The translations under genes and the position numbers were made by a program. The notes beneath the pieces were generated by a model. It was not told where the DNA came from, ran no database searches, and saw nothing but the letters and a program-made list of their open reading frames with translations. Positions 1-64,000 of a DNA stretch of 64,000 nt are shown here, piece by piece (within the stretch, counting starts at the first letter, position 1; every line of letters begins with the position of its first letter). This stretch comes from Candidatus Latescibacterota bacterium (GTDB lineage Bacteria > Latescibacterota > UBA2968 > GCA-2709665), in the NCBI GenBank assembly GCA_965226795.1, contig CBDDDZ010000004.1, positions 224,001 to 288,000 on the forward strand. The letters run 5' to 3'.

Positions 1-444
1 GAACGCGACCGGCTCTGGCAGGCGCGGTACGACGCCTATTACGCGTCGCGGACCATGCGTCCGGGCTCGGTGGGATACGTGACGGATGTGTGCGTTCCGG
101 TTTCAAGGCTTGCGGATTGTATCCTGAGAACCAAAGAAGAACTGAAGACTACAGAACTGATCGCGCCCCTGTTCGGTCATGTTGGCGACGGGAATTTCCA
201 CGTCGTTTTCCTGATCGATCCGAATCGCCCCGAAGAGCTTGCCGAGGCGCGTCAATTCGGCGAACGGATCGTAGACCTGGCCCTGGAGATGGAAGGAACG
301 TGTACGGGTGAGCACGGGATCGGAATGGGTAAACTGGCAGCCCTGGAGCATGAACATGGCGAAGGGATAAAGGTGATGCGGGCGATCAAGAAGGCACTGG
401 ACCCGCACAATATCATGAATCCAGGAAAGGTCGTGAAGATTTGA
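1..444 (+). CDS. FAD-linked oxidase C-terminal part (GlcD / D-lactate dehydrogenase family), 5' end outside window
   Basis: Frame is open from base 1 (ERDRLWQARYDAY...). Motifs DVCVP, GHVGDGNFH, TGEHGIGMGK and IKKALDPHNIMNPGK are typical of the FAD-oxidase_C domain. Confidence 0.9.
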   Translation, partial: ERDRLWQARYDAYYASRTMRPGSVGYVTDVCVPVSRLADCILRTKEELKTTELIAPLFGHVGDGNFHVVFLIDPNRPEELAEARQFGERIVDLALEMEGTCTGEHGIGMGKLAALEHEHGEGIKVMRAIKKALDPHNIMNPGKVVKI

Positions 445-488
445 GTTCTGAAAAGCCCAACAGAATCTGCGATTATAAATATTTATTC

Positions 489-517
489 TTTACATTTGAT
501 CATTTTTTGGGTATATT
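489..517 (+). promoter_or_regulatory. sigma70-type promoter of the arg operon
   Basis: TTTACA (489-494), 17 bp spacer, TATATT (512-517) in an AT-rich gap upstream of argR. Confidence 0.7.
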
Positions 518-554
518 GGAATAATAATCCGATTTTGCGGAATAAATTTCCATG
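516..554 (+). promoter_or_regulatory. Tandem ARG boxes (ArgR operator)
   Basis: Two imperfect 18-bp palindromes, TTGGAATAATAATCCGAT (516-533) and GCGGAATAAATTTCCATG (537-554), separated by 3 bp, which is the canonical ArgR operator geometry. Confidence 0.7.
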
Positions 555-1016
555 GGTGCGAAACAGGAACGGCAACGGCGGATTCTCGAATTCATCGCGT
601 CCCGTGCAATCGGGACCCAAAAGGCGTTAAGCGACGCGCTCGGCACAGCGGGAATATCGACCACGCAGTCCACGCTCTCGAAGGATTTGAATCAGCTGGG
701 CATTGTAAAGTCGCCGGACGGTGCGGGTGGTTTTCGCTATCAGGCGCCGGTCGAAGATGCCCAACCGTACGGCCGTCGGTCGGGTCTGCTCGCGAGGGAG
801 TTGAGGGATTTCGTCGTCGAATCGGGCGGGGCGGGGCATACACTCGTGCTGAAGACGATTACCGGACACGCGCAGGGCGTGTGCGAGGCAATCGACCGGG
901 CCGGATGGACCGAGGTTGTCGGTACGATCGCAGGGGAAAATACAATATTCATCCTGTGTCAAACCGTGGAGAAACGGGAGGTTTTGAGGGAACGGATTTT
1001 GGAGATTTCCGGATGA
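552..1016 (+). CDS. argR: Arginine repressor
   Basis: N-terminal wHTH (TQSTLSKDL..LGIVK) and C-terminal motifs LKT..G.A, VGTIAGENTIF; heads the arg operon. Confidence 0.95.
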   Translation: MGAKQERQRRILEFIASRAIGTQKALSDALGTAGISTTQSTLSKDLNQLGIVKSPDGAGGFRYQAPVEDAQPYGRRSGLLARELRDFVVESGGAGHTLVLKTITGHAQGVCEAIDRAGWTEVVGTIAGENTIFILCQTVEKREVLRERILEISG

Positions 1017-1173
1017 TCGGACCTGAAGAAGTAGATCGCATGTCAAACGACACGGCAGGCCGTGTCGCAACGACGCCGGCAAAAACGGGATTAAGGCGCG
1101 AAGAATGGCCTCGCCCCGGTGTTTGCCAACACCGGACACAAGAGGGGGTCCATGGATCTGCAGGAGGATCCGC

Positions 1174-2121
1174 GTGGCTTTAAAAGTTGGCATTTACGGC
1201 GATACGGGGATGGTCGGCCAGGAGATAGAACGGGTACTGGCGCATCACGACCGTGCGGAGATCGGGTTCCGACGGAATTCCAGGCGCCGGCAGGGCGCCC
1301 TGGACGAGTGCGAACTGGTATTTCTGGCTACCAAAGACCCGGAATCAATGCAATTCGCTCCGCAGGCGTTGGACGCGGGAGCGAGGGTCATCGATATGAG
1401 CGGCGCCTTCAGGTTGCCGAAAACACTGTTCGAGGCGGGCTATGGAATGCAACACCGGGCGCCGGAGCTTCTTAAAGAGGCGGTCTACGGAATGCCGGCG
1501 TTGTTTGCCGACCGGATCGCCGATGCGCGATTGGTGGCCAATCCAGGTTGTTACCCCACCAGTGTGATTCTGGCTCTGAAACCATTGAAGGGGCTGGTTC
1601 AGGGAGAGGCAACGGTGGTCGCCACGTCGGGAAATTCGGGTGCCCGACGGGAGGTGGAGGAAGAAGCGGACGAAGTGACCTATAATTTCGGACGGCGGCA
1701 CAGACATGTGCCGGAAATGGAGTTCTATTCAGAGTTCCGGGTGAATTTTACGCCGATTGTGCTGCGGTCGGTATATGCGGGCATCAACGCCAATATTCGA
1801 ATCGAGCTTGCGGATCGTTTAAAAGCGCTTTCCGAGGCGGAGGCAGCGGGACATCTGATCGACGCGATCGGATCGGCGTATACTGACGAGGATCTGGTCT
1901 GCCCTGTAGAGGATTCGGAGGAGAAACAGTGGGGCACGCGCGACGTCGTCGGCACCCACAAATTGGCGATCAAGATAGGCGTGGACGAAGGATTCGCATA
2001 TATCTGTTCGCTGGAAGATAATCTGGGCAAGGGTGCAGCCAGCCAGGCGGTCGAGAATATGAACCTGATGTGCGGGTTGCCCAGGCTGTGTGGCATCGAC
2101 GGGGTTTACCGCACGGACTGA
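1174..2121 (+). CDS. argC: N-acetyl-gamma-glutamyl-phosphate reductase
   Basis: Rossmann-like GIYGDTGMVG, VIDMSGAFRL, catalytic VANPGCYPT, DNLGKGAASQAVENMNLM. GTG at 1174 follows AGGAGG (the ORF track starts at 1105). Confidence 0.92.
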   Translation: MALKVGIYGDTGMVGQEIERVLAHHDRAEIGFRRNSRRRQGALDECELVFLATKDPESMQFAPQALDAGARVIDMSGAFRLPKTLFEAGYGMQHRAPELLKEAVYGMPALFADRIADARLVANPGCYPTSVILALKPLKGLVQGEATVVATSGNSGARREVEEEADEVTYNFGRRHRHVPEMEFYSEFRVNFTPIVLRSVYAGINANIRIELADRLKALSEAEAAGHLIDAIGSAYTDEDLVCPVEDSEEKQWGTRDVVGTHKLAIKIGVDEGFAYICSLEDNLGKGAASQAVENMNLMCGLPRLCGIDGVYRTD

Positions 2122-2316
2122 GGCACTGGCCGATACCAGGCGCCCGCAAGTGCCTGGTTTGCTGACGCCTGGTGTCCGAAGTGCGCGGTTGCCGGAAACG
2201 GATCCCCAACTCAAAAGGGCGGCCAGCTTACGGTCTTTGAAGACGACGCCCCGACCGCGCCGAATCCTGCCGGATACTGGTTTTAGCACCGGGTTATTGT
2301 ATGTAAGGAATGTGCG

Positions 2317-3201
2317 ATGGAGCAATTCATCCAGAAAGCAGCCACGCTCGTGGAGGCGTTTCCCTATATCCGTTCGTTTCGGGACAAGATTGTCGTTGTG
2401 AAATACGGCGGCAGTACACAGCCGGACGACGGCGGGTCGGACACGATTCTGGCGGATCTGGTCTTCATGGAAACGGTGGGAATGCGGCCGGTGGTCGTGC
2501 ATGGCGGCGGCAAGGAAATCAGCAGACGCCTGCAGGACGCCGGGCTGGAGTCGAAGTGGATAAACGGATTGCGTATTACAGACGCGAAGTCGATGCAGGT
2601 GGTCGAAGACACACTGTTTGGGCTGGTGAACAGACGGATTGTCGAGGGAATCCAGGCATTGGACGGCTGCGCACTCGGGATGTCGGCGAAGGAAGCCGGC
2701 GTTATGCACGTACGTAAACACTATGCGCAAGTGGAATCCGATGGAACTCACGTGCCGGTGGATATCGGGTTTGTGGGCGACGTACACAGGGTGGACCCGG
2801 AACCGGTTCGACGCGCGTGCGAGAAAGAGACGATTCCGGTGATCGCGCCAATCGGCCTGGGTTCCGACGGCAAGAGTTACAACGTGAACGCGGATACGGC
2901 CGCGGGGGAAATTGCGCGAACGCTTCAGGCGGAGAAGCTGGTTTTTTTGACAGACGTAAATGGCATTTTGAGAGACAGCGCCGATCCGGAATCCAGGATT
3001 TCAACGTTGCACGTAAACAACGTGGATGGCCTGATTCAGGACGGTACGGCAAAGGGAGGGATGATTCCAAAGCTTCAGGCCTGTGTGCGTTCGGTGAGAG
3101 GGGGCGTGAATAAGACCCACGTTATAGATGGACGTGTTCCACACGCGCTGCTGCTCGAAGTCTTCACGCGTGAAGGGATCGGTACCGAGATTGTTCAATG
3201 A
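2317..3201 (+). CDS. argB: Acetylglutamate kinase
   Basis: VVKYGG, VVHGGG, GLRITD, NVNADTAAG, LTDVNG, GGMIPK motifs. Confidence 0.97.
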   Translation: MEQFIQKAATLVEAFPYIRSFRDKIVVVKYGGSTQPDDGGSDTILADLVFMETVGMRPVVVHGGGKEISRRLQDAGLESKWINGLRITDAKSMQVVEDTLFGLVNRRIVEGIQALDGCALGMSAKEAGVMHVRKHYAQVESDGTHVPVDIGFVGDVHRVDPEPVRRACEKETIPVIAPIGLGSDGKSYNVNADTAAGEIARTLQAEKLVFLTDVNGILRDSADPESRISTLHVNNVDGLIQDGTAKGGMIPKLQACVRSVRGGVNKTHVIDGRVPHALLLEVFTREGIGTEIVQ

Positions 3202-3254
3202 AGCGAACGCACGAATTGCGTAGTTTGTAGGGAACCCAACCAATCGGGGAGTGG

Positions 3255-4454
3255 ATGATGGATACGAATGCCATAATCGATCTTGAGCAAAACTACATTC
3301 TGCAGACCTATGCACGGCCCGACTTTGTCTTGGAACGGGGAGACGGGGTGCATCTGTTCGACACCGACGGGAAACGGTATCTGGATTTCGTGAGCGGCTT
3401 GTCCGTGAATGCGCTGGGATACAACAACCCGGCCATTGACGATGCGATGACGGAGCAGGCGCGGAAGCTGATCCACGTCTCGAACCTGTACCATACGATT
3501 CCCGCGCCTCGGTTGGCGAGAATGCTGTGCGAACATTCATTCGCGGATCGTGTGTTCTTCTGCAATAGCGGAACCGAGTCCTGGGAAGCCGCGCTGAAAT
3601 TTGCACGGAAGTGGGGGTACAGAAATTTCGAGGACCGCGCGAAGTATAAGTTCATTGCGATGGACAATTCGTTTCACGGACGCACAATGGGGTCGGTTTC
3701 CACCACGGGGCAGCCGAAGTACCACAAGGGATTCGGACCCTTGTTGCCCGGTATCTCTTTCGCGGATTTCAACGATCTCGAATCGGTGGAGCGGCTGGTC
3801 AATGCGGAAACGGTGGCGGTGATTCTGGAGCCCCTCCAGGCCGAGGGCGGTATTCATTCGGCAGACCCATCGTTCCTGGAAGGGCTGCGACAGTTGTGCG
3901 ATGAGATGAAGATGCTGCTGGTGTTCGACGAGATCCAGTCAGGACTCTGCCGGACCGGATCCCTGTTCTGTTACGAACACTACGGGGTAACGCCGGATAT
4001 CATGACGCTTGCCAAGCCGCTCGCCGGCGGACTGCCGATAGGCGCGACGTTGATGCGCCAGGCCGTTGCCGACGCCGTGGAACCGGGCGACCACGCGGCC
4101 ACGTTCGGTGCCCACCCGGTTTGCTGCGCCGTTGGCATCGAGGTCTTCGGGCAACTCTGCAAACCGGACTTTATCGCGGGCGTCAGGGAGAAAGGCGACC
4201 ACCTCAAAAGCCGGCTTGACGCGCTGAAAGACCGGTATCCGGACAAAATCACGGAGGTTCGTGGTATGGGGTTGATCGCAGGCGCTGTGATGGCCGACGT
4301 TCCGGCCGCGGATGTGATGGGCACGTTTCGGGAGCGGGGGATTCTGGTATGTGTCGCCGGGCCCGACGTGGTGCGCTTTCTGCCTCCTCTGGTGATTGGA
4401 ATGGAGAATATCGACCACGTCATGGAGGTGTTTGACGAAATCCTTAAGGGATAA
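3255..4454 (+). CDS. argD: Acetylornithine aminotransferase
   Basis: Class III PLP aminotransferase motifs FFCNSGTE, SFHGRT, FDEIQSG, PDIMTLAKPLAGGLPIGA; arg operon context. Confidence 0.95.
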   Translation: MMDTNAIIDLEQNYILQTYARPDFVLERGDGVHLFDTDGKRYLDFVSGLSVNALGYNNPAIDDAMTEQARKLIHVSNLYHTIPAPRLARMLCEHSFADRVFFCNSGTESWEAALKFARKWGYRNFEDRAKYKFIAMDNSFHGRTMGSVSTTGQPKYHKGFGPLLPGISFADFNDLESVERLVNAETVAVILEPLQAEGGIHSADPSFLEGLRQLCDEMKMLLVFDEIQSGLCRTGSLFCYEHYGVTPDIMTLAKPLAGGLPIGATLMRQAVADAVEPGDHAATFGAHPVCCAVGIEVFGQLCKPDFIAGVREKGDHLKSRLDALKDRYPDKITEVRGMGLIAGAVMADVPAADVMGTFRERGILVCVAGPDVVRFLPPLVIGMENIDHVMEVFDEILKG

Positions 4455-4484
4455 TTGACGGTCGAAGGGAAAGGAGTGTGCGGG

Positions 4485-5738
4485 ATGAAAGTGGAGGATA
4501 TTCGGGGAAAGCGGATTGCGCTGGCGGCCTCCGGAGGGCTTGACAGCTGCACGGTTTCGCGCTGGCTGGCCGACCAGGGGGTCGAGGTGGTGAGTATGAC
4601 GGCGGATATCGGGCAGCCGGACGAGGACGATATCGAGGATATCGGGCGACGGATGCTGGCCTGTGGCGCTGTTGAATCGGTTATCCTGGACCTGAAGACG
4701 GATCTGGCCGAAGAGGCGATCACCATGCTTCTTGCCAACGCCGTGTACGAGGGCGGGTACTGGAATACCACCGGTCTTGCCCGCCACGTGACCACGCAGG
4801 GGATCCTTAAGGAGATGCAGACGCGCGATATCGACGTGCTTGCGCACGGAGCCACGGGCCGCGGAAACGACCAGGTACGTTTCCAGCTTGTCGCCAATAT
4901 GCTTTCCCCCGCCGTAAAGGTTTACGCGCCCTGGCGGGACGACGCGTTCCTGGAGCACTTCGGTGGAAGGCGGGAGATGATCGCCTACTGCCAGGCACGG
5001 AACCTCCCGATTTCCGCGACGCAGGATAAACCGTATTCGACGGATGCGAATCTTCTGGGGCTTACCCACGAGGCAGGCAAACTCGAATACCTGGACGTGG
5101 CGGCAGACTTTATCGAGCCCGGCATGGGCGTTTTTCCGCGGAACGGGCCCGACCGCCCGGAGATGTTTTCCGTGAGTTTGGAGGCGGGTTGTCCCGTACT
5201 GATGAACGGAGAGCCCGTAGACGCCGTGTCCGCGATCGCTACGGCAAACGAGGTCGCGGGCCGTCATGGAGTGGGTATCGGTATTCACACGGTCGAAAAC
5301 CGTTTTGTGGGCATCAAGTCGCGGGGCGTGTACGAAAGCCCGGGGCTCGCCTTGCTGGGCGCCTGCTACCAGTTCCTGTTGCAGCAGGTGCTGGACCGGC
5401 GGGCGCGGCGATTCTACGATACGCTTTCATCGGCGCTTGCCGAACAGATTTATCAGGGGTACTATTTCGACCTTTCGTCGCAGATGATACGCGGCGCCCT
5501 GGGGCCGGTGCGCGCGTTGGCGGCGGGATCGGTGACGGTGTCGGTCTACAAGGGAACGGTAACCTATCAATCCTCCTCGGCCGTGGCGCATTCGCTGTAT
5601 TCGTCCGAACTGTCCTCGATGGAAGCGATCGGGGATTACGACCATCGGGATTCGGAGGGGTTTCTGAATGTGTTGAGTGTCAGCGCAAGGGCCTTGAATG
5701 CTTCGGGACAGGTGAATGAAGGACCGAAGGGAAACTGA
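4485..5738 (+). CDS. argG: Argininosuccinate synthase
   Basis: SGGLDS, HGATGRGNDQVRF, YSTDANL, VENRFVGIKSRGVYESPG. ATG at 4485 follows AAGGAG. Confidence 0.96.
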   Translation: MKVEDIRGKRIALAASGGLDSCTVSRWLADQGVEVVSMTADIGQPDEDDIEDIGRRMLACGAVESVILDLKTDLAEEAITMLLANAVYEGGYWNTTGLARHVTTQGILKEMQTRDIDVLAHGATGRGNDQVRFQLVANMLSPAVKVYAPWRDDAFLEHFGGRREMIAYCQARNLPISATQDKPYSTDANLLGLTHEAGKLEYLDVAADFIEPGMGVFPRNGPDRPEMFSVSLEAGCPVLMNGEPVDAVSAIATANEVAGRHGVGIGIHTVENRFVGIKSRGVYESPGLALLGACYQFLLQQVLDRRARRFYDTLSSALAEQIYQGYYFDLSSQMIRGALGPVRALAAGSVTVSVYKGTVTYQSSSAVAHSLYSSELSSMEAIGDYDHRDSEGFLNVLSVSARALNASGQVNEGPKGN

Positions 5739-5773
5739 GAAAACCGGAGACGGTTGTTGTTACGGAGAATTCG

Positions 5774-7180
5774 ATGGACGAATCTGCAGAAAAGTCCTGG
5801 TCGGGGCGGTTTGATAAGCCGTCGGACAGACTCATGGAACAATTCAACGCGTCCATCGGGTTCGACCGTCGGCTCTACAGGGTGGATATCGACGGGAGCC
5901 GCGCGCAGGCGAAAGCACTGGCGGCGGTTGGTGTCTTGAACGCACAGGAATTGGATTGTGTCCTGAAGGGCCTGGACCAGGTGGAAGTGGAGGCCGCCGA
6001 AGGACGCCTTGCGCTGGGCGAACATCTGGAAGACATACATATGGCGGTGGAGGCGCGGCTCATCGAGATTGTGGGCGAGGTGGGCGGCAAGCTCCATACG
6101 GGGCGCAGCCGGAACGATCAGGTGGCGCTGGATGAGCGGCTGTATCTGCGGGAGGCGACACGGGACACCGTTGCCGGAATCGACCGGCTGCAGGCCGTTC
6201 TCGTGGATTCCGCGGATCGGCACCTCGACGTATTGATGCCGGGATATACACATCTGCAGCAGGCGCAGCCCGTGCGCCTGTCACACTATACAATGGCATT
6301 GTTCTGGATGCTGGATCGAGACCGGGGACGGTTTTCGGCATGCTCGGAACGGGCGGATGCCATGCCGCTCGGATCGGGGGCCTTTGCCGGCAGCGCCTAT
6401 CCGATCGACCGGAAATTTCTGGCGACGGAACTGGGTTTCTCGCGAATAACCGAAAACAGCATCGACGCCGTGAGCGACCGCGATTATCTACTGGAGTATA
6501 TGTCCGCCGGCGCGATTATGATGGGACACCTGAGCCGGTTCTGTGAGGATTTGATCGTGTGGTCATCGTCCGAGTTTCAGTTTATCGAACTGGACGACGC
6601 GTACAGCACGGGATCGAGCATGATGCCCCAGAAAAAGAACCCGGATTCGCTGGAACTGATCCGCGGAAAGACGGGTCGGGTGTACGGCAATCTGATGTCG
6701 TTGTTGACGGTGATGAAAGGATTGCCGCTCACCTATTCGAAAGATCTGCAGGAGGACAAAGAAGCCTTTTTTGATACGGTCGATACAATAAATCAGGTGC
6801 TGGCGGTATTTGCCGGCGCGTGGGAAACAATGAAGGTCCTGACCGAGCGAATGCGCGAAGCTCTCGACGGCACCGTTGTGGCGACGGATCTCGCGGATTA
6901 TCTGGTGCGGAAGGGGTTGCCCTTTCGGGAAACTCACAGGATTGTGGGCAGGTTGGTCCGGAAGGCGCTGTCGAGGGGTCGACGCCTGGACGAACTGGAC
7001 CTGGCGACACTCCGATCGGAGTCCAATTTGATCGAGGCGGATGTAGGGGAGTCGCTTTGCGCAGAGGCCAGTGTCAACCGGCGGGAACTGGACGGCGGAA
7101 CGGGTTACCACGCCGTGCTGGCGCAGATCCACAGCGGGAGGCAGATGCTGAGCCGGAGATCCCGGGGAGCGGAAGCGTGA
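5774..7180 (+). CDS. argH: Argininosuccinate lyase
   Basis: WSGRF, HTGRSRNDQV, MPGYTHLQ.AQP, signature GSSMMPQKKNPD. Confidence 0.98.
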   Translation: MDESAEKSWSGRFDKPSDRLMEQFNASIGFDRRLYRVDIDGSRAQAKALAAVGVLNAQELDCVLKGLDQVEVEAAEGRLALGEHLEDIHMAVEARLIEIVGEVGGKLHTGRSRNDQVALDERLYLREATRDTVAGIDRLQAVLVDSADRHLDVLMPGYTHLQQAQPVRLSHYTMALFWMLDRDRGRFSACSERADAMPLGSGAFAGSAYPIDRKFLATELGFSRITENSIDAVSDRDYLLEYMSAGAIMMGHLSRFCEDLIVWSSSEFQFIELDDAYSTGSSMMPQKKNPDSLELIRGKTGRVYGNLMSLLTVMKGLPLTYSKDLQEDKEAFFDTVDTINQVLAVFAGAWETMKVLTERMREALDGTVVATDLADYLVRKGLPFRETHRIVGRLVRKALSRGRRLDELDLATLRSESNLIEADVGESLCAEASVNRRELDGGTGYHAVLAQIHSGRQMLSRRSRGAEA

Positions 7181-7812
7181 AGTCCTTCAGTGAGCGGGAT
7201 GTGCGGCGACACTTCCACCTCTTGCAGCACAGTCCGGAACTTGGCCTCACACAGCTGAAGGCGATGGACGGAGACCATGTTATCGGCATAGGGCTGTTCG
7301 ATAATGAGGCCGATTTCGTTTCAGAGTGCCGGCGGTACAATGGGTTGGGCACCCTATACGTGGGTGTGAACCCGAGGTCGAATCGCCTTCTGCAGGACTA
7401 TAGCGGATTAAAGAACCGCATGCGCACGCTGTTCATGGACGTGGTTGCAGAAGGGGATGTCGACTTTGTAACCGGAATGGCCGTGTTCGAACCGGAGCGG
7501 CTCGTCGGATCTGTCCGGGATTTCGTGAATGACGCTTCGGTGCTTGCGAATTACGAGGTTTTCTTTCCGCTCGATAAAGCGATGCCGGTATCCGGGGAAT
7601 CACAGCAGGGGGTCCGGCGGCAACTGGACACCTGGCTTTACGGCCCGTACGACTCCGGCGGGATCGACTTGATGCAATTCGTACGGGTTGTGGGAACGGC
7701 GGTACCGGATGGCGGATGGTTTAAGCGACGGACGGTGTTCAAGAAATTTCGGCCCTATATAATGGATGGTATTACGGCTGAGATCGAGGATCTGAAAGAC
7801 GAGTCGGTTTAG
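7177..7812 (+). CDS. Hypothetical protein, possible degenerate RepB/AEP primase-like fold
   Basis: GTG start overlaps the argH stop (GTGA); 211 aa; LYVGVNPR and D..(Q)FVRVVGT recall RepB-type primase motifs. Confidence 0.7.
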   Translation: MKSFSERDVRRHFHLLQHSPELGLTQLKAMDGDHVIGIGLFDNEADFVSECRRYNGLGTLYVGVNPRSNRLLQDYSGLKNRMRTLFMDVVAEGDVDFVTGMAVFEPERLVGSVRDFVNDASVLANYEVFFPLDKAMPVSGESQQGVRRQLDTWLYGPYDSGGIDLMQFVRVVGTAVPDGGWFKRRTVFKKFRPYIMDGITAEIEDLKDESV

Positions 7813-8004
7813 CGATGCCGGAGACGGAACTTTGGGTCCGATGGCGCGTCTACGAGGCAGTATTATGCGCCGACCAAGGTCGGGTGCGCGGGTCGACGAC
7901 CCGTTTTTTTGTTTTGGTTGACGGTTCGGGCGCCTGACCTTCCGAAATATCCGCCTTACATTGAAGTCGTGCCGGGAAATCACCTTACATCCAGGGAGAT
8001 GGTT

Positions 8005-9060
8005 ATGTTTCGAAAAATAATCGCTTTGTTGTGCACCAGTTGTCTGCTGTGGACCAGCCTGGTTGGCGCCGGTCAGACGTGGGCGGCGGAATCCACCGGT
8101 GCAAAGGCGGAGAAGGGAGAAAAGGATGGCGAAGAACGCCCGAAAACCACCCGGACGATCGAAGCCCTGGAAGACGGGGGCTGGTCCATCGTAGACGTCC
8201 GGCAGGTTAAAGGGAATCTGATAGTACTCAGCCCACTCGTGGGCCCGGAAATCGACCTGGAGGAGAGCAACCGGTATTCTCTCTTCCATGGGCGCAGCGT
8301 CTATAACGAAAAGGTTCCCCTGCGGTTTCTCAACGTGGCCATTTCCGGTCTCCAGACAGCCACTTTTCTGAAACTTGGAGAACGCGTGATGGTGAGGATC
8401 CGGTACCGGGCGGGCTCGGAGATTGCGGACAGGACGATGCCCGTAGGGGACGAGGATGCGCTCCGACGGCTATGTGAATACGTTGAGCATTTCGACGAGG
8501 TCCGGAAGGGCGAATATAAAATCGGATTCGAATCCAAATTGCCCGAAGATGCGGAGTATCCCAAATATACCGATCGGGAAATTTCCTTCGTAGAACGGCG
8601 CACGCGCGTCGGGATAACGCGCCGTTTTCCAGGCGGGGTGGTTCTTAAGGACGGAGAGCGGATACAGGGACAACTGTTGCCGGAATTCGACGATGGAACC
8701 ATACTGGTCCAATCCGGACTCGATGCCCGGCGGGTTCCGGTTGAGGATATCGAACGTGTCCTGTTCCTTCGGGGGAAACGTTCGGCAAAGCTTGGCACCG
8801 CTATCCGGATGGGCTTCGGGGGCGCCGTGTCCGGCGCCATTCTGGGTACGCTTGCCGCCTGGCAGTCGGACTCACCGGTTAAAGAGACAGCGATTCTGTT
8901 CGCATCGATATCGGGTGGAATCGGGTTTCTCACCGGTCTCTTCCGATCGCGAGGCGGTCCTGGCAAACGTGAGTTCGTGCTGGGTCCTGTAAAAGACGGG
9001 CGGGATCGCAAATGGGACAGTGAACAAGAAAAGGGGAAACGTGAGACCGGGGGAGAGTAG
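8005..9060 (+). CDS. Exported/membrane hypothetical protein
   Basis: Signal peptide MFRKIIALLCTSCLLWTSLVGAGQTWA after AGGGAG; C-terminal Gly-rich hydrophobic hairpin. Confidence 0.75.
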   Translation: MFRKIIALLCTSCLLWTSLVGAGQTWAAESTGAKAEKGEKDGEERPKTTRTIEALEDGGWSIVDVRQVKGNLIVLSPLVGPEIDLEESNRYSLFHGRSVYNEKVPLRFLNVAISGLQTATFLKLGERVMVRIRYRAGSEIADRTMPVGDEDALRRLCEYVEHFDEVRKGEYKIGFESKLPEDAEYPKYTDREISFVERRTRVGITRRFPGGVVLKDGERIQGQLLPEFDDGTILVQSGLDARRVPVEDIERVLFLRGKRSAKLGTAIRMGFGGAVSGAILGTLAAWQSDSPVKETAILFASISGGIGFLTGLFRSRGGPGKREFVLGPVKDGRDRKWDSEQEKGKRETGGE

Positions 9061-9161
9061 CCAGGTTTTGCGCATGAATCTCATCCAGCCGGGCCCGAAG
9101 CGGTTATGAATGTTGACGGCTGGACTCCATTTGCCCATTGGCAGGCATCAGAGAGGGGACA

Positions 9162-9683
9162 TTGACCAGCTTATCCTATCGGGACGCACGTCCGGATGTT
9201 CACGAAACGGCTTATCTGGCCGCAGGGGCGGTACTGATCGGGAAGGTGTGTGTCGCGGCAGAGGCGAGTGTCTGGTTCAATGCCGTATTGCGCGGCGACG
9301 AGGAGCCGATCCGGATCGGCAAGGGGTCCAATATCCAGGACGGATCGGTCCTGCATACCGACCCGGGATGCCCCTGTACCGTGGGTGAGTACGTAACGGT
9401 TGGGCACAACGCGATTCTGCATGGTTGTGCGGTGGAGCGCGGCGCTACGATTGGAATGGGCGCAACGGTGTTGAATCACGCACGGGTCGGCGAGGAATCA
9501 CTCGTGGCAGCCGGTGCGCTTGTGTTGGAGGGCATGGAGATCCCGCCCCGGACGCTGGCGGCCGGCGTGCCAGCCAGAGTACGGCGGGAACTGACGGATG
9601 ATGAGATCGCGCGTTTCAGGAAGAATACCGATGGGTACATAAGGCGGAGTGAAGTTTATAAGGGTTTGAAATCGAAGGACTAG
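9162..9683 (+). CDS. Gamma carbonic anhydrase family (YrdA/PaaY-like) hexapeptide-repeat protein
   Basis: VWFNAVLRGD, SNIQDGSVLH, VTVGHNAILHGC, IGMGATV. TTG at 9162 follows GAGAGGGG. Confidence 0.93.
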   Translation: MTSLSYRDARPDVHETAYLAAGAVLIGKVCVAAEASVWFNAVLRGDEEPIRIGKGSNIQDGSVLHTDPGCPCTVGEYVTVGHNAILHGCAVERGATIGMGATVLNHARVGEESLVAAGALVLEGMEIPPRTLAAGVPARVRRELTDDEIARFRKNTDGYIRRSEVYKGLKSKD

Positions 9684-9863
9684 CGTCGAAATTTGCCGCA
9701 GGCGGGCTCTATATGGTTTTGGGCCCGCCATTATTATTTGTTCACCGAACCGCTGAAGCCATTTCCTGTCTCGGAATTCCGGCCTTTTCCTGAAGGGCGG
9801 CGGCTGCCTGGTCTTGTAACGGCCGGATCTTGTCTTGTACGCTCCGATTCACCCAAAGATACT

Positions 9864-10241
9864 GTGGATCCCACACACGATATTGCCGAGAGGTTCGAAC
9901 GGGGCGTCCGCGAGTTCAATTCCGGCGACTTTTATGCGTCTCACGACACGTGGGAGGACGTCTGGATGGATGTCCGAGGCCCCGAAAGACCCTTTTTTCA
10001 AGGGATGATTCAGGTGGCCGTGGGTTACTATCATCTGACGTGTGAGAATTACGCGGGCGCGGAACACCTGCTGACCCGGGGGATTCGGAAGCTGAAGGCA
10101 TTCGGTCCGACTCACCGGGGACTCGATTCCGGCGACCTGGTTGCCGGGGCGGCGACGGCGCTGGCGGAGGTCCTTGAGATTCGGGCGGGCATGCGGAAGG
10201 CATATCGATCGGAGATTGCGCCGAGGATTCGAAGGGTTTGA
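9864..10241 (+). CDS. DUF309 family protein
   Basis: FNSGDFYASHDTWEDVW...FFQGMIQVAVGYYH motif; start codon uncertain. Confidence 0.85.
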   Translation: MDPTHDIAERFERGVREFNSGDFYASHDTWEDVWMDVRGPERPFFQGMIQVAVGYYHLTCENYAGAEHLLTRGIRKLKAFGPTHRGLDSGDLVAGAATALAEVLEIRAGMRKAYRSEIAPRIRRV

Positions 10242-10268
10242 CTTTTTACGATAGCCAATGTCGACGAT

Positions 10269-10291
10269 AAGGGCCTTGTGGCCCTTTTTTT
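10269..10291 (+). terminator. Rho-independent terminator
   Basis: AAGGGCC-TTGT-GGCCCTT followed by a T-tract, just after DUF309. Confidence 0.7.
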
Positions 10292-10803
10292 ATCTCTCAA
10301 CATGAAAGATCGCCGTGCGAGTGCGGCCTGTAGGCTGTTCAGATCGGTCACGGATACCCCGATGCGGCTGAATCCGGGTTTGAGACGGGGCATCCAGTTC
10401 GAAGTAGATCGCCTCGGTGACATCATCGCCAGTCCGTTCGCAGCTCACGACCACCTCCTCTTCTCCCGCTCCAACAATTCTACGCACCATTGACGATATC
10501 GCGCCGAAGATCCCCTCGCCACGCCGGTCTTACGGGAACAACTCTTCCCAAATATCGTCCTGCCATATCGCGCCCTCCGATATTGCTCCATCTCCCCTGG
10601 CTTTCGCCGCCGACACCGGCGGCATATCCCGTTTCTTCCAAAAGGATCGCAGCCATTCTTCCCGTTCCCTACCGGACCCGCCGTCGTATATCTCAAGCTC
10701 CGCCGGGAACGTCACATGCGACAGATCCTCCTACTACGCCTGCCCGCTGTTGGGGAGCGCCGGCACAGACCAGTAGAAGAACTGGAACCTGCACGGCCGG
10801 CAT
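10290..10803 (-). pseudogene. Decayed, internally deleted GWxTD-domain protein gene
   Basis: Minus-strand fragments QA**EDLSHVTFPAELEIY, FWKKRD, P*DRRGE, VVVSCERTG..EAIYFELD and LKPGFSRIGVSVTDLN match, in order, the protein at 20364-22580, with in-frame stops and frameshifts. Confidence 0.75.
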
Positions 10804-11118
10804 AGTGAATACATCGGAATGATGACGAATTACTCTACCAGCCTATCGGATAACGCCTTTCTGACTACCTGACTATGTATTATGTATAAGGAACGAAAAA
10901 TGGAAAAACAGTCAATTATGGCGGGAGTTTCCCGAACCTACCTTCCGATGAATACAGACACCGGTTTGTCAATCCTGGTTCAAATAAATCCGGACTTCAT
11001 TGATGTAAACAGTGGAAATTACTCTGGAAACTGTATCCGTCTTTCTGGATTTCACGTCCTTATTTGAATCCAGCCGCTATCGGCGTGTTTCACGGAATCC
11101 AGATTCGAGCAATGCTCG

Positions 11119-11147
11119 TTGACATGAACCGGCGGCTCATGTATATT
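11119..11147 (+). promoter_or_regulatory. sigma70 promoter for the SDR-GNAT genes, with overlapping inverted repeats
   Basis: TTGACA (11119-11124), 17 bp spacer, TATATT (11142-11147). Confidence 0.75.
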
Positions 11148-11233
11148 GGTTCAAGGCCGTAAGATGTTATTATTTGGCAACGTAGTCGATGGCTAAGGGC
11201 AATTTCGACGATGCGACATCCAAGGAGTTTTCG

Positions 11234-12022
11234 ATGCGGTTAAAGGGAAAGGTCGCCTGGATTACGGGCGGCGGCGCAGGCATTGGCAGGGCCGCGTCAA
11301 TGCGGTTCGCGAAGGAAGGCGCGAAGGTGGTTGTACTGGAACTGGACCAGGCGCGCGGAGAGGCCGTCGTTGAGTCGATCCACCGGGCGGACGGCGAGGC
11401 GGCGCTGGTGGTGGGCAGCGCCACCGATGAGGCGGATGTAAAACGCGCGCTCGATATGGCCATGAAAACGTATGGCGGCCTTGATATTCTGGTGAACAAT
11501 GCCTATTATTGCCATGGGACTCACGTCCTGGAAATTGATTCGGAATTATGGGACCGGAATATCGAGGGATGCCTGAAAAGCGCCTACCTGTGCAGCCGGG
11601 CCTCGCTTCCGCAGATGATCCAACGCGGCGGTGGGTCGATCGTGAATATTTCGTCCGTTAACGCGATCATGTCGTTTGGCGAAAGCGCGTATAGCGCAGC
11701 GAAGGCAGGCGTCATTTCGCTCACGAAAACAATGGCAGTGGATTACGGACCCGAAGGGGTGCGGGTGAATGCAATTTGCCCCGGAACCGTTATCACGGAA
11801 GGGTGGCAGCCCGTACTTGAAAAGGATCCACAAATATTCGAACGCATCGCGGAGGTGTATCCGCTCAAGCGCGTGGGCAAACCTGAGGAAATCGCGAACG
11901 TAGCACTTTTTCTGGCCTCGGACGAGGCGTCGTTCGTTACCGGCGCGGTTGTCGTGGCCGACGGTGGCGTGACGTCGGGAAATCCCGCATTTCTGGATCA
12001 CGTAGAGGGTAAACTCTCGTGA
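11234..12022 (+). CDS. Short-chain dehydrogenase/reductase (FabG-like SDR)
   Basis: TGGGAGIG, DILVNNA, catalytic YSAAK, VRVNAICPG. ATG at 11234 follows AAGGAG. Confidence 0.95.
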   Translation: MRLKGKVAWITGGGAGIGRAASMRFAKEGAKVVVLELDQARGEAVVESIHRADGEAALVVGSATDEADVKRALDMAMKTYGGLDILVNNAYYCHGTHVLEIDSELWDRNIEGCLKSAYLCSRASLPQMIQRGGGSIVNISSVNAIMSFGESAYSAAKAGVISLTKTMAVDYGPEGVRVNAICPGTVITEGWQPVLEKDPQIFERIAEVYPLKRVGKPEEIANVALFLASDEASFVTGAVVVADGGVTSGNPAFLDHVEGKLS

Positions 12023-12960
12023 ATACAACCATTCGTTTGCGGGACGAGTCCGTATCAGATCGGGATCTGGTAGACTTGATGGCGCGTTGTGCGGGCGGGG
12101 GCGGGGATGTAACGCCGCCAACAATGGAGACCCTCGAAAAACTGCGCAATGACGAGATTGTGCTGGCGTACGTTGGAGCGACGCCCGTGGGTGTCTGCGT
12201 GCTGACGTTAACAGGCGGAGACAGGGACGCGTTGCTAAGATTCCTGGGTGTCCTTCCCCAGCACCGCCGCTCGGGTGTTGGCCGGCGGTTACTGGCGAAC
12301 GTGGAAGCGGTTGCGGGCAGAAACGGGAACGAATCCTTGCGGACGGCCGCGAGCATCGCCAGCGATAACGCAGCCGCTGCCGGACTGCTCGAAAGGACAG
12401 GCTGGAAACCCGCGTTCGGCGCGGGCCTGAGAATGTGGCGGGAACTGACGAACCTTCCCGAAGCAAAACCACCGGCGGGGTACCGAGTCAGGACCTACGA
12501 AACCGGCGACGATGCGGCATTTGTACGGATCAAAAACGCGGCCTTTATGACGGAGAACGGTAACGGACGGGCGTGGACGGTGGCGAACTTTCAGAAGGAA
12601 TATCTCGACTCCCCATATTTTAAGCCGGAACGGGTCCTGTTTGCAGTCTGCAACGGAGAACCCGTAGGAACGACAACGGCCTGGACGGCGATGAATCATG
12701 CCAAGGAAGTCGGTCTGATTCACTGGGTCGCAGTTGTTCCTGAACACCGGAGAAAGGGTTTGGGGTGGGTGTTGAACGTCCGGGCGGTACATAAATTGAA
12801 GGAACTGGGGTACGGGGAAGCGATCCTCAACACCAGCGAAACGCTGGAATCGGCCGTTCGCCTGTACCACCGGCTGGGCTTTGAGGTGGTTCTCCGGCGC
12901 GCGGTGTACGAGAAGCGGTTGGGTGGAAGTCGCAAGCCGTCCTTCATTTCACAGGATTAA
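12019..12960 (+). CDS. Tandem GNAT acetyltransferase
   Basis: Two acetyl-CoA motif A copies (VLPQHRRSGVG; VVPEHRRKGLG) and AVRLYHRLGF; overlaps the SDR stop. Confidence 0.88.
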   Translation: MNTTIRLRDESVSDRDLVDLMARCAGGGGDVTPPTMETLEKLRNDEIVLAYVGATPVGVCVLTLTGGDRDALLRFLGVLPQHRRSGVGRRLLANVEAVAGRNGNESLRTAASIASDNAAAAGLLERTGWKPAFGAGLRMWRELTNLPEAKPPAGYRVRTYETGDDAAFVRIKNAAFMTENGNGRAWTVANFQKEYLDSPYFKPERVLFAVCNGEPVGTTTAWTAMNHAKEVGLIHWVAVVPEHRRKGLGWVLNVRAVHKLKELGYGEAILNTSETLESAVRLYHRLGFEVVLRRAVYEKRLGGSRKPSFISQD

Positions 12961-13002
12961 ACGCTGCAGCGTGGAATCTGGCCGGGTGAGAGGTCGACGG
13001 AA

Positions 13003-13521
13003 ATGAAGCGGTGGCTGGGAATACTATTGATCATCTGCCTGGGCTGTGGATCGTCGGATCCCGTCGGGGTCGTTGAGCCGACACCCGACACCACGGCTGT
13101 GATGTTGTCGGTTGCTGTATCGGATCTGAATGCGTACCTGGTAAACGTCTCGCGGACCTACGAGACAGTGAATCTGATGAATGCCGAATTCGCGTCCATC
13201 TCCCAGGGATGGTCGGGCGGCGTGGTTTCAAGGTACTGGACACGGCAGTTCATGTCCAATTTGATCGCCCGTTTGGAGACGTTGCAGGTGCAGGTACGGG
13301 ACATTCGGCCGAACGATAGCGAATTGAGCCGGATTCACGACCGGTACGAGCAGGGGCTGGCCACCTTCCACGAGGCTTTTGCCGGCTTTGTCGACCAGAT
13401 CGACTTCCCGACGCCTGAAGGGATCGAAGGCGTGAACCTGCTGATATACAGAGGCAATTTGCGAATAGACGAGTTTCAGCTAATGTTGAGCAATCTTGCA
13501 GGAAGGCAAATTCTGTTTTAG
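13003..13521 (+). CDS. Putative lipoprotein
   Basis: Lipoprotein signal MKRWLGILLIICLGC followed by a helical domain. Confidence 0.75.
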   Translation: MKRWLGILLIICLGCGSSDPVGVVEPTPDTTAVMLSVAVSDLNAYLVNVSRTYETVNLMNAEFASISQGWSGGVVSRYWTRQFMSNLIARLETLQVQVRDIRPNDSELSRIHDRYEQGLATFHEAFAGFVDQIDFPTPEGIEGVNLLIYRGNLRIDEFQLMLSNLAGRQILF

Positions 13522-13754
13522 CGAATTTGCAGGATTTTTGAGGCCAGGATTCAACCCAGATCCGGTGTGTTGGCGGGGAACTCGCGAATAATCCCCTATT
13601 CGATCCTGTCAGCATCATCTCCCCGTCTTACGTTTCATCGCTATACTATTTCATCAACGTGTGGAATGACCGGGCACGCGGGCATCCCAACGCCGTCTTC
13701 CGCCCTGGTATGACGCAGGCCGATCGTGCCATTCCGTCAAAGACAGGAATACTC

Positions 13755-15182
13755 GTGAAATATCGTCCAGGCTCCATTCTTCGACCAAACTCAGGCGGCA
13801 CTGTGCCGAGAGACTTAATGCACTCGGCGGTCCTGGGCGCGATTGCCCTCTGCATCCTTGGCGCGGCGTCTCCGGCGTGGTCCCAGAACCCGGAACTGGT
13901 GCTGTCCGTGTCATCGCTGACTTTGACGGAGGGTTCCAGCGCCAGTTATACGGTTAAGCTGGAAGCAGAGCCGACGACCACCTTAACGGTGTACATTACC
14001 GGTACGTCAGGAACAGACCTTACATTGAACGAAGAATCGCTGACGTTCACCACGGACAACTGGAACTCCCCGCAGACGGTAACGGTGTCGGCAGGTGAGG
14101 ACGGAAACGAGGTCAATGATATCGAGAAGCTGAAGCACATTGTATTTGGAGATTGCTGCTGCGGACGCCTTAGCGGCGAAATTCCCGTTACCGTGGTCGA
14201 CAACGAAAGGTTCAATCTGGTGCTTTCGCCTGCCTCGCTGACGGTCGGCGAGGGTGAAAGCGCCACCTACACCGTCAAGCTGGCGTTGCAACCGACGGGA
14301 AACGTAACCGTGACCATCGGCGGTACTTCGGGGACTGACCTTTCGTTGAACAGATCCACCCTGACGTTCTCCACCGGCAGCTGGAATTCCCCGCAAACGG
14401 TGAGGGTCACCGCGCGCCAGGACGAGAACCGAAGTCATGACAGCGAGACGATCACACACACCGCCTCGGGCGGCGGCTACGGGTCGGTCAGCGAGGATCT
14501 CCCGGTTACCGTGACGGACGACGACGTGCCCGATCTGGTGTTTTCGCCCGCCTCGCTGACAGTCGGCGAGGGAGAAAGCGCCACCTACACGGTCAAGCTG
14601 GCGGCACGACCCGATAGTGACGTATCTTTGGACGTAGACGCTTTTTCCGGAGATAACCTCACCCTGGACAAGTACGAACTGACGTTCACCACCAACAACT
14701 GGAACAACCCCCAGAGGGTGAGAGTGACCGCAGGCCATGACCCTGACGGGGCCAACGAAAATGCAGGGGTGTGGCACGCGGGCTCGGGCGGCGGCTACGG
14801 GTCGGTGTTCAAGTTCATCCACGTTACTGTGACGGACGACGATACACCGGATCTGGTGTTGTCGGAGCGTTCGCTGACGATCAACGAAGGAGAACATACC
14901 ACCTACACCGTGAAGCTGGCAATCGTGCCGACGGGCAACGTGACGGTGACCATCGGCGGCACCTCGGGGACCGACCTTACATTGGACAAGGATGAACTGA
15001 CGTTCGACACCAACACCTGGAACTCCCCGCAGACGGTGAGGGTCACTGCCGACACGGATCCGGACGGAACCAATGACAGCGAGACGCTCACGCACACGGC
15101 GTCGGGCGTTCACCACCAACACCTGGACTACGGTGGGTCGCTGAATAAAGACCTGCCCGTTACCGTGACCCGGACAAGCTGA
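13755..15182 (+). CDS. N-terminal part of giant repeat adhesin (signal peptide plus four ~105-aa Ig/cadherin-like repeats)
   Basis: Signal peptide ...AIALCILGAASPAWS-Q; repeats L.LS..SLT..EG....YTVKL...P...VTVTI.GTSGTDL.L...L.F...NWN.PQTV.VTA. Start codon uncertain. Confidence 0.85.
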   Translation: MKYRPGSILRPNSGGTVPRDLMHSAVLGAIALCILGAASPAWSQNPELVLSVSSLTLTEGSSASYTVKLEAEPTTTLTVYITGTSGTDLTLNEESLTFTTDNWNSPQTVTVSAGEDGNEVNDIEKLKHIVFGDCCCGRLSGEIPVTVVDNERFNLVLSPASLTVGEGESATYTVKLALQPTGNVTVTIGGTSGTDLSLNRSTLTFSTGSWNSPQTVRVTARQDENRSHDSETITHTASGGGYGSVSEDLPVTVTDDDVPDLVFSPASLTVGEGESATYTVKLAARPDSDVSLDVDAFSGDNLTLDKYELTFTTNNWNNPQRVRVTAGHDPDGANENAGVWHAGSGGGYGSVFKFIHVTVTDDDTPDLVLSERSLTINEGEHTTYTVKLAIVPTGNVTVTIGGTSGTDLTLDKDELTFDTNTWNSPQTVRVTADTDPDGTNDSETLTHTASGVHHQHLDYGGSLNKDLPVTVTRTS

Positions 15183-16040
15183 CGATCAACACACCTAACC
15201 GTCTGGCGACACAGCCGACGGGCGTGACCGTGACCACGGCCGGGGACCGACCTCGAACTCCGGCTGGAATCCCCGCAGACGGTGAGGGTCACGGCACGCA
15301 CAGACGCGGACACAAATGACAGCGAGACGCTCACGCACACGGCCTCGGGGGGCGACTACGGGTCGGTAACCAAAGACCTTCCCGTTGCCGTGACGGACAA
15401 GGACGTGCCCAATCTGTTTCTGTCGCCTGGCTCGCTGACAATCGACGAGGGAGACGACAAGACCTATACCCTCAAGCTGGCGACGCTGCCCACGGGTGAC
15501 GTGACGGTGACCATTGGTGGCATTTCGGGAACCGTCCTTACATTGGACAAGAATGAACTGACGTTCACCACCACGACATGGAACTCCCCCCAGACCGTGA
15601 GGGTAACGGCTGACGAGGACACGGACAAGACCGATGACAGAGAGACGCTCACGCACATGGCGTCGGGCGGCGGCTACGGAGGGGTCAACAAGGGCCTACC
15701 CGTAACCATTAACGACAACGATAAGCCGCGCTTGATCCTTTCGCGAAATTCGCTGACGATCACCGAGGGCGGAAACGGCACCTACACTGTAAAACTGGCG
15801 ACGCCGCCGACGGGTGACGTGACGGTGACCATCGGAGGTACGTCGGGGACCGATCTTACCTTGAACAATGCCTCGCTGACGTTCGACACCAACACCTGGA
15901 ACTCCCCCCAGACGGTGCGGGTCACGGCCGGACAGGATCCGGATGTATCCAATGACAGAGCGACACTGACGCACATGGCCTCGGGCGGAGGCTACGATTC
16001 GGTGAGCAAGTACCTCACCGTTTCGGTGAGGGACGACGAT
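13888..16040 (+). repeat. Tandem array of about seven ~315-bp coding repeats, the fifth collapsed
   Basis: Recurrent DNA words such as ctggaactccccgcagacggtgagggtcac and gagacgctcacgcacacggc at roughly 315-bp period. Confidence 0.85.
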
Positions 16041-19000
16041 ACGAGCCGAAGGCGGGCGGTGATCGCGGTGCAGGTGTCGTTTGCGCGGGCGACCTACACG
16101 GCGACGGAAGGTGGTGGCACGGCGACGGTGAGCTTGTCCTTAAACAAGAACCCCGGGCGTAAAGTGGTGGTCCCGCTGATGGTAACGATGAATGGCGGGG
16201 CGACACCGGACGACTACTCCGGCGTGCCGGAAAGCATCACGTTTTATAACGACCAGTTGAAAAAGACCTTTGACGTCACCGCTACCGACGACGCCGTTAA
16301 CGATGGCGGCGAGAGCCTGACGATCGGTTTCGGCAGATTGCCCAGTGGCGTCAGCACGGGCAGTCATGCGACGTCGCAGATAATCCTGCAGGACAACGAC
16401 GCTGTGGTCGAAGTGTATTTCGACCAGCCGACCTACACGGCGGAAGAGGGCGGCGCCGCCGCAATGGTGCGCTTGCGCTTGAGCAAGGACGCCACACGCG
16501 AGGTAACGATTCCATTGACAGCGGCTTATGAAGGTGGCGCGGCGGAAGACGACTTTGCCGGTGTGCCGGAACAAATCACTTTTGCGCGAGGAGAATCGGA
16601 AAAGACCTTTAACGTCACCGCCGCGGACGACGACGTGGATGACGACGCCGAGAGCCTGACACTGGGTTTCGGCACGTTGCCCGACGGGTACGGTCCAGGC
16701 GAGACTGCCGCGACTTCCGTCAATGTCAGGGACAACGATGACCCGGTGGTCACCGTGTCCTTTGACCAGTCGACCTATGAGGGCGTGGAAGGCGGCGCCG
16801 CCGCGGTCGTTCGAGTGCGTTTGAGCGCGGATCCCGAGCGGCAGGTCTCGATTCCACTGACGGCGACACCGGGCAACGGCGCCACGGCAAATGACTATTC
16901 CGACGTGCCTGAAACCATCGTCTTCAACAGCGGTCAGACGGCAAAGGACTTCGTGGTTACGGTTATCGATGACGACATTGACGATGACGGTGAAACACTG
17001 TCGTTCAGCATTGGTACCCCGCCCGAGAGGGTCAATGTGGGACGTCCGTCAACGACAGTCGTACGCCTTTCCGACAATGACGATCCGGTGGTAACGATCT
17101 CATTTGGCGCGGAGGAATACACGGCCGAAGAGGGCGGCCAGGCGGCAAGTATAACCTTGAGTATGAGCGCAGACCCCGAACGCCGGGTCACCATTCCACT
17201 GAACGTGACTCCTGGTAACGGCGCCACAGAGGCGGACTACAGAGTATCGCCGAACGTGACCTTTGACAGCGGCGAAACGGAAAAGACAGTTGAACTGTTG
17301 GCGGTTGATGACAACGTCGACGATGACGGCGAGACCGTAGCGCTCGGATTCGGCGCGCTCCCCTCAATGGTCACTGCGGGTGATCGGACAACCGCTACCG
17401 TTACGCTGACCGACAACGACGAGCGCGGAGTGATCGTATCCGTGACGGAACTGGCGATTTCCGAAGGGGATGCCGGCAGCTATGCCGTGGCGCTTCGCAG
17501 CAGGCCGACAGGTACGGTTACCGTTAATATTACCGGCATGGAAAATACCGACGTGTCGGTAGACCCGAATCAGTTGTCGTTCACGTCGCAGAACTGGAAC
17601 ATTACCAAGGCGGTTGGTGTCCGCACGCAGGACGACGACGACGCAGTGGCGGATCAGGTGACATTGCGCCACGCCACCAGCGGAGGGGACTACGGGAACG
17701 TGGTGGCTCCGACCGTGGTCGTAACGGTCATTGAAGACGAAATGCCGGCGATGACGGTGGAGAACCAGCGCGCAACGGAAGGCGCGGGGGCGATGGTATT
17801 CACCGTTACGCTGGATATGCCGAGCAGTGAGGAAGTCACCGTGAAATATGCGACCTCTAACGGCACGGCATTTTCAGGCGAAGACTACAGCTCAACGCAG
17901 GGCACCCTGGGCTTCGCCGCGCTGCAGACTCGCCAGACGATCAGTGTGCCGCTCATCGACGACAATGTGGATGAAGACGCGGAGACGTTTACACTGACGC
18001 TGACCGAACCTGTGAATGCGACGCTGAGTGGCGGGAGGGTGGTTGCTACGGGCACGATAGATGACAACGATGCCGCGGAGGAAGCGCTGGAGGTTCTGCT
18101 TTCGAGCGTCGGTCGGATGGTGGTGACAGATGTCATTAACGTTGTCAGTGGTCGATTCGATCAACCCGTGGGCATCGAGTCCTCACTCACCCTGGGCGGG
18201 CTGCCCGCGGTTTCCAATGAAGGGCATCCGGGCAACCGGTCGCATTATGCCACCCGATCGAGGTTCGACAGGCTTTCGGCGCCTGGCGACGACCTCTGGA
18301 TACCATTGAAAACGCAGATTTCACACCCTCACGGTCTGAACGCGCCGGCATCTTTCGAGAGCCGTGCCAGCGCATCCGGTCTGTTGTCCGGCAGCGACTT
18401 CGAGATGCCACTCACGCGCGCAGACAGAGTCGGCTCCTGGGTCCTCTGGGGACAGGTCACCCTGACCGGTTTTTCGAGTCTTCCGAACGCCATACGCAGG
18501 ATGGACGCGGATGGGTTCACGGGGTATCTCGGCATTGAATACCAGATGCGGCAGAATCTGCTGGTGGGATTGGCGCTGACGCATAGCCGGGGCGACCTGG
18601 ACTATAACCACGTGAAAACCAGGAATACGCTCGTGCCCAGCGACTACGGCATTACCAGTCTCATGCCGTACGTCCACGTTCAGGTACGCCCGCGGCTCGG
18701 GATCTGGGGAATGGCCGGATACGGGCGCGGAAGCTCGGATATGAGGGACCTGCTTGGGTTCCACGACGCGGACATGTCGCTGATGATGGGGGCCACGGGC
18801 GCAAGGCAGGAATTATCCAGGTGGCATGGCATCGGTTTCGCGGTTAAGGGAGACGCCTTCTACGTGCGGACGAAGTCCGACGGGACCGCGCGATTGCCGG
18901 ATGTGCTTGTAGAGGCCAAGCGGGTGCGCTTGATGATTGAGGGCCGGCGGACCCTCGCCTTCGATCCGGTATTGCGTTTTACCCCCAGGGTTGAAATCGG

Positions 19001-19553
19001 CGGGCGATGGGACAGGGGACATGTAGAGAATGGCGCGGGCATAGACGTGGGTGGAGGCTTCGAACTGGCTCACGCGGAACGCGGCGTCAGTCTGTCTACT
19101 CACTTGCGATACCTGCTGGTTCACCAGCAGGACGCCCGCGAGGAATGGGGCGTCAGCCTGATTTTACGCATCGATCCGGGAATGGTCAGAGAGGGCGTCG
19201 TGATGGATATATCGCCGGTTTGGGGCGCGCCCGGGGGTGGTCCGGAAGCGATATGGCGTAGCGAGGCGGGCCTGGGGATCGGGGGTTACCCGGGATCGGA
19301 GCGTGCGCCGACCATGAGACCGGACCGCATGGCGTTCAATTTCGGATACCAGCTGTTGACGCAGGAAAAAGACGCACTGGTAACCCCCTACGGTGGGTGG
19401 ACAACGGGTATCCGCGGTTACCAGAGCTATCGCGTAGGCAGTCGGCTGGTTGTGGGAAGGGGTGTGGATATGAATCTGGAAGGCACGCGCCAGGCCTATG
19501 ACCAAAGTCCGGGCGCCTATGGGTTGATGCTGCGTGGACGGATGAGATGGTAG
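15282..19553 (+). CDS. C-terminal part of giant adhesin: Ig-like repeats, Calx-beta domains and autotransporter beta-barrel
   Basis: Calx-beta-like units (VSF....Y...EG...DY...F..G...K...V...DD..D); C-terminal amphipathic beta-strands ending in Trp (RGRMRW); continues the repeats of the upstream ORF. Confidence 0.88.
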   Translation: MRVTARTDADTNDSETLTHTASGGDYGSVTKDLPVAVTDKDVPNLFLSPGSLTIDEGDDKTYTLKLATLPTGDVTVTIGGISGTVLTLDKNELTFTTTTWNSPQTVRVTADEDTDKTDDRETLTHMASGGGYGGVNKGLPVTINDNDKPRLILSRNSLTITEGGNGTYTVKLATPPTGDVTVTIGGTSGTDLTLNNASLTFDTNTWNSPQTVRVTAGQDPDVSNDRATLTHMASGGGYDSVSKYLTVSVRDDDTSRRRAVIAVQVSFARATYTATEGGGTATVSLSLNKNPGRKVVVPLMVTMNGGATPDDYSGVPESITFYNDQLKKTFDVTATDDAVNDGGESLTIGFGRLPSGVSTGSHATSQIILQDNDAVVEVYFDQPTYTAEEGGAAAMVRLRLSKDATREVTIPLTAAYEGGAAEDDFAGVPEQITFARGESEKTFNVTAADDDVDDDAESLTLGFGTLPDGYGPGETAATSVNVRDNDDPVVTVSFDQSTYEGVEGGAAAVVRVRLSADPERQVSIPLTATPGNGATANDYSDVPETIVFNSGQTAKDFVVTVIDDDIDDDGETLSFSIGTPPERVNVGRPSTTVVRLSDNDDPVVTISFGAEEYTAEEGGQAASITLSMSADPERRVTIPLNVTPGNGATEADYRVSPNVTFDSGETEKTVELLAVDDNVDDDGETVALGFGALPSMVTAGDRTTATVTLTDNDERGVIVSVTELAISEGDAGSYAVALRSRPTGTVTVNITGMENTDVSVDPNQLSFTSQNWNITKAVGVRTQDDDDAVADQVTLRHATSGGDYGNVVAPTVVVTVIEDEMPAMTVENQRATEGAGAMVFTVTLDMPSSEEVTVKYATSNGTAFSGEDYSSTQGTLGFAALQTRQTISVPLIDDNVDEDAETFTLTLTEPVNATLSGGRVVATGTIDDNDAAEEALEVLLSSVGRMVVTDVINVVSGRFDQPVGIESSLTLGGLPAVSNEGHPGNRSHYATRSRFDRLSAPGDDLWIPLKTQISHPHGLNAPASFESRASASGLLSGSDFEMPLTRADRVGSWVLWGQVTLTGFSSLPNAIRRMDADGFTGYLGIEYQMRQNLLVGLALTHSRGDLDYNHVKTRNTLVPSDYGITSLMPYVHVQVRPRLGIWGMAGYGRGSSDMRDLLGFHDADMSLMMGATGARQELSRWHGIGFAVKGDAFYVRTKSDGTARLPDVLVEAKRVRLMIEGRRTLAFDPVLRFTPRVEIGGRWDRGHVENGAGIDVGGGFELAHAERGVSLSTHLRYLLVHQQDAREEWGVSLILRIDPGMVREGVVMDISPVWGAPGGGPEAIWRSEAGLGIGGYPGSERAPTMRPDRMAFNFGYQLLTQEKDALVTPYGGWTTGIRGYQSYRVGSRLVVGRGVDMNLEGTRQAYDQSPGAYGLMLRGRMRW

Positions 19554-19599
19554 GTGGGGAGAAGCAAATTCAACATCCGCTTCTTCCAAATTCCCTGCC

Positions 19600-20100
19600 T
19601 CCGGCGGGTTCCTTTTGACACGACCAAAAGGAACCAAAAGTCGCCGCTGGGTGCGGTGCCTGCCATATGCATAGCGCGAATCGCCTCACGGGATGCACAT
19701 GATCTTCTGCCCTACCTACCGCGGCAGATATCGGTGTTCGGCGCTGGACGGAACCACGCGCTCTGCTGTGGCTATCCTCCGGATGGGCTTGGCCAACAAG
19801 ACTCGTTAGGCATCCAGACGACGAGTAAAATGGATGTGTTTTTCACACGCATTCTCACGCGATTCGCCTCTCGCGCGACCGGTCGTGGTGAGGGCGGGCT
19901 TTTCCGCGTTATTCCGTCCACCACCTGTGCTTGGTGAAGCCAATGAGGCACGTAGGGTACAGCCTCCGGTCTCTGCGTTTGAGGTGGTTCGCGGAAAAGC
20001 AGCCCCGCGGCGTCTGAGCGGCCTGCCTGCGCCGAGTCGTGCTCGGCAGGCAGGCGCCGTTCTTTTTGGCCCTTTTTCTTTGGCGAGAAAGAAAAAGGGA
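19600..20100. mobile_element. Putative non-autonomous hairpin-bounded (MITE/REP-like) element
   Basis: Left hairpin GGTTCCTTTTG-N7-CAAAAGGAACC (19607-19635) and right hairpin CCCTTTTTCTTT-N6-AAAGAAAAAGGG (20070-20099), each with CCAAAA(A)G facing inward; no credible ORF inside. Confidence 0.45.
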
Positions 20101-20121
20101 TTTAGATCCTCCGCCCAAGAC

Positions 20122-20146
20122 GGGTCCTTTCAGGACCCCTTTTTTT
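20122..20146 (+). terminator. Rho-independent terminator
   Basis: GGGTCCT-TTC-AGGACCC followed by T8. Confidence 0.7.
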
Positions 20147-20363
20147 ATTGTTCGTCAGACGACGGGCCTGGTGGCCGTTCTTTTTCGGGAAGAGTACAAC
20201 ATCTTCACTAAATTTAACGAACTCGAACCCGGCAAGGTGTGTCTTACAATATGGAACTGGTGCATCCCGAGATCCTGCGGCGGATCGCGCCTAATGCCGA
20301 CCGACCTCGACCAAACCATCAACTTCAAGGCAGGGATGGATTCCCAAACTTAAGGTTGCCAAT

Positions 20364-22580
20364 ATGAGAAATTCTATCGGGACTGCTTTCCTTTTGGTGG
20401 TCGTTGTGTTCATTCCGCTGGTTTCACCTGCGGCTGAATCGGATTCGTTAAAGGCGCTTGAGGCCGCAACACTTGCTGATCCGAAGGACGGGCGCGCATG
20501 GGTGCGCCTCGGGCACGCCTATCTTGCCGCGGGTGACTTCAAGCGGGCAAAAGGGGCGTTCAGGAAGGGCATTCGAAGCAACAACAGGGCCGATGGATAC
20601 AACGGTCTGGGTGTGGCTTACATGCGCGATCCGGGCTCCAGGGCGGTGAACAGGAAGGCTTTCGAGTACTTCAGGCGGGCGCTGGCGGCCGATCCCGGCT
20701 ATGCCGAGGCCCGTATGAACTTCGCCCGTCTGCAGATACGGTTGGGCCAACTGGACGCCGAGAAAGCCCTGAAGGACGTCATCAAGCACCATCCGGGCTA
20801 CGCGCCCGCGTATCTCACGCTTGCGGAATGGTATTCGGATGGATACGAAGACATGGGCGCGGTCCTGTACGAGCGGTACCTGGAATTGCGGCCGGACGAC
20901 CTGGACGGACACTTCGGTCTGGCAATGGCGTATACCGGGCAACACCGATATGTTCGGGTGCTTGCAATCACGAACCGGGTACTCGAGAAACATCCTGGGT
21001 CCGGCCGTTTCCTGCCGCTGGCGGCGCAGGCATACGCCGCACGAGGTGACGCTGATAGAGCTCTGCAACTGTTTGAAACCTATTTTGGACTCATACCCGA
21101 GACAGAGCGGAGGCTCTATAGGGATGTTTCGCTGATCGCGTCTTCCGAGGAGTTGAAAGCGTACACCTCGACGCATTCCGGAACGGCGGCACACTCGTTG
21201 AAGCCGTTCTGGCGCCAGCGGGATCCAACCCTGGTATCCGGGGGAGCGCACCGCCAGGCGGAACACTACCGGCGTATCTGGTACGCGCGCACCTATTTTT
21301 CCGACAAGATGCATCCCTGGGATCGACGGGGGGAGGTTTACATCCGCTACGGTGAGCCCGACTATCGTTCCAGGTCGGACCGGACAAACCAACCGGCCAG
21401 TCTGGACGTACAGTCAGTGAAGGAATTGATCCATTTCCATTTGTATGGTGTGGAGACCTTTGACGTCGGAAATTACGAACAGGCGATCACCGAGCCCATT
21501 TATCCTGTAAAGAGTTTTCGTCTCGGCGGAAACCGGGTCGCCTGGGAGTCATGGGTTTACACCGGCGTTGGGGGTGGAATCGAATTTGTGTTCACGGATG
21601 AGGTCGGAAATGGAAAGTGGGATTTCGCGCCGCCGCCGGAATTGGATCCGGCAAACTCCAACATCGGTCAGATCAGTAAGTTCATGAAGTACAATCCTGC
21701 GGTCGTTTTTAAAGACGTGGCCTCCAGGACGCCGGATTATTTCGACCTGCCCCCCGGTGTCGAAGCCCTGGAGTTCTACTATGATCTTGCCACCTTCTAT
21801 GGAGGGGTTGACCGCACGAAGTTGGAGGTCTATTTCGGCATCCCCGTGGAACACGTTGTAAGCAGGGAAATCGAAGATCGCCTTCTGTCCCAGGTTGAAT
21901 ATACGGTTGCCGTGGTTGACGAGAAAGGCGACGTGATCCACAGGGAACGGGACCGGCTCGCGTTTGCAGGACAGCAGAACGCGAAACCCGGCACGTTCGT
22001 GCCCCAGACAATGACGGTACGCCTGCCGCCGGGGGCCTATCGGCTCGCCGTTCAGTTGACGGACCTCTATTCGGACAAGTGGGGGCTGTATCATCAGGAT
22101 CTGGATGTGCCTGCATATGGTGATTCTCTCAAGCTGAGCGACCTGGAACTGGCCTGGGGAATATCGAAGACCCGCGGAGCCGCCAAATTCCAGAAAGGCG
22201 ATGTCTCGGTGGTTCCCATGCCCAGCCGGAGTTATGGGCGAGGCCAGAGCGTATTCATTTACTATGAGGTGTATCGCTTACTGAAGGATGAGTTCGGTCA
22301 AACCCGTTACCGGGTGACTTACACGCTGCGGCAAAACATCAGGCGGGGATTCAACCCGTTTGGCGCCCTGGCGGCGAAAATACGCCAGTTTGTCCGTAAA
22401 ACGGAACCGGAGTTGGTGGTAAGCTATGAGCGAGCGGGTACGGATTCCTCCGAGCCCATCTACTTTGAGCTGGATATGAAAAAGGTAAAACCGGGTTTCC
22501 ATCAGATCGAAGTTACGGTGGTGGATCTGAATGCGAGTACATCGACTTCCAGGAACGCCGCATTCCGGTTGGATGGATAG
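20364..22580 (+). CDS. Secreted TPR + GWxTD-domain protein
   Basis: Signal peptide, TPR repeats, then FWRQRDPT..EHYRRIWYA..WDRRGEVYIRYGEPD, and C-terminal Ig-like domains. Confidence 0.88.
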   Translation: MRNSIGTAFLLVVVVFIPLVSPAAESDSLKALEAATLADPKDGRAWVRLGHAYLAAGDFKRAKGAFRKGIRSNNRADGYNGLGVAYMRDPGSRAVNRKAFEYFRRALAADPGYAEARMNFARLQIRLGQLDAEKALKDVIKHHPGYAPAYLTLAEWYSDGYEDMGAVLYERYLELRPDDLDGHFGLAMAYTGQHRYVRVLAITNRVLEKHPGSGRFLPLAAQAYAARGDADRALQLFETYFGLIPETERRLYRDVSLIASSEELKAYTSTHSGTAAHSLKPFWRQRDPTLVSGGAHRQAEHYRRIWYARTYFSDKMHPWDRRGEVYIRYGEPDYRSRSDRTNQPASLDVQSVKELIHFHLYGVETFDVGNYEQAITEPIYPVKSFRLGGNRVAWESWVYTGVGGGIEFVFTDEVGNGKWDFAPPPELDPANSNIGQISKFMKYNPAVVFKDVASRTPDYFDLPPGVEALEFYYDLATFYGGVDRTKLEVYFGIPVEHVVSREIEDRLLSQVEYTVAVVDEKGDVIHRERDRLAFAGQQNAKPGTFVPQTMTVRLPPGAYRLAVQLTDLYSDKWGLYHQDLDVPAYGDSLKLSDLELAWGISKTRGAAKFQKGDVSVVPMPSRSYGRGQSVFIYYEVYRLLKDEFGQTRYRVTYTLRQNIRRGFNPFGALAAKIRQFVRKTEPELVVSYERAGTDSSEPIYFELDMKKVKPGFHQIEVTVVDLNASTSTSRNAAFRLDG

Positions 22581-22696
22581 TCACGGACCGCTCCTATCGC
22601 TCGACTGTATTCGACCAGGATCGGGACCGGTCGAATCACGAATTTGAAACTGAAATGGTTTGATATTGCCGTCAATTGCATCCAGGGACGGACGGG

Positions 22697-22720
22697 AGGG
22701 CCTCGCGGCCCTTTTTCTTT
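22697..22720 (+). terminator. Rho-independent terminator
   Basis: AGGGCC-TCGC-GGCCCT followed by a T-rich tract. Confidence 0.6.
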
Positions 22721-22911
22721 TTGTAAGAATGGAGAATTATCCCGGATTTTACCGAACCCGGGCTCGAGAACGAGTGTCTTACAATGTGAAGGGGCTGAAT
22801 CCGCCAACCCAGTTGCAAACCCTGCCGCCAGGTTTGTCTTTCCGGACTCTGAATCCAATAACGAATGGCGGGCGAGATCCTGCCGCTTAAGGGATGCAAG
22901 GAGCCACGAAA

Positions 22912-24951
22912 ATGGTTCGCCTTTCGTTCACTGTCTGCCTGTTGGTTTTGAGTACCATCCGTGTCGATGCCAAACGGTCCGATCCCGTGAGGGTGGACTC
23001 GCTGCTGGCCGTTGCGGCGGATACGCTGCTTCATCAGGACCGTCGTGAAGCCCTGATGAAGGATGCGCTGAGGCATGACCGGTCGGGAAAGACAATGCAC
23101 GCGTTGGCGCGGTTTTACATGGCGCAAGGCACGCCGGTATCCCGTCAGACGGCGGGCAATTGGCTGCTGCGGGCCCGGATCCGGGAGCGGAAAAACCCGG
23201 ACTATCTGGCAACTTACGCTGAGTTGTTTTGGCGGACTTTGCAGCGTCCGAATTCTTACCGAAAAGCGCTCGAGGCTCTGGCGCTGGATCCGGATCATGT
23301 AGAGGCGTTATTCTGGGCGGGGCGCTTTGTGGTCTGGTCCTGGGAGATGACCTATTTTACGGATATGCCTGATGACGATGCCGCAGCGGGAGTGGGAAGA
23401 CATTCAATCAACGGTAGAAAAACGCTCACGTACGTCGAATATCCGGATCTGGAAATAGACCGCGGAATCGCGTACCTGACCCACGCCATCGGCGTGGATC
23501 CGGTCCACTGGCCGTCTCACCAGTACCTCGGTCTATCCTACTACGCGGCCGAAATGCCCGAGCCCCTGATCGACCTCTTCGAAGCCTATCGAAAGCGCCG
23601 GCCGGAGAATTGGAACGCCCACTTTTTCGCGGGTCTCGGCTATCAGATGAAGGGCGACCTGGATGCGGCCTATCGGGCGTACGTGGATGGACTGAACCGG
23701 ATGACTGCAACCGCCCGCAGGTTCATGCAGTCGGTCTTCCTGATTCGGGAACCCGTTCAGGATAAAAGGCGTGAGCCACTCCCGAGCGAAGAGGAGATTC
23801 GCAAGTTCTGGTTCGGAAAGGACCCCCTGTATCTGACATCAGTCAATGAACGCCTGCTGGAACAGTGCCGGCGCGTGGCGTACGCGAACCTGCGGTTTTC
23901 CGATCCCACTCACGGGCGGGAAGGTTGGCAGACCGACAGGGGGCAGGTCTATATCCGATACGGAGACCCACGCGTCCGCTTCATGAAAGATCCCGCCAGG
24001 GGACGGAAGGAAATATGGGACTATGGTCCCTTCACAGCGGTGTTCTTTAAAACGGTTTCCTGGGACTCCTGGCTGTTCAGAATGGCCAGACTGGGAAACA
24101 AACGCCTGACACTCGAACAACTGGTGAAGGCGGTACCCGACGTCTATGAGCATCCCCTGCAATATGACGCCCCCTACCAGACTGCCCAGTTCCGGCATAA
24201 CGACGGCACGACGCACGTCGAGGTGTATTACGCCCTTCCGGATGAAAATGTGCGGCACGCACTGTCGGGGGGCAACGGGAACGCCGAAGTGGACGTCAGA
24301 CAGGCGCTTTTCCTCTTCAATTCCGAATGGGATACCGTGAGTCACAACGTCGTTAGCGTGGAGCAGATGCCACGGGTCGCGTATGAATCCACGGAAGAGG
24401 GCTTCCTGTTGGCCGCGGAACGCGTAGTCCTTGCCCCGGGGCCGTATTTTCTGGCGGGCGAAGCCGAAGACCGGGCGACGAAGCGGGTGGGCACGTTTCG
24501 GGAGCGGTTGCGGGTAAGATCATTCGGGCAGGACACACTGGAGATCAGCAGCCTGTTGATGGCAAGACGCATTAAGATGCGGGAGAACGCCCCATACGGC
24601 CGTGGGCAGTTTGCCGTGCTGCCGAATCCATTGCAGGTGTGCCGACGGAAAGGGCATGCGTGGTTCTATTTCGAGATCTACAATCTTTCACGCGACGACT
24701 ACGGCGCCACCCACTACCGCATCAGCTATCAGATGCAATTCCTGCCGGACGGGGCGGCCGGCAGTTCCACGGCCGACTGGACGACGGCCGTTTCGTACTC
24801 GTACCGGGGCGGGCGGGATTGGGAGCCGCGCCACCTGCGCGTGGATATGGACGGCGCATCGACGGGACTGAGGGCGTTTCAAGTCGTGGTGGAGGATCTG
24901 CACACAGGTCGAAAAGCATTGGCGGAAACGCGCTTCAGAGTAAGGTGGTAA
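22912..24951 (+). CDS. Secreted TPR + GWxTD-domain protein
   Basis: Signal peptide, TPRs, FWFGKDP..NER..E..RRVAYAN..F...GWQTDRGQVYIRYGDP (canonical motif); alternative start at 22894. Confidence 0.9.
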   Translation: MVRLSFTVCLLVLSTIRVDAKRSDPVRVDSLLAVAADTLLHQDRREALMKDALRHDRSGKTMHALARFYMAQGTPVSRQTAGNWLLRARIRERKNPDYLATYAELFWRTLQRPNSYRKALEALALDPDHVEALFWAGRFVVWSWEMTYFTDMPDDDAAAGVGRHSINGRKTLTYVEYPDLEIDRGIAYLTHAIGVDPVHWPSHQYLGLSYYAAEMPEPLIDLFEAYRKRRPENWNAHFFAGLGYQMKGDLDAAYRAYVDGLNRMTATARRFMQSVFLIREPVQDKRREPLPSEEEIRKFWFGKDPLYLTSVNERLLEQCRRVAYANLRFSDPTHGREGWQTDRGQVYIRYGDPRVRFMKDPARGRKEIWDYGPFTAVFFKTVSWDSWLFRMARLGNKRLTLEQLVKAVPDVYEHPLQYDAPYQTAQFRHNDGTTHVEVYYALPDENVRHALSGGNGNAEVDVRQALFLFNSEWDTVSHNVVSVEQMPRVAYESTEEGFLLAAERVVLAPGPYFLAGEAEDRATKRVGTFRERLRVRSFGQDTLEISSLLMARRIKMRENAPYGRGQFAVLPNPLQVCRRKGHAWFYFEIYNLSRDDYGATHYRISYQMQFLPDGAAGSSTADWTTAVSYSYRGGRDWEPRHLRVDMDGASTGLRAFQVVVEDLHTGRKALAETRFRVRW

Positions 24952-25095
24952 CTGGTGTCCCGTCCCGGAAATAGATTGCCGAAATTCGGCCGCCCGAGGG
25001 CATGGACCACGCATATAAGAGAGGGCCGAAGAGCATCTGCTTCGACCCTCTTTCTGCTGTTGCGACGAACCCCTCGTTGTCGTCGTTTGGCAGGG

Positions 25096-27498
25096 CTATT
25101 TCAGGATTGCGATCGCCCCTGTCGGGATCTGCGTTTCGGCGCCATTGTGCGTCACCTGCGCCGGCGCCGTGCCCGTGTTTCTGGCCCACACCACGCCGGT
25201 CTCGGCGGCGTTGATTTCCAGCGCGCCCTCTGTGGTGATGTTCAGGATCGCTTCCTGCAGAAGGGCTTCGCCCGCCCCGAGGCTTCGCGCATAGGCGACA
25301 TTGTCGTCGTCCACGCAAGTAACGCCCCCGAAGATGGGAATCTCAGGGAATTCCGAGCGATTCGCCGTGAAGGTAAACGCACCGGCTTTTTCGCCGAAGT
25401 TCGCCACGGCCAGGTGATTGTCCGCGAGAAGGCCGATGGCGGGTCGTTCTGTTTGCATGATTACGTACTCGATGCCGGCCGTTTTGCTATGGGTGCGATC
25501 GGCGGCCACCAGCGCAGTGAGTTCGGAGATTGTGTTCCCGGAAGTTACCTGAACCGGCTCGTCGATGCGGCTTAGAATGAGGTCATCCGCCACGGCGCGC
25601 CAGACCTGGTAATAGTGCCGGTTGTGATAGGCGGTCTTGCCGGTGCCCGTGTAGACAATGCCCAGACGGTTGTCGACGTTGAGCCATGCCGGATGATCGT
25701 AGGTCTTGACGTCGTCGCTTTCCGGATCCCTCGTGACGAAACTCCTGAAGCGATCCGAACCGCCCGGCGTGTGGACGTTACGGTAGCCGTTGCAGTTTCC
25801 TTCCAGGGCGTTGAAGTCTTCGTTGACGATGCGAAGGAAACCCTGGTCGACACTATTGACGGTAATATTCTCTCTGGCCGTGAGCCGCTCACATGAAAGG
25901 GAAATACCGGAGGGCAGGCCCGCAAAGAGCACTTCCTGGCGTACCGATCGCTGGGCGCGGTTCAGGATCAGCGCGGCGGCAAAACCATCCTGATGTTCGT
26001 CCACGCGAATCGAGACCAGGTCGTGGCTGTCGGGTCTGTCCTGGACGTCAATGCTGGCCAGAAACGAATTTGATGCCGGCGCCACGGTATAGATGCCGTC
26101 CCTGTTCAGCGGAAGCGCCATAATGTCGTTGCGCCAGGAAAGAGAGGATTGGCCGGTCCGGTGCCGATGGAAGACAAAGCCGGATTGGGGATAGACCTTG
26201 ACGCCGCGCAGCTTGCGTTCGACTTGTGCACTGGTTGCGGGTTCAGGCCCGTCCCCAAAGATCCTGTGAAAGAAATAGGTGTGGGCGGGACTCACGATAT
26301 TGGTTTCCCGGATGATAAGCGGGTCCTGGGGACCATGCACAATTTCGGCGATTTGCTTCTCGTGCACGCGCCCGCCGGCGCTTTCCGCGCGCTGTTCCAG
26401 GGTCTCAAGCGCCTGGCGTTCGAAATACGCGGCGTCCGGGTCGTTCAGGAACTGGGCGGCCGTCGCATGAGTGAGCGTGCCCGGGTCGGGCGAGAGATAC
26501 GGCCAGTCCATGCCCTGCACGGGATGCATCGAGCCGGTCCGGTCCGTGGTACGTTTGAGCTGGTCGTAGATTTCCTGCCGGTTGAATAGGCCATGTTCCG
26601 GAACATCCGCGCCGAACGTCCCGTAGATGATGCCGAGCCGCCCCAGGAACATCACCGAACTGCCGGTGTAGCTGGGGTGCACCATGCCGTGGTTTTCGGC
26701 CATGTAGTCCGGCAACGCGGTAAAGGTCTGGCCGGTCAATTCCCGCACGGTCTGACCGTCTGAGAACGGCGCAAGGTTCTTCGTGTCCTGCTGGGTTGTG
26801 GCCGTGGAGAACATCCAGCGACGGGCTGTTTCGGCCCAGGATTTGACGTGGGGCGAGTTGCTCAGAAAACATTCAACCGATGCCAGGCCGCACGACGTCC
26901 AGCCGTTTTCCTCCATCTGCGTGTTGGTAAAAACGCCGCTCTTGGGCGCCATGGCTCCGAACCGCTCGGCGTAGTCCTCGTGCATGCGTGCAATCATCGT
27001 CCACGTCTCGTCGTCTACAATGTCGCCCAGCAAGAGGGCGACCAGGCCAACGTCGGAAAGATTCGTGCCGCACTGGCTCTCGGGGAAAAAACCCCGGCCG
27101 CGTTCGCCCCACTTGGTGCCCCAGGTCCTGGGATTGCCAAGGCTCTTTTCGGGCCGAATACAGTCAGCCGGACCCGTGTCGTGTGTATAGCAGAGGTAGC
27201 GGATGCCCTTGAGCGCAATCTCCCGGAGTTCCTTTTTGGAGCATCCGGTCCGTTTCTCGTCGTATTCAGGCGAATTTGCAAGCGCGGCAAATACGAAGGC
27301 CGGCGCGGCCGTGTCGCTGCCGTACCAGTGGGCCCCGCCGAAAAAATGCCCGCAATTGGGGCGGTCCGGCCAATCTTCGAAATAGTCAAGGCCAATTGGC
27401 ACCCAGTTTTCCAGGATGCGTTTATAACGCCTGCTCAGCGGGGTTTCCACGGCAGGCACGGACGTCCGCCGGCGGTTGGTCAATATTTCGGGTCGCAT
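25096..27498 (-). CDS. Large hypothetical protein, possibly polysaccharide lyase-like (alpha-toroid plus beta-sandwich)
   Basis: 800-aa ORF with AAGGAG RBS; helical N-half containing ENHGMVHPSY and a beta-rich C-half. The function is a guess. Confidence 0.75.
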   Translation of the reverse strand: MRPEILTNRRRTSVPAVETPLSRRYKRILENWVPIGLDYFEDWPDRPNCGHFFGGAHWYGSDTAAPAFVFAALANSPEYDEKRTGCSKKELREIALKGIRYLCYTHDTGPADCIRPEKSLGNPRTWGTKWGERGRGFFPESQCGTNLSDVGLVALLLGDIVDDETWTMIARMHEDYAERFGAMAPKSGVFTNTQMEENGWTSCGLASVECFLSNSPHVKSWAETARRWMFSTATTQQDTKNLAPFSDGQTVRELTGQTFTALPDYMAENHGMVHPSYTGSSVMFLGRLGIIYGTFGADVPEHGLFNRQEIYDQLKRTTDRTGSMHPVQGMDWPYLSPDPGTLTHATAAQFLNDPDAAYFERQALETLEQRAESAGGRVHEKQIAEIVHGPQDPLIIRETNIVSPAHTYFFHRIFGDGPEPATSAQVERKLRGVKVYPQSGFVFHRHRTGQSSLSWRNDIMALPLNRDGIYTVAPASNSFLASIDVQDRPDSHDLVSIRVDEHQDGFAAALILNRAQRSVRQEVLFAGLPSGISLSCERLTARENITVNSVDQGFLRIVNEDFNALEGNCNGYRNVHTPGGSDRFRSFVTRDPESDDVKTYDHPAWLNVDNRLGIVYTGTGKTAYHNRHYYQVWRAVADDLILSRIDEPVQVTSGNTISELTALVAADRTHSKTAGIEYVIMQTERPAIGLLADNHLAVANFGEKAGAFTFTANRSEFPEIPIFGGVTCVDDDNVAYARSLGAGEALLQEAILNITTEGALEINAAETGVVWARNTGTAPAQVTHNGAETQIPTGAIAILK

Positions 27499-27678
27499 GG
27501 AGTCTCCTTTTTGCGATCAATAACGGAATGAAAGGGAGTCTAGACTCCTCGTAGTTCTCGTACGAACTGAAAACGCTGGGAGCGGTTTCGACCGCGGTAA
27601 CGCGGCGGCTGAACGCATCTCATGCTCTCCTCTCCACCCAGTATACTACATTAATCTCGGAGGGGGAGTTGTCTCACC

Positions 27679-28923
27679 CTATATTGGCACGTAGGGTCGT
27701 ACTGCTTCCATCTCCGAACAGTTTCTCACTAGGTTCGCTTGAACGCTTTGCAGCTTTGATTCGAGCTCAGCAATCGCCCGCTCGATCTGAGGAGATGCAC
27801 GAGGAACTGTGTCAAGGCGCGATGAAATTTCCGTTAGTGCTTCTCTTAGCTCACTCATCTCTGGGAGATCTGTTGCTTCACGCAGGTCATGAGCGCAAAA
27901 CGGACAGGCATGACTTTGTTCGGTCCCCTCAAAGATCTCGATCGACATCAGCCGAGCGCGTTGTTCGGATGCCTCACGCGAAAATCCAGACGTATCGTGT
28001 TCGAAGGCTTTAGCCGCGGCAATTTCATCTTGAAGTCTTCGCAACTGGCTGCGAAGTCGATTTCGTTCGTCGCTGAGCCGATGGTACTCTGCTTCGTCTG
28101 ATATCTCAATATCAATGGAAGTTCCGGGAGTCTCTGCGACTTCACGTAGGGCGGGTACCGCTTCCTCCCAAGTGCTTGCCAATGACGCAGACAGGCCGAC
28201 ATTACGTGCCTCAGCCAAAAGAGTCAATGCTTTCGTAACGCCTTCGCCCCTTAAAGACGAGAGTTCATTAAGCTGCCTTTCAGATTGACGCAGCCGCCTG
28301 CGGAGCCGCCTAAGCTGCTCGCGTTTGTTAATGTATTCGTCGTCCACAGCACCTAACAGATAAGGCAGTGTATCCCTCAGAGCTTGTGCGATGAAATTGT
28401 CCGCTGCTCCGTGAAATAGCTGTTGACGCCTGATAATCTCATCTTGCGGCTGAAAACAGAGCGCTAGGGCATGGCGAATAGTCACCGTTAGGGGTTGTCT
28501 GCTTTGACCTTGCGCGGGCTCATGGATATAATCTTTGATGCCACCCCAACTGGTGAGCAGCGCACCGAGTCCTCTCGTATTCGTCGTTTGTCGAAGACCA
28601 CTGTATTCAGGGATAACAACCTGGTCGCCGACGTCTACAAAACAATCCTCGCTCGAAGCGGCCGCAGGACCGGGACATCGACGAGCGATGAATGCTTCAC
28701 CGCTGGCCAGTTCCAACCTGAGTCCAAACCATGATACAGAGCGTCGAATCGGTCCTTCAGGAACTCGGCACTCGCCAGCACCAAAACAGTAGTCGACTAT
28801 ATCGACGAGCGCAGATTTTCCTGTTTTGGATGTGCCGGTAATGATGTTGACCTGACCCGGTTTGAGCGACAGTACGCGCTGTCGACCATCGTGGCTGTAC
28901 ACAACTATATCAAGAATCTGCAT
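27679..28923 (-). pseudogene. lmuB: Lamassu LmuB / ABC-3C SMC-like ATPase (DUF3732 family), C-terminally truncated
   Basis: N-terminal Walker A GTSKTGKS, FQPQDEI Q-loop, coiled coil and CPFC zinc hook. The ORF stops in mid coiled coil with no signature or Walker B half. Confidence 0.8.
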
Positions 28924-28925
28924 GG

Positions 28926-29423
28926 TTATGGACGCACCCCTATCAATGCGAAGACCGTTGATCCGCTACCAGTTTGCCCGAACCACTTGCCGACAAATTC
29001 TGCCTTGCGAGTACAAAGGCGTACCTCATCACTCGCTCCTTGCAACGAACGATTGAGAGTTAGCCGCAAGTCTTCATTGGCGCGGAGTTTGCCTTCGTCA
29101 ATGCTGATCAGGCCATGGGTTCCGCCAAAGAACATGCCTTCTTTAGTATATTCGACCAGTAGTTTCGCTCTAGTCGCAATCTTTCCTTGAGCGAGGGGAT
29201 TGTTATTGATCCATACAGCCAAAGACGTGCGAGTATCGCGTGGAAGCGCTTCCCTAGTTGTGCGGTGAAGTACCATCGGCAAGACCAGGAATGCTTCCTC
29301 GAAGGATAAGCCACGCAGGTTGATACTGGCATACCCGCGTGCAGCGCACCAGAGCAAGAGAGAACAGAACGCCGGGTTTAGGAGCGTTTGTTCCTCACGC
29401 GAGCGTTCATGCCATCGGGTCAT
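28926..29423 (-). CDS. lmuC: Lamassu LmuC / ABC three-component middle component (MC3/DUF6521-like)
   Basis: LLNPAF..LL, FLVLPMVLH..TR..LP motifs; ATGA overlap with the upstream effector. Confidence 0.82.
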   Translation of the reverse strand: MTRWHERSREEQTLLNPAFCSLLLWCAARGYASINLRGLSFEEAFLVLPMVLHRTTREALPRDTRTSLAVWINNNPLAQGKIATRAKLLVEYTKEGMFFGGTHGLISIDEGKLRANEDLRLTLNRSLQGASDEVRLCTRKAEFVGKWFGQTGSGSTVFALIGVRP

Positions 29424-30634
29424 GACGTCCCCATATTCGCGCCTAGTAGATGAGCGAGATGGCATTGAAAATCAATGTGCCAACCGACCCGTAGGTCATC
29501 GGATAACATGTGCAAGGAGCCGCGACTGACGAAAGGCTCAGTTACGTTGGGGCGGATTGGAAATAGCGTTTGTTCGGCCCATGCGAGAAGATTTCGGGCC
29601 GCGCCTTCTTTTGCGGTCTCGATCGCAGCCTCGCCGAGTTCATCACACATTGCATCGAATACGAGCTCCCACTCTTCTACAAGGCGCTTCTCATATTTGT
29701 GCAAATCCATATCGACCACTAGATCGTCACGCAACCAACGAGATCGTTGTTCGAATGCTCGGTAGTAGTCCCGAATGGCAGCTGCTATTCGGCGCCTTCC
29801 AGCTTTCGTAAGCTCGATCTGCCGGACAAATTTGTAATCCTCATGTGCTTCTCTCGTTGCCTCATCAAGCGAGAATTCTAAAAGATCATCATCTATAGGT
29901 AAAGCTTCTTGCTTAAACTGCTCACGAAGGTCCGACATCTGTGCTTCCAGTTCAATTGATCCGACACGGTCGGATGAAGCGTTCGCAAGTTGATGCAATA
30001 TTCGGTGGAACCACCAACCTTCCAGTCGCTGGAGAAATGCGAAATGGTGTTCCCTTCCCGCGGCCCAATAAACTTCCTGTTTAAGCTCGTTATCCAAATC
30101 TATGACGTTGGGAGCCGCATCAAACACAGTCACTCTACTCAAGATATCGATTTGTACGGATTGGTCGGAATCAAGAAAGACTTGGTAAGCCTTGGCATTC
30201 GCATTGTTCGTAGATGCTGTTGCTGTTGCTGTGAGTGTCTGCCGTGCGGCAGACACATCTCGCGGTCTAGCACGAAGATTCCAGGCCGCGCTTCCATCCG
30301 GTGCAGAAGAGGTGGTGACCAGATATAGATTAGTGCTCCCGGGAATTTTTCCTGACCGGTGACCCTCAAACCAGATGCGCAAGGTCTTCCATATATCTGG
30401 ACTGGCGTCGGTCAATGAGCCGACGCCCTTCTTGTGGTGTTTGGTCTGAAGCAGATCGGTAGGTTTGCCGCCCGTGGTTTCAAAGTTAACATCGTCGAGC
30501 GTCTCGATGCCAATCAAGAACCCGGGGTCCGTTTTTAGCCGTCTAAGCGTCCAGAACAATGCCAATCGGACTTGATAGAGATAGCCAAGCGTGGAATCGA
30601 CGGCGGAAAAATCGGATGTGCGTTTATCAGTCAC
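29420..30634 (-). CDS. lmuA: Lamassu LmuA effector: Cap4-like PD-(D/E)xK nuclease plus ABC-3C C-terminal domain
   Basis: SA..S.LGYLYQ, IETLDDV...LLQTKHH, DIWKTLRIW, F.QRLEGWW, FVRQIEL, RGSLHMLSD..VGWH. Confidence 0.82.
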   Translation of the reverse strand: MTDKRTSDFSAVDSTLGYLYQVRLALFWTLRRLKTDPGFLIGIETLDDVNFETTGGKPTDLLQTKHHKKGVGSLTDASPDIWKTLRIWFEGHRSGKIPGSTNLYLVTTSSAPDGSAAWNLRARPRDVSAARQTLTATATASTNNANAKAYQVFLDSDQSVQIDILSRVTVFDAAPNVIDLDNELKQEVYWAAGREHHFAFLQRLEGWWFHRILHQLANASSDRVGSIELEAQMSDLREQFKQEALPIDDDLLEFSLDEATREAHEDYKFVRQIELTKAGRRRIAAAIRDYYRAFEQRSRWLRDDLVVDMDLHKYEKRLVEEWELVFDAMCDELGEAAIETAKEGAARNLLAWAEQTLFPIRPNVTEPFVSRGSLHMLSDDLRVGWHIDFQCHLAHLLGANMGTS

Positions 30635-30744
30635 TGGAGTCTCGTAGGTTTTTCGGTCTATACCGCAAATGCCACTAAGAAACTTGAAGCAATAACGTCT
30701 GGGGTATTACTATAGAATTCAAACATTAATGCCTCATTTTGATT

Positions 30745-30757
30745 CTCTGTCAAGGGA
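30745..30757 (-). promoter_or_regulatory. Putative -35 element (TCCCTTGACAGAG) of the Lamassu promoter
   Basis: Minus-strand TTGACA, 17 bp spacer, ATTAAT, about 110 bp upstream of lmuA. Confidence 0.5.
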
Positions 30758-31021
30758 TTTAGTACAAGCACCGTTCGGGTGATGTCCCCAACGCATGTGC
30801 GGCCGGAAGGCTGCAGACAGCGTCCGATGCTTGCTGAGATCGACTCGTGGTCCGACAGATTCAGCTGGGATGTCTTCCACAATGATGCGTTAGCTTCACA
30901 GACGTTCGGTGCGGAAGAATCTTAATCACGATGCCTTGGTGCCGTCCGGTGCTGGGGTGATGGGGCTCTCAGGAGACGCTACAAAAAGATCCGGTCGCGG
31001 GTTTCCGTTTTCGGTTCTCGA

Positions 31022-31441
31022 TCAGGTCTCCGAATTCCTTCCGAAGATCTTGTCGATTAATGACCTCCGCGAAAGTCGTTCCACGGCATTTCGAGTGATG
31101 CGGATATCCGACGAAAGCTCGTCCACGACACCGAGCTTTTCATTGATTCGAGCGAGCGCTTCCTCAATTGCCTGGAGCCTTTCGTCGACCTGCAACGGTT
31201 CGGAGCGTTGTAAGAGTTCGACGGTATTCTGGAACACTGAAAGGGCGCTATTTAGCGATTCAATTGCGTTTCTCGCCACAGACGCGAGTTCCGATATATT
31301 GTCGTTGGCTTCCGTCAGCCCTCTTCCTGCGTTCGCGAGTGACTGCTGGAGCTCATCGAATTGCTCGAGCCGCCGGACGACCTCGGCGGCGCGGCATTCG
31401 GTTTCACTGAGCCGTTCCTGCAGATCTTCCAATATGTCCAT
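31022..31441 (-). CDS. Small coiled-coil hypothetical protein
   Basis: 139 aa with heptad pattern; ATG immediately follows the RecQ-like stop (TAAATG). Confidence 0.75.
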   Translation of the reverse strand: MDILEDLQERLSETECRAAEVVRRLEQFDELQQSLANAGRGLTEANDNISELASVARNAIESLNSALSVFQNTVELLQRSEPLQVDERLQAIEEALARINEKLGVVDELSSDIRITRNAVERLSRRSLIDKIFGRNSET

Positions 31442-34225
31442 TTACGCTCCCATTGCCTTTGCCACGCCGGACGCCTCATACTGCCGTGCGACCCGGTCAG
31501 AAACCATTTCCAACCGATTGAATACATTGCGAACGCTTCGCGTCGCAATCACGGCGCGGACCCGAGGGTCATCGAGTTCAACCGCGCGCTGAAATGCCCT
31601 TGTCTCCACGTATTCGAAACCCGGCGACGTATCAGCAAGGTCGAGCAGCGCGAGTGTGAGGGGCGGACCAAGATCCTGCGCACGGGTTGACGCGAGGTTG
31701 AACATCTCGTCAATCGTCGACTCGATATCTGCCTGCGAGATCTCGTACTTCTCCACACCGATGCGGATTGCCGCACCGATTCCCTGCGAACTGACAATCT
31801 CATCGTGATCCGAACACATGGACTCGGACAACGCGCGCGCCAATAGAAGGCCCGGGTGGTCCGGGTCGGATTCGAGCGCGCGAATGCACAGCCCACGAAG
31901 CTCTCCCGCGTCCATCGCTGACTGCACTTTGGAAACAAGATCCCACCACGCGGCCAACTCGACATTCTCACTCTGTAACAGGCTTTCGATGTGCTCGGCG
32001 CCAAAGCCCTCCTGGAGGTAGTCGAGCAGCCGCACCCGGATCTCCGCGTCGTCTCGCGCCTGACGGGCGAGCAGCAGGGCTTCGCGGATCATCCCCCGCC
32101 GCGACCGTTCCACGAGGTCGTAGGTAAATTCGATCAGTATGGCGGCAAGTTCAAGCGCCGCGTCGCGCGGCCGACCGGTGTCAATCCTGTTCACGCTTCG
32201 GACGAGCGACTTGCTCTTTCCGGGTTGCGCGGAGCGAACGTATTCAAGCAGACGTTCCTTGCAGCGGTTGAAGTCGAACGCGTCCACGTGAATCACAAAC
32301 CTACCCGATCCGAAGTCGACCTCATAGTCGTCAATCACGCCAAGCCTGAGCAGCCGGTAGACTGCTTTCTCCTCTCGGAGGCGGTTGCGGCCGTCTCCAT
32401 AGGGTCGTTCAATTCGCTTTCTCGAAGAGAGATCGCCCAGCGCATTCAAAAGATCGGATACATTATCGATTTCGCGCGCCGCTCCACTGAACGCCTGCAG
32501 GTGAAACCACAATGCCCGGGTAAGGTCATCCGCAGTTTGGCGATTTCCTTCAATTTCTTCAAACCTGCTGCGAAGGGCCTCGAGATCAAGGTCGGGATCA
32601 ATCAGTTCCCCGGAGCGATCCGGGTCGTATTCCGAAAACACGACCGTCGCGCGCGCGAGTTTTCGGTCTCGCCCCGCGCGGCCGGCCTCCTGGTAGAAGC
32701 TCTCGAGGGACATGGGCATTCCGAAATGCACGGTATATCGGATATTCGGTTTGTCGATCCCCATCCCGAATGCCTTTGTGGCAACGAGCACGGGCACGCG
32801 ATTAGCTTTGAAGTCGGCCGCGTTCTCGCGTTTCTGCGCATGCCATTTGTCGGCATCCAGGGACGCGGGCGGGTTGCCGGAGTATATGGTGACGTCCGCA
32901 CCCATTGCCTGCTCCACGATACTGCGTGCATCCTGCACGCCGTAGGTACGGGCCTTGACCGTGGGAACGAATACGATACCCGAAGCCGTTTCGGCGCCAG
33001 ACGACCGATAGAACTCCGCCCGTGGCAACCCGAATTTACCGGGCAATGCGTTCAGTACGCCCCGCAGTGCCGCCGAGGGTTCTTGGACCGGGGAGGTGCG
33101 TACGATTTCAAAGCGAATTTCGGAACGGTCGAACGACTCGGGGCGGATCAACGCGTCCGATCGGTTCCTGTCTATACCTAAATCGGCAAGCATATCCCGA
33201 AGGACCGCGCGCGAGGCGGTTCCGTTCAGGGCCAGGAGCGGCGGCGGACGAAATTCACGGTCCGCGCCGAGCCTCCTCAGGTTGTTCGCGAGATTCAGAT
33301 ACGCAGGCCGGAAGTCGTGCCCCCACTCCGATACGCAGTGCGCTTCATCGACGACTGCAAGGTTGATAAACGCACACTCCACAAGCGCACGGAGCGCCGT
33401 CCGAAATTTAGGCGACTGAAGCCGTTCGGGCGCATGAAGCACGAACAGGTACTCGCCTCGTTCCACCCGTCGGAGCAGACGCTCGCGCTCTTCGCGGTCG
33501 GCAAGTTGGCTGGTAATTGAAGCCGCCCGATCGATTCCGTAGGACCTCAGACCCTCGACCTGGTCTTCAATCAACGCAGTTATGGGATCGACCACCAGCG
33601 TTACGCCAGGCATCAGGAGCCCGGCGAGTTGGTAGATAATACTCTTGCCTCCGCCGGTCTGCAGCAGCACAACGCTGTCGTTCTGTCTCAGCACATTGAA
33701 GATGGCCTGCCCCTGCATCGGGCGAAAATCCCGTTTGCGAAATATGTTTCGGAGGAACATCCTGAGCGGCGCGCGAGCTTCTTCGTAGGTCGTCACCACC
33801 GCGGCCCGTCGGCGCAAGTCGAACGACTGCCCGGCCGCGATCAATGCCGGGATGTACACCGGGCGAATGACGAAATCCAGCCCTTTGCCACGGACGCATT
33901 GAAACGGGCTCGTTGTGGACTCGACGGCAATGGTCAACCGGTACACGGGTGCGTCGAAAACGGTGGTCTTCACCCACCGCCCGCCGCCGTCGCGCATCCA
34001 GGTCCTGACGAACCCGTTATCCGCGCGTACTGTACATCGGGTTGGGACCGAACAGCCGCCATACAGAATATCGATGCCTGCCAGTAACCGAAACGCGTCC
34101 AGCACGCCGGCAGCGGCAGTGGCGCCGTCCCCCCTGATATCGATCTCCCAGCTTTCGCCCGGCGTCAGCCACCCATACTCCAGCGCGCGGGCGACCACGA
34201 ACTGCACCCTGGCCCCCTGGCGCAA
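31442..34225 (-). CDS. RecQ-family SF2 helicase (C-terminal part of a frameshifted fusion)
   Basis: FRPMQ, TGGGKS, APERL, VVDEAHCVSEWGHDFRPAY, VATKAFGMGIDKPNIR, YQEAGRAGRD; long helical C-terminus with no evident HRDC. Confidence 0.9.
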   Translation of the reverse strand: MRQGARVQFVVARALEYGWLTPGESWEIDIRGDGATAAAGVLDAFRLLAGIDILYGGCSVPTRCTVRADNGFVRTWMRDGGGRWVKTTVFDAPVYRLTIAVESTTSPFQCVRGKGLDFVIRPVYIPALIAAGQSFDLRRRAAVVTTYEEARAPLRMFLRNIFRKRDFRPMQGQAIFNVLRQNDSVVLLQTGGGKSIIYQLAGLLMPGVTLVVDPITALIEDQVEGLRSYGIDRAASITSQLADREERERLLRRVERGEYLFVLHAPERLQSPKFRTALRALVECAFINLAVVDEAHCVSEWGHDFRPAYLNLANNLRRLGADREFRPPPLLALNGTASRAVLRDMLADLGIDRNRSDALIRPESFDRSEIRFEIVRTSPVQEPSAALRGVLNALPGKFGLPRAEFYRSSGAETASGIVFVPTVKARTYGVQDARSIVEQAMGADVTIYSGNPPASLDADKWHAQKRENAADFKANRVPVLVATKAFGMGIDKPNIRYTVHFGMPMSLESFYQEAGRAGRDRKLARATVVFSEYDPDRSGELIDPDLDLEALRSRFEEIEGNRQTADDLTRALWFHLQAFSGAAREIDNVSDLLNALGDLSSRKRIERPYGDGRNRLREEKAVYRLLRLGVIDDYEVDFGSGRFVIHVDAFDFNRCKERLLEYVRSAQPGKSKSLVRSVNRIDTGRPRDAALELAAILIEFTYDLVERSRRGMIREALLLARQARDDAEIRVRLLDYLQEGFGAEHIESLLQSENVELAAWWDLVSKVQSAMDAGELRGLCIRALESDPDHPGLLLARALSESMCSDHDEIVSSQGIGAAIRIGVEKYEISQADIESTIDEMFNLASTRAQDLGPPLTLALLDLADTSPGFEYVETRAFQRAVELDDPRVRAVIATRSVRNVFNRLEMVSDRVARQYEASGVAKAMGA

Positions 34226-35301
34226 TCAACGGCGAGCGACGCGAAAGCCCTCTCCTCGCCGGTAGCCCTGGCGAATACGGTGAGTACCCTTTGGCATCGA
34301 ACTCGAATCTTTTCGAGCATCGCTCCCCGGCCATTCAGCACTTCCGCGTTGGTGATGCGCAGAACGTCAATCCCGATTGAACGCAATGATTCATCGCGCG
34401 CTTTGTCCACCTCAATCGATCCTTCGTGTTCAGGACCGTCGATCTCTATGGCGAAAGGCGATCCACCGGGGTGGCTGAAGAGAAAGTCGACGCGACGGGC
34501 GCCGCTCCCGTATTCCCCTGCAGACTCGACCAGCCTGTCCAGCGGCGCCTGCGGGATAAACCAGTGGCCGGCTGCAGTCCCGAGCGCCGTGGGCACCCAT
34601 TGATTCAGAAACCAGGCTTCGGCCTGGCTCTGCAGCAGCGATTGGTCTGAACCGGGATCGAAGTCGAAAGCAGGGTCGAGAATGAAGGGGACTTTTTCGG
34701 TTAACTTCGAAAGGACGACTTCGTCTGTCAAACGCAGCGACGCACCGGGCTGTGGCGCCCAACCGACATCAGCGACATCCTCGCAGAATTCGCTTACCCG
34801 ATCCAGTAAACCGTGCGTGCGCAGCCCCTCGCGTTCAACATCCAGCGTCGCCAGGGGCGTATGGCCGCGACGCAGCAACTTGATAAGCAACGCGGTAGCG
34901 AAGCGGACGTGCTCAACCGCCTCTCCGCGCTCACGGCTTCTGGACGAGAGCACCACGCACTGGCTGAGGGCCCGTGTCAAACGCGCATTCTGGCCGAGCG
35001 TGTCTCTAAAGACTCCCGGCCTTGCGCCTACCGATACGTACTCGGGGATGAAATCCGCGCGGCGCACGCCTTCGATCCATTCCACCGGAAGCAAGGCGTC
35101 GGGTGACACGCGGGCCTTGCGGAAAGGTTCAGCCGGCTCCGATTTATCCCTAACATTCCGCGTACCTCGACACCTGGGAAATTTTGTACAGCCCCAGAAC
35201 TGCTCTCCTGGGTTTCGTCCTTTCTTCGCCGTGCGAAGCGCCATTGAGGCACCGCAGGACGGACACCGTGGTGATTCAGACTGGGAGATCGAACTGTTCA
35301 T
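34165..35301 (-). CDS. Topoisomerase-type C4 Zn-ribbon plus DUF559/Vsr-like endonuclease (N-terminal part of a frameshifted fusion)
   Basis: CPSCGASM...FWGCTKFPRCRG; RRVDFLF...AIEIDGPEH...DKARDESLRSIGIDVLRITN. Confidence 0.85.
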   Translation of the reverse strand: MNSSISQSESPRCPSCGASMALRTAKKGRNPGEQFWGCTKFPRCRGTRNVRDKSEPAEPFRKARVSPDALLPVEWIEGVRRADFIPEYVSVGARPGVFRDTLGQNARLTRALSQCVVLSSRSRERGEAVEHVRFATALLIKLLRRGHTPLATLDVEREGLRTHGLLDRVSEFCEDVADVGWAPQPGASLRLTDEVVLSKLTEKVPFILDPAFDFDPGSDQSLLQSQAEAWFLNQWVPTALGTAAGHWFIPQAPLDRLVESAGEYGSGARRVDFLFSHPGGSPFAIEIDGPEHEGSIEVDKARDESLRSIGIDVLRITNAEVLNGRGAMLEKIRVRCQRVLTVFARATGEERAFASLAVDCARGPGCSSWSPARWSMGG

Positions 35302-35340
35302 TTCAGTTTTCGTGCGGAGGCAACGGAATAGACCGGTGGA

Positions 35341-36009
35341 TCAATATCCGGGGACGTGTGTTTTCCCGCCGATCCAATCGATCATGGCGCCAAATGTTGG
35401 ACAATGCTCCGCGATGTCGTGAAGGTCTGCGTTTCTCAGGATGGCTTCGCCATCCGTAATTTCTCGATAGGATCGCTTGAGATGTCTCTTGAAGAGTTCT
35501 TCGACGATTCTCTTCGGTGGTCTTTCTTGATTCTGTTTTTCGGGCGGTCGTTGCCAGCTTCCGGGTTCGTTCGACATGTTTAGGCGGGACCGAAGTTGAC
35601 TCGTCGCCGCGAGGAGCAGCACTTCCATGTCATGTTTCATCGCGCTTGCATAAAATCGCGCTAAATGACTGTCCACATCGGCACCTCGCACACCTTGCCC
35701 TTCCAATCCGTTTCGTACAAGCCGGGTTTGCAAGTCGCGTAGATCTCTTACCCTTTCCTGCCTCTGTTCCGTATTTGCGAATTCTCGATTCGGGTAAAAA
35801 TCCGGTAAACCTACGGCCACATCGCATTCGTCGTGAACCAATTTCTCCGCTACTTTGTCCCCGATTTTCTTTAGATATTTCGGCTTGTTGTCAAGCGATA
35901 TTAATTTAACCCCCCAACCTTTGTCTCCAAGTTTTCGCCTCCACCCGCCCCACAACGCCTCCAATGCCCCAACGTCAGACCTCCCCTCCACAAACACCCA
36001 GACCTTCAT
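35341..36009 (-). CDS. DUF4276 / TOPRIM-like protein
   Basis: N-terminal VWVFVEGRSD (TOPRIM Glu), later D.YP, DMEVLLLA and PEKQN; ATGA overlap with the ATPase. Confidence 0.8.
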   Translation of the reverse strand: MKVWVFVEGRSDVGALEALWGGWRRKLGDKGWGVKLISLDNKPKYLKKIGDKVAEKLVHDECDVAVGLPDFYPNREFANTEQRQERVRDLRDLQTRLVRNGLEGQGVRGADVDSHLARFYASAMKHDMEVLLLAATSQLRSRLNMSNEPGSWQRPPEKQNQERPPKRIVEELFKRHLKRSYREITDGEAILRNADLHDIAEHCPTFGAMIDWIGGKTHVPGY

Positions 36010-37298
36010 GCGCCGGCCTCCAGTTCGCCGGAGCGGTGGAGATCGCCAAGGGTTTCGCCTGTAACATTGTTAAGCATCTCCACAAGCGTCTTCCGGTTCG
36101 CCGGACGATGCCATACGACCTTTGCATTATCCGAATCGCGAGCCATCACGGCTACATCGGCAATATCGAAACAGTTGAGCAGATCCGGGCTGTGCGTCGT
36201 CACCAGCACCTGGGTGCGCTCAGCTGCCGTCTTGATCAATTCAGCGACAATCGGCAACAGGCCGGGATGCAAGCCCAATTCGGGTTCGTCGATTGCAATT
36301 AGCAGCGGAGGCTGCGGATTCAACAGCGCTGTCGCCAGACAGAGAAACCGAAGCATACCGTCCGAAAGATCCCAGAGATTCATTGACCGCGACATTCCCT
36401 TTTCGCGCACCCCAACAAGCACTTGCGGCGGCGATCCAAAGGTCGTATCACAATGGATTTCCTCGAACGCGGGAAAGGCTGCACGCAGAAACTCCCGCAA
36501 TTCCTCTGCTGCCGACCGGTAGTCATACCGGGTCAGTATTTCGTGCAGCACGGTGCCCAAATTCTCAGCGTTCGGCGCCAGTATCGCATCGCGCTTGATT
36601 TCGGCGGCCTTAGTGCGGAGTTCGGAAGACCGTGTCACATCGAAACCGGGATAGAACGCCATATTCGCCAATCGAACGCGTACCATAGCTGGAACGGGAT
36701 AATCGTTAAAGAATTTGATCTCTGAAAGGAGCAACGCCTGCCCAAGCTGAGTAGGTTGCGGCGCACCGCCCTGCGATTTCGATTCTACGGAATCGGCCTC
36801 GCGGACGGCATCAGGTTCTGATTGCGATTCGTCAAACGGTACAAATCTACCTTTATTTCTGTCGAACAAGTGCCGCCGATAGGGAGTGGACTCCAGAAAC
36901 TTGAGGGGGTTGGCGTATCCCTTTCTAGGTCTTTGAGTCCTGAGAACCTCGTATTGCGGGCGGATCTGGCCGTATGGATCGGCCTTAAGTTCAACCTCGT
37001 ACACGAGGAGTTCCCCTCGCTCAACTAACACTACATCCCAACTTGCAGGTAGGCGAAAGGTGATTTTCCAAGTCAATGAATTGTTCTCGTTACGCGAGGT
37101 TAGAATGGACGCCGCTCCATAGTGCCAACCAAACACGGTATCCAGCGGAAAGCCGCAACATTCTGCGATCAGTTGATGACAATCAATCAGGGTACTCTTG
37201 CCAGTTGCATTTGCCCCGATCACAACGGTCAGTTGCTTGAGGTCCGCTTTGAAATCGTCGAGAAGCCGGTAACCTCCAATTTCGATTTCCGTAATCAT
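36006..37298 (-). CDS. ABC-type (AAA_21 / COG4637-like) ATPase
   Basis: Walker A GANATGKST, signature LSDGMLRFL, Walker B/D-loop IDEPELGLHP, H-loop VTTHSP. Confidence 0.92.
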   Translation of the reverse strand: MITEIEIGGYRLLDDFKADLKQLTVVIGANATGKSTLIDCHQLIAECCGFPLDTVFGWHYGAASILTSRNENNSLTWKITFRLPASWDVVLVERGELLVYEVELKADPYGQIRPQYEVLRTQRPRKGYANPLKFLESTPYRRHLFDRNKGRFVPFDESQSEPDAVREADSVESKSQGGAPQPTQLGQALLLSEIKFFNDYPVPAMVRVRLANMAFYPGFDVTRSSELRTKAAEIKRDAILAPNAENLGTVLHEILTRYDYRSAAEELREFLRAAFPAFEEIHCDTTFGSPPQVLVGVREKGMSRSMNLWDLSDGMLRFLCLATALLNPQPPLLIAIDEPELGLHPGLLPIVAELIKTAAERTQVLVTTHSPDLLNCFDIADVAVMARDSDNAKVVWHRPANRKTLVEMLNNVTGETLGDLHRSGELEAGA

Positions 37299-37433
37299 GC
37301 GATACGACCTTCCGCTCTAATTGTTCACAGCTATACTTGGCACAGTTCCGTCGGTCGAGTACCTAGCGCGAGGCTTTAGTACTAGATTTGCAGACCAGAG
37401 TACGGGCTTAATGCAATAAATGGACTTCAGACG

Positions 37434-37446
37434 CTCTGTCAAGGGA
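37434..37446 (-). promoter_or_regulatory. Putative -35 element (TCCCTTGACAGAG) upstream of the ATPase operon
   Basis: Same 13-mer as at 30745-30757, about 135 bp upstream of the ATPase start. Confidence 0.45.
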
Positions 37447-37528
37447 GATAACACAGGCAAGGATCGTGCCATGCAGGAAGAGCTTTCCACAGTTCCTGTG
37501 GAGGGCTCACCTCGGAGACGCGGCCGCT

Positions 37529-38266
37529 CTACTCGACCGCGAACAGCCGGTTGCGAGCCGGCAGGCCGACGATCTTCGAGAAGTGGTGAATCTGCAGATC
37601 TGGGTGGCGGGAATCGACGGGAGTTGGCGCTTCGACCACGAAATCGGCGAAGTGGGGGGTATTGAAGGCCACGAAGGCGAGCGAGAGGCAGTCGACCAGC
37701 CGATCTGCCCGCGCCGACAGGTCGGGAAAGGCCAGCGGGCCGGTGTCGACCTGGTAGCGGTCGTCCTCGCGGCGGGTGTTCATCGTCTTCACCGGACATT
37801 CGATCAGGGCCCTGAGTCCGGTTTCATCGTTGCGGATTTCGGTCTGCGAGACCAGCGGCGCGAAGCGATACGTTTCCTCGCGGATGGACGCGTTCGACGG
37901 CAACTCGCGAATGCTCTCGCCCTCGACGAGGTTGAGGTCGTAGCCACCGAACATCTCCGCGTACGGCCGCGTTTCCCGGTAGCGGGCGCTGAGATAGGCG
38001 GGACGCCGGAAGATGAGACCATACCTGGCGCTGAAGATCGGCAGGAAATCGTAGTTGTCACGTTGAAACAGATCCCTTTCATGGAAGGTGTTCTCGCTCT
38101 TGCAGGAGGCGGTCTGGTAGAAATCTTCGCAGATCCCCTCCCTTTCGTCCAAAATTCGGGTGCGCGACTCGATCCAGAAACGCGCCTCGTTGGTCCGCCC
38201 CTTCCCGATCAGGAACGAGCGGCCGTAGTCGAGCGGAGTCACGGTCAAAAGAGCAACGTCATTCAT
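37529..38266 (-). CDS. Conserved-looking hypothetical protein
   Basis: ATG at 38266 after GGAGG; PLDYGRSF, ASCKSENTF, IECPVKTMN, YQVDTGP; strong host-like codon bias. Confidence 0.75.
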   Translation of the reverse strand: MNDVALLTVTPLDYGRSFLIGKGRTNEARFWIESRTRILDEREGICEDFYQTASCKSENTFHERDLFQRDNYDFLPIFSARYGLIFRRPAYLSARYRETRPYAEMFGGYDLNLVEGESIRELPSNASIREETYRFAPLVSQTEIRNDETGLRALIECPVKTMNTRREDDRYQVDTGPLAFPDLSARADRLVDCLSLAFVAFNTPHFADFVVEAPTPVDSRHPDLQIHHFSKIVGLPARNRLFAVE

Positions 38267-38290
38267 TGGAAATCCTCCAGACGCGAAAAC

Positions 38291-38316
38291 AAAAAAGCCG
38301 TCGCACACTCGACGGT
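38291..38316 (-). terminator. Terminator or attenuator hairpin
   Basis: Minus strand CCGTCG-AGTGTG-CGACGG-C-T6. Confidence 0.55.
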
Positions 38317-38452
38317 TACCGATCCAAAACACAAAAACCCCGCACATCAAACGCTCCCGCAGGGTATCCCGAGGTTTAACCCCAATCCCTTGGAACTTCC
38401 TCTGTAGCTGCGATACTTTCGGTTAACCTAATAGCAGGTTCCGGCGGGCAAT

Positions 38453-39064
38453 CTAAGTCGCAAAAATCGGGAACTTCTCATTGATCAGTATAATCGTTTT
38501 CTGCTTCGCAATGACCCGGTAGGAGCGACTGATGAACTTCCCGCCTTCGAGGTGCGCGACGGCACCCGGCAGACCGCCCAATGACTCCATACCGCACCAG
38601 AGCAGTTCTCGCCGAGTCTCCAGACCGATTTTCCGCAGGAGCCCGCCCAATCCCTCCCTGTCAGACGCCAACGCATCCAGAAAGGATTTCGGCAGACGAT
38701 GCGGCACGATCAACGAGTCTGCGTACACATGAATGGTCGATGGAGAGCCGTCAGGCGTGTGGGCTCGAATCACCGACTGCCTTGAGATCACCTTCGCCCC
38801 TATGGGTAACTCCAACCACGGATGTCCGCCGGAGAGCGTCCGTTCCGACTGCTGTAGGCGGACAACCTCCACCGGCGCCATTGTATACGCTTCGATGAAC
38901 CGTGTAACGGTCCCGTCCGTAACCAGCATCCCCCTCTGAAACGGAGTGAGGCGGGACAGGTTGATTTCTCCCAACGCGGAAGGCTTGTCGTGTTGCGCCA
39001 CAAAGAGTTCTTTCATGCGTGCACCGAGGACGGCGTCCGATTCTTCAATGACGTCATGTTTCAT
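38453..39064 (-). CDS. Chorismate pyruvate-lyase family (DUF98/Rv2949c-like)
   Basis: LTPFQRGMLVTDGTVTRFIEA, YADSLIV, LETRRELL, SRSYRVI...INEKFP. Confidence 0.85.
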   Translation of the reverse strand: MKHDVIEESDAVLGARMKELFVAQHDKPSALGEINLSRLTPFQRGMLVTDGTVTRFIEAYTMAPVEVVRLQQSERTLSGGHPWLELPIGAKVISRQSVIRAHTPDGSPSTIHVYADSLIVPHRLPKSFLDALASDREGLGGLLRKIGLETRRELLWCGMESLGGLPGAVAHLEGGKFISRSYRVIAKQKTIILINEKFPIFAT

Positions 39065-39145
39065 GGTCCAGGTTCGCTTTCACCTGCGATGAACGCGCGT
39101 TGGCCGTGAAGAATCATTCGGCGCGGGGACAGACACCCCCACGAA

Positions 39146-40186
39146 TCAATCTACGAGAGGCAGCTTGATCGCTTCGCCGGTATGGGACGAGCGGTAGGCA
39201 GCCAGGGCAATCTCTACGGCCGCACGGCCGTCTTCCCCCGTGACGGGGGGCGGTGTGTCGTCCACGATACAGGTGATGAAGTCCCGAACTTCATCGGCAA
39301 ATGCTTTCTGCCGTGGATCCGGGACCGAGGCGAAGTCGTAGACCGTTTCCCATTCCGTCGCGCCGTCACGGGCAACTTTAACTGTGTTATAAGGGTCAAC
39401 TTCCATCAGACCGTTCTCTCCGACAAGCTCGGCGCCGCAAGTGAAGCCCTTCCAGCCCGGTGGAGGAAGGGCTTCGGAATAGATGAGGTGGGCGCTACCG
39501 CCGTTCCGGAATGCAATCATCACCATATTGGACGTGATGTCTCCGGGGACCTCCGTGCGCAGCGAATAGGACCGGGCGAAGACGTAGTCGGCTTCGCTTT
39601 CGAACCACCAGCGCAGACGGTCGATATTGTGGACGCCCCACGCGATGAGGCCGCCCCGACCGTAGAGATCCGGGTCCGTGAACCATGCACGATCGGGATT
39701 GGGTCTGCGGTAGCCGGGCGTGGCGAGGGTATCCCTGCACATAAGCAGCCGACCGATGGCGCCCTCCTCCAGAAGCCGTTTGGAGACGGCGCCTCCTTCC
39801 CAGTACCGGTGGCTCTGCGCGACCATGAGTTTCCGATTCATTCGATCCGCGCTCTGAATAATCGCGTCGCACTTGTCCAACGTGAGCTCCAGGGGTTTCT
39901 CCACGAGCACATGTTTGCCCGCTTCGAGTGCGGCAATGGCGTGTTCGGCGTGCAGGGCGTGGGGCGTGGTCACAATGACGGCGTGAATATCGTCCCTGGA
40001 AACAAGCGATTCCAGGCTATTCTCGTAGTCCAGGCCGTACTGACCGGCAAGGCCGGGGCCGACTCCCGGAAGGTTGGCGGGATCGTTCACGGCAACGGCT
40101 TCGCCCTGCGTCACGTCTCTGAGGGCGTCGATATGCGTACGCCCCATTTTACCCGCGCCGACGATGCCCACGCGCACACGATCCAT
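39146..40186 (-). CDS. Gfo/Idh/MocA family oxidoreductase
   Basis: GIVGAGKMG, TTPHALH, GKHVLVEKPL, GVHNID. Confidence 0.95.
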   Translation of the reverse strand: MDRVRVGIVGAGKMGRTHIDALRDVTQGEAVAVNDPANLPGVGPGLAGQYGLDYENSLESLVSRDDIHAVIVTTPHALHAEHAIAALEAGKHVLVEKPLELTLDKCDAIIQSADRMNRKLMVAQSHRYWEGGAVSKRLLEEGAIGRLLMCRDTLATPGYRRPNPDRAWFTDPDLYGRGGLIAWGVHNIDRLRWWFESEADYVFARSYSLRTEVPGDITSNMVMIAFRNGGSAHLIYSEALPPPGWKGFTCGAELVGENGLMEVDPYNTVKVARDGATEWETVYDFASVPDPRQKAFADEVRDFITCIVDDTPPPVTGEDGRAAVEIALAAYRSSHTGEAIKLPLVD

Positions 40187-40233
40187 GGGATCCTCTCAAG
40201 TGTCGAAAAAGGTGAGCAGGCGAACGATTCACG

Positions 40234-41130
40234 TCACATCAGGCGTTTGCGCTTGGCCAGATAATTGAACAACACGGTATCGAAGGGCCTTGCGGTGTCC
40301 AGCAGAACGTAGTCGATGAGGCTTTCACGGCATTCACGGCCCAATCGACCGGTAAGGGCGTCCATATGGTCCCTGTAATCAGAGGCGACGTGCCAGGGTT
40401 CGGTGGTTACGGAAGCGCCGGATTCGAGATCCACGAATCGGGTTTCACGACCGAATTCGAGATCGCGTTCCCTGGGGTCCAGTATGTGGAAGACAATGAC
40501 TTCGTGCTTTCGGTGGCGGAAGTGTTTCAGGCCGGAAAGCAGAGCACGGGGGTCGTCCATCAGATCGGACAGGACCACGATGAGGCCGCGGCGCACAATG
40601 CGCTCGGCAAGGCTGTGGAAGGTGGTGGCAAGGTCGGTGTCTTCGCCGTCGGGGTCGGTATTCTGCAGCGTTTCAAGCAGAGCGTGAAGATGGGTCCCCG
40701 TAGATCTGGGCGGCAGGTAGGATCGGATGCCGCGGTCGAAGGATACCAGGCCCACGGCGTCGCGCTGGCGCAGCATCAGGTAGGAGAGCGCGGCAGCGGT
40801 ATAGGCAGCGTACTGAAATTTGGTGAGGCCATTCGATCCGTAGGCCATCGACGCGCTGGTATCCAGGAGGATGTAGGCCTTGAGGTTGGTTTCTTCTTCG
40901 TATTGTTTTACATACAGTCTGTCGGTTTTTCCGTAAACCTTCCAGTCGACGTTGCGGAGCGGGTCGCCCGGTATGTATTGACGATATTCGGAGAATTCAA
41001 CCGAGAATCCGTGGTAGGGACTCTGGTGCAAGCCCGTGATAAAGCCCTCAACCACGAGGCGGGCAACCAGGTCGAGGCGGGACAGGCGGGCGACAACTTC
41101 GGGCTGGAGGTAGGTGCGGAAATCGGGCAT
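40234..41130 (-). CDS. DUF58 / vWA-domain protein (MoxR partner)
   Basis: G.H.SPYHGFSVEFSEYRQY.PGD.LR.VDWK, LLDTSASM (MIDAS-like), VLSDL. Confidence 0.93.
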   Translation of the reverse strand: MPDFRTYLQPEVVARLSRLDLVARLVVEGFITGLHQSPYHGFSVEFSEYRQYIPGDPLRNVDWKVYGKTDRLYVKQYEEETNLKAYILLDTSASMAYGSNGLTKFQYAAYTAAALSYLMLRQRDAVGLVSFDRGIRSYLPPRSTGTHLHALLETLQNTDPDGEDTDLATTFHSLAERIVRRGLIVVLSDLMDDPRALLSGLKHFRHRKHEVIVFHILDPRERDLEFGRETRFVDLESGASVTTEPWHVASDYRDHMDALTGRLGRECRESLIDYVLLDTARPFDTVLFNYLAKRKRLM

Positions 41131-41151
41131 CTGGCGCCAGGAATTGGGGAT

Positions 41152-42147
41152 TCAGGTGGTTTTTTCAAGAAGGCGTTGCACGAGTTCGAACGCCGTGACT
41201 CCTTCGGCCTCGGCGTTAAAGCTGGTGACGATGCGATGGCGAAGAACCGGGACGGCGACAGATTTGACGTCGTCAATCGAGGCTGCGTACCGTCCTTCGA
41301 GGATGGCACGGGCTTTGGCGCCCAGGATGAGGAATTGGGAGGCCCGCGGACCTGCGCCCCAGTTGACCATGCGGGAGACGAAATCCGGCGCGCCGTCGTT
41401 TCCCGGCCGGGTCTTGCGGGCGAGGCCCACGGCGTAGTCAATCACATAGTCGGCCACCGGCACCTTTCGAATGAGATGCTGGAGTTCGACGATTTCCCGT
41501 GCGTCGAATACCGGGTCGATTTCCGCGGTGTAGGCGCTGGTTGTGGTGCGAACGATCCGTTTCTCTTCCTCTTCGGTTGGATAGTCTATCCAGAGGTTAA
41601 ATATGAACCGGTCCAACTGCGCTTCAGGCAGCGGATACGTGCCTTCCTGTTCGATCGGGTTCTGTGTGGCCAGCACAAAAAAGGGTTCTGCCAGGCGAAA
41701 CGTTTCGCCGCCGGCGGTAACCTCGTGTTCCTGCATGGCCTGGAGCAGGGCAGCCTGGGTCTTGGGTGGGGTGCGGTTGACCTCGTCCGCCAGGATGATG
41801 TTCGCAAAGAGGGGTCCCTTGACGAAACGGAAGGTCTTGTGTCCCGAGCGTTGGTCTTCTTCGAGGACTTCCGTGCCGGTGATATCCGAGGGCATCAGGT
41901 CCGGCGTGAACTGAATGCGGCTGAAGCTGAGGTCGAGTGCTCTTGCAAGGGTGCTGATAAGGAGCGTTTTAGCGAGGCCCGGAACCCCGACAAGCAGGCA
42001 GTGGCCGCCGCAAAGGAGTGCGATGAACAACTGGTCCACAATCTCCTTCTGCCCCACGATAATCTTGCCAATTTCGTCCGTGATACGGGTGTGGGCGGTT
42101 TTCAGTCTTTCGACGGCTTCGAGGTCGTCTGCGGGTTGTTCAGGCAT
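41152..42147 (-). CDS. moxR: MoxR-family AAA+ ATPase
   Basis: GVPGLAKT, RIQFTPDLMPSD, LADEVNRTPPKTQAALL, ATQNPIEQEGTYPLPEAQLDRF. Confidence 0.96.
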   Translation of the reverse strand: MPEQPADDLEAVERLKTAHTRITDEIGKIIVGQKEIVDQLFIALLCGGHCLLVGVPGLAKTLLISTLARALDLSFSRIQFTPDLMPSDITGTEVLEEDQRSGHKTFRFVKGPLFANIILADEVNRTPPKTQAALLQAMQEHEVTAGGETFRLAEPFFVLATQNPIEQEGTYPLPEAQLDRFIFNLWIDYPTEEEEKRIVRTTTSAYTAEIDPVFDAREIVELQHLIRKVPVADYVIDYAVGLARKTRPGNDGAPDFVSRMVNWGAGPRASQFLILGAKARAILEGRYAASIDDVKSVAVPVLRHRIVTSFNAEAEGVTAFELVQRLLEKTT

Positions 42148-42229
42148 GGTTGGGCAATCCTTCGAGGGGCGGAAGTAACCGTTTTCGCCGGTCCTCACGG
42201 ATGCCGGCTGCTGGCCGCCGGGGTCGCGT

Positions 42230-43588
42230 TCAGGTTTTCCGTTTCTGTTTTTTGGCTGCCGGGAAAAGGATGTTGTTCAAAATGAGGCGATAGCCGGGGG
42301 AGTTCCGGCGCAGGGCGAGTTGCGTGGGCGGGTCGCCCACGAAGTGGCGATAATCTTCCGGGTCGTGGCCGGCGTAAAATGTAAACGTACCCCGGCCCAC
42401 GTTGCCGTGGATGTATTTGACCTGGTCCGTTCCGCTGACCTCGCCCATTATGGTGACGGACTTCTTGATTCGACTCTTTCGAAACGCGGTGGTCTGTCCC
42501 AGAAACCCGCGGACTACAGGTACGTGGTTCTGGGTGAGCATGGTGGGCACAGGATCGAATTTGGCCGAAAACTCGAACAGAGTGAAGGCATCCGCGTCGG
42601 GCCCGCGCAGCTGCGCGACAGAGGTGGGCGAGATGTCGATGTCCGCGTGTTCATATTCCATGGGGTCCGTAACCAGGGTAAAGTTCTCGAAGGCGACGGT
42701 TCTTGAAAAGTCCAGGCTGGCCTGCGCCGCAGGGTGGGGCGGGTCCCCGTCGTAAAAGGTATCCACAATATCGACACCGGTCGCGGCCAGGGCAATGTCA
42801 AAGGTGTCCGTCGCGGAACACATCGCAAATACGAACCCGCCATCGGAGATGTATTCCAGGATGGCCCGGGCGACGGCGCCTTTTTCCACGGAGACCTTTC
42901 TGAAGCCGAGTCGCCTGGCAAGGCTTTCGAATTGGGCCTGCTGCCGGCGGTACCAGAGTTCCTGGCCATGGCTGCGGTAGAATTTCCCGTACTGACCGGT
43001 GAAATCTTCGTGATGCAGGTGCAGCCAGTCGTACTCGGAGAGTTTCCCCGAAAGCACTTCCTCGTCCCAGAGGATATCGTATGGGATTTCAGCGTGAGAC
43101 AGAGCCAGGGTGACGGCGTCGTCCCAGGGTTGTCTGTTGGGTGGTGAATACACCGCAATCTTCGGCGCGTTTTCAAGCCGCACGGGGTTCATGTTTCCGT
43201 GCTCGATCTCGGCGTAGATTCGAGCGGCATCGGCTCCGGCGATACGCTCGAAATCGACGTCGCGCAGACGCGCCTCCCCGGCTGCCGCATCCACGTAGTC
43301 CAACATGAACGCGCCGCCCCGATAGTTGAGCAGCCATTCCACGTCGATACTCTGTTGTAGCGCCCAATAGGCCAGCCCATAGGCCTTGAGATGATTCGTC
43401 TGCCCGAGATCCATGGGAATGAGCAGTCTGTCGGCGGCGGCATTCGAAGATGCCCCGAACAGACACAGACACAGGGCAAGGACCCTGGCAAAGAGGCCGT
43501 TTGACGTGCGGGGAGGGAACTCGAAGCAAATGTCCCCCCGTGGACCCGCGACAGGCGTTTTTGGGTGCATCCGGCCGTGAATTTCCAA
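42230..43588 (-). CDS. Exported conserved FCB-group protein (often labelled 'asparagine synthetase B'), GATase-like fold
   Basis: Signal-like segment before LLIPMD..Q.NHLKAYG; PWDDAVT, DWLHLHHEDFTGQYGKF, FAMCSATD, GHDPEDY. Start codon uncertain. Confidence 0.8.
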   Translation of the reverse strand: MEIHGRMHPKTPVAGPRGDICFEFPPRTSNGLFARVLALCLCLFGASSNAAADRLLIPMDLGQTNHLKAYGLAYWALQQSIDVEWLLNYRGGAFMLDYVDAAAGEARLRDVDFERIAGADAARIYAEIEHGNMNPVRLENAPKIAVYSPPNRQPWDDAVTLALSHAEIPYDILWDEEVLSGKLSEYDWLHLHHEDFTGQYGKFYRSHGQELWYRRQQAQFESLARRLGFRKVSVEKGAVARAILEYISDGGFVFAMCSATDTFDIALAATGVDIVDTFYDGDPPHPAAQASLDFSRTVAFENFTLVTDPMEYEHADIDISPTSVAQLRGPDADAFTLFEFSAKFDPVPTMLTQNHVPVVRGFLGQTTAFRKSRIKKSVTIMGEVSGTDQVKYIHGNVGRGTFTFYAGHDPEDYRHFVGDPPTQLALRRNSPGYRLILNNILFPAAKKQKRKT

Positions 43589-45415
43589 CTATCCGGGCTC
43601 CTTTCGGGTGGTTTCATGCGCTTTGATTTTCTCTCGAAGCGCCCGCACCTGCTCCCGGGCAACCTCAGCATCCAGGCTGTGCGGATAAGCTGCCAGTACA
43701 GATTCGTAGGTGTGCAGTGCGTCGTGGTATTGGCCAAGTTTCTGATCGTAGATCCTGCCTATGGTGACCATCGCCTCGGGACACAGCGGGCTCCACGGGA
43801 CGCTCGCAAGCAGGTGCCGAGACATCCGAATGGCTTCGTTGTACCTTCCGAGTCTTTCCAGAAGCCCGATCTGAGTCGCCAGGGCGCGATCCAGAAGCCG
43901 CGACTTCGGATGGGTTTCCGCAAACGCCCGGAACGCGCTCAGGGCCGCTTCCGGTTTTTTCCGGCGGGCGAGCCTGGACGCCGTCGCATAGGACTGAAGC
44001 ACCCGGACACCTTCATGGTCCGCCATCTCGAGCAGCACCGAGAGCGCCAGCGCATCGTTGAACGCGAATCGATTGGAAGAGCCCGACAGCATGCTGTCGA
44101 CGATGGCCCGGGCGGCGTCGACGTCGCCGGATAAAAACCGACACTCCGCAATGCCGAAACGAGCGTGTGCGGCGTCTTCCTTGCCCTGTTGTTCACGTGC
44201 AACGCGGGCGTAAACCGATTCAGCTTCGTCAGGCCGGTCCGCAATAACCATCATATCCGCGATTTCGAAGAGGGCTTGATAACGCCAGAAAGAACGCTTT
44301 TTCGCCCCGGCGACCGCGCGGAATGCATCCATTGCGGCCGCTGTATCGTGAGAGGCCCGGCGCAAAAGACGACCCAGCCGATAACCGGCCTCATGCGCGT
44401 ACAGGGTTCCGGGATATCTGCCAATCAGGCTCCGGTACAGGGCCGCAGCCGTGTCGACCCGCGCCAATCCTTCGCTTGCCCTCCCCAGACCCAGCAGTAC
44501 GCCGGGCTGCAGGGCGGTGGCGTCGGAGCCCGTCAGAAGCATTCTATAGGCGGCGGCGGCCGTCGCGAACCGGCCGGCGTCGAAGGCGTGTTTGGCGAGG
44601 CGTAACAGAAACGTCTTTTGAAGCGGATCAAGGTGTGGAAACGTCGAAAAAACCCGCAGCGCCGGTTCCTCACGACGTGCCGCCAGGGCGTATTCCGTGA
44701 ACAGCCGTAGAGAAAGCTCGTCTCGCGGATGCGCCTTTACTTCCTGACCCAGTGTGGCAAGAATCCGGTCCTGCTGATCACCCTCCCTAGCGAAATGCCT
44801 GAAGCGGGATTCGACCAACCCGACAGACTGCGGCTGTTGCCGAACAAAAACGAGGTATTCGGCGACAGCGTCGTGATAACGCACGAACCGTTCTGAGATT
44901 TCAGCCATCTCTCTGGCGAACAGCCGCGGGTTTTTCAGGGTATTACGTCCCTGCCGGCAAACAGACAGGGCCCGGGATGGAAGGTTGTGTTTCAGGAAGC
45001 GGCTCGCAACCCGCGCAAAGGATCCCTCATCTACAGCTTCTTTGACGATACGGTTCCAGTTGGCAATTGCCCCCTCCATGTTGCCCGTTTCGGACTGAAT
45101 GTCCGCCAGCCGAAAACGGACCGACCTGTCCTGCGGTCTCTTTTTGAGATGGGACTCCAGGAGGCGAATGGCTTCGCCGCGCCGGCCGGTACGGTATAGA
45201 ATCGATTCCATACGAAGGAGAATGTCAGCGCGGCCCGGATACCGTTTCAAGAGATTACGGTAAAGCCGCAGTGCTCCCCTCAAGTCGCCTGAGGCTTCCT
45301 TCGCATCGGCCTGTTTCAGCGTTTCCCGGGCGGTGCCCGCAGTGAGACCCATCGGCGCGATCAAGAGAAAAACCGCAAGAACCGGGAATGTACTGGATAA
45401 AGTCCGCATCTTCAT
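43589..45415 (-). CDS. Exported tetratricopeptide-repeat protein
   Basis: Signal peptide and many TPR units (e.g. LYRSLIGRYPGT, YESVLAAYPHS). Confidence 0.88.
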   Translation of the reverse strand: MKMRTLSSTFPVLAVFLLIAPMGLTAGTARETLKQADAKEASGDLRGALRLYRNLLKRYPGRADILLRMESILYRTGRRGEAIRLLESHLKKRPQDRSVRFRLADIQSETGNMEGAIANWNRIVKEAVDEGSFARVASRFLKHNLPSRALSVCRQGRNTLKNPRLFAREMAEISERFVRYHDAVAEYLVFVRQQPQSVGLVESRFRHFAREGDQQDRILATLGQEVKAHPRDELSLRLFTEYALAARREEPALRVFSTFPHLDPLQKTFLLRLAKHAFDAGRFATAAAAYRMLLTGSDATALQPGVLLGLGRASEGLARVDTAAALYRSLIGRYPGTLYAHEAGYRLGRLLRRASHDTAAAMDAFRAVAGAKKRSFWRYQALFEIADMMVIADRPDEAESVYARVAREQQGKEDAAHARFGIAECRFLSGDVDAARAIVDSMLSGSSNRFAFNDALALSVLLEMADHEGVRVLQSYATASRLARRKKPEAALSAFRAFAETHPKSRLLDRALATQIGLLERLGRYNEAIRMSRHLLASVPWSPLCPEAMVTIGRIYDQKLGQYHDALHTYESVLAAYPHSLDAEVAREQVRALREKIKAHETTRKEPG

Positions 45416-48400
45416 CGGGGATCTTCGCGCTTCAGCGCGTCCTGCATCAATGATTCGAAGTAGTTCCGGATGAGTCGCTGGTATTCGGTGGCAAAGCCCG
45501 CATCGAGCGCCGCCCGGAGACGTTTTCGGAGCGGGTTGTCGGCTTCGCCCAGATTTGGGGGCAACGAACCCGGACCCTGGTAAGCGAGGCCTGAACCCCG
45601 CCGCGCGCGCCGTTCTTTGCTTTGGCCGCGTTCCCGAATCGATCGCTGGGCATCCAGCAGGCGCGAGAGAATCCTGCGCTGGCGCTCCAGCGTTCGGCTG
45701 CCTGCGCGCCGGTTCTTCATCTCATGAATGACATCCTCCATTTCGGAAGCTATATTGTCAAGATCGCCTAGCAGCGTCTGTTGTCGGCTGCCCATCCGCT
45801 GGCGGATTTCCTGCAGCGCCTGCTGGATGGCTCTCTGCCGGGCGGCCATGCGAGCGAGGCTCAACTGCTGACCGTGCCCCTCCGCCGACGGAGGCCGCGA
45901 ACCCAACATGGATTCACTCTGGGCGTTCAGACCCGCCTGCTGGTCGGCCAGTTCCTGCATGCGCTGGAGCATTTCTTCAAGACCCACCGAAGAACTGGCA
46001 GCGGCGATGTCCCTGACCACGTTCCGTAGCGCCACAGCCGCATCGTTCAGGGCGCCCATAGCGTCCTTGCCGGTACCGGTAGCCCGGGAACCGGCGCCGA
46101 CCTGAATATGACCGGCAGTCTCCCGGATCTTGATGAGCGCCCGCCCCAGCGCGGCGCCGGTTTCAGGCGTCACAAAATAGGTCCTGTAAGCGGCTTCCAT
46201 CAGGTGGTCCGCCAGACGCGTTGCACCGGCCAGGATACGGGCCTGTTCGATCGCCAGCGCCGTCGGATCGCTATCCCGCGAAATTTCCCCCGCCTTGCGC
46301 GCGGTCTTTTCCTGTGCGGTGGAAAGTCCCAGCAGGTTGTGCGTCAGTTGATCGAGTTGCCGCGTCAGCGCTTCTTTCTGGCGACTAACGAAGGCCTGCC
46401 TGGCCGCCTGGAGTTCGCTTGCGAACCTTTTGAGATCTTCCGCTATGCGTGCACCGCGGTTTCGAGCGGACCGTGTTGCTCCCCCGCGCAGTTCGCGACT
46501 GACATGCCGCATTCTCTCAGGGATGCGTTGCTCTTCAAACCGGTCCGACAGGCGTTCCAGCTCGTTCATCGCTTTGGGGTACACCGTCATTTTCTCTGCA
46601 GTCTGCGCAAGTTCATCCTCAAATGAATCGGCCCGCCTTTCGATCGCGTCCTGCTTCCCGGCCAGGGACGATGGATCGGGTTCATCGCCAATGTTTTCAA
46701 CCACGCGCCGCTGCGCTTCGGACAGCGCTTCCACAGCTCGGACCAACGCCTCAAGGGCCTGCTCCTTGCGCAGTTGTTGCAGCAGGGCGATCGTCCGCTC
46801 CAGAGCCTGTTGAAACCCTTCCTGTTCGGCGCGGAACGCCTTCAGAGCCCCCTCCACGGCTTCAGGATCGACGCGCTGCATCGCGCCGCGGAGTTCCTCC
46901 ATAGCTTCTTTCAACCCGGGCGTCTCAATTTCGGAGAGCAGTTCCTGTATCTGGTTCAGCTTTTGAAGGGTTTCGTCCCCCAGAAGTCCACTCTGTTGCA
47001 GCCTGTCGAGCATCTCTTCGAGTTTCTCGCTCACTTTCTCGAGCTGTTCCGCGGCGGTGGCCTGGTCATCGATCGCGGTTTCCAGTTCCTTGCTGTGCTG
47101 CCATTGCATCTGTCGTTCCTTCAACAGTCGATGCGCAATCTCCTCAAGGCGTTCCCGCACCGCCTCCCCCCCTTCCTGGATGGCTGCCATCCGTTCCAGA
47201 CCCTCTTCCTGCACCCGTTGCGCCTGCCGGTGGATCTCCAGCAAAGATGGAAAGCGAATGGTGAAGGCCGGTGTTTCCGTTATGCCGGGACCGGATATGA
47301 TGTTGGCGTCATACGCGCGTAACCGGAAGACGAGCCGATCGCCTGGCAGCAAGTCCAGGCTTGAGAGATCCCAGACATGGGTCTGGGTGAGTTCTCCGGC
47401 GCCCGGGTTATCCAGGGGGACAGCAAGGCTCTCTACCGCCTCCTCATCGTTCAGGCGGTAACGGATTTCGATCCGGGCAACGCCAAAATCGTCACGGGCC
47501 TCAACGAACAGAGGAACCCGCATGTTCTCCCCCAGTTCGGTGTCTTTGCCCGGGCGAAGGAGACGAATTTCAGGAGGATGGTCCTGAAGGGCCACAACGC
47601 GGTATTCTACAGGATTCGTGCTGGGTATTCCGTGTGTATCGCGGAGAGCGATTGTATATCGCCGGTTCTGTTTGACGGTCAGATTGACAACAGCGAGAGT
47701 TCCGTTTATCCGCGCAGTTGACGCGATGCTGTCGTCTAAGACGATTTCAGCCGTGCTCAACGGAAGGCTGGATTCGAAATTAAGGGTGGTCGAAGTCCCC
47801 GTAATGGCCGCAATGTCGCCACCGTCTATGTCGCGGACATCCTCCAACCCGGTATAGGCCGGATAACGGTTGTCGTGGCCGAGCCGCACGACTACCGGCC
47901 GGGGTTTCGCGGTGACCGTGTAAACCGGCGTTACCGCGTCGTTCGCACGAAGACGGTACTGGAACGACCTTGTAACGGCGGGCATCCTGTGCGCGATCCG
48001 CCCGTTTCGGACCGTAAGCTCTCGAGGTGTCCACGCGTCGTCTTCCCGTAATAGGATGTGGGCCTGAAGGGGCACGAGACCTGTGAGGGTCGCCGTTATT
48101 GCAAAGGGCTCGCCAGCGATGATTTCAGCGCTCCCGGGATGGAGGGCAATAAATGTTTCAGGTGGGCGGACATAGACCGTCGAGGGATGAGCAAGGCGGC
48201 GGGCGGCCGCGGTAAACGGCCCGGGCAGGATCGTGAATGCAAGGAGGATGGCCAGGCCGAACGCGCCGCACAGGGCGGCCATCCGCAAGGGTGGGGTGCG
48301 GGCGACCAGGGGATCCAGGTTCAGATTCGCGAGGGTTTCATCCGCCTGAATTACGGCGGCTTCAACCATCCGGGGCGAATAGTCGGTGTCCCTGCAATGA

Positions 48401-48747
48401 CCCCAGAGTTGCAGTGCACTGATCAGGCGTTGCTGCAGGCCTCCGAACGCGTGTTCGACCTGCAACGCGACGTCTTCCGGTGAAGGTGGCAGGAACAACG
48501 GACGAACGCAGTATACTGCCGCAAGACCTAGCAGAACAAGCCCCGCGGCGCCCTCCGCTGCCAACTTCACAGCGGGCGATAGATACACGGCGGTTTCCAG
48601 GAGAAGCAAAACGAAAAAGCACCCCAGCGCGCAGCAGAGGGTCACTCCCACGCCGTACAGGATGCGGGCGGCCGTCTGCCTTCTCCGAAGCGCGTAGAGC
48701 GTGCGCAGCAGATTCTGGTACGCGGAATATGGGAATGGTCTGGACAT
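45412..48747 (-). CDS. DUF4175-family membrane-anchored coiled-coil protein
   Basis: N-terminal TMs and RLISALQL, Ig-like region (D.PP.I.L..P, DDFGV, LLPGD), long Q/E coiled coil, C-terminal IRNYF. Confidence 0.85.
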   Translation of the reverse strand: MSRPFPYSAYQNLLRTLYALRRRQTAARILYGVGVTLCCALGCFFVLLLLETAVYLSPAVKLAAEGAAGLVLLGLAAVYCVRPLFLPPSPEDVALQVEHAFGGLQQRLISALQLWGHCRDTDYSPRMVEAAVIQADETLANLNLDPLVARTPPLRMAALCGAFGLAILLAFTILPGPFTAAARRLAHPSTVYVRPPETFIALHPGSAEIIAGEPFAITATLTGLVPLQAHILLREDDAWTPRELTVRNGRIAHRMPAVTRSFQYRLRANDAVTPVYTVTAKPRPVVVRLGHDNRYPAYTGLEDVRDIDGGDIAAITGTSTTLNFESSLPLSTAEIVLDDSIASTARINGTLAVVNLTVKQNRRYTIALRDTHGIPSTNPVEYRVVALQDHPPEIRLLRPGKDTELGENMRVPLFVEARDDFGVARIEIRYRLNDEEAVESLAVPLDNPGAGELTQTHVWDLSSLDLLPGDRLVFRLRAYDANIISGPGITETPAFTIRFPSLLEIHRQAQRVQEEGLERMAAIQEGGEAVRERLEEIAHRLLKERQMQWQHSKELETAIDDQATAAEQLEKVSEKLEEMLDRLQQSGLLGDETLQKLNQIQELLSEIETPGLKEAMEELRGAMQRVDPEAVEGALKAFRAEQEGFQQALERTIALLQQLRKEQALEALVRAVEALSEAQRRVVENIGDEPDPSSLAGKQDAIERRADSFEDELAQTAEKMTVYPKAMNELERLSDRFEEQRIPERMRHVSRELRGGATRSARNRGARIAEDLKRFASELQAARQAFVSRQKEALTRQLDQLTHNLLGLSTAQEKTARKAGEISRDSDPTALAIEQARILAGATRLADHLMEAAYRTYFVTPETGAALGRALIKIRETAGHIQVGAGSRATGTGKDAMGALNDAAVALRNVVRDIAAASSSVGLEEMLQRMQELADQQAGLNAQSESMLGSRPPSAEGHGQQLSLARMAARQRAIQQALQEIRQRMGSRQQTLLGDLDNIASEMEDVIHEMKNRRAGSRTLERQRRILSRLLDAQRSIRERGQSKERRARRGSGLAYQGPGSLPPNLGEADNPLRKRLRAALDAGFATEYQRLIRNYFESLMQDALKREDPR

Positions 48748-48857
48748 AAGCGAGAGGAACGCGAGTACCGAGGCGCGTTCTGCCTTCGCGAACGAGGCAC
48801 AGGGGAGAGGGGGGTGACATTACGGATCCCCCTTTTCATCCCGAGCCGGTCGCGCGG

Positions 48858-49577
48858 TTAATGCGTGAGCGCCCAGACAATGACGTTCGTCCCCATTTTC
48901 AAGGCGGCATCCCGCTTTTCCGGCGGATCTTCGTGAACGGCGGCATCGTTCCAACCATCCCCGAGGTCGCACTCGTAATTGTAAAAGACCACAAGCCGTC
49001 CCTCGTGAAAGATGCCGAAGGCCTGTGGTCGTTTACCGTCGTGCTCGTGGATTTTCGGCAGGCCGTCTGGAAATGAGAAAGGCTGTTGAAAGATGTCGAA
49101 CGAGGGCGGTAGTTCCACCAGTTCTTTATCAGGGAAGGTTCGTTTGATTTCACGGCGAAACGCTTTGTCGAGTCCGTAATCGTCATTGGCAAAAAGGAAG
49201 CCGCCGCGTTCAAGGTACGTGCGAAGGCGCCTGACTTCATCTTCGGTAAATCGGATATTTCCGTGTCCGGTGAGATAAAGAACCGGATAAGCAAAAAGGT
49301 CTTCGTCCATGATTTCGACCCGGGCTTCCTGTTTTGCCGTATGGATCGTCGTTCGGCTTCGGATAAAGGCCAGCAGGTTGGGAATCTCGGTGGGCCCGTT
49401 GTACCAGTCTCCGCCGCCCCCGAATTTGAGCCTCGCCATTGTGAAAGACGCCGGTGGACCTGACAGCTGCGCCGGACAGCGGGCGGCGCCGAGCGCCAGA
49501 AGACAGAAAACAGCGCATACTACGCCCCATCGTACGGGTAATCCGGCGGCGTTGTTCTGCTTTTCTTTCCGGTTCAT
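48858..49577 (-). CDS. DUF4159 family protein
   Basis: GGGDWY, YPVLYLTGHG, LRTYLERGGFLFANDDYG, LPKIHEHDG, DLGDGW. Confidence 0.92.
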   Translation of the reverse strand: MNRKEKQNNAAGLPVRWGVVCAVFCLLALGAARCPAQLSGPPASFTMARLKFGGGGDWYNGPTEIPNLLAFIRSRTTIHTAKQEARVEIMDEDLFAYPVLYLTGHGNIRFTEDEVRRLRTYLERGGFLFANDDYGLDKAFRREIKRTFPDKELVELPPSFDIFQQPFSFPDGLPKIHEHDGKRPQAFGIFHEGRLVVFYNYECDLGDGWNDAAVHEDPPEKRDAALKMGTNVIVWALTH

Positions 49578-49709
49578 TCCTTTTGAGAATAGCCCTTCGG
49601 TTCAGCGAAACAGGGGCCGGACATGGGAAACGGGGGGCCTGCGTCCCCGCTTCCCGGCGCCCAACCCCAGTTTAGACGTGGTGCAAGAGTGGAAGTTCCA
49701 GGGCTCCGG

Positions 49710-50057
49710 TTAATCGGAGTCGATCTGAAGCAGTGGTTTCGCCTGTGCCGGTTCGACGTCGGAATTCTTCGCGAAACTGAATGTGCAATCAAATTCCACG
49801 TCGGCCAGACAACGCTCGTCGATCGGAAACGCGCTGCACTGGCGTGGCCGGTTTTCGTAGATGCTGCAGGCGGAAAACCCATCGTCCTGTTTGATTACGA
49901 ACGGGCATTTGAATAGAATTTCGCAGCAGTTGCCGCAGCGGTTGCATTCGCCCATCAGGAGGGTTGCCTGCTCGGCAACATAGGATTTTCGGAAGTAGAC
50001 AGAGAGAAAACGGCGAGCTTTCCCCGCGGCTTGTCGCGCTTTTAGCGGCAATTTCAT
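49710..50057 (-). CDS. YkgJ-family CxxCxxCC cysteine-cluster protein
   Basis: CNRCGNCC...CPF...CSIYENRPRQCSAFP. Confidence 0.85.
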   Translation of the reverse strand: MKLPLKARQAAGKARRFLSVYFRKSYVAEQATLLMGECNRCGNCCEILFKCPFVIKQDDGFSACSIYENRPRQCSAFPIDERCLADVEFDCTFSFAKNSDVEPAQAKPLLQIDSD

Positions 50058-50092
50058 GTATGCTCCGTGTTTCCTCTGTCGCAGAGAGGTAA

Positions 50093-51631
50093 TCAGGGAA
50101 TTTCAGTTCTGTCCCCTGAAGATCCACCTGTTTCTAAGGCTGCCGGCTTCGGTGGCCGGAACAGTTGACGGATTTCCTGCCACTCTCCCGTTTCAAGGAA
50201 GTTCCAGCCCCACAGGATGAGCGGATAGGCCAGCAACAGAATGCACCGTGTCACGATGCCCGACGGGCTGGCATCGGGAATAAATCCGGATACAACAAGA
50301 AAAACGATTCCGCCGGCGACCGCGACCTTCGCAAGCCGGGCGTACTCGTAGGCAACCGGATAAAACCGTCGGGTGTACAAATAGAGAAAAAGGACCATTA
50401 CCCCGTAAGCGGCCAGGGTGCTCCAGGCCGCGCCGAGCACGCCCATGCGCGGGATAAGCAGAAGGTTGAATCCCACATTGACGCTCGCGCCCAGACCCAC
50501 AACGAGGGGCAGCATGCGTGAACGACCCTCCGCGTAAACCCCGGCCGTCAATATAATGTATATTCCGGATAGCAGGAATGCAAGGGTTACAATTGGGATG
50601 ACACCCTGTGCGGGCAGATATTCGGAGGCTTTGCTTCCACATCCCAGCAGGATAAGATCCCGGGCGAAGGTGCAAAGCGCCAGCAGCAATAGGGTTGCTC
50701 CCACCGAAAAATAGGTGGTCATCCGGGCGACAACCGCGCGGGCTTCCGTTCTGTCCGGAATGGCCAGGATGCCCGGCGCCCACGCGGTGCGGAATACCCG
50801 CGTAAGCATCTGCATGGGCAGGCAGAACCTGAAGAGGATCTGAAGAATCCCGACTGGATCCTTGCCAAGGAAGAATTTCAGGAGCAACCGGTCGGAAAGG
50901 TTAATCAGAAGAAGGGCCGCGGCGGAAGGAACAAAAGGCAAACCAAAGCGAAGAAGCTCGCGCAAGATAGACGGCGAATAGACGGGCCGGAGTGTACGGA
51001 ACCCGATTGGGCACAGGACCAGAAAGGCAAAAACGGAGCTGACCAGGTTGCTCCAGAAAATAGCACGTACCCCGTGCCCTTCCCAGACTATCAGGTAAAC
51101 CGTGAGACCAAGCTGCAGGGTGTGCTGGACGAACCGGACAGACGCGTAGATTCCGGATCGCTGCCGCACCCTGCACAACGTGAAAAAGGGCTCTGACAGG
51201 GTGTCCAGCAGCAGAATCACCGCGATAATGTGGAACACGTCCGCGTAGGACGCGGTATCGAGAAAAACGACGGCCAGGCGCGCAGCAGAGTTCCATACCA
51301 GGAAAGAAAGAAGGACGCCCATGACCAGAAGCGTCCAGTATGCCGTGCTGAACTTGAGGCGTGTCTCGGCTGCATCGCGCTCGACAGCAAGGTGGCGGAC
51401 AAGCGCATGGTTCAGGCCCAGGGCGTACAGGAGAACACTGAAGCTGACAAAAGCGTACGCGAGGGCCATGTCGCCGTTTTCGGATAGGGAAAGAAGGCGG
51501 GCGTAGACGGGCACCAGAAGGATGCCCGTGGCCTTTCCGAGCATGTCGCCCATCCCGTAAACGGCAGTGTGTTTTGCGAGCGATTTGACGTGTCGGAAGC
51601 CCATGGACAGTACGCTGCCATCCATCTTCAT
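50093..51631 (-). CDS. Wzx/RfbX-type polysaccharide flippase (MOP family)
   Basis: About 14 hydrophobic segments; LLRFGLPFVP, SDRLLL, NLLLIPRMGVLGAAWST. Confidence 0.88.
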   Translation of the reverse strand: MKMDGSVLSMGFRHVKSLAKHTAVYGMGDMLGKATGILLVPVYARLLSLSENGDMALAYAFVSFSVLLYALGLNHALVRHLAVERDAAETRLKFSTAYWTLLVMGVLLSFLVWNSAARLAVVFLDTASYADVFHIIAVILLLDTLSEPFFTLCRVRQRSGIYASVRFVQHTLQLGLTVYLIVWEGHGVRAIFWSNLVSSVFAFLVLCPIGFRTLRPVYSPSILRELLRFGLPFVPSAAALLLINLSDRLLLKFFLGKDPVGILQILFRFCLPMQMLTRVFRTAWAPGILAIPDRTEARAVVARMTTYFSVGATLLLLALCTFARDLILLGCGSKASEYLPAQGVIPIVTLAFLLSGIYIILTAGVYAEGRSRMLPLVVGLGASVNVGFNLLLIPRMGVLGAAWSTLAAYGVMVLFLYLYTRRFYPVAYEYARLAKVAVAGGIVFLVVSGFIPDASPSGIVTRCILLLAYPLILWGWNFLETGEWQEIRQLFRPPKPAALETGGSSGDRTEIP

Positions 51632-51731
51632 CGGTTTTGGACACGTCGGCCGACGTTCCGGCTCGCGGCAGAAACTGGAAAACGCTTGTCGTATTCCGGT
51701 TCGCGACCAATGAGTCGAATGGCTGGAAAGA

Positions 51732-54161
51732 TTACAACATCGATACAGGGTCTATGTCCACGTCCAGGGTCACGGCTGCGCGGCGATTTCGGCCGAATTC
51801 GCGTATGGCCCTGCGGGCGAGGACGTTCAGGTTTCTGGATGAGGGCGTTTTGAGAATGACCTGCCACCGATAGCTCCTGCGGATTCGGGAAATCGGCGCC
51901 TGTGCGGGTCCCATAACGTCAACGTGCGGCAATGCAATTGCGCGCAGGGCCTCGGCGCACAATCCGGCGGTACGGGCGACATCATTTTCATGCCGGCCTT
52001 TGAAGAGAAGCAGGGCCATCCGTCCGAAAGGAGGATAGAGTACGCTGCGTCGTCCCTCGAGTTCAAATTCAGCGAATTTCTGAAAGTCGTGTTTCCGTGC
52101 GCACCGCACGGCTTCCCCCTCCGGCAGGTGGGTCTGTATGACGACCTCGCCGGGAGAATGCCCGCGCCCGGCCCGGCCGCTTACCTGTGTAAGCAACTGG
52201 AAAGTGCGTTCTCCCGCTCTGAAGTCCGGCAGATGTATGCCGGTATCGGCCGAAATGACGCCGACCAGGGTAACGTCGGGGAAGTCCAGGCCTTTGGCCA
52301 CCATTTGCGTTCCCAGCAAAACATCCGCCTGGCCCAACCTGAAGGATTCGAGGATACGCTCGTGCGCCCCTTTTCTACGGGTCGAATCGACGTCCATGCG
52401 GAGCAGGCGCAAGTCAGGGAATTGTTCCTTCAGGGCCTCCTCCACCCGTTGGGTGCCCACACCCAACAGCCGGAGGTTGGGTCCCTCGCAGGCGCGGCAT
52501 ACGGAAGGGGCCGAGGTAGCGAAGGCGCAATAGTGGCACACCATCCGCCGGCCCGGGGCATGGTAGGTGAGCGTGACCTGGCAATTCGGGCATTGTACAC
52601 TCCCGCCGCAATCCTGACATTGTACAAAGGGAGCGTACCCTCTGCGGTTTTGCAGCAGGATGACCCGCTCCCGTCTTTCGAGGCGGTCCCTGAGTTTTTC
52701 CCGCAAAACCCGTGAAAAAAGGCCGCCGCCTTCTTTTCTCATATCCACAAGGGTGACAGTGGGCAGGGGGCGGGCGTCGATCCGTTCCGGTAGCGAAAGC
52801 AGATGGAATTTGTCGGTTTCGACGTTGTGATAGGACTCAAGCGCCGGCGTTGCCGAGCCCAGAATGATTGGGATATCTTCCATTTTCGCCCGCATCACCG
52901 CAACATCCCGGGCGTTGTACCGCGGTGCCGGATCCGACTGTTTGTAGGCGCCATCGTGCTCCTCGTCCACAATGATCAGACCCAGGCTCGATACCGGTGC
53001 AAAGACGGCGGAACGAGCGCCGATGACAATGGTGCGCCGGCCCTCGCGGACGTCCCGCCAGGCATCGTAGCGTTCGCTTTCCGACAGGGCGCTGTGGATG
53101 ACGGCGACCCGGTTGCCGAAATGGGATCTGAAGCGGCGCACCGTTTGAGGGGTGAGAGAGATCTCGGGTACCAGAATCAGTGCGCCCAGGCCGGCCTTCA
53201 GAATCCGATCGACCGCCTGAATGTAAACCAGCGTTTTGCCGCTCCCGGTAACCCCGTGCAGGAGAAAGGGACTGAATCTGGTGGGATTGAACGAACACTC
53301 GATTTCCTCCAACGCTTTCTGCTGATGCGCGGTGGGCGTCAGCTGCTCGGGAGGAACGGGTTCCACTTCGGCGTATGGGTCCCTCCGGACTTCGCGCTGG
53401 TAAATCCGAACCAGTCGGCGATCCGCCAGCGCCCTGAGGACGCCGGGCCCAATCCCCGCGCAGCGGAGTGCCGCCGCCGGCATGGTGCCGCCGCAATCCC
53501 GAAGGCGCCTGAGACACTCCGCCTGTCGGGGTGCCCTGCGCTCCAGTGCGGGCCATTCAAGTTCGAACCACCGCGCATCGGGCACCAGCAGAACCATACG
53601 CTCCTGCCTGGGCTTGACTCGGGGGTCTTCAATGACCTGACAGGTTGTAAGCATACCCCTTCGAATCAGTCCGTAGACGGCACTGCGGACCTCGTTCCCG
53701 CGCATGCGATGCTGAAGTTGGCGGAGGCTGGCCGGGCCCCCCGTTTGCAGGTGGTCGAGCACCTTTTGCTGAAAGGCGGTAATCGGACCTCGACCAGCGC
53801 CGTTGAGGGTATTAACGTCTATGCGCTGTCCGCTATGCGTGTGAATGCCGGCGGGAAGCGCGGCCGTGAGGACTTCGGACAGGGTGCAGACATAATAGCC
53901 CGCCATCCAGCGACAGAGGTCGAGGACGTTTGGTAAGACGACGGGATAGGAATCGAGCAGTATACCGATTGACTTGACATTGTCCAGATCGGTCCGGTCT
54001 TGAAAACCGACGACAATGCCGGTCGTCCAACGGGGCCCCAGAGGAACGAGCGCCCTGCTTCCGACGTGAGTTTGATGCTTGAGGTCGTCGGGAACCAGAT
54101 AGGTCATTTCCCGGTCTATTGGCGTGGCGAGGGGGACAATTTGCGCGTAGTTGGAATCCAT
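51732..54161 (-). CDS. priA: Primosomal protein N'
   Basis: GVTGSGKT, LVPEISLTPQ, VDEEHD, Zn clusters CQDC/CPNC/CHYC/CRAC, GTQMVAKGLDF, QVSGRAGR, DIDP. Confidence 0.98.
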   Translation of the reverse strand: MDSNYAQIVPLATPIDREMTYLVPDDLKHQTHVGSRALVPLGPRWTTGIVVGFQDRTDLDNVKSIGILLDSYPVVLPNVLDLCRWMAGYYVCTLSEVLTAALPAGIHTHSGQRIDVNTLNGAGRGPITAFQQKVLDHLQTGGPASLRQLQHRMRGNEVRSAVYGLIRRGMLTTCQVIEDPRVKPRQERMVLLVPDARWFELEWPALERRAPRQAECLRRLRDCGGTMPAAALRCAGIGPGVLRALADRRLVRIYQREVRRDPYAEVEPVPPEQLTPTAHQQKALEEIECSFNPTRFSPFLLHGVTGSGKTLVYIQAVDRILKAGLGALILVPEISLTPQTVRRFRSHFGNRVAVIHSALSESERYDAWRDVREGRRTIVIGARSAVFAPVSSLGLIIVDEEHDGAYKQSDPAPRYNARDVAVMRAKMEDIPIILGSATPALESYHNVETDKFHLLSLPERIDARPLPTVTLVDMRKEGGGLFSRVLREKLRDRLERRERVILLQNRRGYAPFVQCQDCGGSVQCPNCQVTLTYHAPGRRMVCHYCAFATSAPSVCRACEGPNLRLLGVGTQRVEEALKEQFPDLRLLRMDVDSTRRKGAHERILESFRLGQADVLLGTQMVAKGLDFPDVTLVGVISADTGIHLPDFRAGERTFQLLTQVSGRAGRGHSPGEVVIQTHLPEGEAVRCARKHDFQKFAEFELEGRRSVLYPPFGRMALLLFKGRHENDVARTAGLCAEALRAIALPHVDVMGPAQAPISRIRRSYRWQVILKTPSSRNLNVLARRAIREFGRNRRAAVTLDVDIDPVSML

Positions 54162-54167
54162 TTCGGA

Positions 54168-55106
54168 TTAACGCACGGGTGGTGGCGGCGCCACAGATTC
54201 AATCTCTTCAACCCAGATATTGGCTCGGGAGATGAACAGGCGGTGTTTCCGGCCGTGTTTTGTGGGGACGGAAACAGGCCTGTCCTGCAGAGAGAGGGAG
54301 ACGGCGGTGGGGTCTAAAATTTCCACGCGGAACCGCTCGCGGGCGGTCCACTGCCGCTGTGTTCCGGAAAGCAGCCGGTTTTCAATGGTTGAATCGCCGT
54401 CGCTGGAAACATGTACCCGCGTATCCAGCAGTGCACGAACGGTCAGGACTAACTCGTCTTCCCAAATGTCTGAGTACTGCTGCGGAAGCGAATAGGAAGA
54501 CACCACACGCTCGATCGGCGGCAAATTCCCCGAATTGTCCGGTTCCTGGGGGGCGGTATGGAGGGATTCGGAGGGCGCTATCGCTGCCGCGTTCCGGCCT
54601 GCGGGCTCATCCGGGATCGCCTCAGGTTCCGACGTTGTTGAAGTCTCCGGGCCGGATGTCGTAGATCGACTTACGTCTCCCGGCATCGGCGCTTCCGTCT
54701 CTACTGGCGCCGGCGGCGTCGAATCACGCCGGAGAATCACGACAGCGATAAAAACGACCAGTGTCAGTACACATAGAATCGCCAGGATGGGACCCCACGA
54801 CAGTGACCGGTCTCGTTTCGGCCGTACGGCGATCTGGGGGGATTCCGAGTGGGGCCTGGTTTTGTCATATTTGTCCAGGGTCTCCTCGACGTCGAGGCCG
54901 ACTTCCTGCGCGTACTTTTTGAGAAAGAGGCGAACATAGATATCCGGAAGGACGTCGAAGTTGCCGGTTTCGATGGCGCGGAGGTAATCCGGGTTGATCC
55001 GCGTACGTTCGAACAGTTCTTCCAGGGACATGCCGCTGGTTTCACGTTGAACCCGTAACTCCGATGCAAATTCTCGCATTAACGGCTCCGAAATCAGTCG
55101 TTCCAA
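54168..55106 (-). CDS. rodZ: RodZ-like HTH-TM-DUF4115 protein
   Basis: N-terminal HTH (SLEELFERTRINPDYLRAIETG.F..LP..YVRLFLKKYA), one TM, Pro-rich linker, C-terminal beta domain. Confidence 0.82.
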   Translation of the reverse strand: MERLISEPLMREFASELRVQRETSGMSLEELFERTRINPDYLRAIETGNFDVLPDIYVRLFLKKYAQEVGLDVEETLDKYDKTRPHSESPQIAVRPKRDRSLSWGPILAILCVLTLVVFIAVVILRRDSTPPAPVETEAPMPGDVSRSTTSGPETSTTSEPEAIPDEPAGRNAAAIAPSESLHTAPQEPDNSGNLPPIERVVSSYSLPQQYSDIWEDELVLTVRALLDTRVHVSSDGDSTIENRLLSGTQRQWTARERFRVEILDPTAVSLSLQDRPVSVPTKHGRKHRLFISRANIWVEEIESVAPPPPVR

Positions 55107-55699
55107 TGCCCGGAGGCAAACTGCAACGGCGACTCGCCCACCATACGTTCGAGGAGTGAGCAGAAGAGCGAGAGCGGTAACCCCACAACATTGTAAAAAC
55201 AGCCTGAGATGGAATGAACGAACGCGGCTGCCCTTCCCTGAACCGCATACGCACCCGCTTTATCCATGGGTTCCCCGGTCTTCACATAGAGTTGGATTTC
55301 TTCCGGTTTGAGCGGTCTCATTGCAACGTCCGTCACGGCCACGTCCCGGAGAGAACGCCCGGACTCCGTATCGATCAACGTCAGGCCGGTATAAACGCGG
55401 TGAGTCTTTCCCGAGAGTCTGGACAGCATTTGAATCGCCTCATATTCACCGGCCGGCTTTTCGAGAATGTCGCCCTCCAGAACAACGACGGTATCTGCGC
55501 CCAGAACAAGCGCCCGGCGGAAGCTGGCAGCGACCGCCCGCGCCTTGCGGGAAGAGATTACACGGACGTAGTCGGCGGGTGGAATCGATCTGTCCAGGGT
55601 TTCCGAAACATGGCTCGGCACAACGTCAAAGGACATGCCGAGCAGATGCAGCAGGTCGGACCGCCTCGGTGATGCGGAGGCCAGGATGAGTTTTTTCAT
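55094..55699 (-). CDS. maf: Maf-family nucleoside triphosphate pyrophosphatase
   Basis: LILASASPRR, LGADTVV, EKP, GEPMDKAGAY, NVVGLP. Confidence 0.96.
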   Translation of the reverse strand: MKKLILASASPRRSDLLHLLGMSFDVVPSHVSETLDRSIPPADYVRVISSRKARAVAASFRRALVLGADTVVVLEGDILEKPAGEYEAIQMLSRLSGKTHRVYTGLTLIDTESGRSLRDVAVTDVAMRPLKPEEIQLYVKTGEPMDKAGAYAVQGRAAAFVHSISGCFYNVVGLPLSLFCSLLERMVGESPLQFASGHWND

Positions 55700-55755
55700 G
55701 GTGGGAATGGTAAGCCCGGTACGACTGCGCGGCGATAAAATCCCGTATTCCGCCA

Positions 55756-56193
55756 CTATGTCTCAACCATCAGGGTAACCGGGCCATCGTTGTGTATTTC
55801 AACGTGCATGTTGGCGCCGAACTGTCCCGTGCGTACGGATACACCCTGGTTGCGCAACGCATCCACGAATTCGTTATAATGGGCCTCGGCCATCCCGGGG
55901 GGAGCCGCGCTGGAGTAGCCGGGACGACGCCCCTTTCGGGTATCGCCATAGAGCGTGAACTGTGAGACAACCAGGGCCTGCCCTCCGATGTCAACGAGGG
56001 AACGATTCATCTTGCCCTGCTCGTCTCCAAAGATCCGAAGGTGGATGCATTTGCCGGCCACGTACTGGATGTCTGCGGGTGTGTCCTGCCGGCCTACGCC
56101 CAGAAGAATCAGCATTCCCCGGCCGATTTCGGCGATGAGTTGTCCGTTGATGTACACCGCGGAACGGCTGACCCGTTGTACAAGCGCTCGCAC
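55756..56193 (-). CDS. dtd: D-aminoacyl-tRNA deacylase
   Basis: MRALVQRV, SQFTL, G.FGANM, NDGPVT. Confidence 0.97.
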   Translation of the reverse strand: MRALVQRVSRSAVYINGQLIAEIGRGMLILLGVGRQDTPADIQYVAGKCIHLRIFGDEQGKMNRSLVDIGGQALVVSQFTLYGDTRKGRRPGYSSAAPPGMAEAHYNEFVDALRNQGVSVRTGQFGANMHVEIHNDGPVTLMVET

Positions 56194-56388
56194 CCTGGTT
56201 CCTGGAATTCAAAAAACGCCACCAAAGGCGGGTTGCGGTGGAAAAATAGCGGCATTAGGCACAAAACGGCATTCAAATAGGTAATTTAGCCGATTCGCGA
56301 GGGCGAGGCAAGGGAAAGAACAGGCGGCGGGATTTGGAACCGGACTCGGGGATGGAAAGGCGGGTATTCCGACGCTTTCCGGCTGTTC

Positions 56389-58761
56389 TCAAAGCCCGAA
56401 ACCACCCCGGCGATGTTCCAGTTTGATCTGGGGGAAGTCTTTGATATTGAGTTTGAAATGGAAGCCTTTGTTGAAGCCGGTGGGATACCAGCTGAACGTG
56501 GCCTGCCAGCAATGCAAGTCTCTGTAGACGTATAGCGTCTGGGAGATTAGCCGGGTGTTTACCAGATCGAAGTTTACGGAATAGTTGAAGCGCCATGCGC
56601 GCGTGGGATTCAATGCCAGGTCCGCTTTCACCCAGGAACGCCTGGTCGAACCGGAGCCCGTGGTGAAAGACTCCCGATGGCTGAAATAGTGGCCCAGGTT
56701 GAAATGCCAGGGCTGTGTGGCGTCGCCAAAGTCGCGGTAGACGTCGTCTTCAAAATTAAAACCGGTACCCTCGGCGGGCAGCATGGACCCACGGTATTGG
56801 AGCCGATCGGATCGGCCTTCGGTGCGGCCGCTGAAGCGGAGGCTGGTGTTGACCGTGAGGCTGCGCAGATGAGGACGATACAGATTCAGACGGTCCAGCG
56901 CGTCGTAGAACGTGTGGGTCATGTTGAGACGAACGTCTATCCGACGGGCCGGCTTTATCGAGGCTGAAGTGCGAAGGTCACGCCATTTGCGCGTCGGATT
57001 GGTGTCGAAGTCGTATCCGGTAGAGAAACTCGCAGTGGCGAAAGTGGATCGCCGTACTTTGCCGTCTACCTCGGTTTTGATTTCGATCGTGTTGTTAAGG
57101 CGCAAATTGAGTGCGCGCCTGGGGTCGTTCCAGTCACGGCGGCCGTGGAAGCCCAGGGTGGCGCCATCGACCGTTGCGTTCTGGTAATACCTGAAGTCTA
57201 TCTGCGGCTGGAACCGGTGGCGGATTCCCCTCAGCCGTCCGACTTGAGGCTGAAAGATGCCATAGAGCGCGTTTCCGGCGGCGAGACTGACGTTGTAGGA
57301 TTCACGGCGCGTGCGCGCGTCCCGGCTCAGGCGTGAGGAGGTCTGACTGATGTTGAATCGGTGGGTGAGATCCAGCAAGCCGAAGGGACGGTGCTGGCTA
57401 CTGACGCCCAAGCGGGAGTTAAGGGTCAGATTGTGGGTGTTGTCGGCCCGATCCTCGTTGCGTGTGAAAGCGTTCGACAAGCCGCCGGAAACGTCGTAAT
57501 AGAACGCGTGGTACCAGAGGGCTTCCCGGTTCGATTCGGGTTGACCCAAAATGCGTCGTCTGCCCTGGCGGAACGAGAGGCGGGGGAATCCCTGGAACCG
57601 GTTCTGATTCTGATCGAGGTCCCGGTAGTAGTTGAGATTGAGATCCATGCTTCGCCGGGCTTCCGTCCAGCGCTTGTCAATGGAAAAAGATGACCGGAGT
57701 TGCCGGTTCAGGTATCGATAGAGGTTGTTCGCATTGTGAAGGTCGAAGCTGGAACTGTTCGTGAAATCTCCCCTGGCCCTCATGTTGAGTGTGGGGTTCA
57801 GCCGATGCTGATGGTGGAAGTTCAAACGCCAGTCGCGGCGGGAATCGCCCGAAGGCTGTCGCTCACGTTCATAGGAGAGATTCATATACCCGCTGAGTCG
57901 TTTGCGCACGGCGTAGTCGATGCCTGCGTCAACGAGAAAACCATTACGTTCCCGCAGGGCTGTCCTGAGCGTGGCATCCCAGTAGTCGCTGGGCGCCCAA
58001 TAGTATCCGATGTTGCTTACGTTAACGCCGTCGCGGCTATTGCTGCCGATTCGGGGGGTCAGAATGCCGGAGCGCCTGCCCTGCGTGAGCGGAAAAACGT
58101 AAAACGGGAGCCACAACAGCGGGACCGGACCGACGCGAAACGTCACGGAGCGGGCGATGGCCTTGTCGTTCTCCACGACCTTTAGCGCCTGGCATAGAAA
58201 GTCGTAATGGGTGTGGTCCCTGTCACATGAGGACATGGAAATCGTACGGGCGTGAAGTTCACGTTGTTGATCGAGGAGGATCTGCTCGCCCCTGTAATAT
58301 CGCCTCCCGTGACGCGCCCGGCCACCCCGTACACGGCCACGGCCGGTTTCGAGGTTGTAGACCATTGACGATCCGGTAAACCGCTCTGCACCGCGGATAA
58401 ACTCAGGCATACCAATGGTTTTCCTGCCGGTGGAGTCCGGAAGCGCCTCGGCCTCCAGACGCTGTACCTCCCGGTGAAGAACGATGCGTCCCGCGCGCAG
58501 TTCCACATCTTGATATTTGAGGACGACGTTTCCCGTGAAGACGACGCGCCCTGTTGCGATATCGTCCACGACCCGGTCGGCCGCATATTCGTAAAGCAAG
58601 GAATCCAGCGCCGCCGCCACCTGACGGACGGGAAGCGGGCCGGGTTCCAACTGCGCGAAAGCCGCATCGCCCGGAAATAACACCAGGAAGAATAGCGCGC
58701 TGGAGGCGAGATGGATCGCCTTCCGGTGAACGGTTGCCGGTTTTACCTTTAGCTTGGTCAT
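56389..58761 (-). CDS. lptD: LPS-assembly protein LptD-like outer-membrane protein
   Basis: Signal peptide, OstA-like N-domain, RRSGILTP..G, GYYWA.SDYWD, YRDLHCW; beta-barrel character. Start codon uncertain. Confidence 0.85.
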   Translation of the reverse strand: MTKLKVKPATVHRKAIHLASSALFFLVLFPGDAAFAQLEPGPLPVRQVAAALDSLLYEYAADRVVDDIATGRVVFTGNVVLKYQDVELRAGRIVLHREVQRLEAEALPDSTGRKTIGMPEFIRGAERFTGSSMVYNLETGRGRVRGGRARHGRRYYRGEQILLDQQRELHARTISMSSCDRDHTHYDFLCQALKVVENDKAIARSVTFRVGPVPLLWLPFYVFPLTQGRRSGILTPRIGSNSRDGVNVSNIGYYWAPSDYWDATLRTALRERNGFLVDAGIDYAVRKRLSGYMNLSYERERQPSGDSRRDWRLNFHHQHRLNPTLNMRARGDFTNSSSFDLHNANNLYRYLNRQLRSSFSIDKRWTEARRSMDLNLNYYRDLDQNQNRFQGFPRLSFRQGRRRILGQPESNREALWYHAFYYDVSGGLSNAFTRNEDRADNTHNLTLNSRLGVSSQHRPFGLLDLTHRFNISQTSSRLSRDARTRRESYNVSLAAGNALYGIFQPQVGRLRGIRHRFQPQIDFRYYQNATVDGATLGFHGRRDWNDPRRALNLRLNNTIEIKTEVDGKVRRSTFATASFSTGYDFDTNPTRKWRDLRTSASIKPARRIDVRLNMTHTFYDALDRLNLYRPHLRSLTVNTSLRFSGRTEGRSDRLQYRGSMLPAEGTGFNFEDDVYRDFGDATQPWHFNLGHYFSHRESFTTGSGSTRRSWVKADLALNPTRAWRFNYSVNFDLVNTRLISQTLYVYRDLHCWQATFSWYPTGFNKGFHFKLNIKDFPQIKLEHRRGGFGL

Positions 58762-58943
58762 ATGTCTGCGGTGCAGCCTGCTGCCGCGTATGATCGCCAG
58801 GAATCCGGCAGAGAAAAGCAACGGCGCATCATTTGAAGGATCGACGGACGCCCGTTTCACGCATCTAAGGCCGGTCCCGGTATTCACATCTCCAGGCGCT
58901 CCGCACGGGGACAGCCCCCATGTTCAGGAAAAGACAATAGCAG

Positions 58944-58973
58944 TTGACTTTTTTATGTTTTTCGCGTTATTAT
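58944..58973 (+). promoter_or_regulatory. sigma70 promoter for tRNA-Leu
   Basis: TTGACT, 18 bp spacer, TATTAT followed by a GC-rich discriminator. Confidence 0.55.
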
Positions 58974-59056
58974 AGGCGCCGTCTCTGGCGCGCTGCATGG
59001 GTTGGAAACGACGTGCATACTTGAAATTCGCGTGATTTTAATTCATTGTAATTGAA

Positions 59057-59142
59057 GCGGAAGTGGTGGAATTGGCAGACACGTCAGATTTAGGATCTGG
59101 TGGGCATTGCCCGTGGGGGTTCGAGTCCCCCCTTCCGCACCA
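59057..59142 (+). tRNA. tRNA-Leu(TAG)
   Basis: Acceptor GCGGAAG/CTTCCGC plus ACCA, D-loop GGAATTGGCAGAC, anticodon arm TCAGA-TTTAGGA-TCTGG, long variable arm, T-arm GGGGG-TTCGAGT-CCCCC. Confidence 0.97.
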
Positions 59143-59325
59143 ACGTTGAAGCCCGTCGGCGGGCTCCGAAAATCCGGGCCGTGCGCTGCCTTTTTTCTGG
59201 CGCACGGCTTTCCTTTTGTACCAGCAATAGACAAACCTGCCGGCGGTCGATTACCTAATGAATATTCCGTTTTTCGGCAGGTGAGTCAAGGCGAATTCCG
59301 GTAATATGAACCCCAGGGAGCGACA

Positions 59326-60606
59326 ATGGAGCAGCTCGCGTTCTTGACCGAGGGAAAAATTCGAGAGATCAGGCGCCGGTTTGGCACGCCCGTCTTCGTC
59401 TACGACCAGGAGACATTGGAAGCCCGCGCCAGGGACCTGTTGGATTTCCCCAACGCGCATGGATTGACCGCCCGGTACGCGATGAAGGCGTTACCCACGG
59501 CGGCTGTTGTACGAATTCTGAACCAGGCCGGGCTGCACATCGATGCCAGCAGCGGATACGAGGCGGAGCGGGCCATACGGGCCGGCGTGCCTCCGGAACA
59601 GATCCAGCTCACGGCTCAGCGAACGCCCCGAAATCTGGAGAACCTGGTGAGACAGGGAGTCATATTCAATGCCTGTTCGCTGCAGCAACTGCGGAACTAT
59701 GGCGAACTGTTTCCGGGTCGTTCCCTAACCGTACGAATCAACCCCGGTCTCGGGTCGGGTCACAGCAAAAGGACCAACGTGGGTGGACCATCCGCCAGTT
59801 TCGGGATCTGGCACGAATATCTGGATGAGGTGCTGGCCATTGCAAAGGCTTGCAATTTAAAGATTTCGAGTATGCATACCCACATCGGTTCGGGCAGCGA
59901 TCCTGAGGTCTGGGAACACTGCGCGTTGATTTCGCTGCGCATGGCTGCCCGGCTGCCCGAGGTGAAGGTGCTCAGCCTGGGAGGCGGGTTTAAAGTGGGG
60001 CGTATGGCGGGGGAGGCGTCTACCGACCTGAAGCGGATCGGACTGCATGTGCAGGAAGCGTTCCGAGCCTTTGGGAGCGAACATGGGCGCGGACTTCGGC
60101 TGGAGGTGGAACCGGGCACGTTTCTGGTGGCCAATGCAGGCGTGCTGATCTGTTCGGTGATCGATTGTGTCGATACCGGCAAGGACGGCTACGATTTCCT
60201 GAAAGTGGACGCCGGTATGACGGAGGTATTACGCATCAGCCTTTACGGTGGACAGCATCCGATCGTGTCCGTGCCCGTACGGCCGGAGGTGCGGCGACCG
60301 CGGGAATATCTTATTGCCGGCCACTGCTGTGAGAGCGGGGATGTGCTGACGCCGGCGCCGGGCGATCCGGAGGGATTGAGGCCCCGGCTGCTTGCCGAGG
60401 CGAGAATCGGCGATCTTCTGGCGGTGGGCGGGGCCGGCGCGTACTGTTCCGGCATGGCCTCCAAGAATTATAATTCGTTTCCCGAGGCCGCCGAGGTTCT
60501 ACAGGCCGCGGACGGCACGCTGCACCTGATTCGGAAACGGCAGACGCTGGAACAGATTACGGCAAACGAGGTAATGCCGGATTTTCTGGATGCCAGGCCC
60601 GTGTAA
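59326..60606 (+). CDS. lysA: Diaminopimelate decarboxylase
   Basis: YAMKA (PLP Lys), HTHIGSG, LGGGF, EPGTFLVA, GHCCESGD, GAYCSGM..NYN. Confidence 0.92.
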   Translation: MEQLAFLTEGKIREIRRRFGTPVFVYDQETLEARARDLLDFPNAHGLTARYAMKALPTAAVVRILNQAGLHIDASSGYEAERAIRAGVPPEQIQLTAQRTPRNLENLVRQGVIFNACSLQQLRNYGELFPGRSLTVRINPGLGSGHSKRTNVGGPSASFGIWHEYLDEVLAIAKACNLKISSMHTHIGSGSDPEVWEHCALISLRMAARLPEVKVLSLGGGFKVGRMAGEASTDLKRIGLHVQEAFRAFGSEHGRGLRLEVEPGTFLVANAGVLICSVIDCVDTGKDGYDFLKVDAGMTEVLRISLYGGQHPIVSVPVRPEVRRPREYLIAGHCCESGDVLTPAPGDPEGLRPRLLAEARIGDLLAVGGAGAYCSGMASKNYNSFPEAAEVLQAADGTLHLIRKRQTLEQITANEVMPDFLDARPV

Positions 60607-60654
60607 TCCTGACGACGTACGTTGAGCAGAGGGCAACCGGGCGTCGGCGTGCGA

Positions 60655-61440
60655 CTATCCGCTCTCGCCCATCAGATATTCCCAGCACTGACGTCGGATG
60701 GCGCGCTCCTTATAATGGTCACTCTGAGATACACCGAGTGGATTGCCAAATGTCAGTACATTGTTTGCATCCCCTGCCTCATCACGCAGGTTCCAATCCC
60801 GTTCGCCGTAAAGGGCGTCGGGATCGTGGTTCCACGTGGGACGGGTGTTGTCTTCCGTGCGGCGAAAGAGGAATTTAATCATGTGGCGTTTGGCCCCGGA
60901 ACGGTTGGCAGCGGTGCCGTGCCAGAGATCGTAATGGGTGAAAGCCAAGGTGCCCGCATTGACCGTAAGGGGGATCTGTCCGCGGATGTTGGTATAGGTG
61001 GCCATGCGGTCTGTAGGCGCGTTGCGGAAATGGGTACCGGGTACAATCACCGTCGGGCCCATGTCTCCTGTTACGTCGCGTGGATAGTAGAGGCCCAGAA
61101 CGCGGTTGAGACGGATGTCCCGGTTGTTGGTGCTGTCCTGGTGCCACTGCATGTGACCTGACCCCGGCTGTTTGCAATGCCAGTGGCGGTGGGACTGAAC
61201 TTCGTACCCCAGGCCGAGCAGGCTGATGAGGACGCCCCTTACATCCGGGTGGTCCAGAACCTGCCAGAATTCCGGCACGGTATCGGTGACGGCGTCGCCG
61301 GGGTTCCGGTCCAATGCGTCCAGTTGCCGGGCGATGCGCTCGTTTAACCCATCTGGCAGGTCGGGTCGCACGATATGGTAGCCCGTGACGATGAACTGCG
61401 ATACCTCGAGGTCGATGAGCAGGTGACAATTACGTGTCAT
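60655..61440 (-). CDS. Phytanoyl-CoA dioxygenase (PhyH) family Fe(II)/2OG oxygenase
   Basis: WHQD facial-triad motif, GPTVIVPGTH, LWHG..NRS. Confidence 0.88.
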   Translation of the reverse strand: MTRNCHLLIDLEVSQFIVTGYHIVRPDLPDGLNERIARQLDALDRNPGDAVTDTVPEFWQVLDHPDVRGVLISLLGLGYEVQSHRHWHCKQPGSGHMQWHQDSTNNRDIRLNRVLGLYYPRDVTGDMGPTVIVPGTHFRNAPTDRMATYTNIRGQIPLTVNAGTLAFTHYDLWHGTAANRSGAKRHMIKFLFRRTEDNTRPTWNHDPDALYGERDWNLRDEAGDANNVLTFGNPLGVSQSDHYKERAIRRQCWEYLMGESG

Positions 61441-61735
61441 GGACGACCTCTATTTTTTGCAGGATGAATTCATAGCCCACCACGTCCAGATTGGTATCGT
61501 CATAAGGCGCCTGGAGGTGCGGGAATTGCACGATCTGCCAGCCGTCTACCAGAGCGTCATGTACGGTCTGGTAGGGCCATTCCTCTTCACCGGCGGTGAT
61601 TTCAGCCTGGTAACCCCGGACCGGTTCGATCAGCGTGAAACCCAGAATGGTCGAAAAGACGCTGGGGGTCCGGGCGTGCAGGTAAAGCAGGCGCTGTCGT
61701 GGCAGCGTAGATGGACTGAATGTTGCGATTTCCAT
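61430..61735 (-). CDS. Small hypothetical protein coupled to PhyH
   Basis: 101 aa after GAGGAG; RQRLLYL...YQTVHDALVDGWQIVQFP...YEFILQK; overlaps the PhyH start. Confidence 0.72.
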   Translation of the reverse strand: MEIATFSPSTLPRQRLLYLHARTPSVFSTILGFTLIEPVRGYQAEITAGEEEWPYQTVHDALVDGWQIVQFPHLQAPYDDTNLDVVGYEFILQKIEVVHDT

Positions 61736-61872
61736 GTGCGTCGCGCTCCTCTGAGAGGACTCCGCACCCTTTCCTCGTCCAACCTTCGTTTGGACAATCT
61801 GCCTCCAAAACAGCTGCATAACCCCATTGGCTCTTGCCCTGAACGGATGGAACCTGCTGTCCGCGTTTCGTA

Positions 61873-63732
61873 TTATTCGGAAACCCGGTAGCTGTAGAGG
61901 TGGGATCCGCTGCCGAAGTAGATATGGCCGTCGAGGATGTCTCCTCCCGGACCGACAGGTACGGGCGATTCCGCCAGCATCCGTATGTCGCGTGTATCGG
62001 GTTCCACAATGGCGATGCCCTTTGTGAAGAGGATGTAAATGGCGCCGTCCGGCGCGGTGACAAACACCCTCGGGCCCTGTTGCGAGGTCGTGAGACCGAA
62101 TTCGGATTCGAGATCGCGCTGGTGGACCACCCTTCTGTCGCCGGGATCGAAAGCGAAAAAGCGCCTGCGGTCGGCGATTCCGTAGACGACACCCTGCGGC
62201 CCCGAACACATGTCGGTATACCCCTGCACGCCCGCGAAGACGACCGCGCGCCAATCGAGTTGCCTCGTTGCCATATCCATAATATAGAGTTCTGCTTCAT
62301 CGGCCTTCTGTTCACCGCCGGTGCCAGGGCTGATCGTGGTGCCCCCCAGAAGCTTGTCGTCGGGCAGGGGAACAAGGCTCATGGTGGAATGATCGGGCAG
62401 GATGTCGGTATGTTCGAGCAGGGTGTGCTCACGGGTCTCCCTGTCCCAGAATAGCATGCCGCCTCCTGTAAGCCCGTACCCGGGGGTGCCGGCAAGCACG
62501 ACGGTTCTTCCGTCCGGATGGGCAAGCAGCATGTGGGGGCGGTTGATGACCTCGTGGCATTCGTATAGCAGTTCCGGGTTGCAGCCGGCTTCGTCTCGCT
62601 CGGTTTGTACCCATGGTTTGGCGGGGTCCCATTCTTCCAGCAGTCCGTGCGTGTATGCGCCGACAAAGAACATGTCGCCCTCTCTGGCAACGGTATTCCA
62701 TTGCCCCAGGGCCGGGCGGTTGGTCCAGCCGTCGGTATCCGGATTAAAGCTGAAAAAGTGCATCGGAAAGGCGGTACCTCCGCAAATGGTGTTGTCCGGA
62801 GCCGTGGCCACGCCCATAATGTGAGCGCCTTCGCTGGTGTAGTCGAAGGAAACTTCGCGGGTTTCGCCGGTACGGAGATCCTCAACGGCCAGGGTGCGGT
62901 CTACGAGGCTGCACGCGACCATTCGTTTGCCGTCGGGGAATTCGGCGTGGAACAGGCCCTGGCTGCCGGCAATGATGGGTTTCTCGCGTCTGTTCTCAAT
63001 CTTGCCGATATCCGTCCGCGTACCCCGGTACAGTTCAATCCATCCATCCTCGGAACCGCCGCTTGTGTGACCGTAGACCTTCCCGTTCAGGTCGCGGTAC
63101 ACGTGCGCATGGGCCTGGGTTCGTTCGTCTTCGGCCAGGAGGGGTTCCGCTTTGCCGGTTTCCGGGTCCAGGGAGATAATCTGACTGGCAGTGCTGCCGG
63201 TACCGAAATACACCCAGCCGGTATCGTCAGCGGCGATAGCCCGGGGATACTGCCGCCAGTTCTGGTCATATAGGTTCCCATAGTCGCGGAATTCCCCGTT
63301 GAGGGGGTTGTAGGAAGCCACCGCGCTGTTCGGATACGTACCTGACCAGATGCGGCCGTCGTCGTCCTCGGTCATGCTCATGGACATCTGCGGCACGGTC
63401 TGGTGGTGGAAGGTGAATGCGCGCTTTTCGGGGTCGAATTCCACAAAGTGGCTGTTGAAGTGGGTGTAATATCTGTTTCGGCTGGACAGGATGGCCGCAA
63501 ACGGACCGTCGCCGCCCGGCGGATAGGGCATGGGGAATTCTTCGCTGTTTCCCGTTTCCGCATCGATCATCAGGAGGGCGTACCCGCCCCGGTTGTCATA
63601 GAGCCAGATAAGTACGACGTTGCGGCCCGTGCCGTCCACGGTAACGGCGGTGCCCCGATGGTTGCTGATGGGTGTCGCTACGCCGTGGTGAAAAAAGCCG
63701 TTGCCCATTGCTTCGGTATTGGTACCTGACAT
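61873..63732 (-). CDS. Beta-propeller repeat protein (PQQ-like/WD40-like)
   Basis: Repeated blades (DG.IY.GT, FDP..) and GGAGG RBS before the ATG at 63732. Confidence 0.82.
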   Translation of the reverse strand: MSGTNTEAMGNGFFHHGVATPISNHRGTAVTVDGTGRNVVLIWLYDNRGGYALLMIDAETGNSEEFPMPYPPGGDGPFAAILSSRNRYYTHFNSHFVEFDPEKRAFTFHHQTVPQMSMSMTEDDDGRIWSGTYPNSAVASYNPLNGEFRDYGNLYDQNWRQYPRAIAADDTGWVYFGTGSTASQIISLDPETGKAEPLLAEDERTQAHAHVYRDLNGKVYGHTSGGSEDGWIELYRGTRTDIGKIENRREKPIIAGSQGLFHAEFPDGKRMVACSLVDRTLAVEDLRTGETREVSFDYTSEGAHIMGVATAPDNTICGGTAFPMHFFSFNPDTDGWTNRPALGQWNTVAREGDMFFVGAYTHGLLEEWDPAKPWVQTERDEAGCNPELLYECHEVINRPHMLLAHPDGRTVVLAGTPGYGLTGGGMLFWDRETREHTLLEHTDILPDHSTMSLVPLPDDKLLGGTTISPGTGGEQKADEAELYIMDMATRQLDWRAVVFAGVQGYTDMCSGPQGVVYGIADRRRFFAFDPGDRRVVHQRDLESEFGLTTSQQGPRVFVTAPDGAIYILFTKGIAIVEPDTRDIRMLAESPVPVGPGGDILDGHIYFGSGSHLYSYRVSE

Positions 63733-63880
63733 GAGATTGCCTCCGTTGGGTTTCCGTAAGGGATTCGGGAGCGGGTTGATCGATCGGAACAAATATAATA
63801 TGCGGATACCGACAGAAAAACCAATTTTTCACGACGATCACTGAAGTCCTGAAAAACAGGTCCAGGCACCGCTTCCGGAT

Positions 63881-64000
63881 TCAGGGGTCGGGCTTACCTG
63901 GGGGCATGAGGAGTGAGAGCGGCTCGGAGATCTCGTAGACGCTGTCGACCGCCAGGTCGTGGTCGAAGGGTTTTCCTTCTATATTCCGCGCGTCGGCGCA
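63881..64000 (-). CDS. Possible 3' end of a gene running off the window
   Basis: Open frame CADARNIEGKPFDHDLAVDSVYEISEPLSLLMPPGKPDP* with host-like codons. Confidence 0.4.
   Translation of the reverse strand, partial: CADARNIEGKPFDHDLAVDSVYEISEPLSLLMPPGKPDP

Follow-up and report, generated by a model that had tools for sequence, protein, structure and literature searches.

PsyrTA/RqlHI protects against phage. RqlH binds RqlI, a DprA-like protein, and is toxic when RqlI is absent, the toxicity being caused by the PRTase domain (PMC4670107; bioRxiv 10.1101/2022.05.11.491447). Hhe is encoded by a single gene, and its defence depends on a nuclease residue at position 1731 (bioRxiv 10.1101/2022.06.16.496414). 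SNIPE (bioRxiv 10.1101/2025.11.03.685801) and Zorya (bioRxiv 10.1101/2023.12.18.572097) are reported to act on phage DNA by way of a location at the membrane. HEC-01 was tested by Payne et al., who found no protection; this is the only test that we located (bioRxiv 10.1101/2024.01.29.577857).

We have analyzed a 64,000-nucleotide stretch of the genome of a Candidatus Latescibacterota bacterium, here called the window. Four genes lie together within it, and we find that they very probably constitute two separate two-gene modules. Module 1 encodes an ABC ATPase and a DUF4276/TOPRIM-like protein, and best matches HEC-01, a catalogued candidate anti-phage system. Module 2 is an unnamed pair comprising a nuclease-helicase fusion and a coiled-coil partner. 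A preliminary description had taken the genes as co-oriented and tightly coupled, and the sequence bears this out. All four open reading frames are on the minus strand at the positions tabulated, the DUF4276 start overlaps the ATPase stop in an ATGA, a 39-bp gap (35302-35340) precedes the fusion, and TAAATG links the fusion to its partner. The domain assignments were likewise recovered with Pfam (AAA_21, 3e-30; DUF4276, 4e-16; Zn_ribbon_Top1, 8e-9; DUF559, 2e-8; DEAD, 2e-17; Helicase_C, 7e-14). A scan for promoters and terminators gave matches no more frequent than chance. Contigs from RNA libraries of relatives overlap parts of all four genes, and do not constitute evidence for transcription.

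Table. Features of the four-gene array and its Lamassu neighbor, in window coordinates.
Feature	Position	Strand	Remarks
ABC ATPase gene (module 1, gene A)	37298-36006	minus	430 aa; HEC-01A type
DUF4276/TOPRIM-like gene (module 1, gene B)	36009-35341	minus	222 aa; HEC-01B type; predicted nuclease
Fusion gene (module 2, gene A)	35301-31442	minus	Zn-ribbon/DUF559/RecQ/helical tail; frameshifted
Topoisomerase-type C4 zinc ribbon	35149..35265	minus	PF01396 8e-9, residues 13-51
DUF559 (Vsr-like) nuclease domain	34294..34515	minus	PF04480 2e-8; PF18741 1e-5; PDB 3hrl 5e-5
One-base frameshift between nuclease and helicase halves of the fusion	34214..34222	minus	frame change relative to intact relatives
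RecQ-family helicase core, with Walker A and DEAH	32600..33754	minus	TIGR00614 234.6 bits, cut-off 219.8
Family-specific C-terminal part: winged-helix-like segment and long helical tail	31445..32599	minus	from secondary structure; no Pfam match
Coiled-coil partner gene (module 2, gene B)	31441-31022	minus	139 aa; three-helix
Short basic-hydrophobic C-terminal segment of partner	31037..31063	minus	from alignment; site of the predicted transmembrane helix of most relatives
Lamassu neighbor, outside both modules	27679..30634	minus	PADLOC LmuA, LmuC, LmuB
lmuA	30634-29420	minus	
lmuC	29465-28926	minus	
lmuB	28923-27679	minus	truncated

It had been left as alternatives whether the array is one sensor-effector system or two adjacent systems. 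The second is supported and the first is not, on grounds of separate occurrence and of trees that reject each other. Among fusion homologues, the co-occurrence that had been put forward for testing holds for the coiled-coil gene, which comes next after the fusion at 73 of 74 deduplicated loci, within 150 nt at 70 of them, but not for the ATPase/DUF4276 pair, found in 0 of the 25 loci outside the window clade that extend at least 2.2 kb upstream. DUF4276 matches occur in 29 of 168 genomes of the phylum. Nineteen of these, from two genera, have no fusion match, and the ATPase lies directly upstream of DUF4276 in 18/18 of the fusion-less genomes that were opened. DUF4276 matches were absent from the four genomes whose fusion and partner are intact (G102, G167, G168 and G169), and in genome G107 DUF4276 and fusion are both present, 2.3 Mb apart. 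In AU tests on seven shared taxa the tree of each module was rejected for the gene of the other (p < 1e-50). In topology the fusion tree agrees with that of the flanking host gene (a 7-row tree of the upstream gene). Thus the separate distribution and the conflicting trees lead us to reject a single four-gene system.

A narrower version, in which all four genes act as one system in this lineage, with the ATPase sensing infection and activating both the TOPRIM protein and a tethered nuclease-helicase, is very unlikely. The tight, co-oriented junctions would suit it. So would the four-gene order, which 6 of the 14 sister genomes retain, and a homologous 36-40 bp spacer between DUF4276 and fusion, present in five other genomes and in one of them (G040) at a different site. 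The order and the displaced spacer indicate that the four genes have moved, or been maintained, as one block. However, either pair is common without the other, their trees disagree, and putAbiC splits the modules in two of the six order-keeping genomes; in G046 and G055 the putAbiC gene lies between the modules with a 62-76 bp copy of the 3' end of the upstream gene. Moreover, G040 has kept module 1 with the fusion reduced to a 104-residue stub. The locus shows unrelated cassettes merging into an apparent operon.

Module 1 had been described as an undescribed pair, and this does not hold: the best match is the catalogued candidate system HEC-01. The six best of 118 PADLOC matches to the ATPase are HEC-01A models (best 4e-54), and the only PADLOC matches to the DUF4276 protein, three in number, are to HEC-01B (1e-7 to 3e-5), where even the best, at 1e-7, is weak. 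The pair resembles HEC-01 in being two genes, for an ABC ATPase and an adjoining, separate TOPRIM-like protein. It differs in position, since HEC-01 was named as Hma-embedded candidate 01 and the window pair is not inside an Hma system. The Walker A, signature, Walker B and H-loop motifs of the ATPase are intact and are conserved in 25 aligned copies, as are acidic residues of DUF4276, candidates for an OLD-like metal-binding site, among 25 copies compared by sequence. Compared with genome G056, the ATPase has a dS of 1.15, and the flanks, DUF4276, fusion and partner have values of 0.25-0.40. The locus also shows that an HEC-01 ATPase can be replaced with its TOPRIM partner left in place, which suggests that specificity resides in the ATPase. 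As a sensor, it would switch on its own predicted TOPRIM nuclease.

In intact relatives the module 2 fusion is a single frame of about 1290-1310 aa. Residues D210, E224, D226, H230, D237 and R240 of its DUF559 domain (model numbering) are invariant in a 60-row alignment. In the same alignment no cysteine beyond the helicase core is conserved, and no Pfam match to HRDC or RQC was found in the fusion at E 0.01. An AlphaFold model of residues 63-1262 of the intact G056 fusion has a pLDDT of 89.7 and a pTM of 0.89. Its best structural match is RecQL4 (5lst; Z 28.2, rmsd 3.1, 483 residues aligned), in searches that were dominated by the helicase core and barely probed the other domains. The tail gave nothing below E 0.1 in a profile search of PDB sequences and no usable lead in the ESM Atlas (best 0.78), and among viral contigs none of 120 pattern matches is a relative. 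The family comprises 121 clusters at 50% identity with E <=1e-30 against the N-terminal profile, fragments being counted.

The core exceeds the TIGR00614 cut-off, and structural matches to RecQ proteins (E. coli RecQ 1oyw as well as human RecQL4) span the core only. The view that this is not a housekeeping RecQ is upheld. The fusion scores 266 bits against the TIGR01389 cut-off of 640, lacks HRDC and has about 500 extra N-terminal and about 250 extra C-terminal residues, and its tail is detected in just 13 of 168 genomes of the phylum. The only other RecQ-family match above cut-off in the window genome lies within a 1765-aa frame; the query used thus recovered no canonical RecQ.

In the window the frameshift divides the fusion into open reading frames of 378 and 927 aa. 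Contigs from two other assemblies (X1 and X2) cross positions 34214-34222 with 0 gaps and so carry the same frameshift, which weakens the explanation of a private assembly slip, though both assemblies were made from a single sample, which could itself be the source. Contigs of two further runs (X4 and X11) have one extra base at the site. As background, the ORF-masked alignment to G056 contains no more than 11 frameshift-like indels over 141.5 kb, a count that includes one duplicate row and likely misalignments. Within helicase motif III the window encodes, at 33224-33226, Asn in place of a Thr that does not vary across the 60-row alignment; at base 33225 the X1 and X2 contigs, unlike the window, carry the base giving Thr. 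The frameshift brings translation to a halt beyond the nuclease domain, and module 2 is therefore probably non-functional in the window genome. Intact copies are present in close relatives.

The small dedicated partner noted earlier is confirmed by its pairing with the fusion, but a predicted membrane anchor at the end of the partner family had been overlooked. A C-terminal transmembrane helix is predicted in 52 of 71 complete partners; the remaining 19, including that of the window, fall under the transmembrane threshold used. The window clade has instead a short end of amphipathic appearance, which we infer to be a membrane anchor. Against this, the last segment of the window partner is not among its six stretches of highest hydrophobic moment. 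The N-terminal helical hairpin of the family is conserved and the stalk is variable in length; the window partner is modelled as three long helices (pLDDT 79). The partner profile found no match elsewhere among 3978 open reading frames. Two partners gave faint ZorA matches (E 0.003, far under the cut-off), such as coiled coils are expected to give. Modelling of a complex between residues 352-1225 of the fusion and residues 1-122 of the partner, leaving out the N-terminal 351 residues of the fusion, gave no answer (score 0.00).

The array occupies a defense hot spot, as had been suggested, for the other cargo at the site is of defense type: Lamassu, PDC-S06, putAbiC, and TIR with 8xMP genes. 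Of 14 sister genomes, 5 have an empty site and 6 lack the fusion there, one of these 6 with other defense cargo. The Lamassu system reported beside the array is present, but it is broken: window lmuB encodes 414 aa compared with 646 aa in G056, about 1 kb being missing, and the Lamassu DNA is 98% identical to that of G056. Elsewhere, module 2 is found beside or near genes for BrxL, McrBC, R.HinP1I, SoFic, TmtA-like, AbiE and type I methylase. Defense neighbors are not significantly enriched, however: they occur at 7/26 loci whose flank spans at least 4 kb, compared with 3/18 control windows taken from G056 (Fisher p 0.49). Many loci lie amid housekeeping genes. Within the genus the fusion tracks host phylogeny, behaving as a stably inherited gene would.

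Judged from sequence, module 2 is probably an unnamed nuclease-helicase defense pair, tethered to the membrane and lying beside a cassette of known type. On balance we favor a reading in which the stretch holds two independent cassettes and module 2, held at the membrane, would cut incoming foreign DNA. Of its parts, action against foreign DNA is likely, and membrane-localized cutting as the means is offered tentatively. The RecQ motor would load on single-stranded or forked DNA and feed the Vsr-like domain. The hairpin of the partner would dock the enzyme, and its stalk and tail would position it at the inner membrane face. With the enzyme so placed, invader and chromosome would be told apart by location, not sequence. 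To our knowledge, few known defense systems recognize foreign DNA by place instead of by sequence or methylation. If the proposal is correct, a nuclease powered by a motor and mounted on a membrane stalk would add a new route to location-based recognition. We regard as doubtful the broadest form, a widespread immune system in which a tail-anchored stalk would station motor and nuclease at the membrane to shred entering DNA, with the anchor swapped between transmembrane and amphipathic types, and which in this genus would be coupled behind an exchangeable ABC sensor cassette.

Two further explanations bear on module 2. The partner might hold an auto-toxic enzyme at the membrane and release it on envelope disturbance, so that the cell dies, in an abortive system akin to toxin-antitoxin pairs and to the restraint of RqlH by RqlI. 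We consider this unlikely. It would accord with the near-obligate pairing and translational coupling, and a broken enzyme gene with an intact partner is a safe route of loss for such a pair; PsyrTA/RqlHI offers a precedent in the binding of RqlH to RqlI, its toxicity without it and the defense against phage. However, it is a PRTase domain that makes RqlH toxic, RqlI is a DprA-like protein, and neither family was found here: the fusion has no PRTase match in Pfam or NCBIfam and its modelled tail is all helix to residue 1262, and the partner has no match to PsyrA or DprA in Pfam or PADLOC. The variable stalk and anchor would also resemble a spacer rather than an inhibitor. Nor do we think it probable that module 2 is an accessory helicase-nuclease for DNA repair or uptake at the membrane, without a role in defense. 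Both the RecQ core and the Vsr-like fold count as repair modules, and vertical inheritance in the genus, the non-significant neighbor enrichment and the lack of a canonical RecQ among matches to the query used are in keeping with such a role; but the fusion is patchy in the phylum, absent from the site in sister genomes, once with other defense cargo there, and broken in the window and in G040.

Module 2, read as a membrane-tethered defense pair, matches no named system, as had been proposed, reaching no defense-family cut-off in PADLOC or NCBIfam. We found no account of a RecQ joined with DUF559, or of a membrane-anchored RecQ anti-phage nuclease, in a literature search that lay outside subscription papers and bioRxiv supplements. 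The fusion scores 149 bits against the DpdF cut-off (NF041063) of 550, and PADLOC finds no Dpd genes beside it in the window. Like Hhe it carries a helicase and a Vsr-type nuclease on one chain. No Hhe model is among its listed matches, however (NCBIfam at E 0.01, 17 families; PADLOC at E 1e-5, 20 families). In the accessible part of the Hhe report the catalytic residue is at 1731 and no partner is described, whereas the nuclease of the fusion precedes the RecQ core and module 2 has a partner. The proposed likeness to SNIPE and Zorya is one of working mode, the faint ZorA matches being the one sign of homology: the coiled-coil tail of Zorya signals to soluble DNA-binding and nuclease parts, but module 2 has no motor or peptidoglycan-binding gene. 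PsyrTA/RqlHI shares with it a RecQ-like helicase to which an effector domain is fused, encoded in one operon together with a dedicated partner, and the PADLOC PsyrT model matches the helicase core of the fusion (2e-63, best stretch 495-694). The effector of PsyrTA/RqlHI is a C-terminal PRTase and its partner is DprA-like, whereas module 2 has an N-terminal DUF559 nuclease and a coiled-coil partner with a predicted membrane tail.

The four minus-strand open reading frames and their junctions are as the preliminary description had them, and Pfam bears out the domains: AAA_21 in the ATPase, DUF4276, and Zn_ribbon_Top1 with DUF559 and DEAD with Helicase_C in the fusion, which lacks HRDC as noted. 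The genes had been proposed as an undescribed defence operon. Undescribed applies to module 2, the fusion and its coiled-coil partner, a putative defence pair that meets no defence-family cut-off in the libraries, but not to module 1, the ABC ATPase and DUF4276 genes, which best matches the candidate system HEC-01. Records of close relatives are mostly titled Candidatus Latescibacterota, and one run containing the stretch is labelled sponge metagenome.

Positions of the genes and of related features (window coordinates unless a locus, L, is named)
Feature	Position	Remark
ABC ATPase gene	36006..37298	module 1
DUF4276/TOPRIM gene	35341..36009	module 1
Zn-ribbon/DUF559/RecQ-family fusion	31442..35301	module 2
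Coiled-coil partner	31022..31441	module 2, 139 aa
Frameshift in fusion	near 34214-34222	one base
Cover by contigs of runs X1 and X2	33302-34883	zero gaps
Lamassu	27679-30634; L019:14405-18056	window; G056
Conserved flanking genes	25096-27498; 37529-38350	800 aa; 273 aa
8xMP gene, then two stand-alone TIR genes	L022:12577-14462	G046
Copy of 3' end of 273-aa gene	L022:7729-7804; L023:9217-9278
Defence island	L180:6188-16037	G056 control window
Gene between fusion and partner	L088:5459-6142; L083:6059-6862	also in L075
Long fusion frame	L046:2100-7394	1764 aa
Other RecQ-family match of window's genome	L014 (G000:C5:83426-84451)	in 1765-aa open frame

The top six PADLOC matches of the ATPase are all HEC-01A (to 4e-54), and HEC-01B is the sole kind of match for the DUF4276 protein. 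HEC-01 likewise consists of two genes, for an ABC ATPase and for a TOPRIM protein, and the available text of its report gives no protection in the authors' assay (bioRxiv 10.1101/2024.01.29.577857). Judged by these matches, module 1 adds a member to this catalogued candidate family.

DUF4276 matches occur in 29 of 168 phylum genomes; in 19 of the 29, which belong to genera g11 and g25, neither end of the fusion finds a match. The ATPase lies directly upstream of DUF4276 in all 18 of these 19 that were opened, and neither fusion nor partner was seen around DUF4276 in the 11 whose flanks extend about 5 kb per side. Four other genomes (G102, G167, G168 and G169) carry an intact fusion pair and zero DUF4276 matches. 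Of the 31 loci that offer 2.2 kb or more of upstream sequence, profiles built from close homologues find the ATPase/DUF4276 pair in 6, all in the window's clade, and in none of the other 25; a Pfam scan found AAA_21 proteins and no DUF4276 at L086 and L114. For 7 shared taxa, the AU test rejects the ATPase tree for the fusion and the fusion tree for the ATPase (p below 1e-50), and the fusion tree has the topology of the flanking host gene for 7 shared taxa. Compared with the close relative G056, dS is 1.15 for the ATPase and 0.25-0.40 for its neighbours including DUF4276 (four-fold sites, 0.51 and 0.21-0.28). This excess suggests an exchange confined to the ATPase, with DUF4276 and the other neighbours left in place. 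In G046 and G055 putAbiC separates the modules, together with a second copy of the 3' end of the upstream gene; this copy borders the ATPase-DUF4276-putAbiC block, much as an integration scar would.

It had been left undecided whether this was one system or two. Against two systems count the gene order, preserved in 6 of 14 sister genomes, and the spacer between modules, which recurs at another site in G040, a genome retaining a mere stub of the fusion. Shared transcription of the four genes is plausible. The distribution and the trees favour two adjacent pairs over a single four-gene sensor-effector system, and a shared mechanism is not needed.

Relatives of the fusion number 120 among the matches listed (56-95% identity), nearly all with DUF559 and helicase, and the sequences that its N-terminal profile finds at E 1e-30 or better form 121 clusters at 50% identity. 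An alignment of 60 diverse rows shows no variation at the nuclease and helicase residues. The intact G056 fusion has a predicted fold with pLDDT 89.7 and pTM 0.89, and structure searches returned RecQ cores only, the top being RecQL4 (Z 28.2, rmsd 3.1, 483 residues). As the preliminary description had it, this is not a housekeeping RecQ; it shares the RecQ-family core and clears that cut-off, but falls below those of RecQ proper and DpdF, and PRTase and Hhe families are absent among its library profile matches. Our literature search found no published description of module 2, which is a new recombination of known parts. At L046 the fusion N-terminus is ~470 residues longer, the extra part having no Pfam match at E 1e-9. 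No RecQ of ordinary size was found in the window's genome with TIGR00614.

The survey of the partner drew on 12 loci from genomes and on the best 80 of at least 116 from metagenomes, merged at 90% identity to 74; L042 and L043 were excluded as lacking the fusion tail. A profile, itself built by iteration over this set of loci, places it behind the fusion in 73 of 74 (within 150 nt in 70), and the single exception offers just 323 bases of room. The profile has zero matches elsewhere among 3978 ORFs. Two N-terminal helices and a kink are conserved, and stalk length varies. By a simple Kyte-Doolittle rule, 52 of 71 complete partners end in a hydrophobic helix, where the window's clade has a short basic-hydrophobic segment. 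MinD, in the part of its literature available, is anchored by a C-terminal amphipathic segment, a motif that we take the clade's segment to resemble. The gene inserted between fusion and partner at three loci encodes a protein with a hydrophobic segment in its N-terminal part and an exonuclease domain of RNase_H_2 type; these loci may represent a subtype of three genes, in which another nuclease is bound to the membrane. A PD-(D/E)XK nuclease gene (PDDEXK_1) directly adjoins module 2 in L076, L084 and L089.

In the window the fusion is split by a frameshift: alignment to P0001, an intact relative with 91-94% identity, switches frame there, and ten phylum relatives read through this point in open frames of 1192-1477 aa. 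The frameshift is common to two other assemblies, because X1 and X2 contigs span it gaplessly, these being one sample and possibly the source. One extra base is present there in the X4 and X11 contigs, which stem from other studies. X1 and X2 do not share the Asn that the window has in helicase motif III. In the neighbouring Lamassu, lmuB is damaged (414 aa, compared with 646 aa for the G056 gene; ~1 kb gone). All eight genes measured, including the four, have dN/dS of 0.11-0.32 against G056, which indicates that decay of the fusion and lmuB is recent. Lamassu is 98% identical in DNA to that of G056 (dS 0.04), above the 92-95% of its flanks, which points to recent transfer between species. An IS1380 in G056 sits between the partner gene and lmuA.

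Of 14 sister genomes, 6 have the full site and 5 an empty one; in 2 a contig end interrupts it, and in 1 it carries other cargo, an IS-broken PDC-S06 ATPase and putAbiC. Further cargo comprises two TIR genes and 8xMP in G046, without strong PADLOC system match, and Lamassu in G056. Such defence-type cargo in one sister genome after another makes this a defence hot spot. The conserved flanking genes have zero Pfam matches; the window's genome holds three paralogues of the 800-aa protein. The defence-island setting holds at the site itself, but enrichment elsewhere is not supported by a neighbour count: a clear defence neighbour is present at 7 of 26 module 2 loci whose flanks reach 4 kb or more, and in 3 of 18 control windows, each of 9 kb and taken at even intervals from G056 after 2 of 20 had been removed for their size (Fisher p 0.49). 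As a control, though, G056 is itself defence-rich, and its windows are longer. PADLOC was given 100 of 220 neighbours after removal of housekeeping and short ORFs, and found type I methylase, SoFic, type II RM, TmtA-like, AbiE and BrxL; McrBC came by Pfam, and generic kinase, UvrD and AAA matches were left out. In one control window CBASS genes are flanked by an RmrA-like gene on one side and an HmaB-like methylase on the other.

What is new here is that the apparent four-gene operon is composite, with an apparently exchanged ATPase, and that the clade's partner has a non-transmembrane tail. The main rival for module 2 is a toxin restrained by its partner, as in the available accounts of RqlHI (PMC4670107; bioRxiv 10.1101/2022.05.11.491447), and a role in repair or uptake is possible. 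We favour, by analogy, a membrane-tethered nuclease-helicase: the partner would bind the fusion and hold it at the membrane, where it would act on incoming DNA. SNIPE and Zorya, as far as the available texts describe them, provide the model for such membrane-based action (bioRxiv 10.1101/2025.11.03.685801; 10.1101/2023.12.18.572097).
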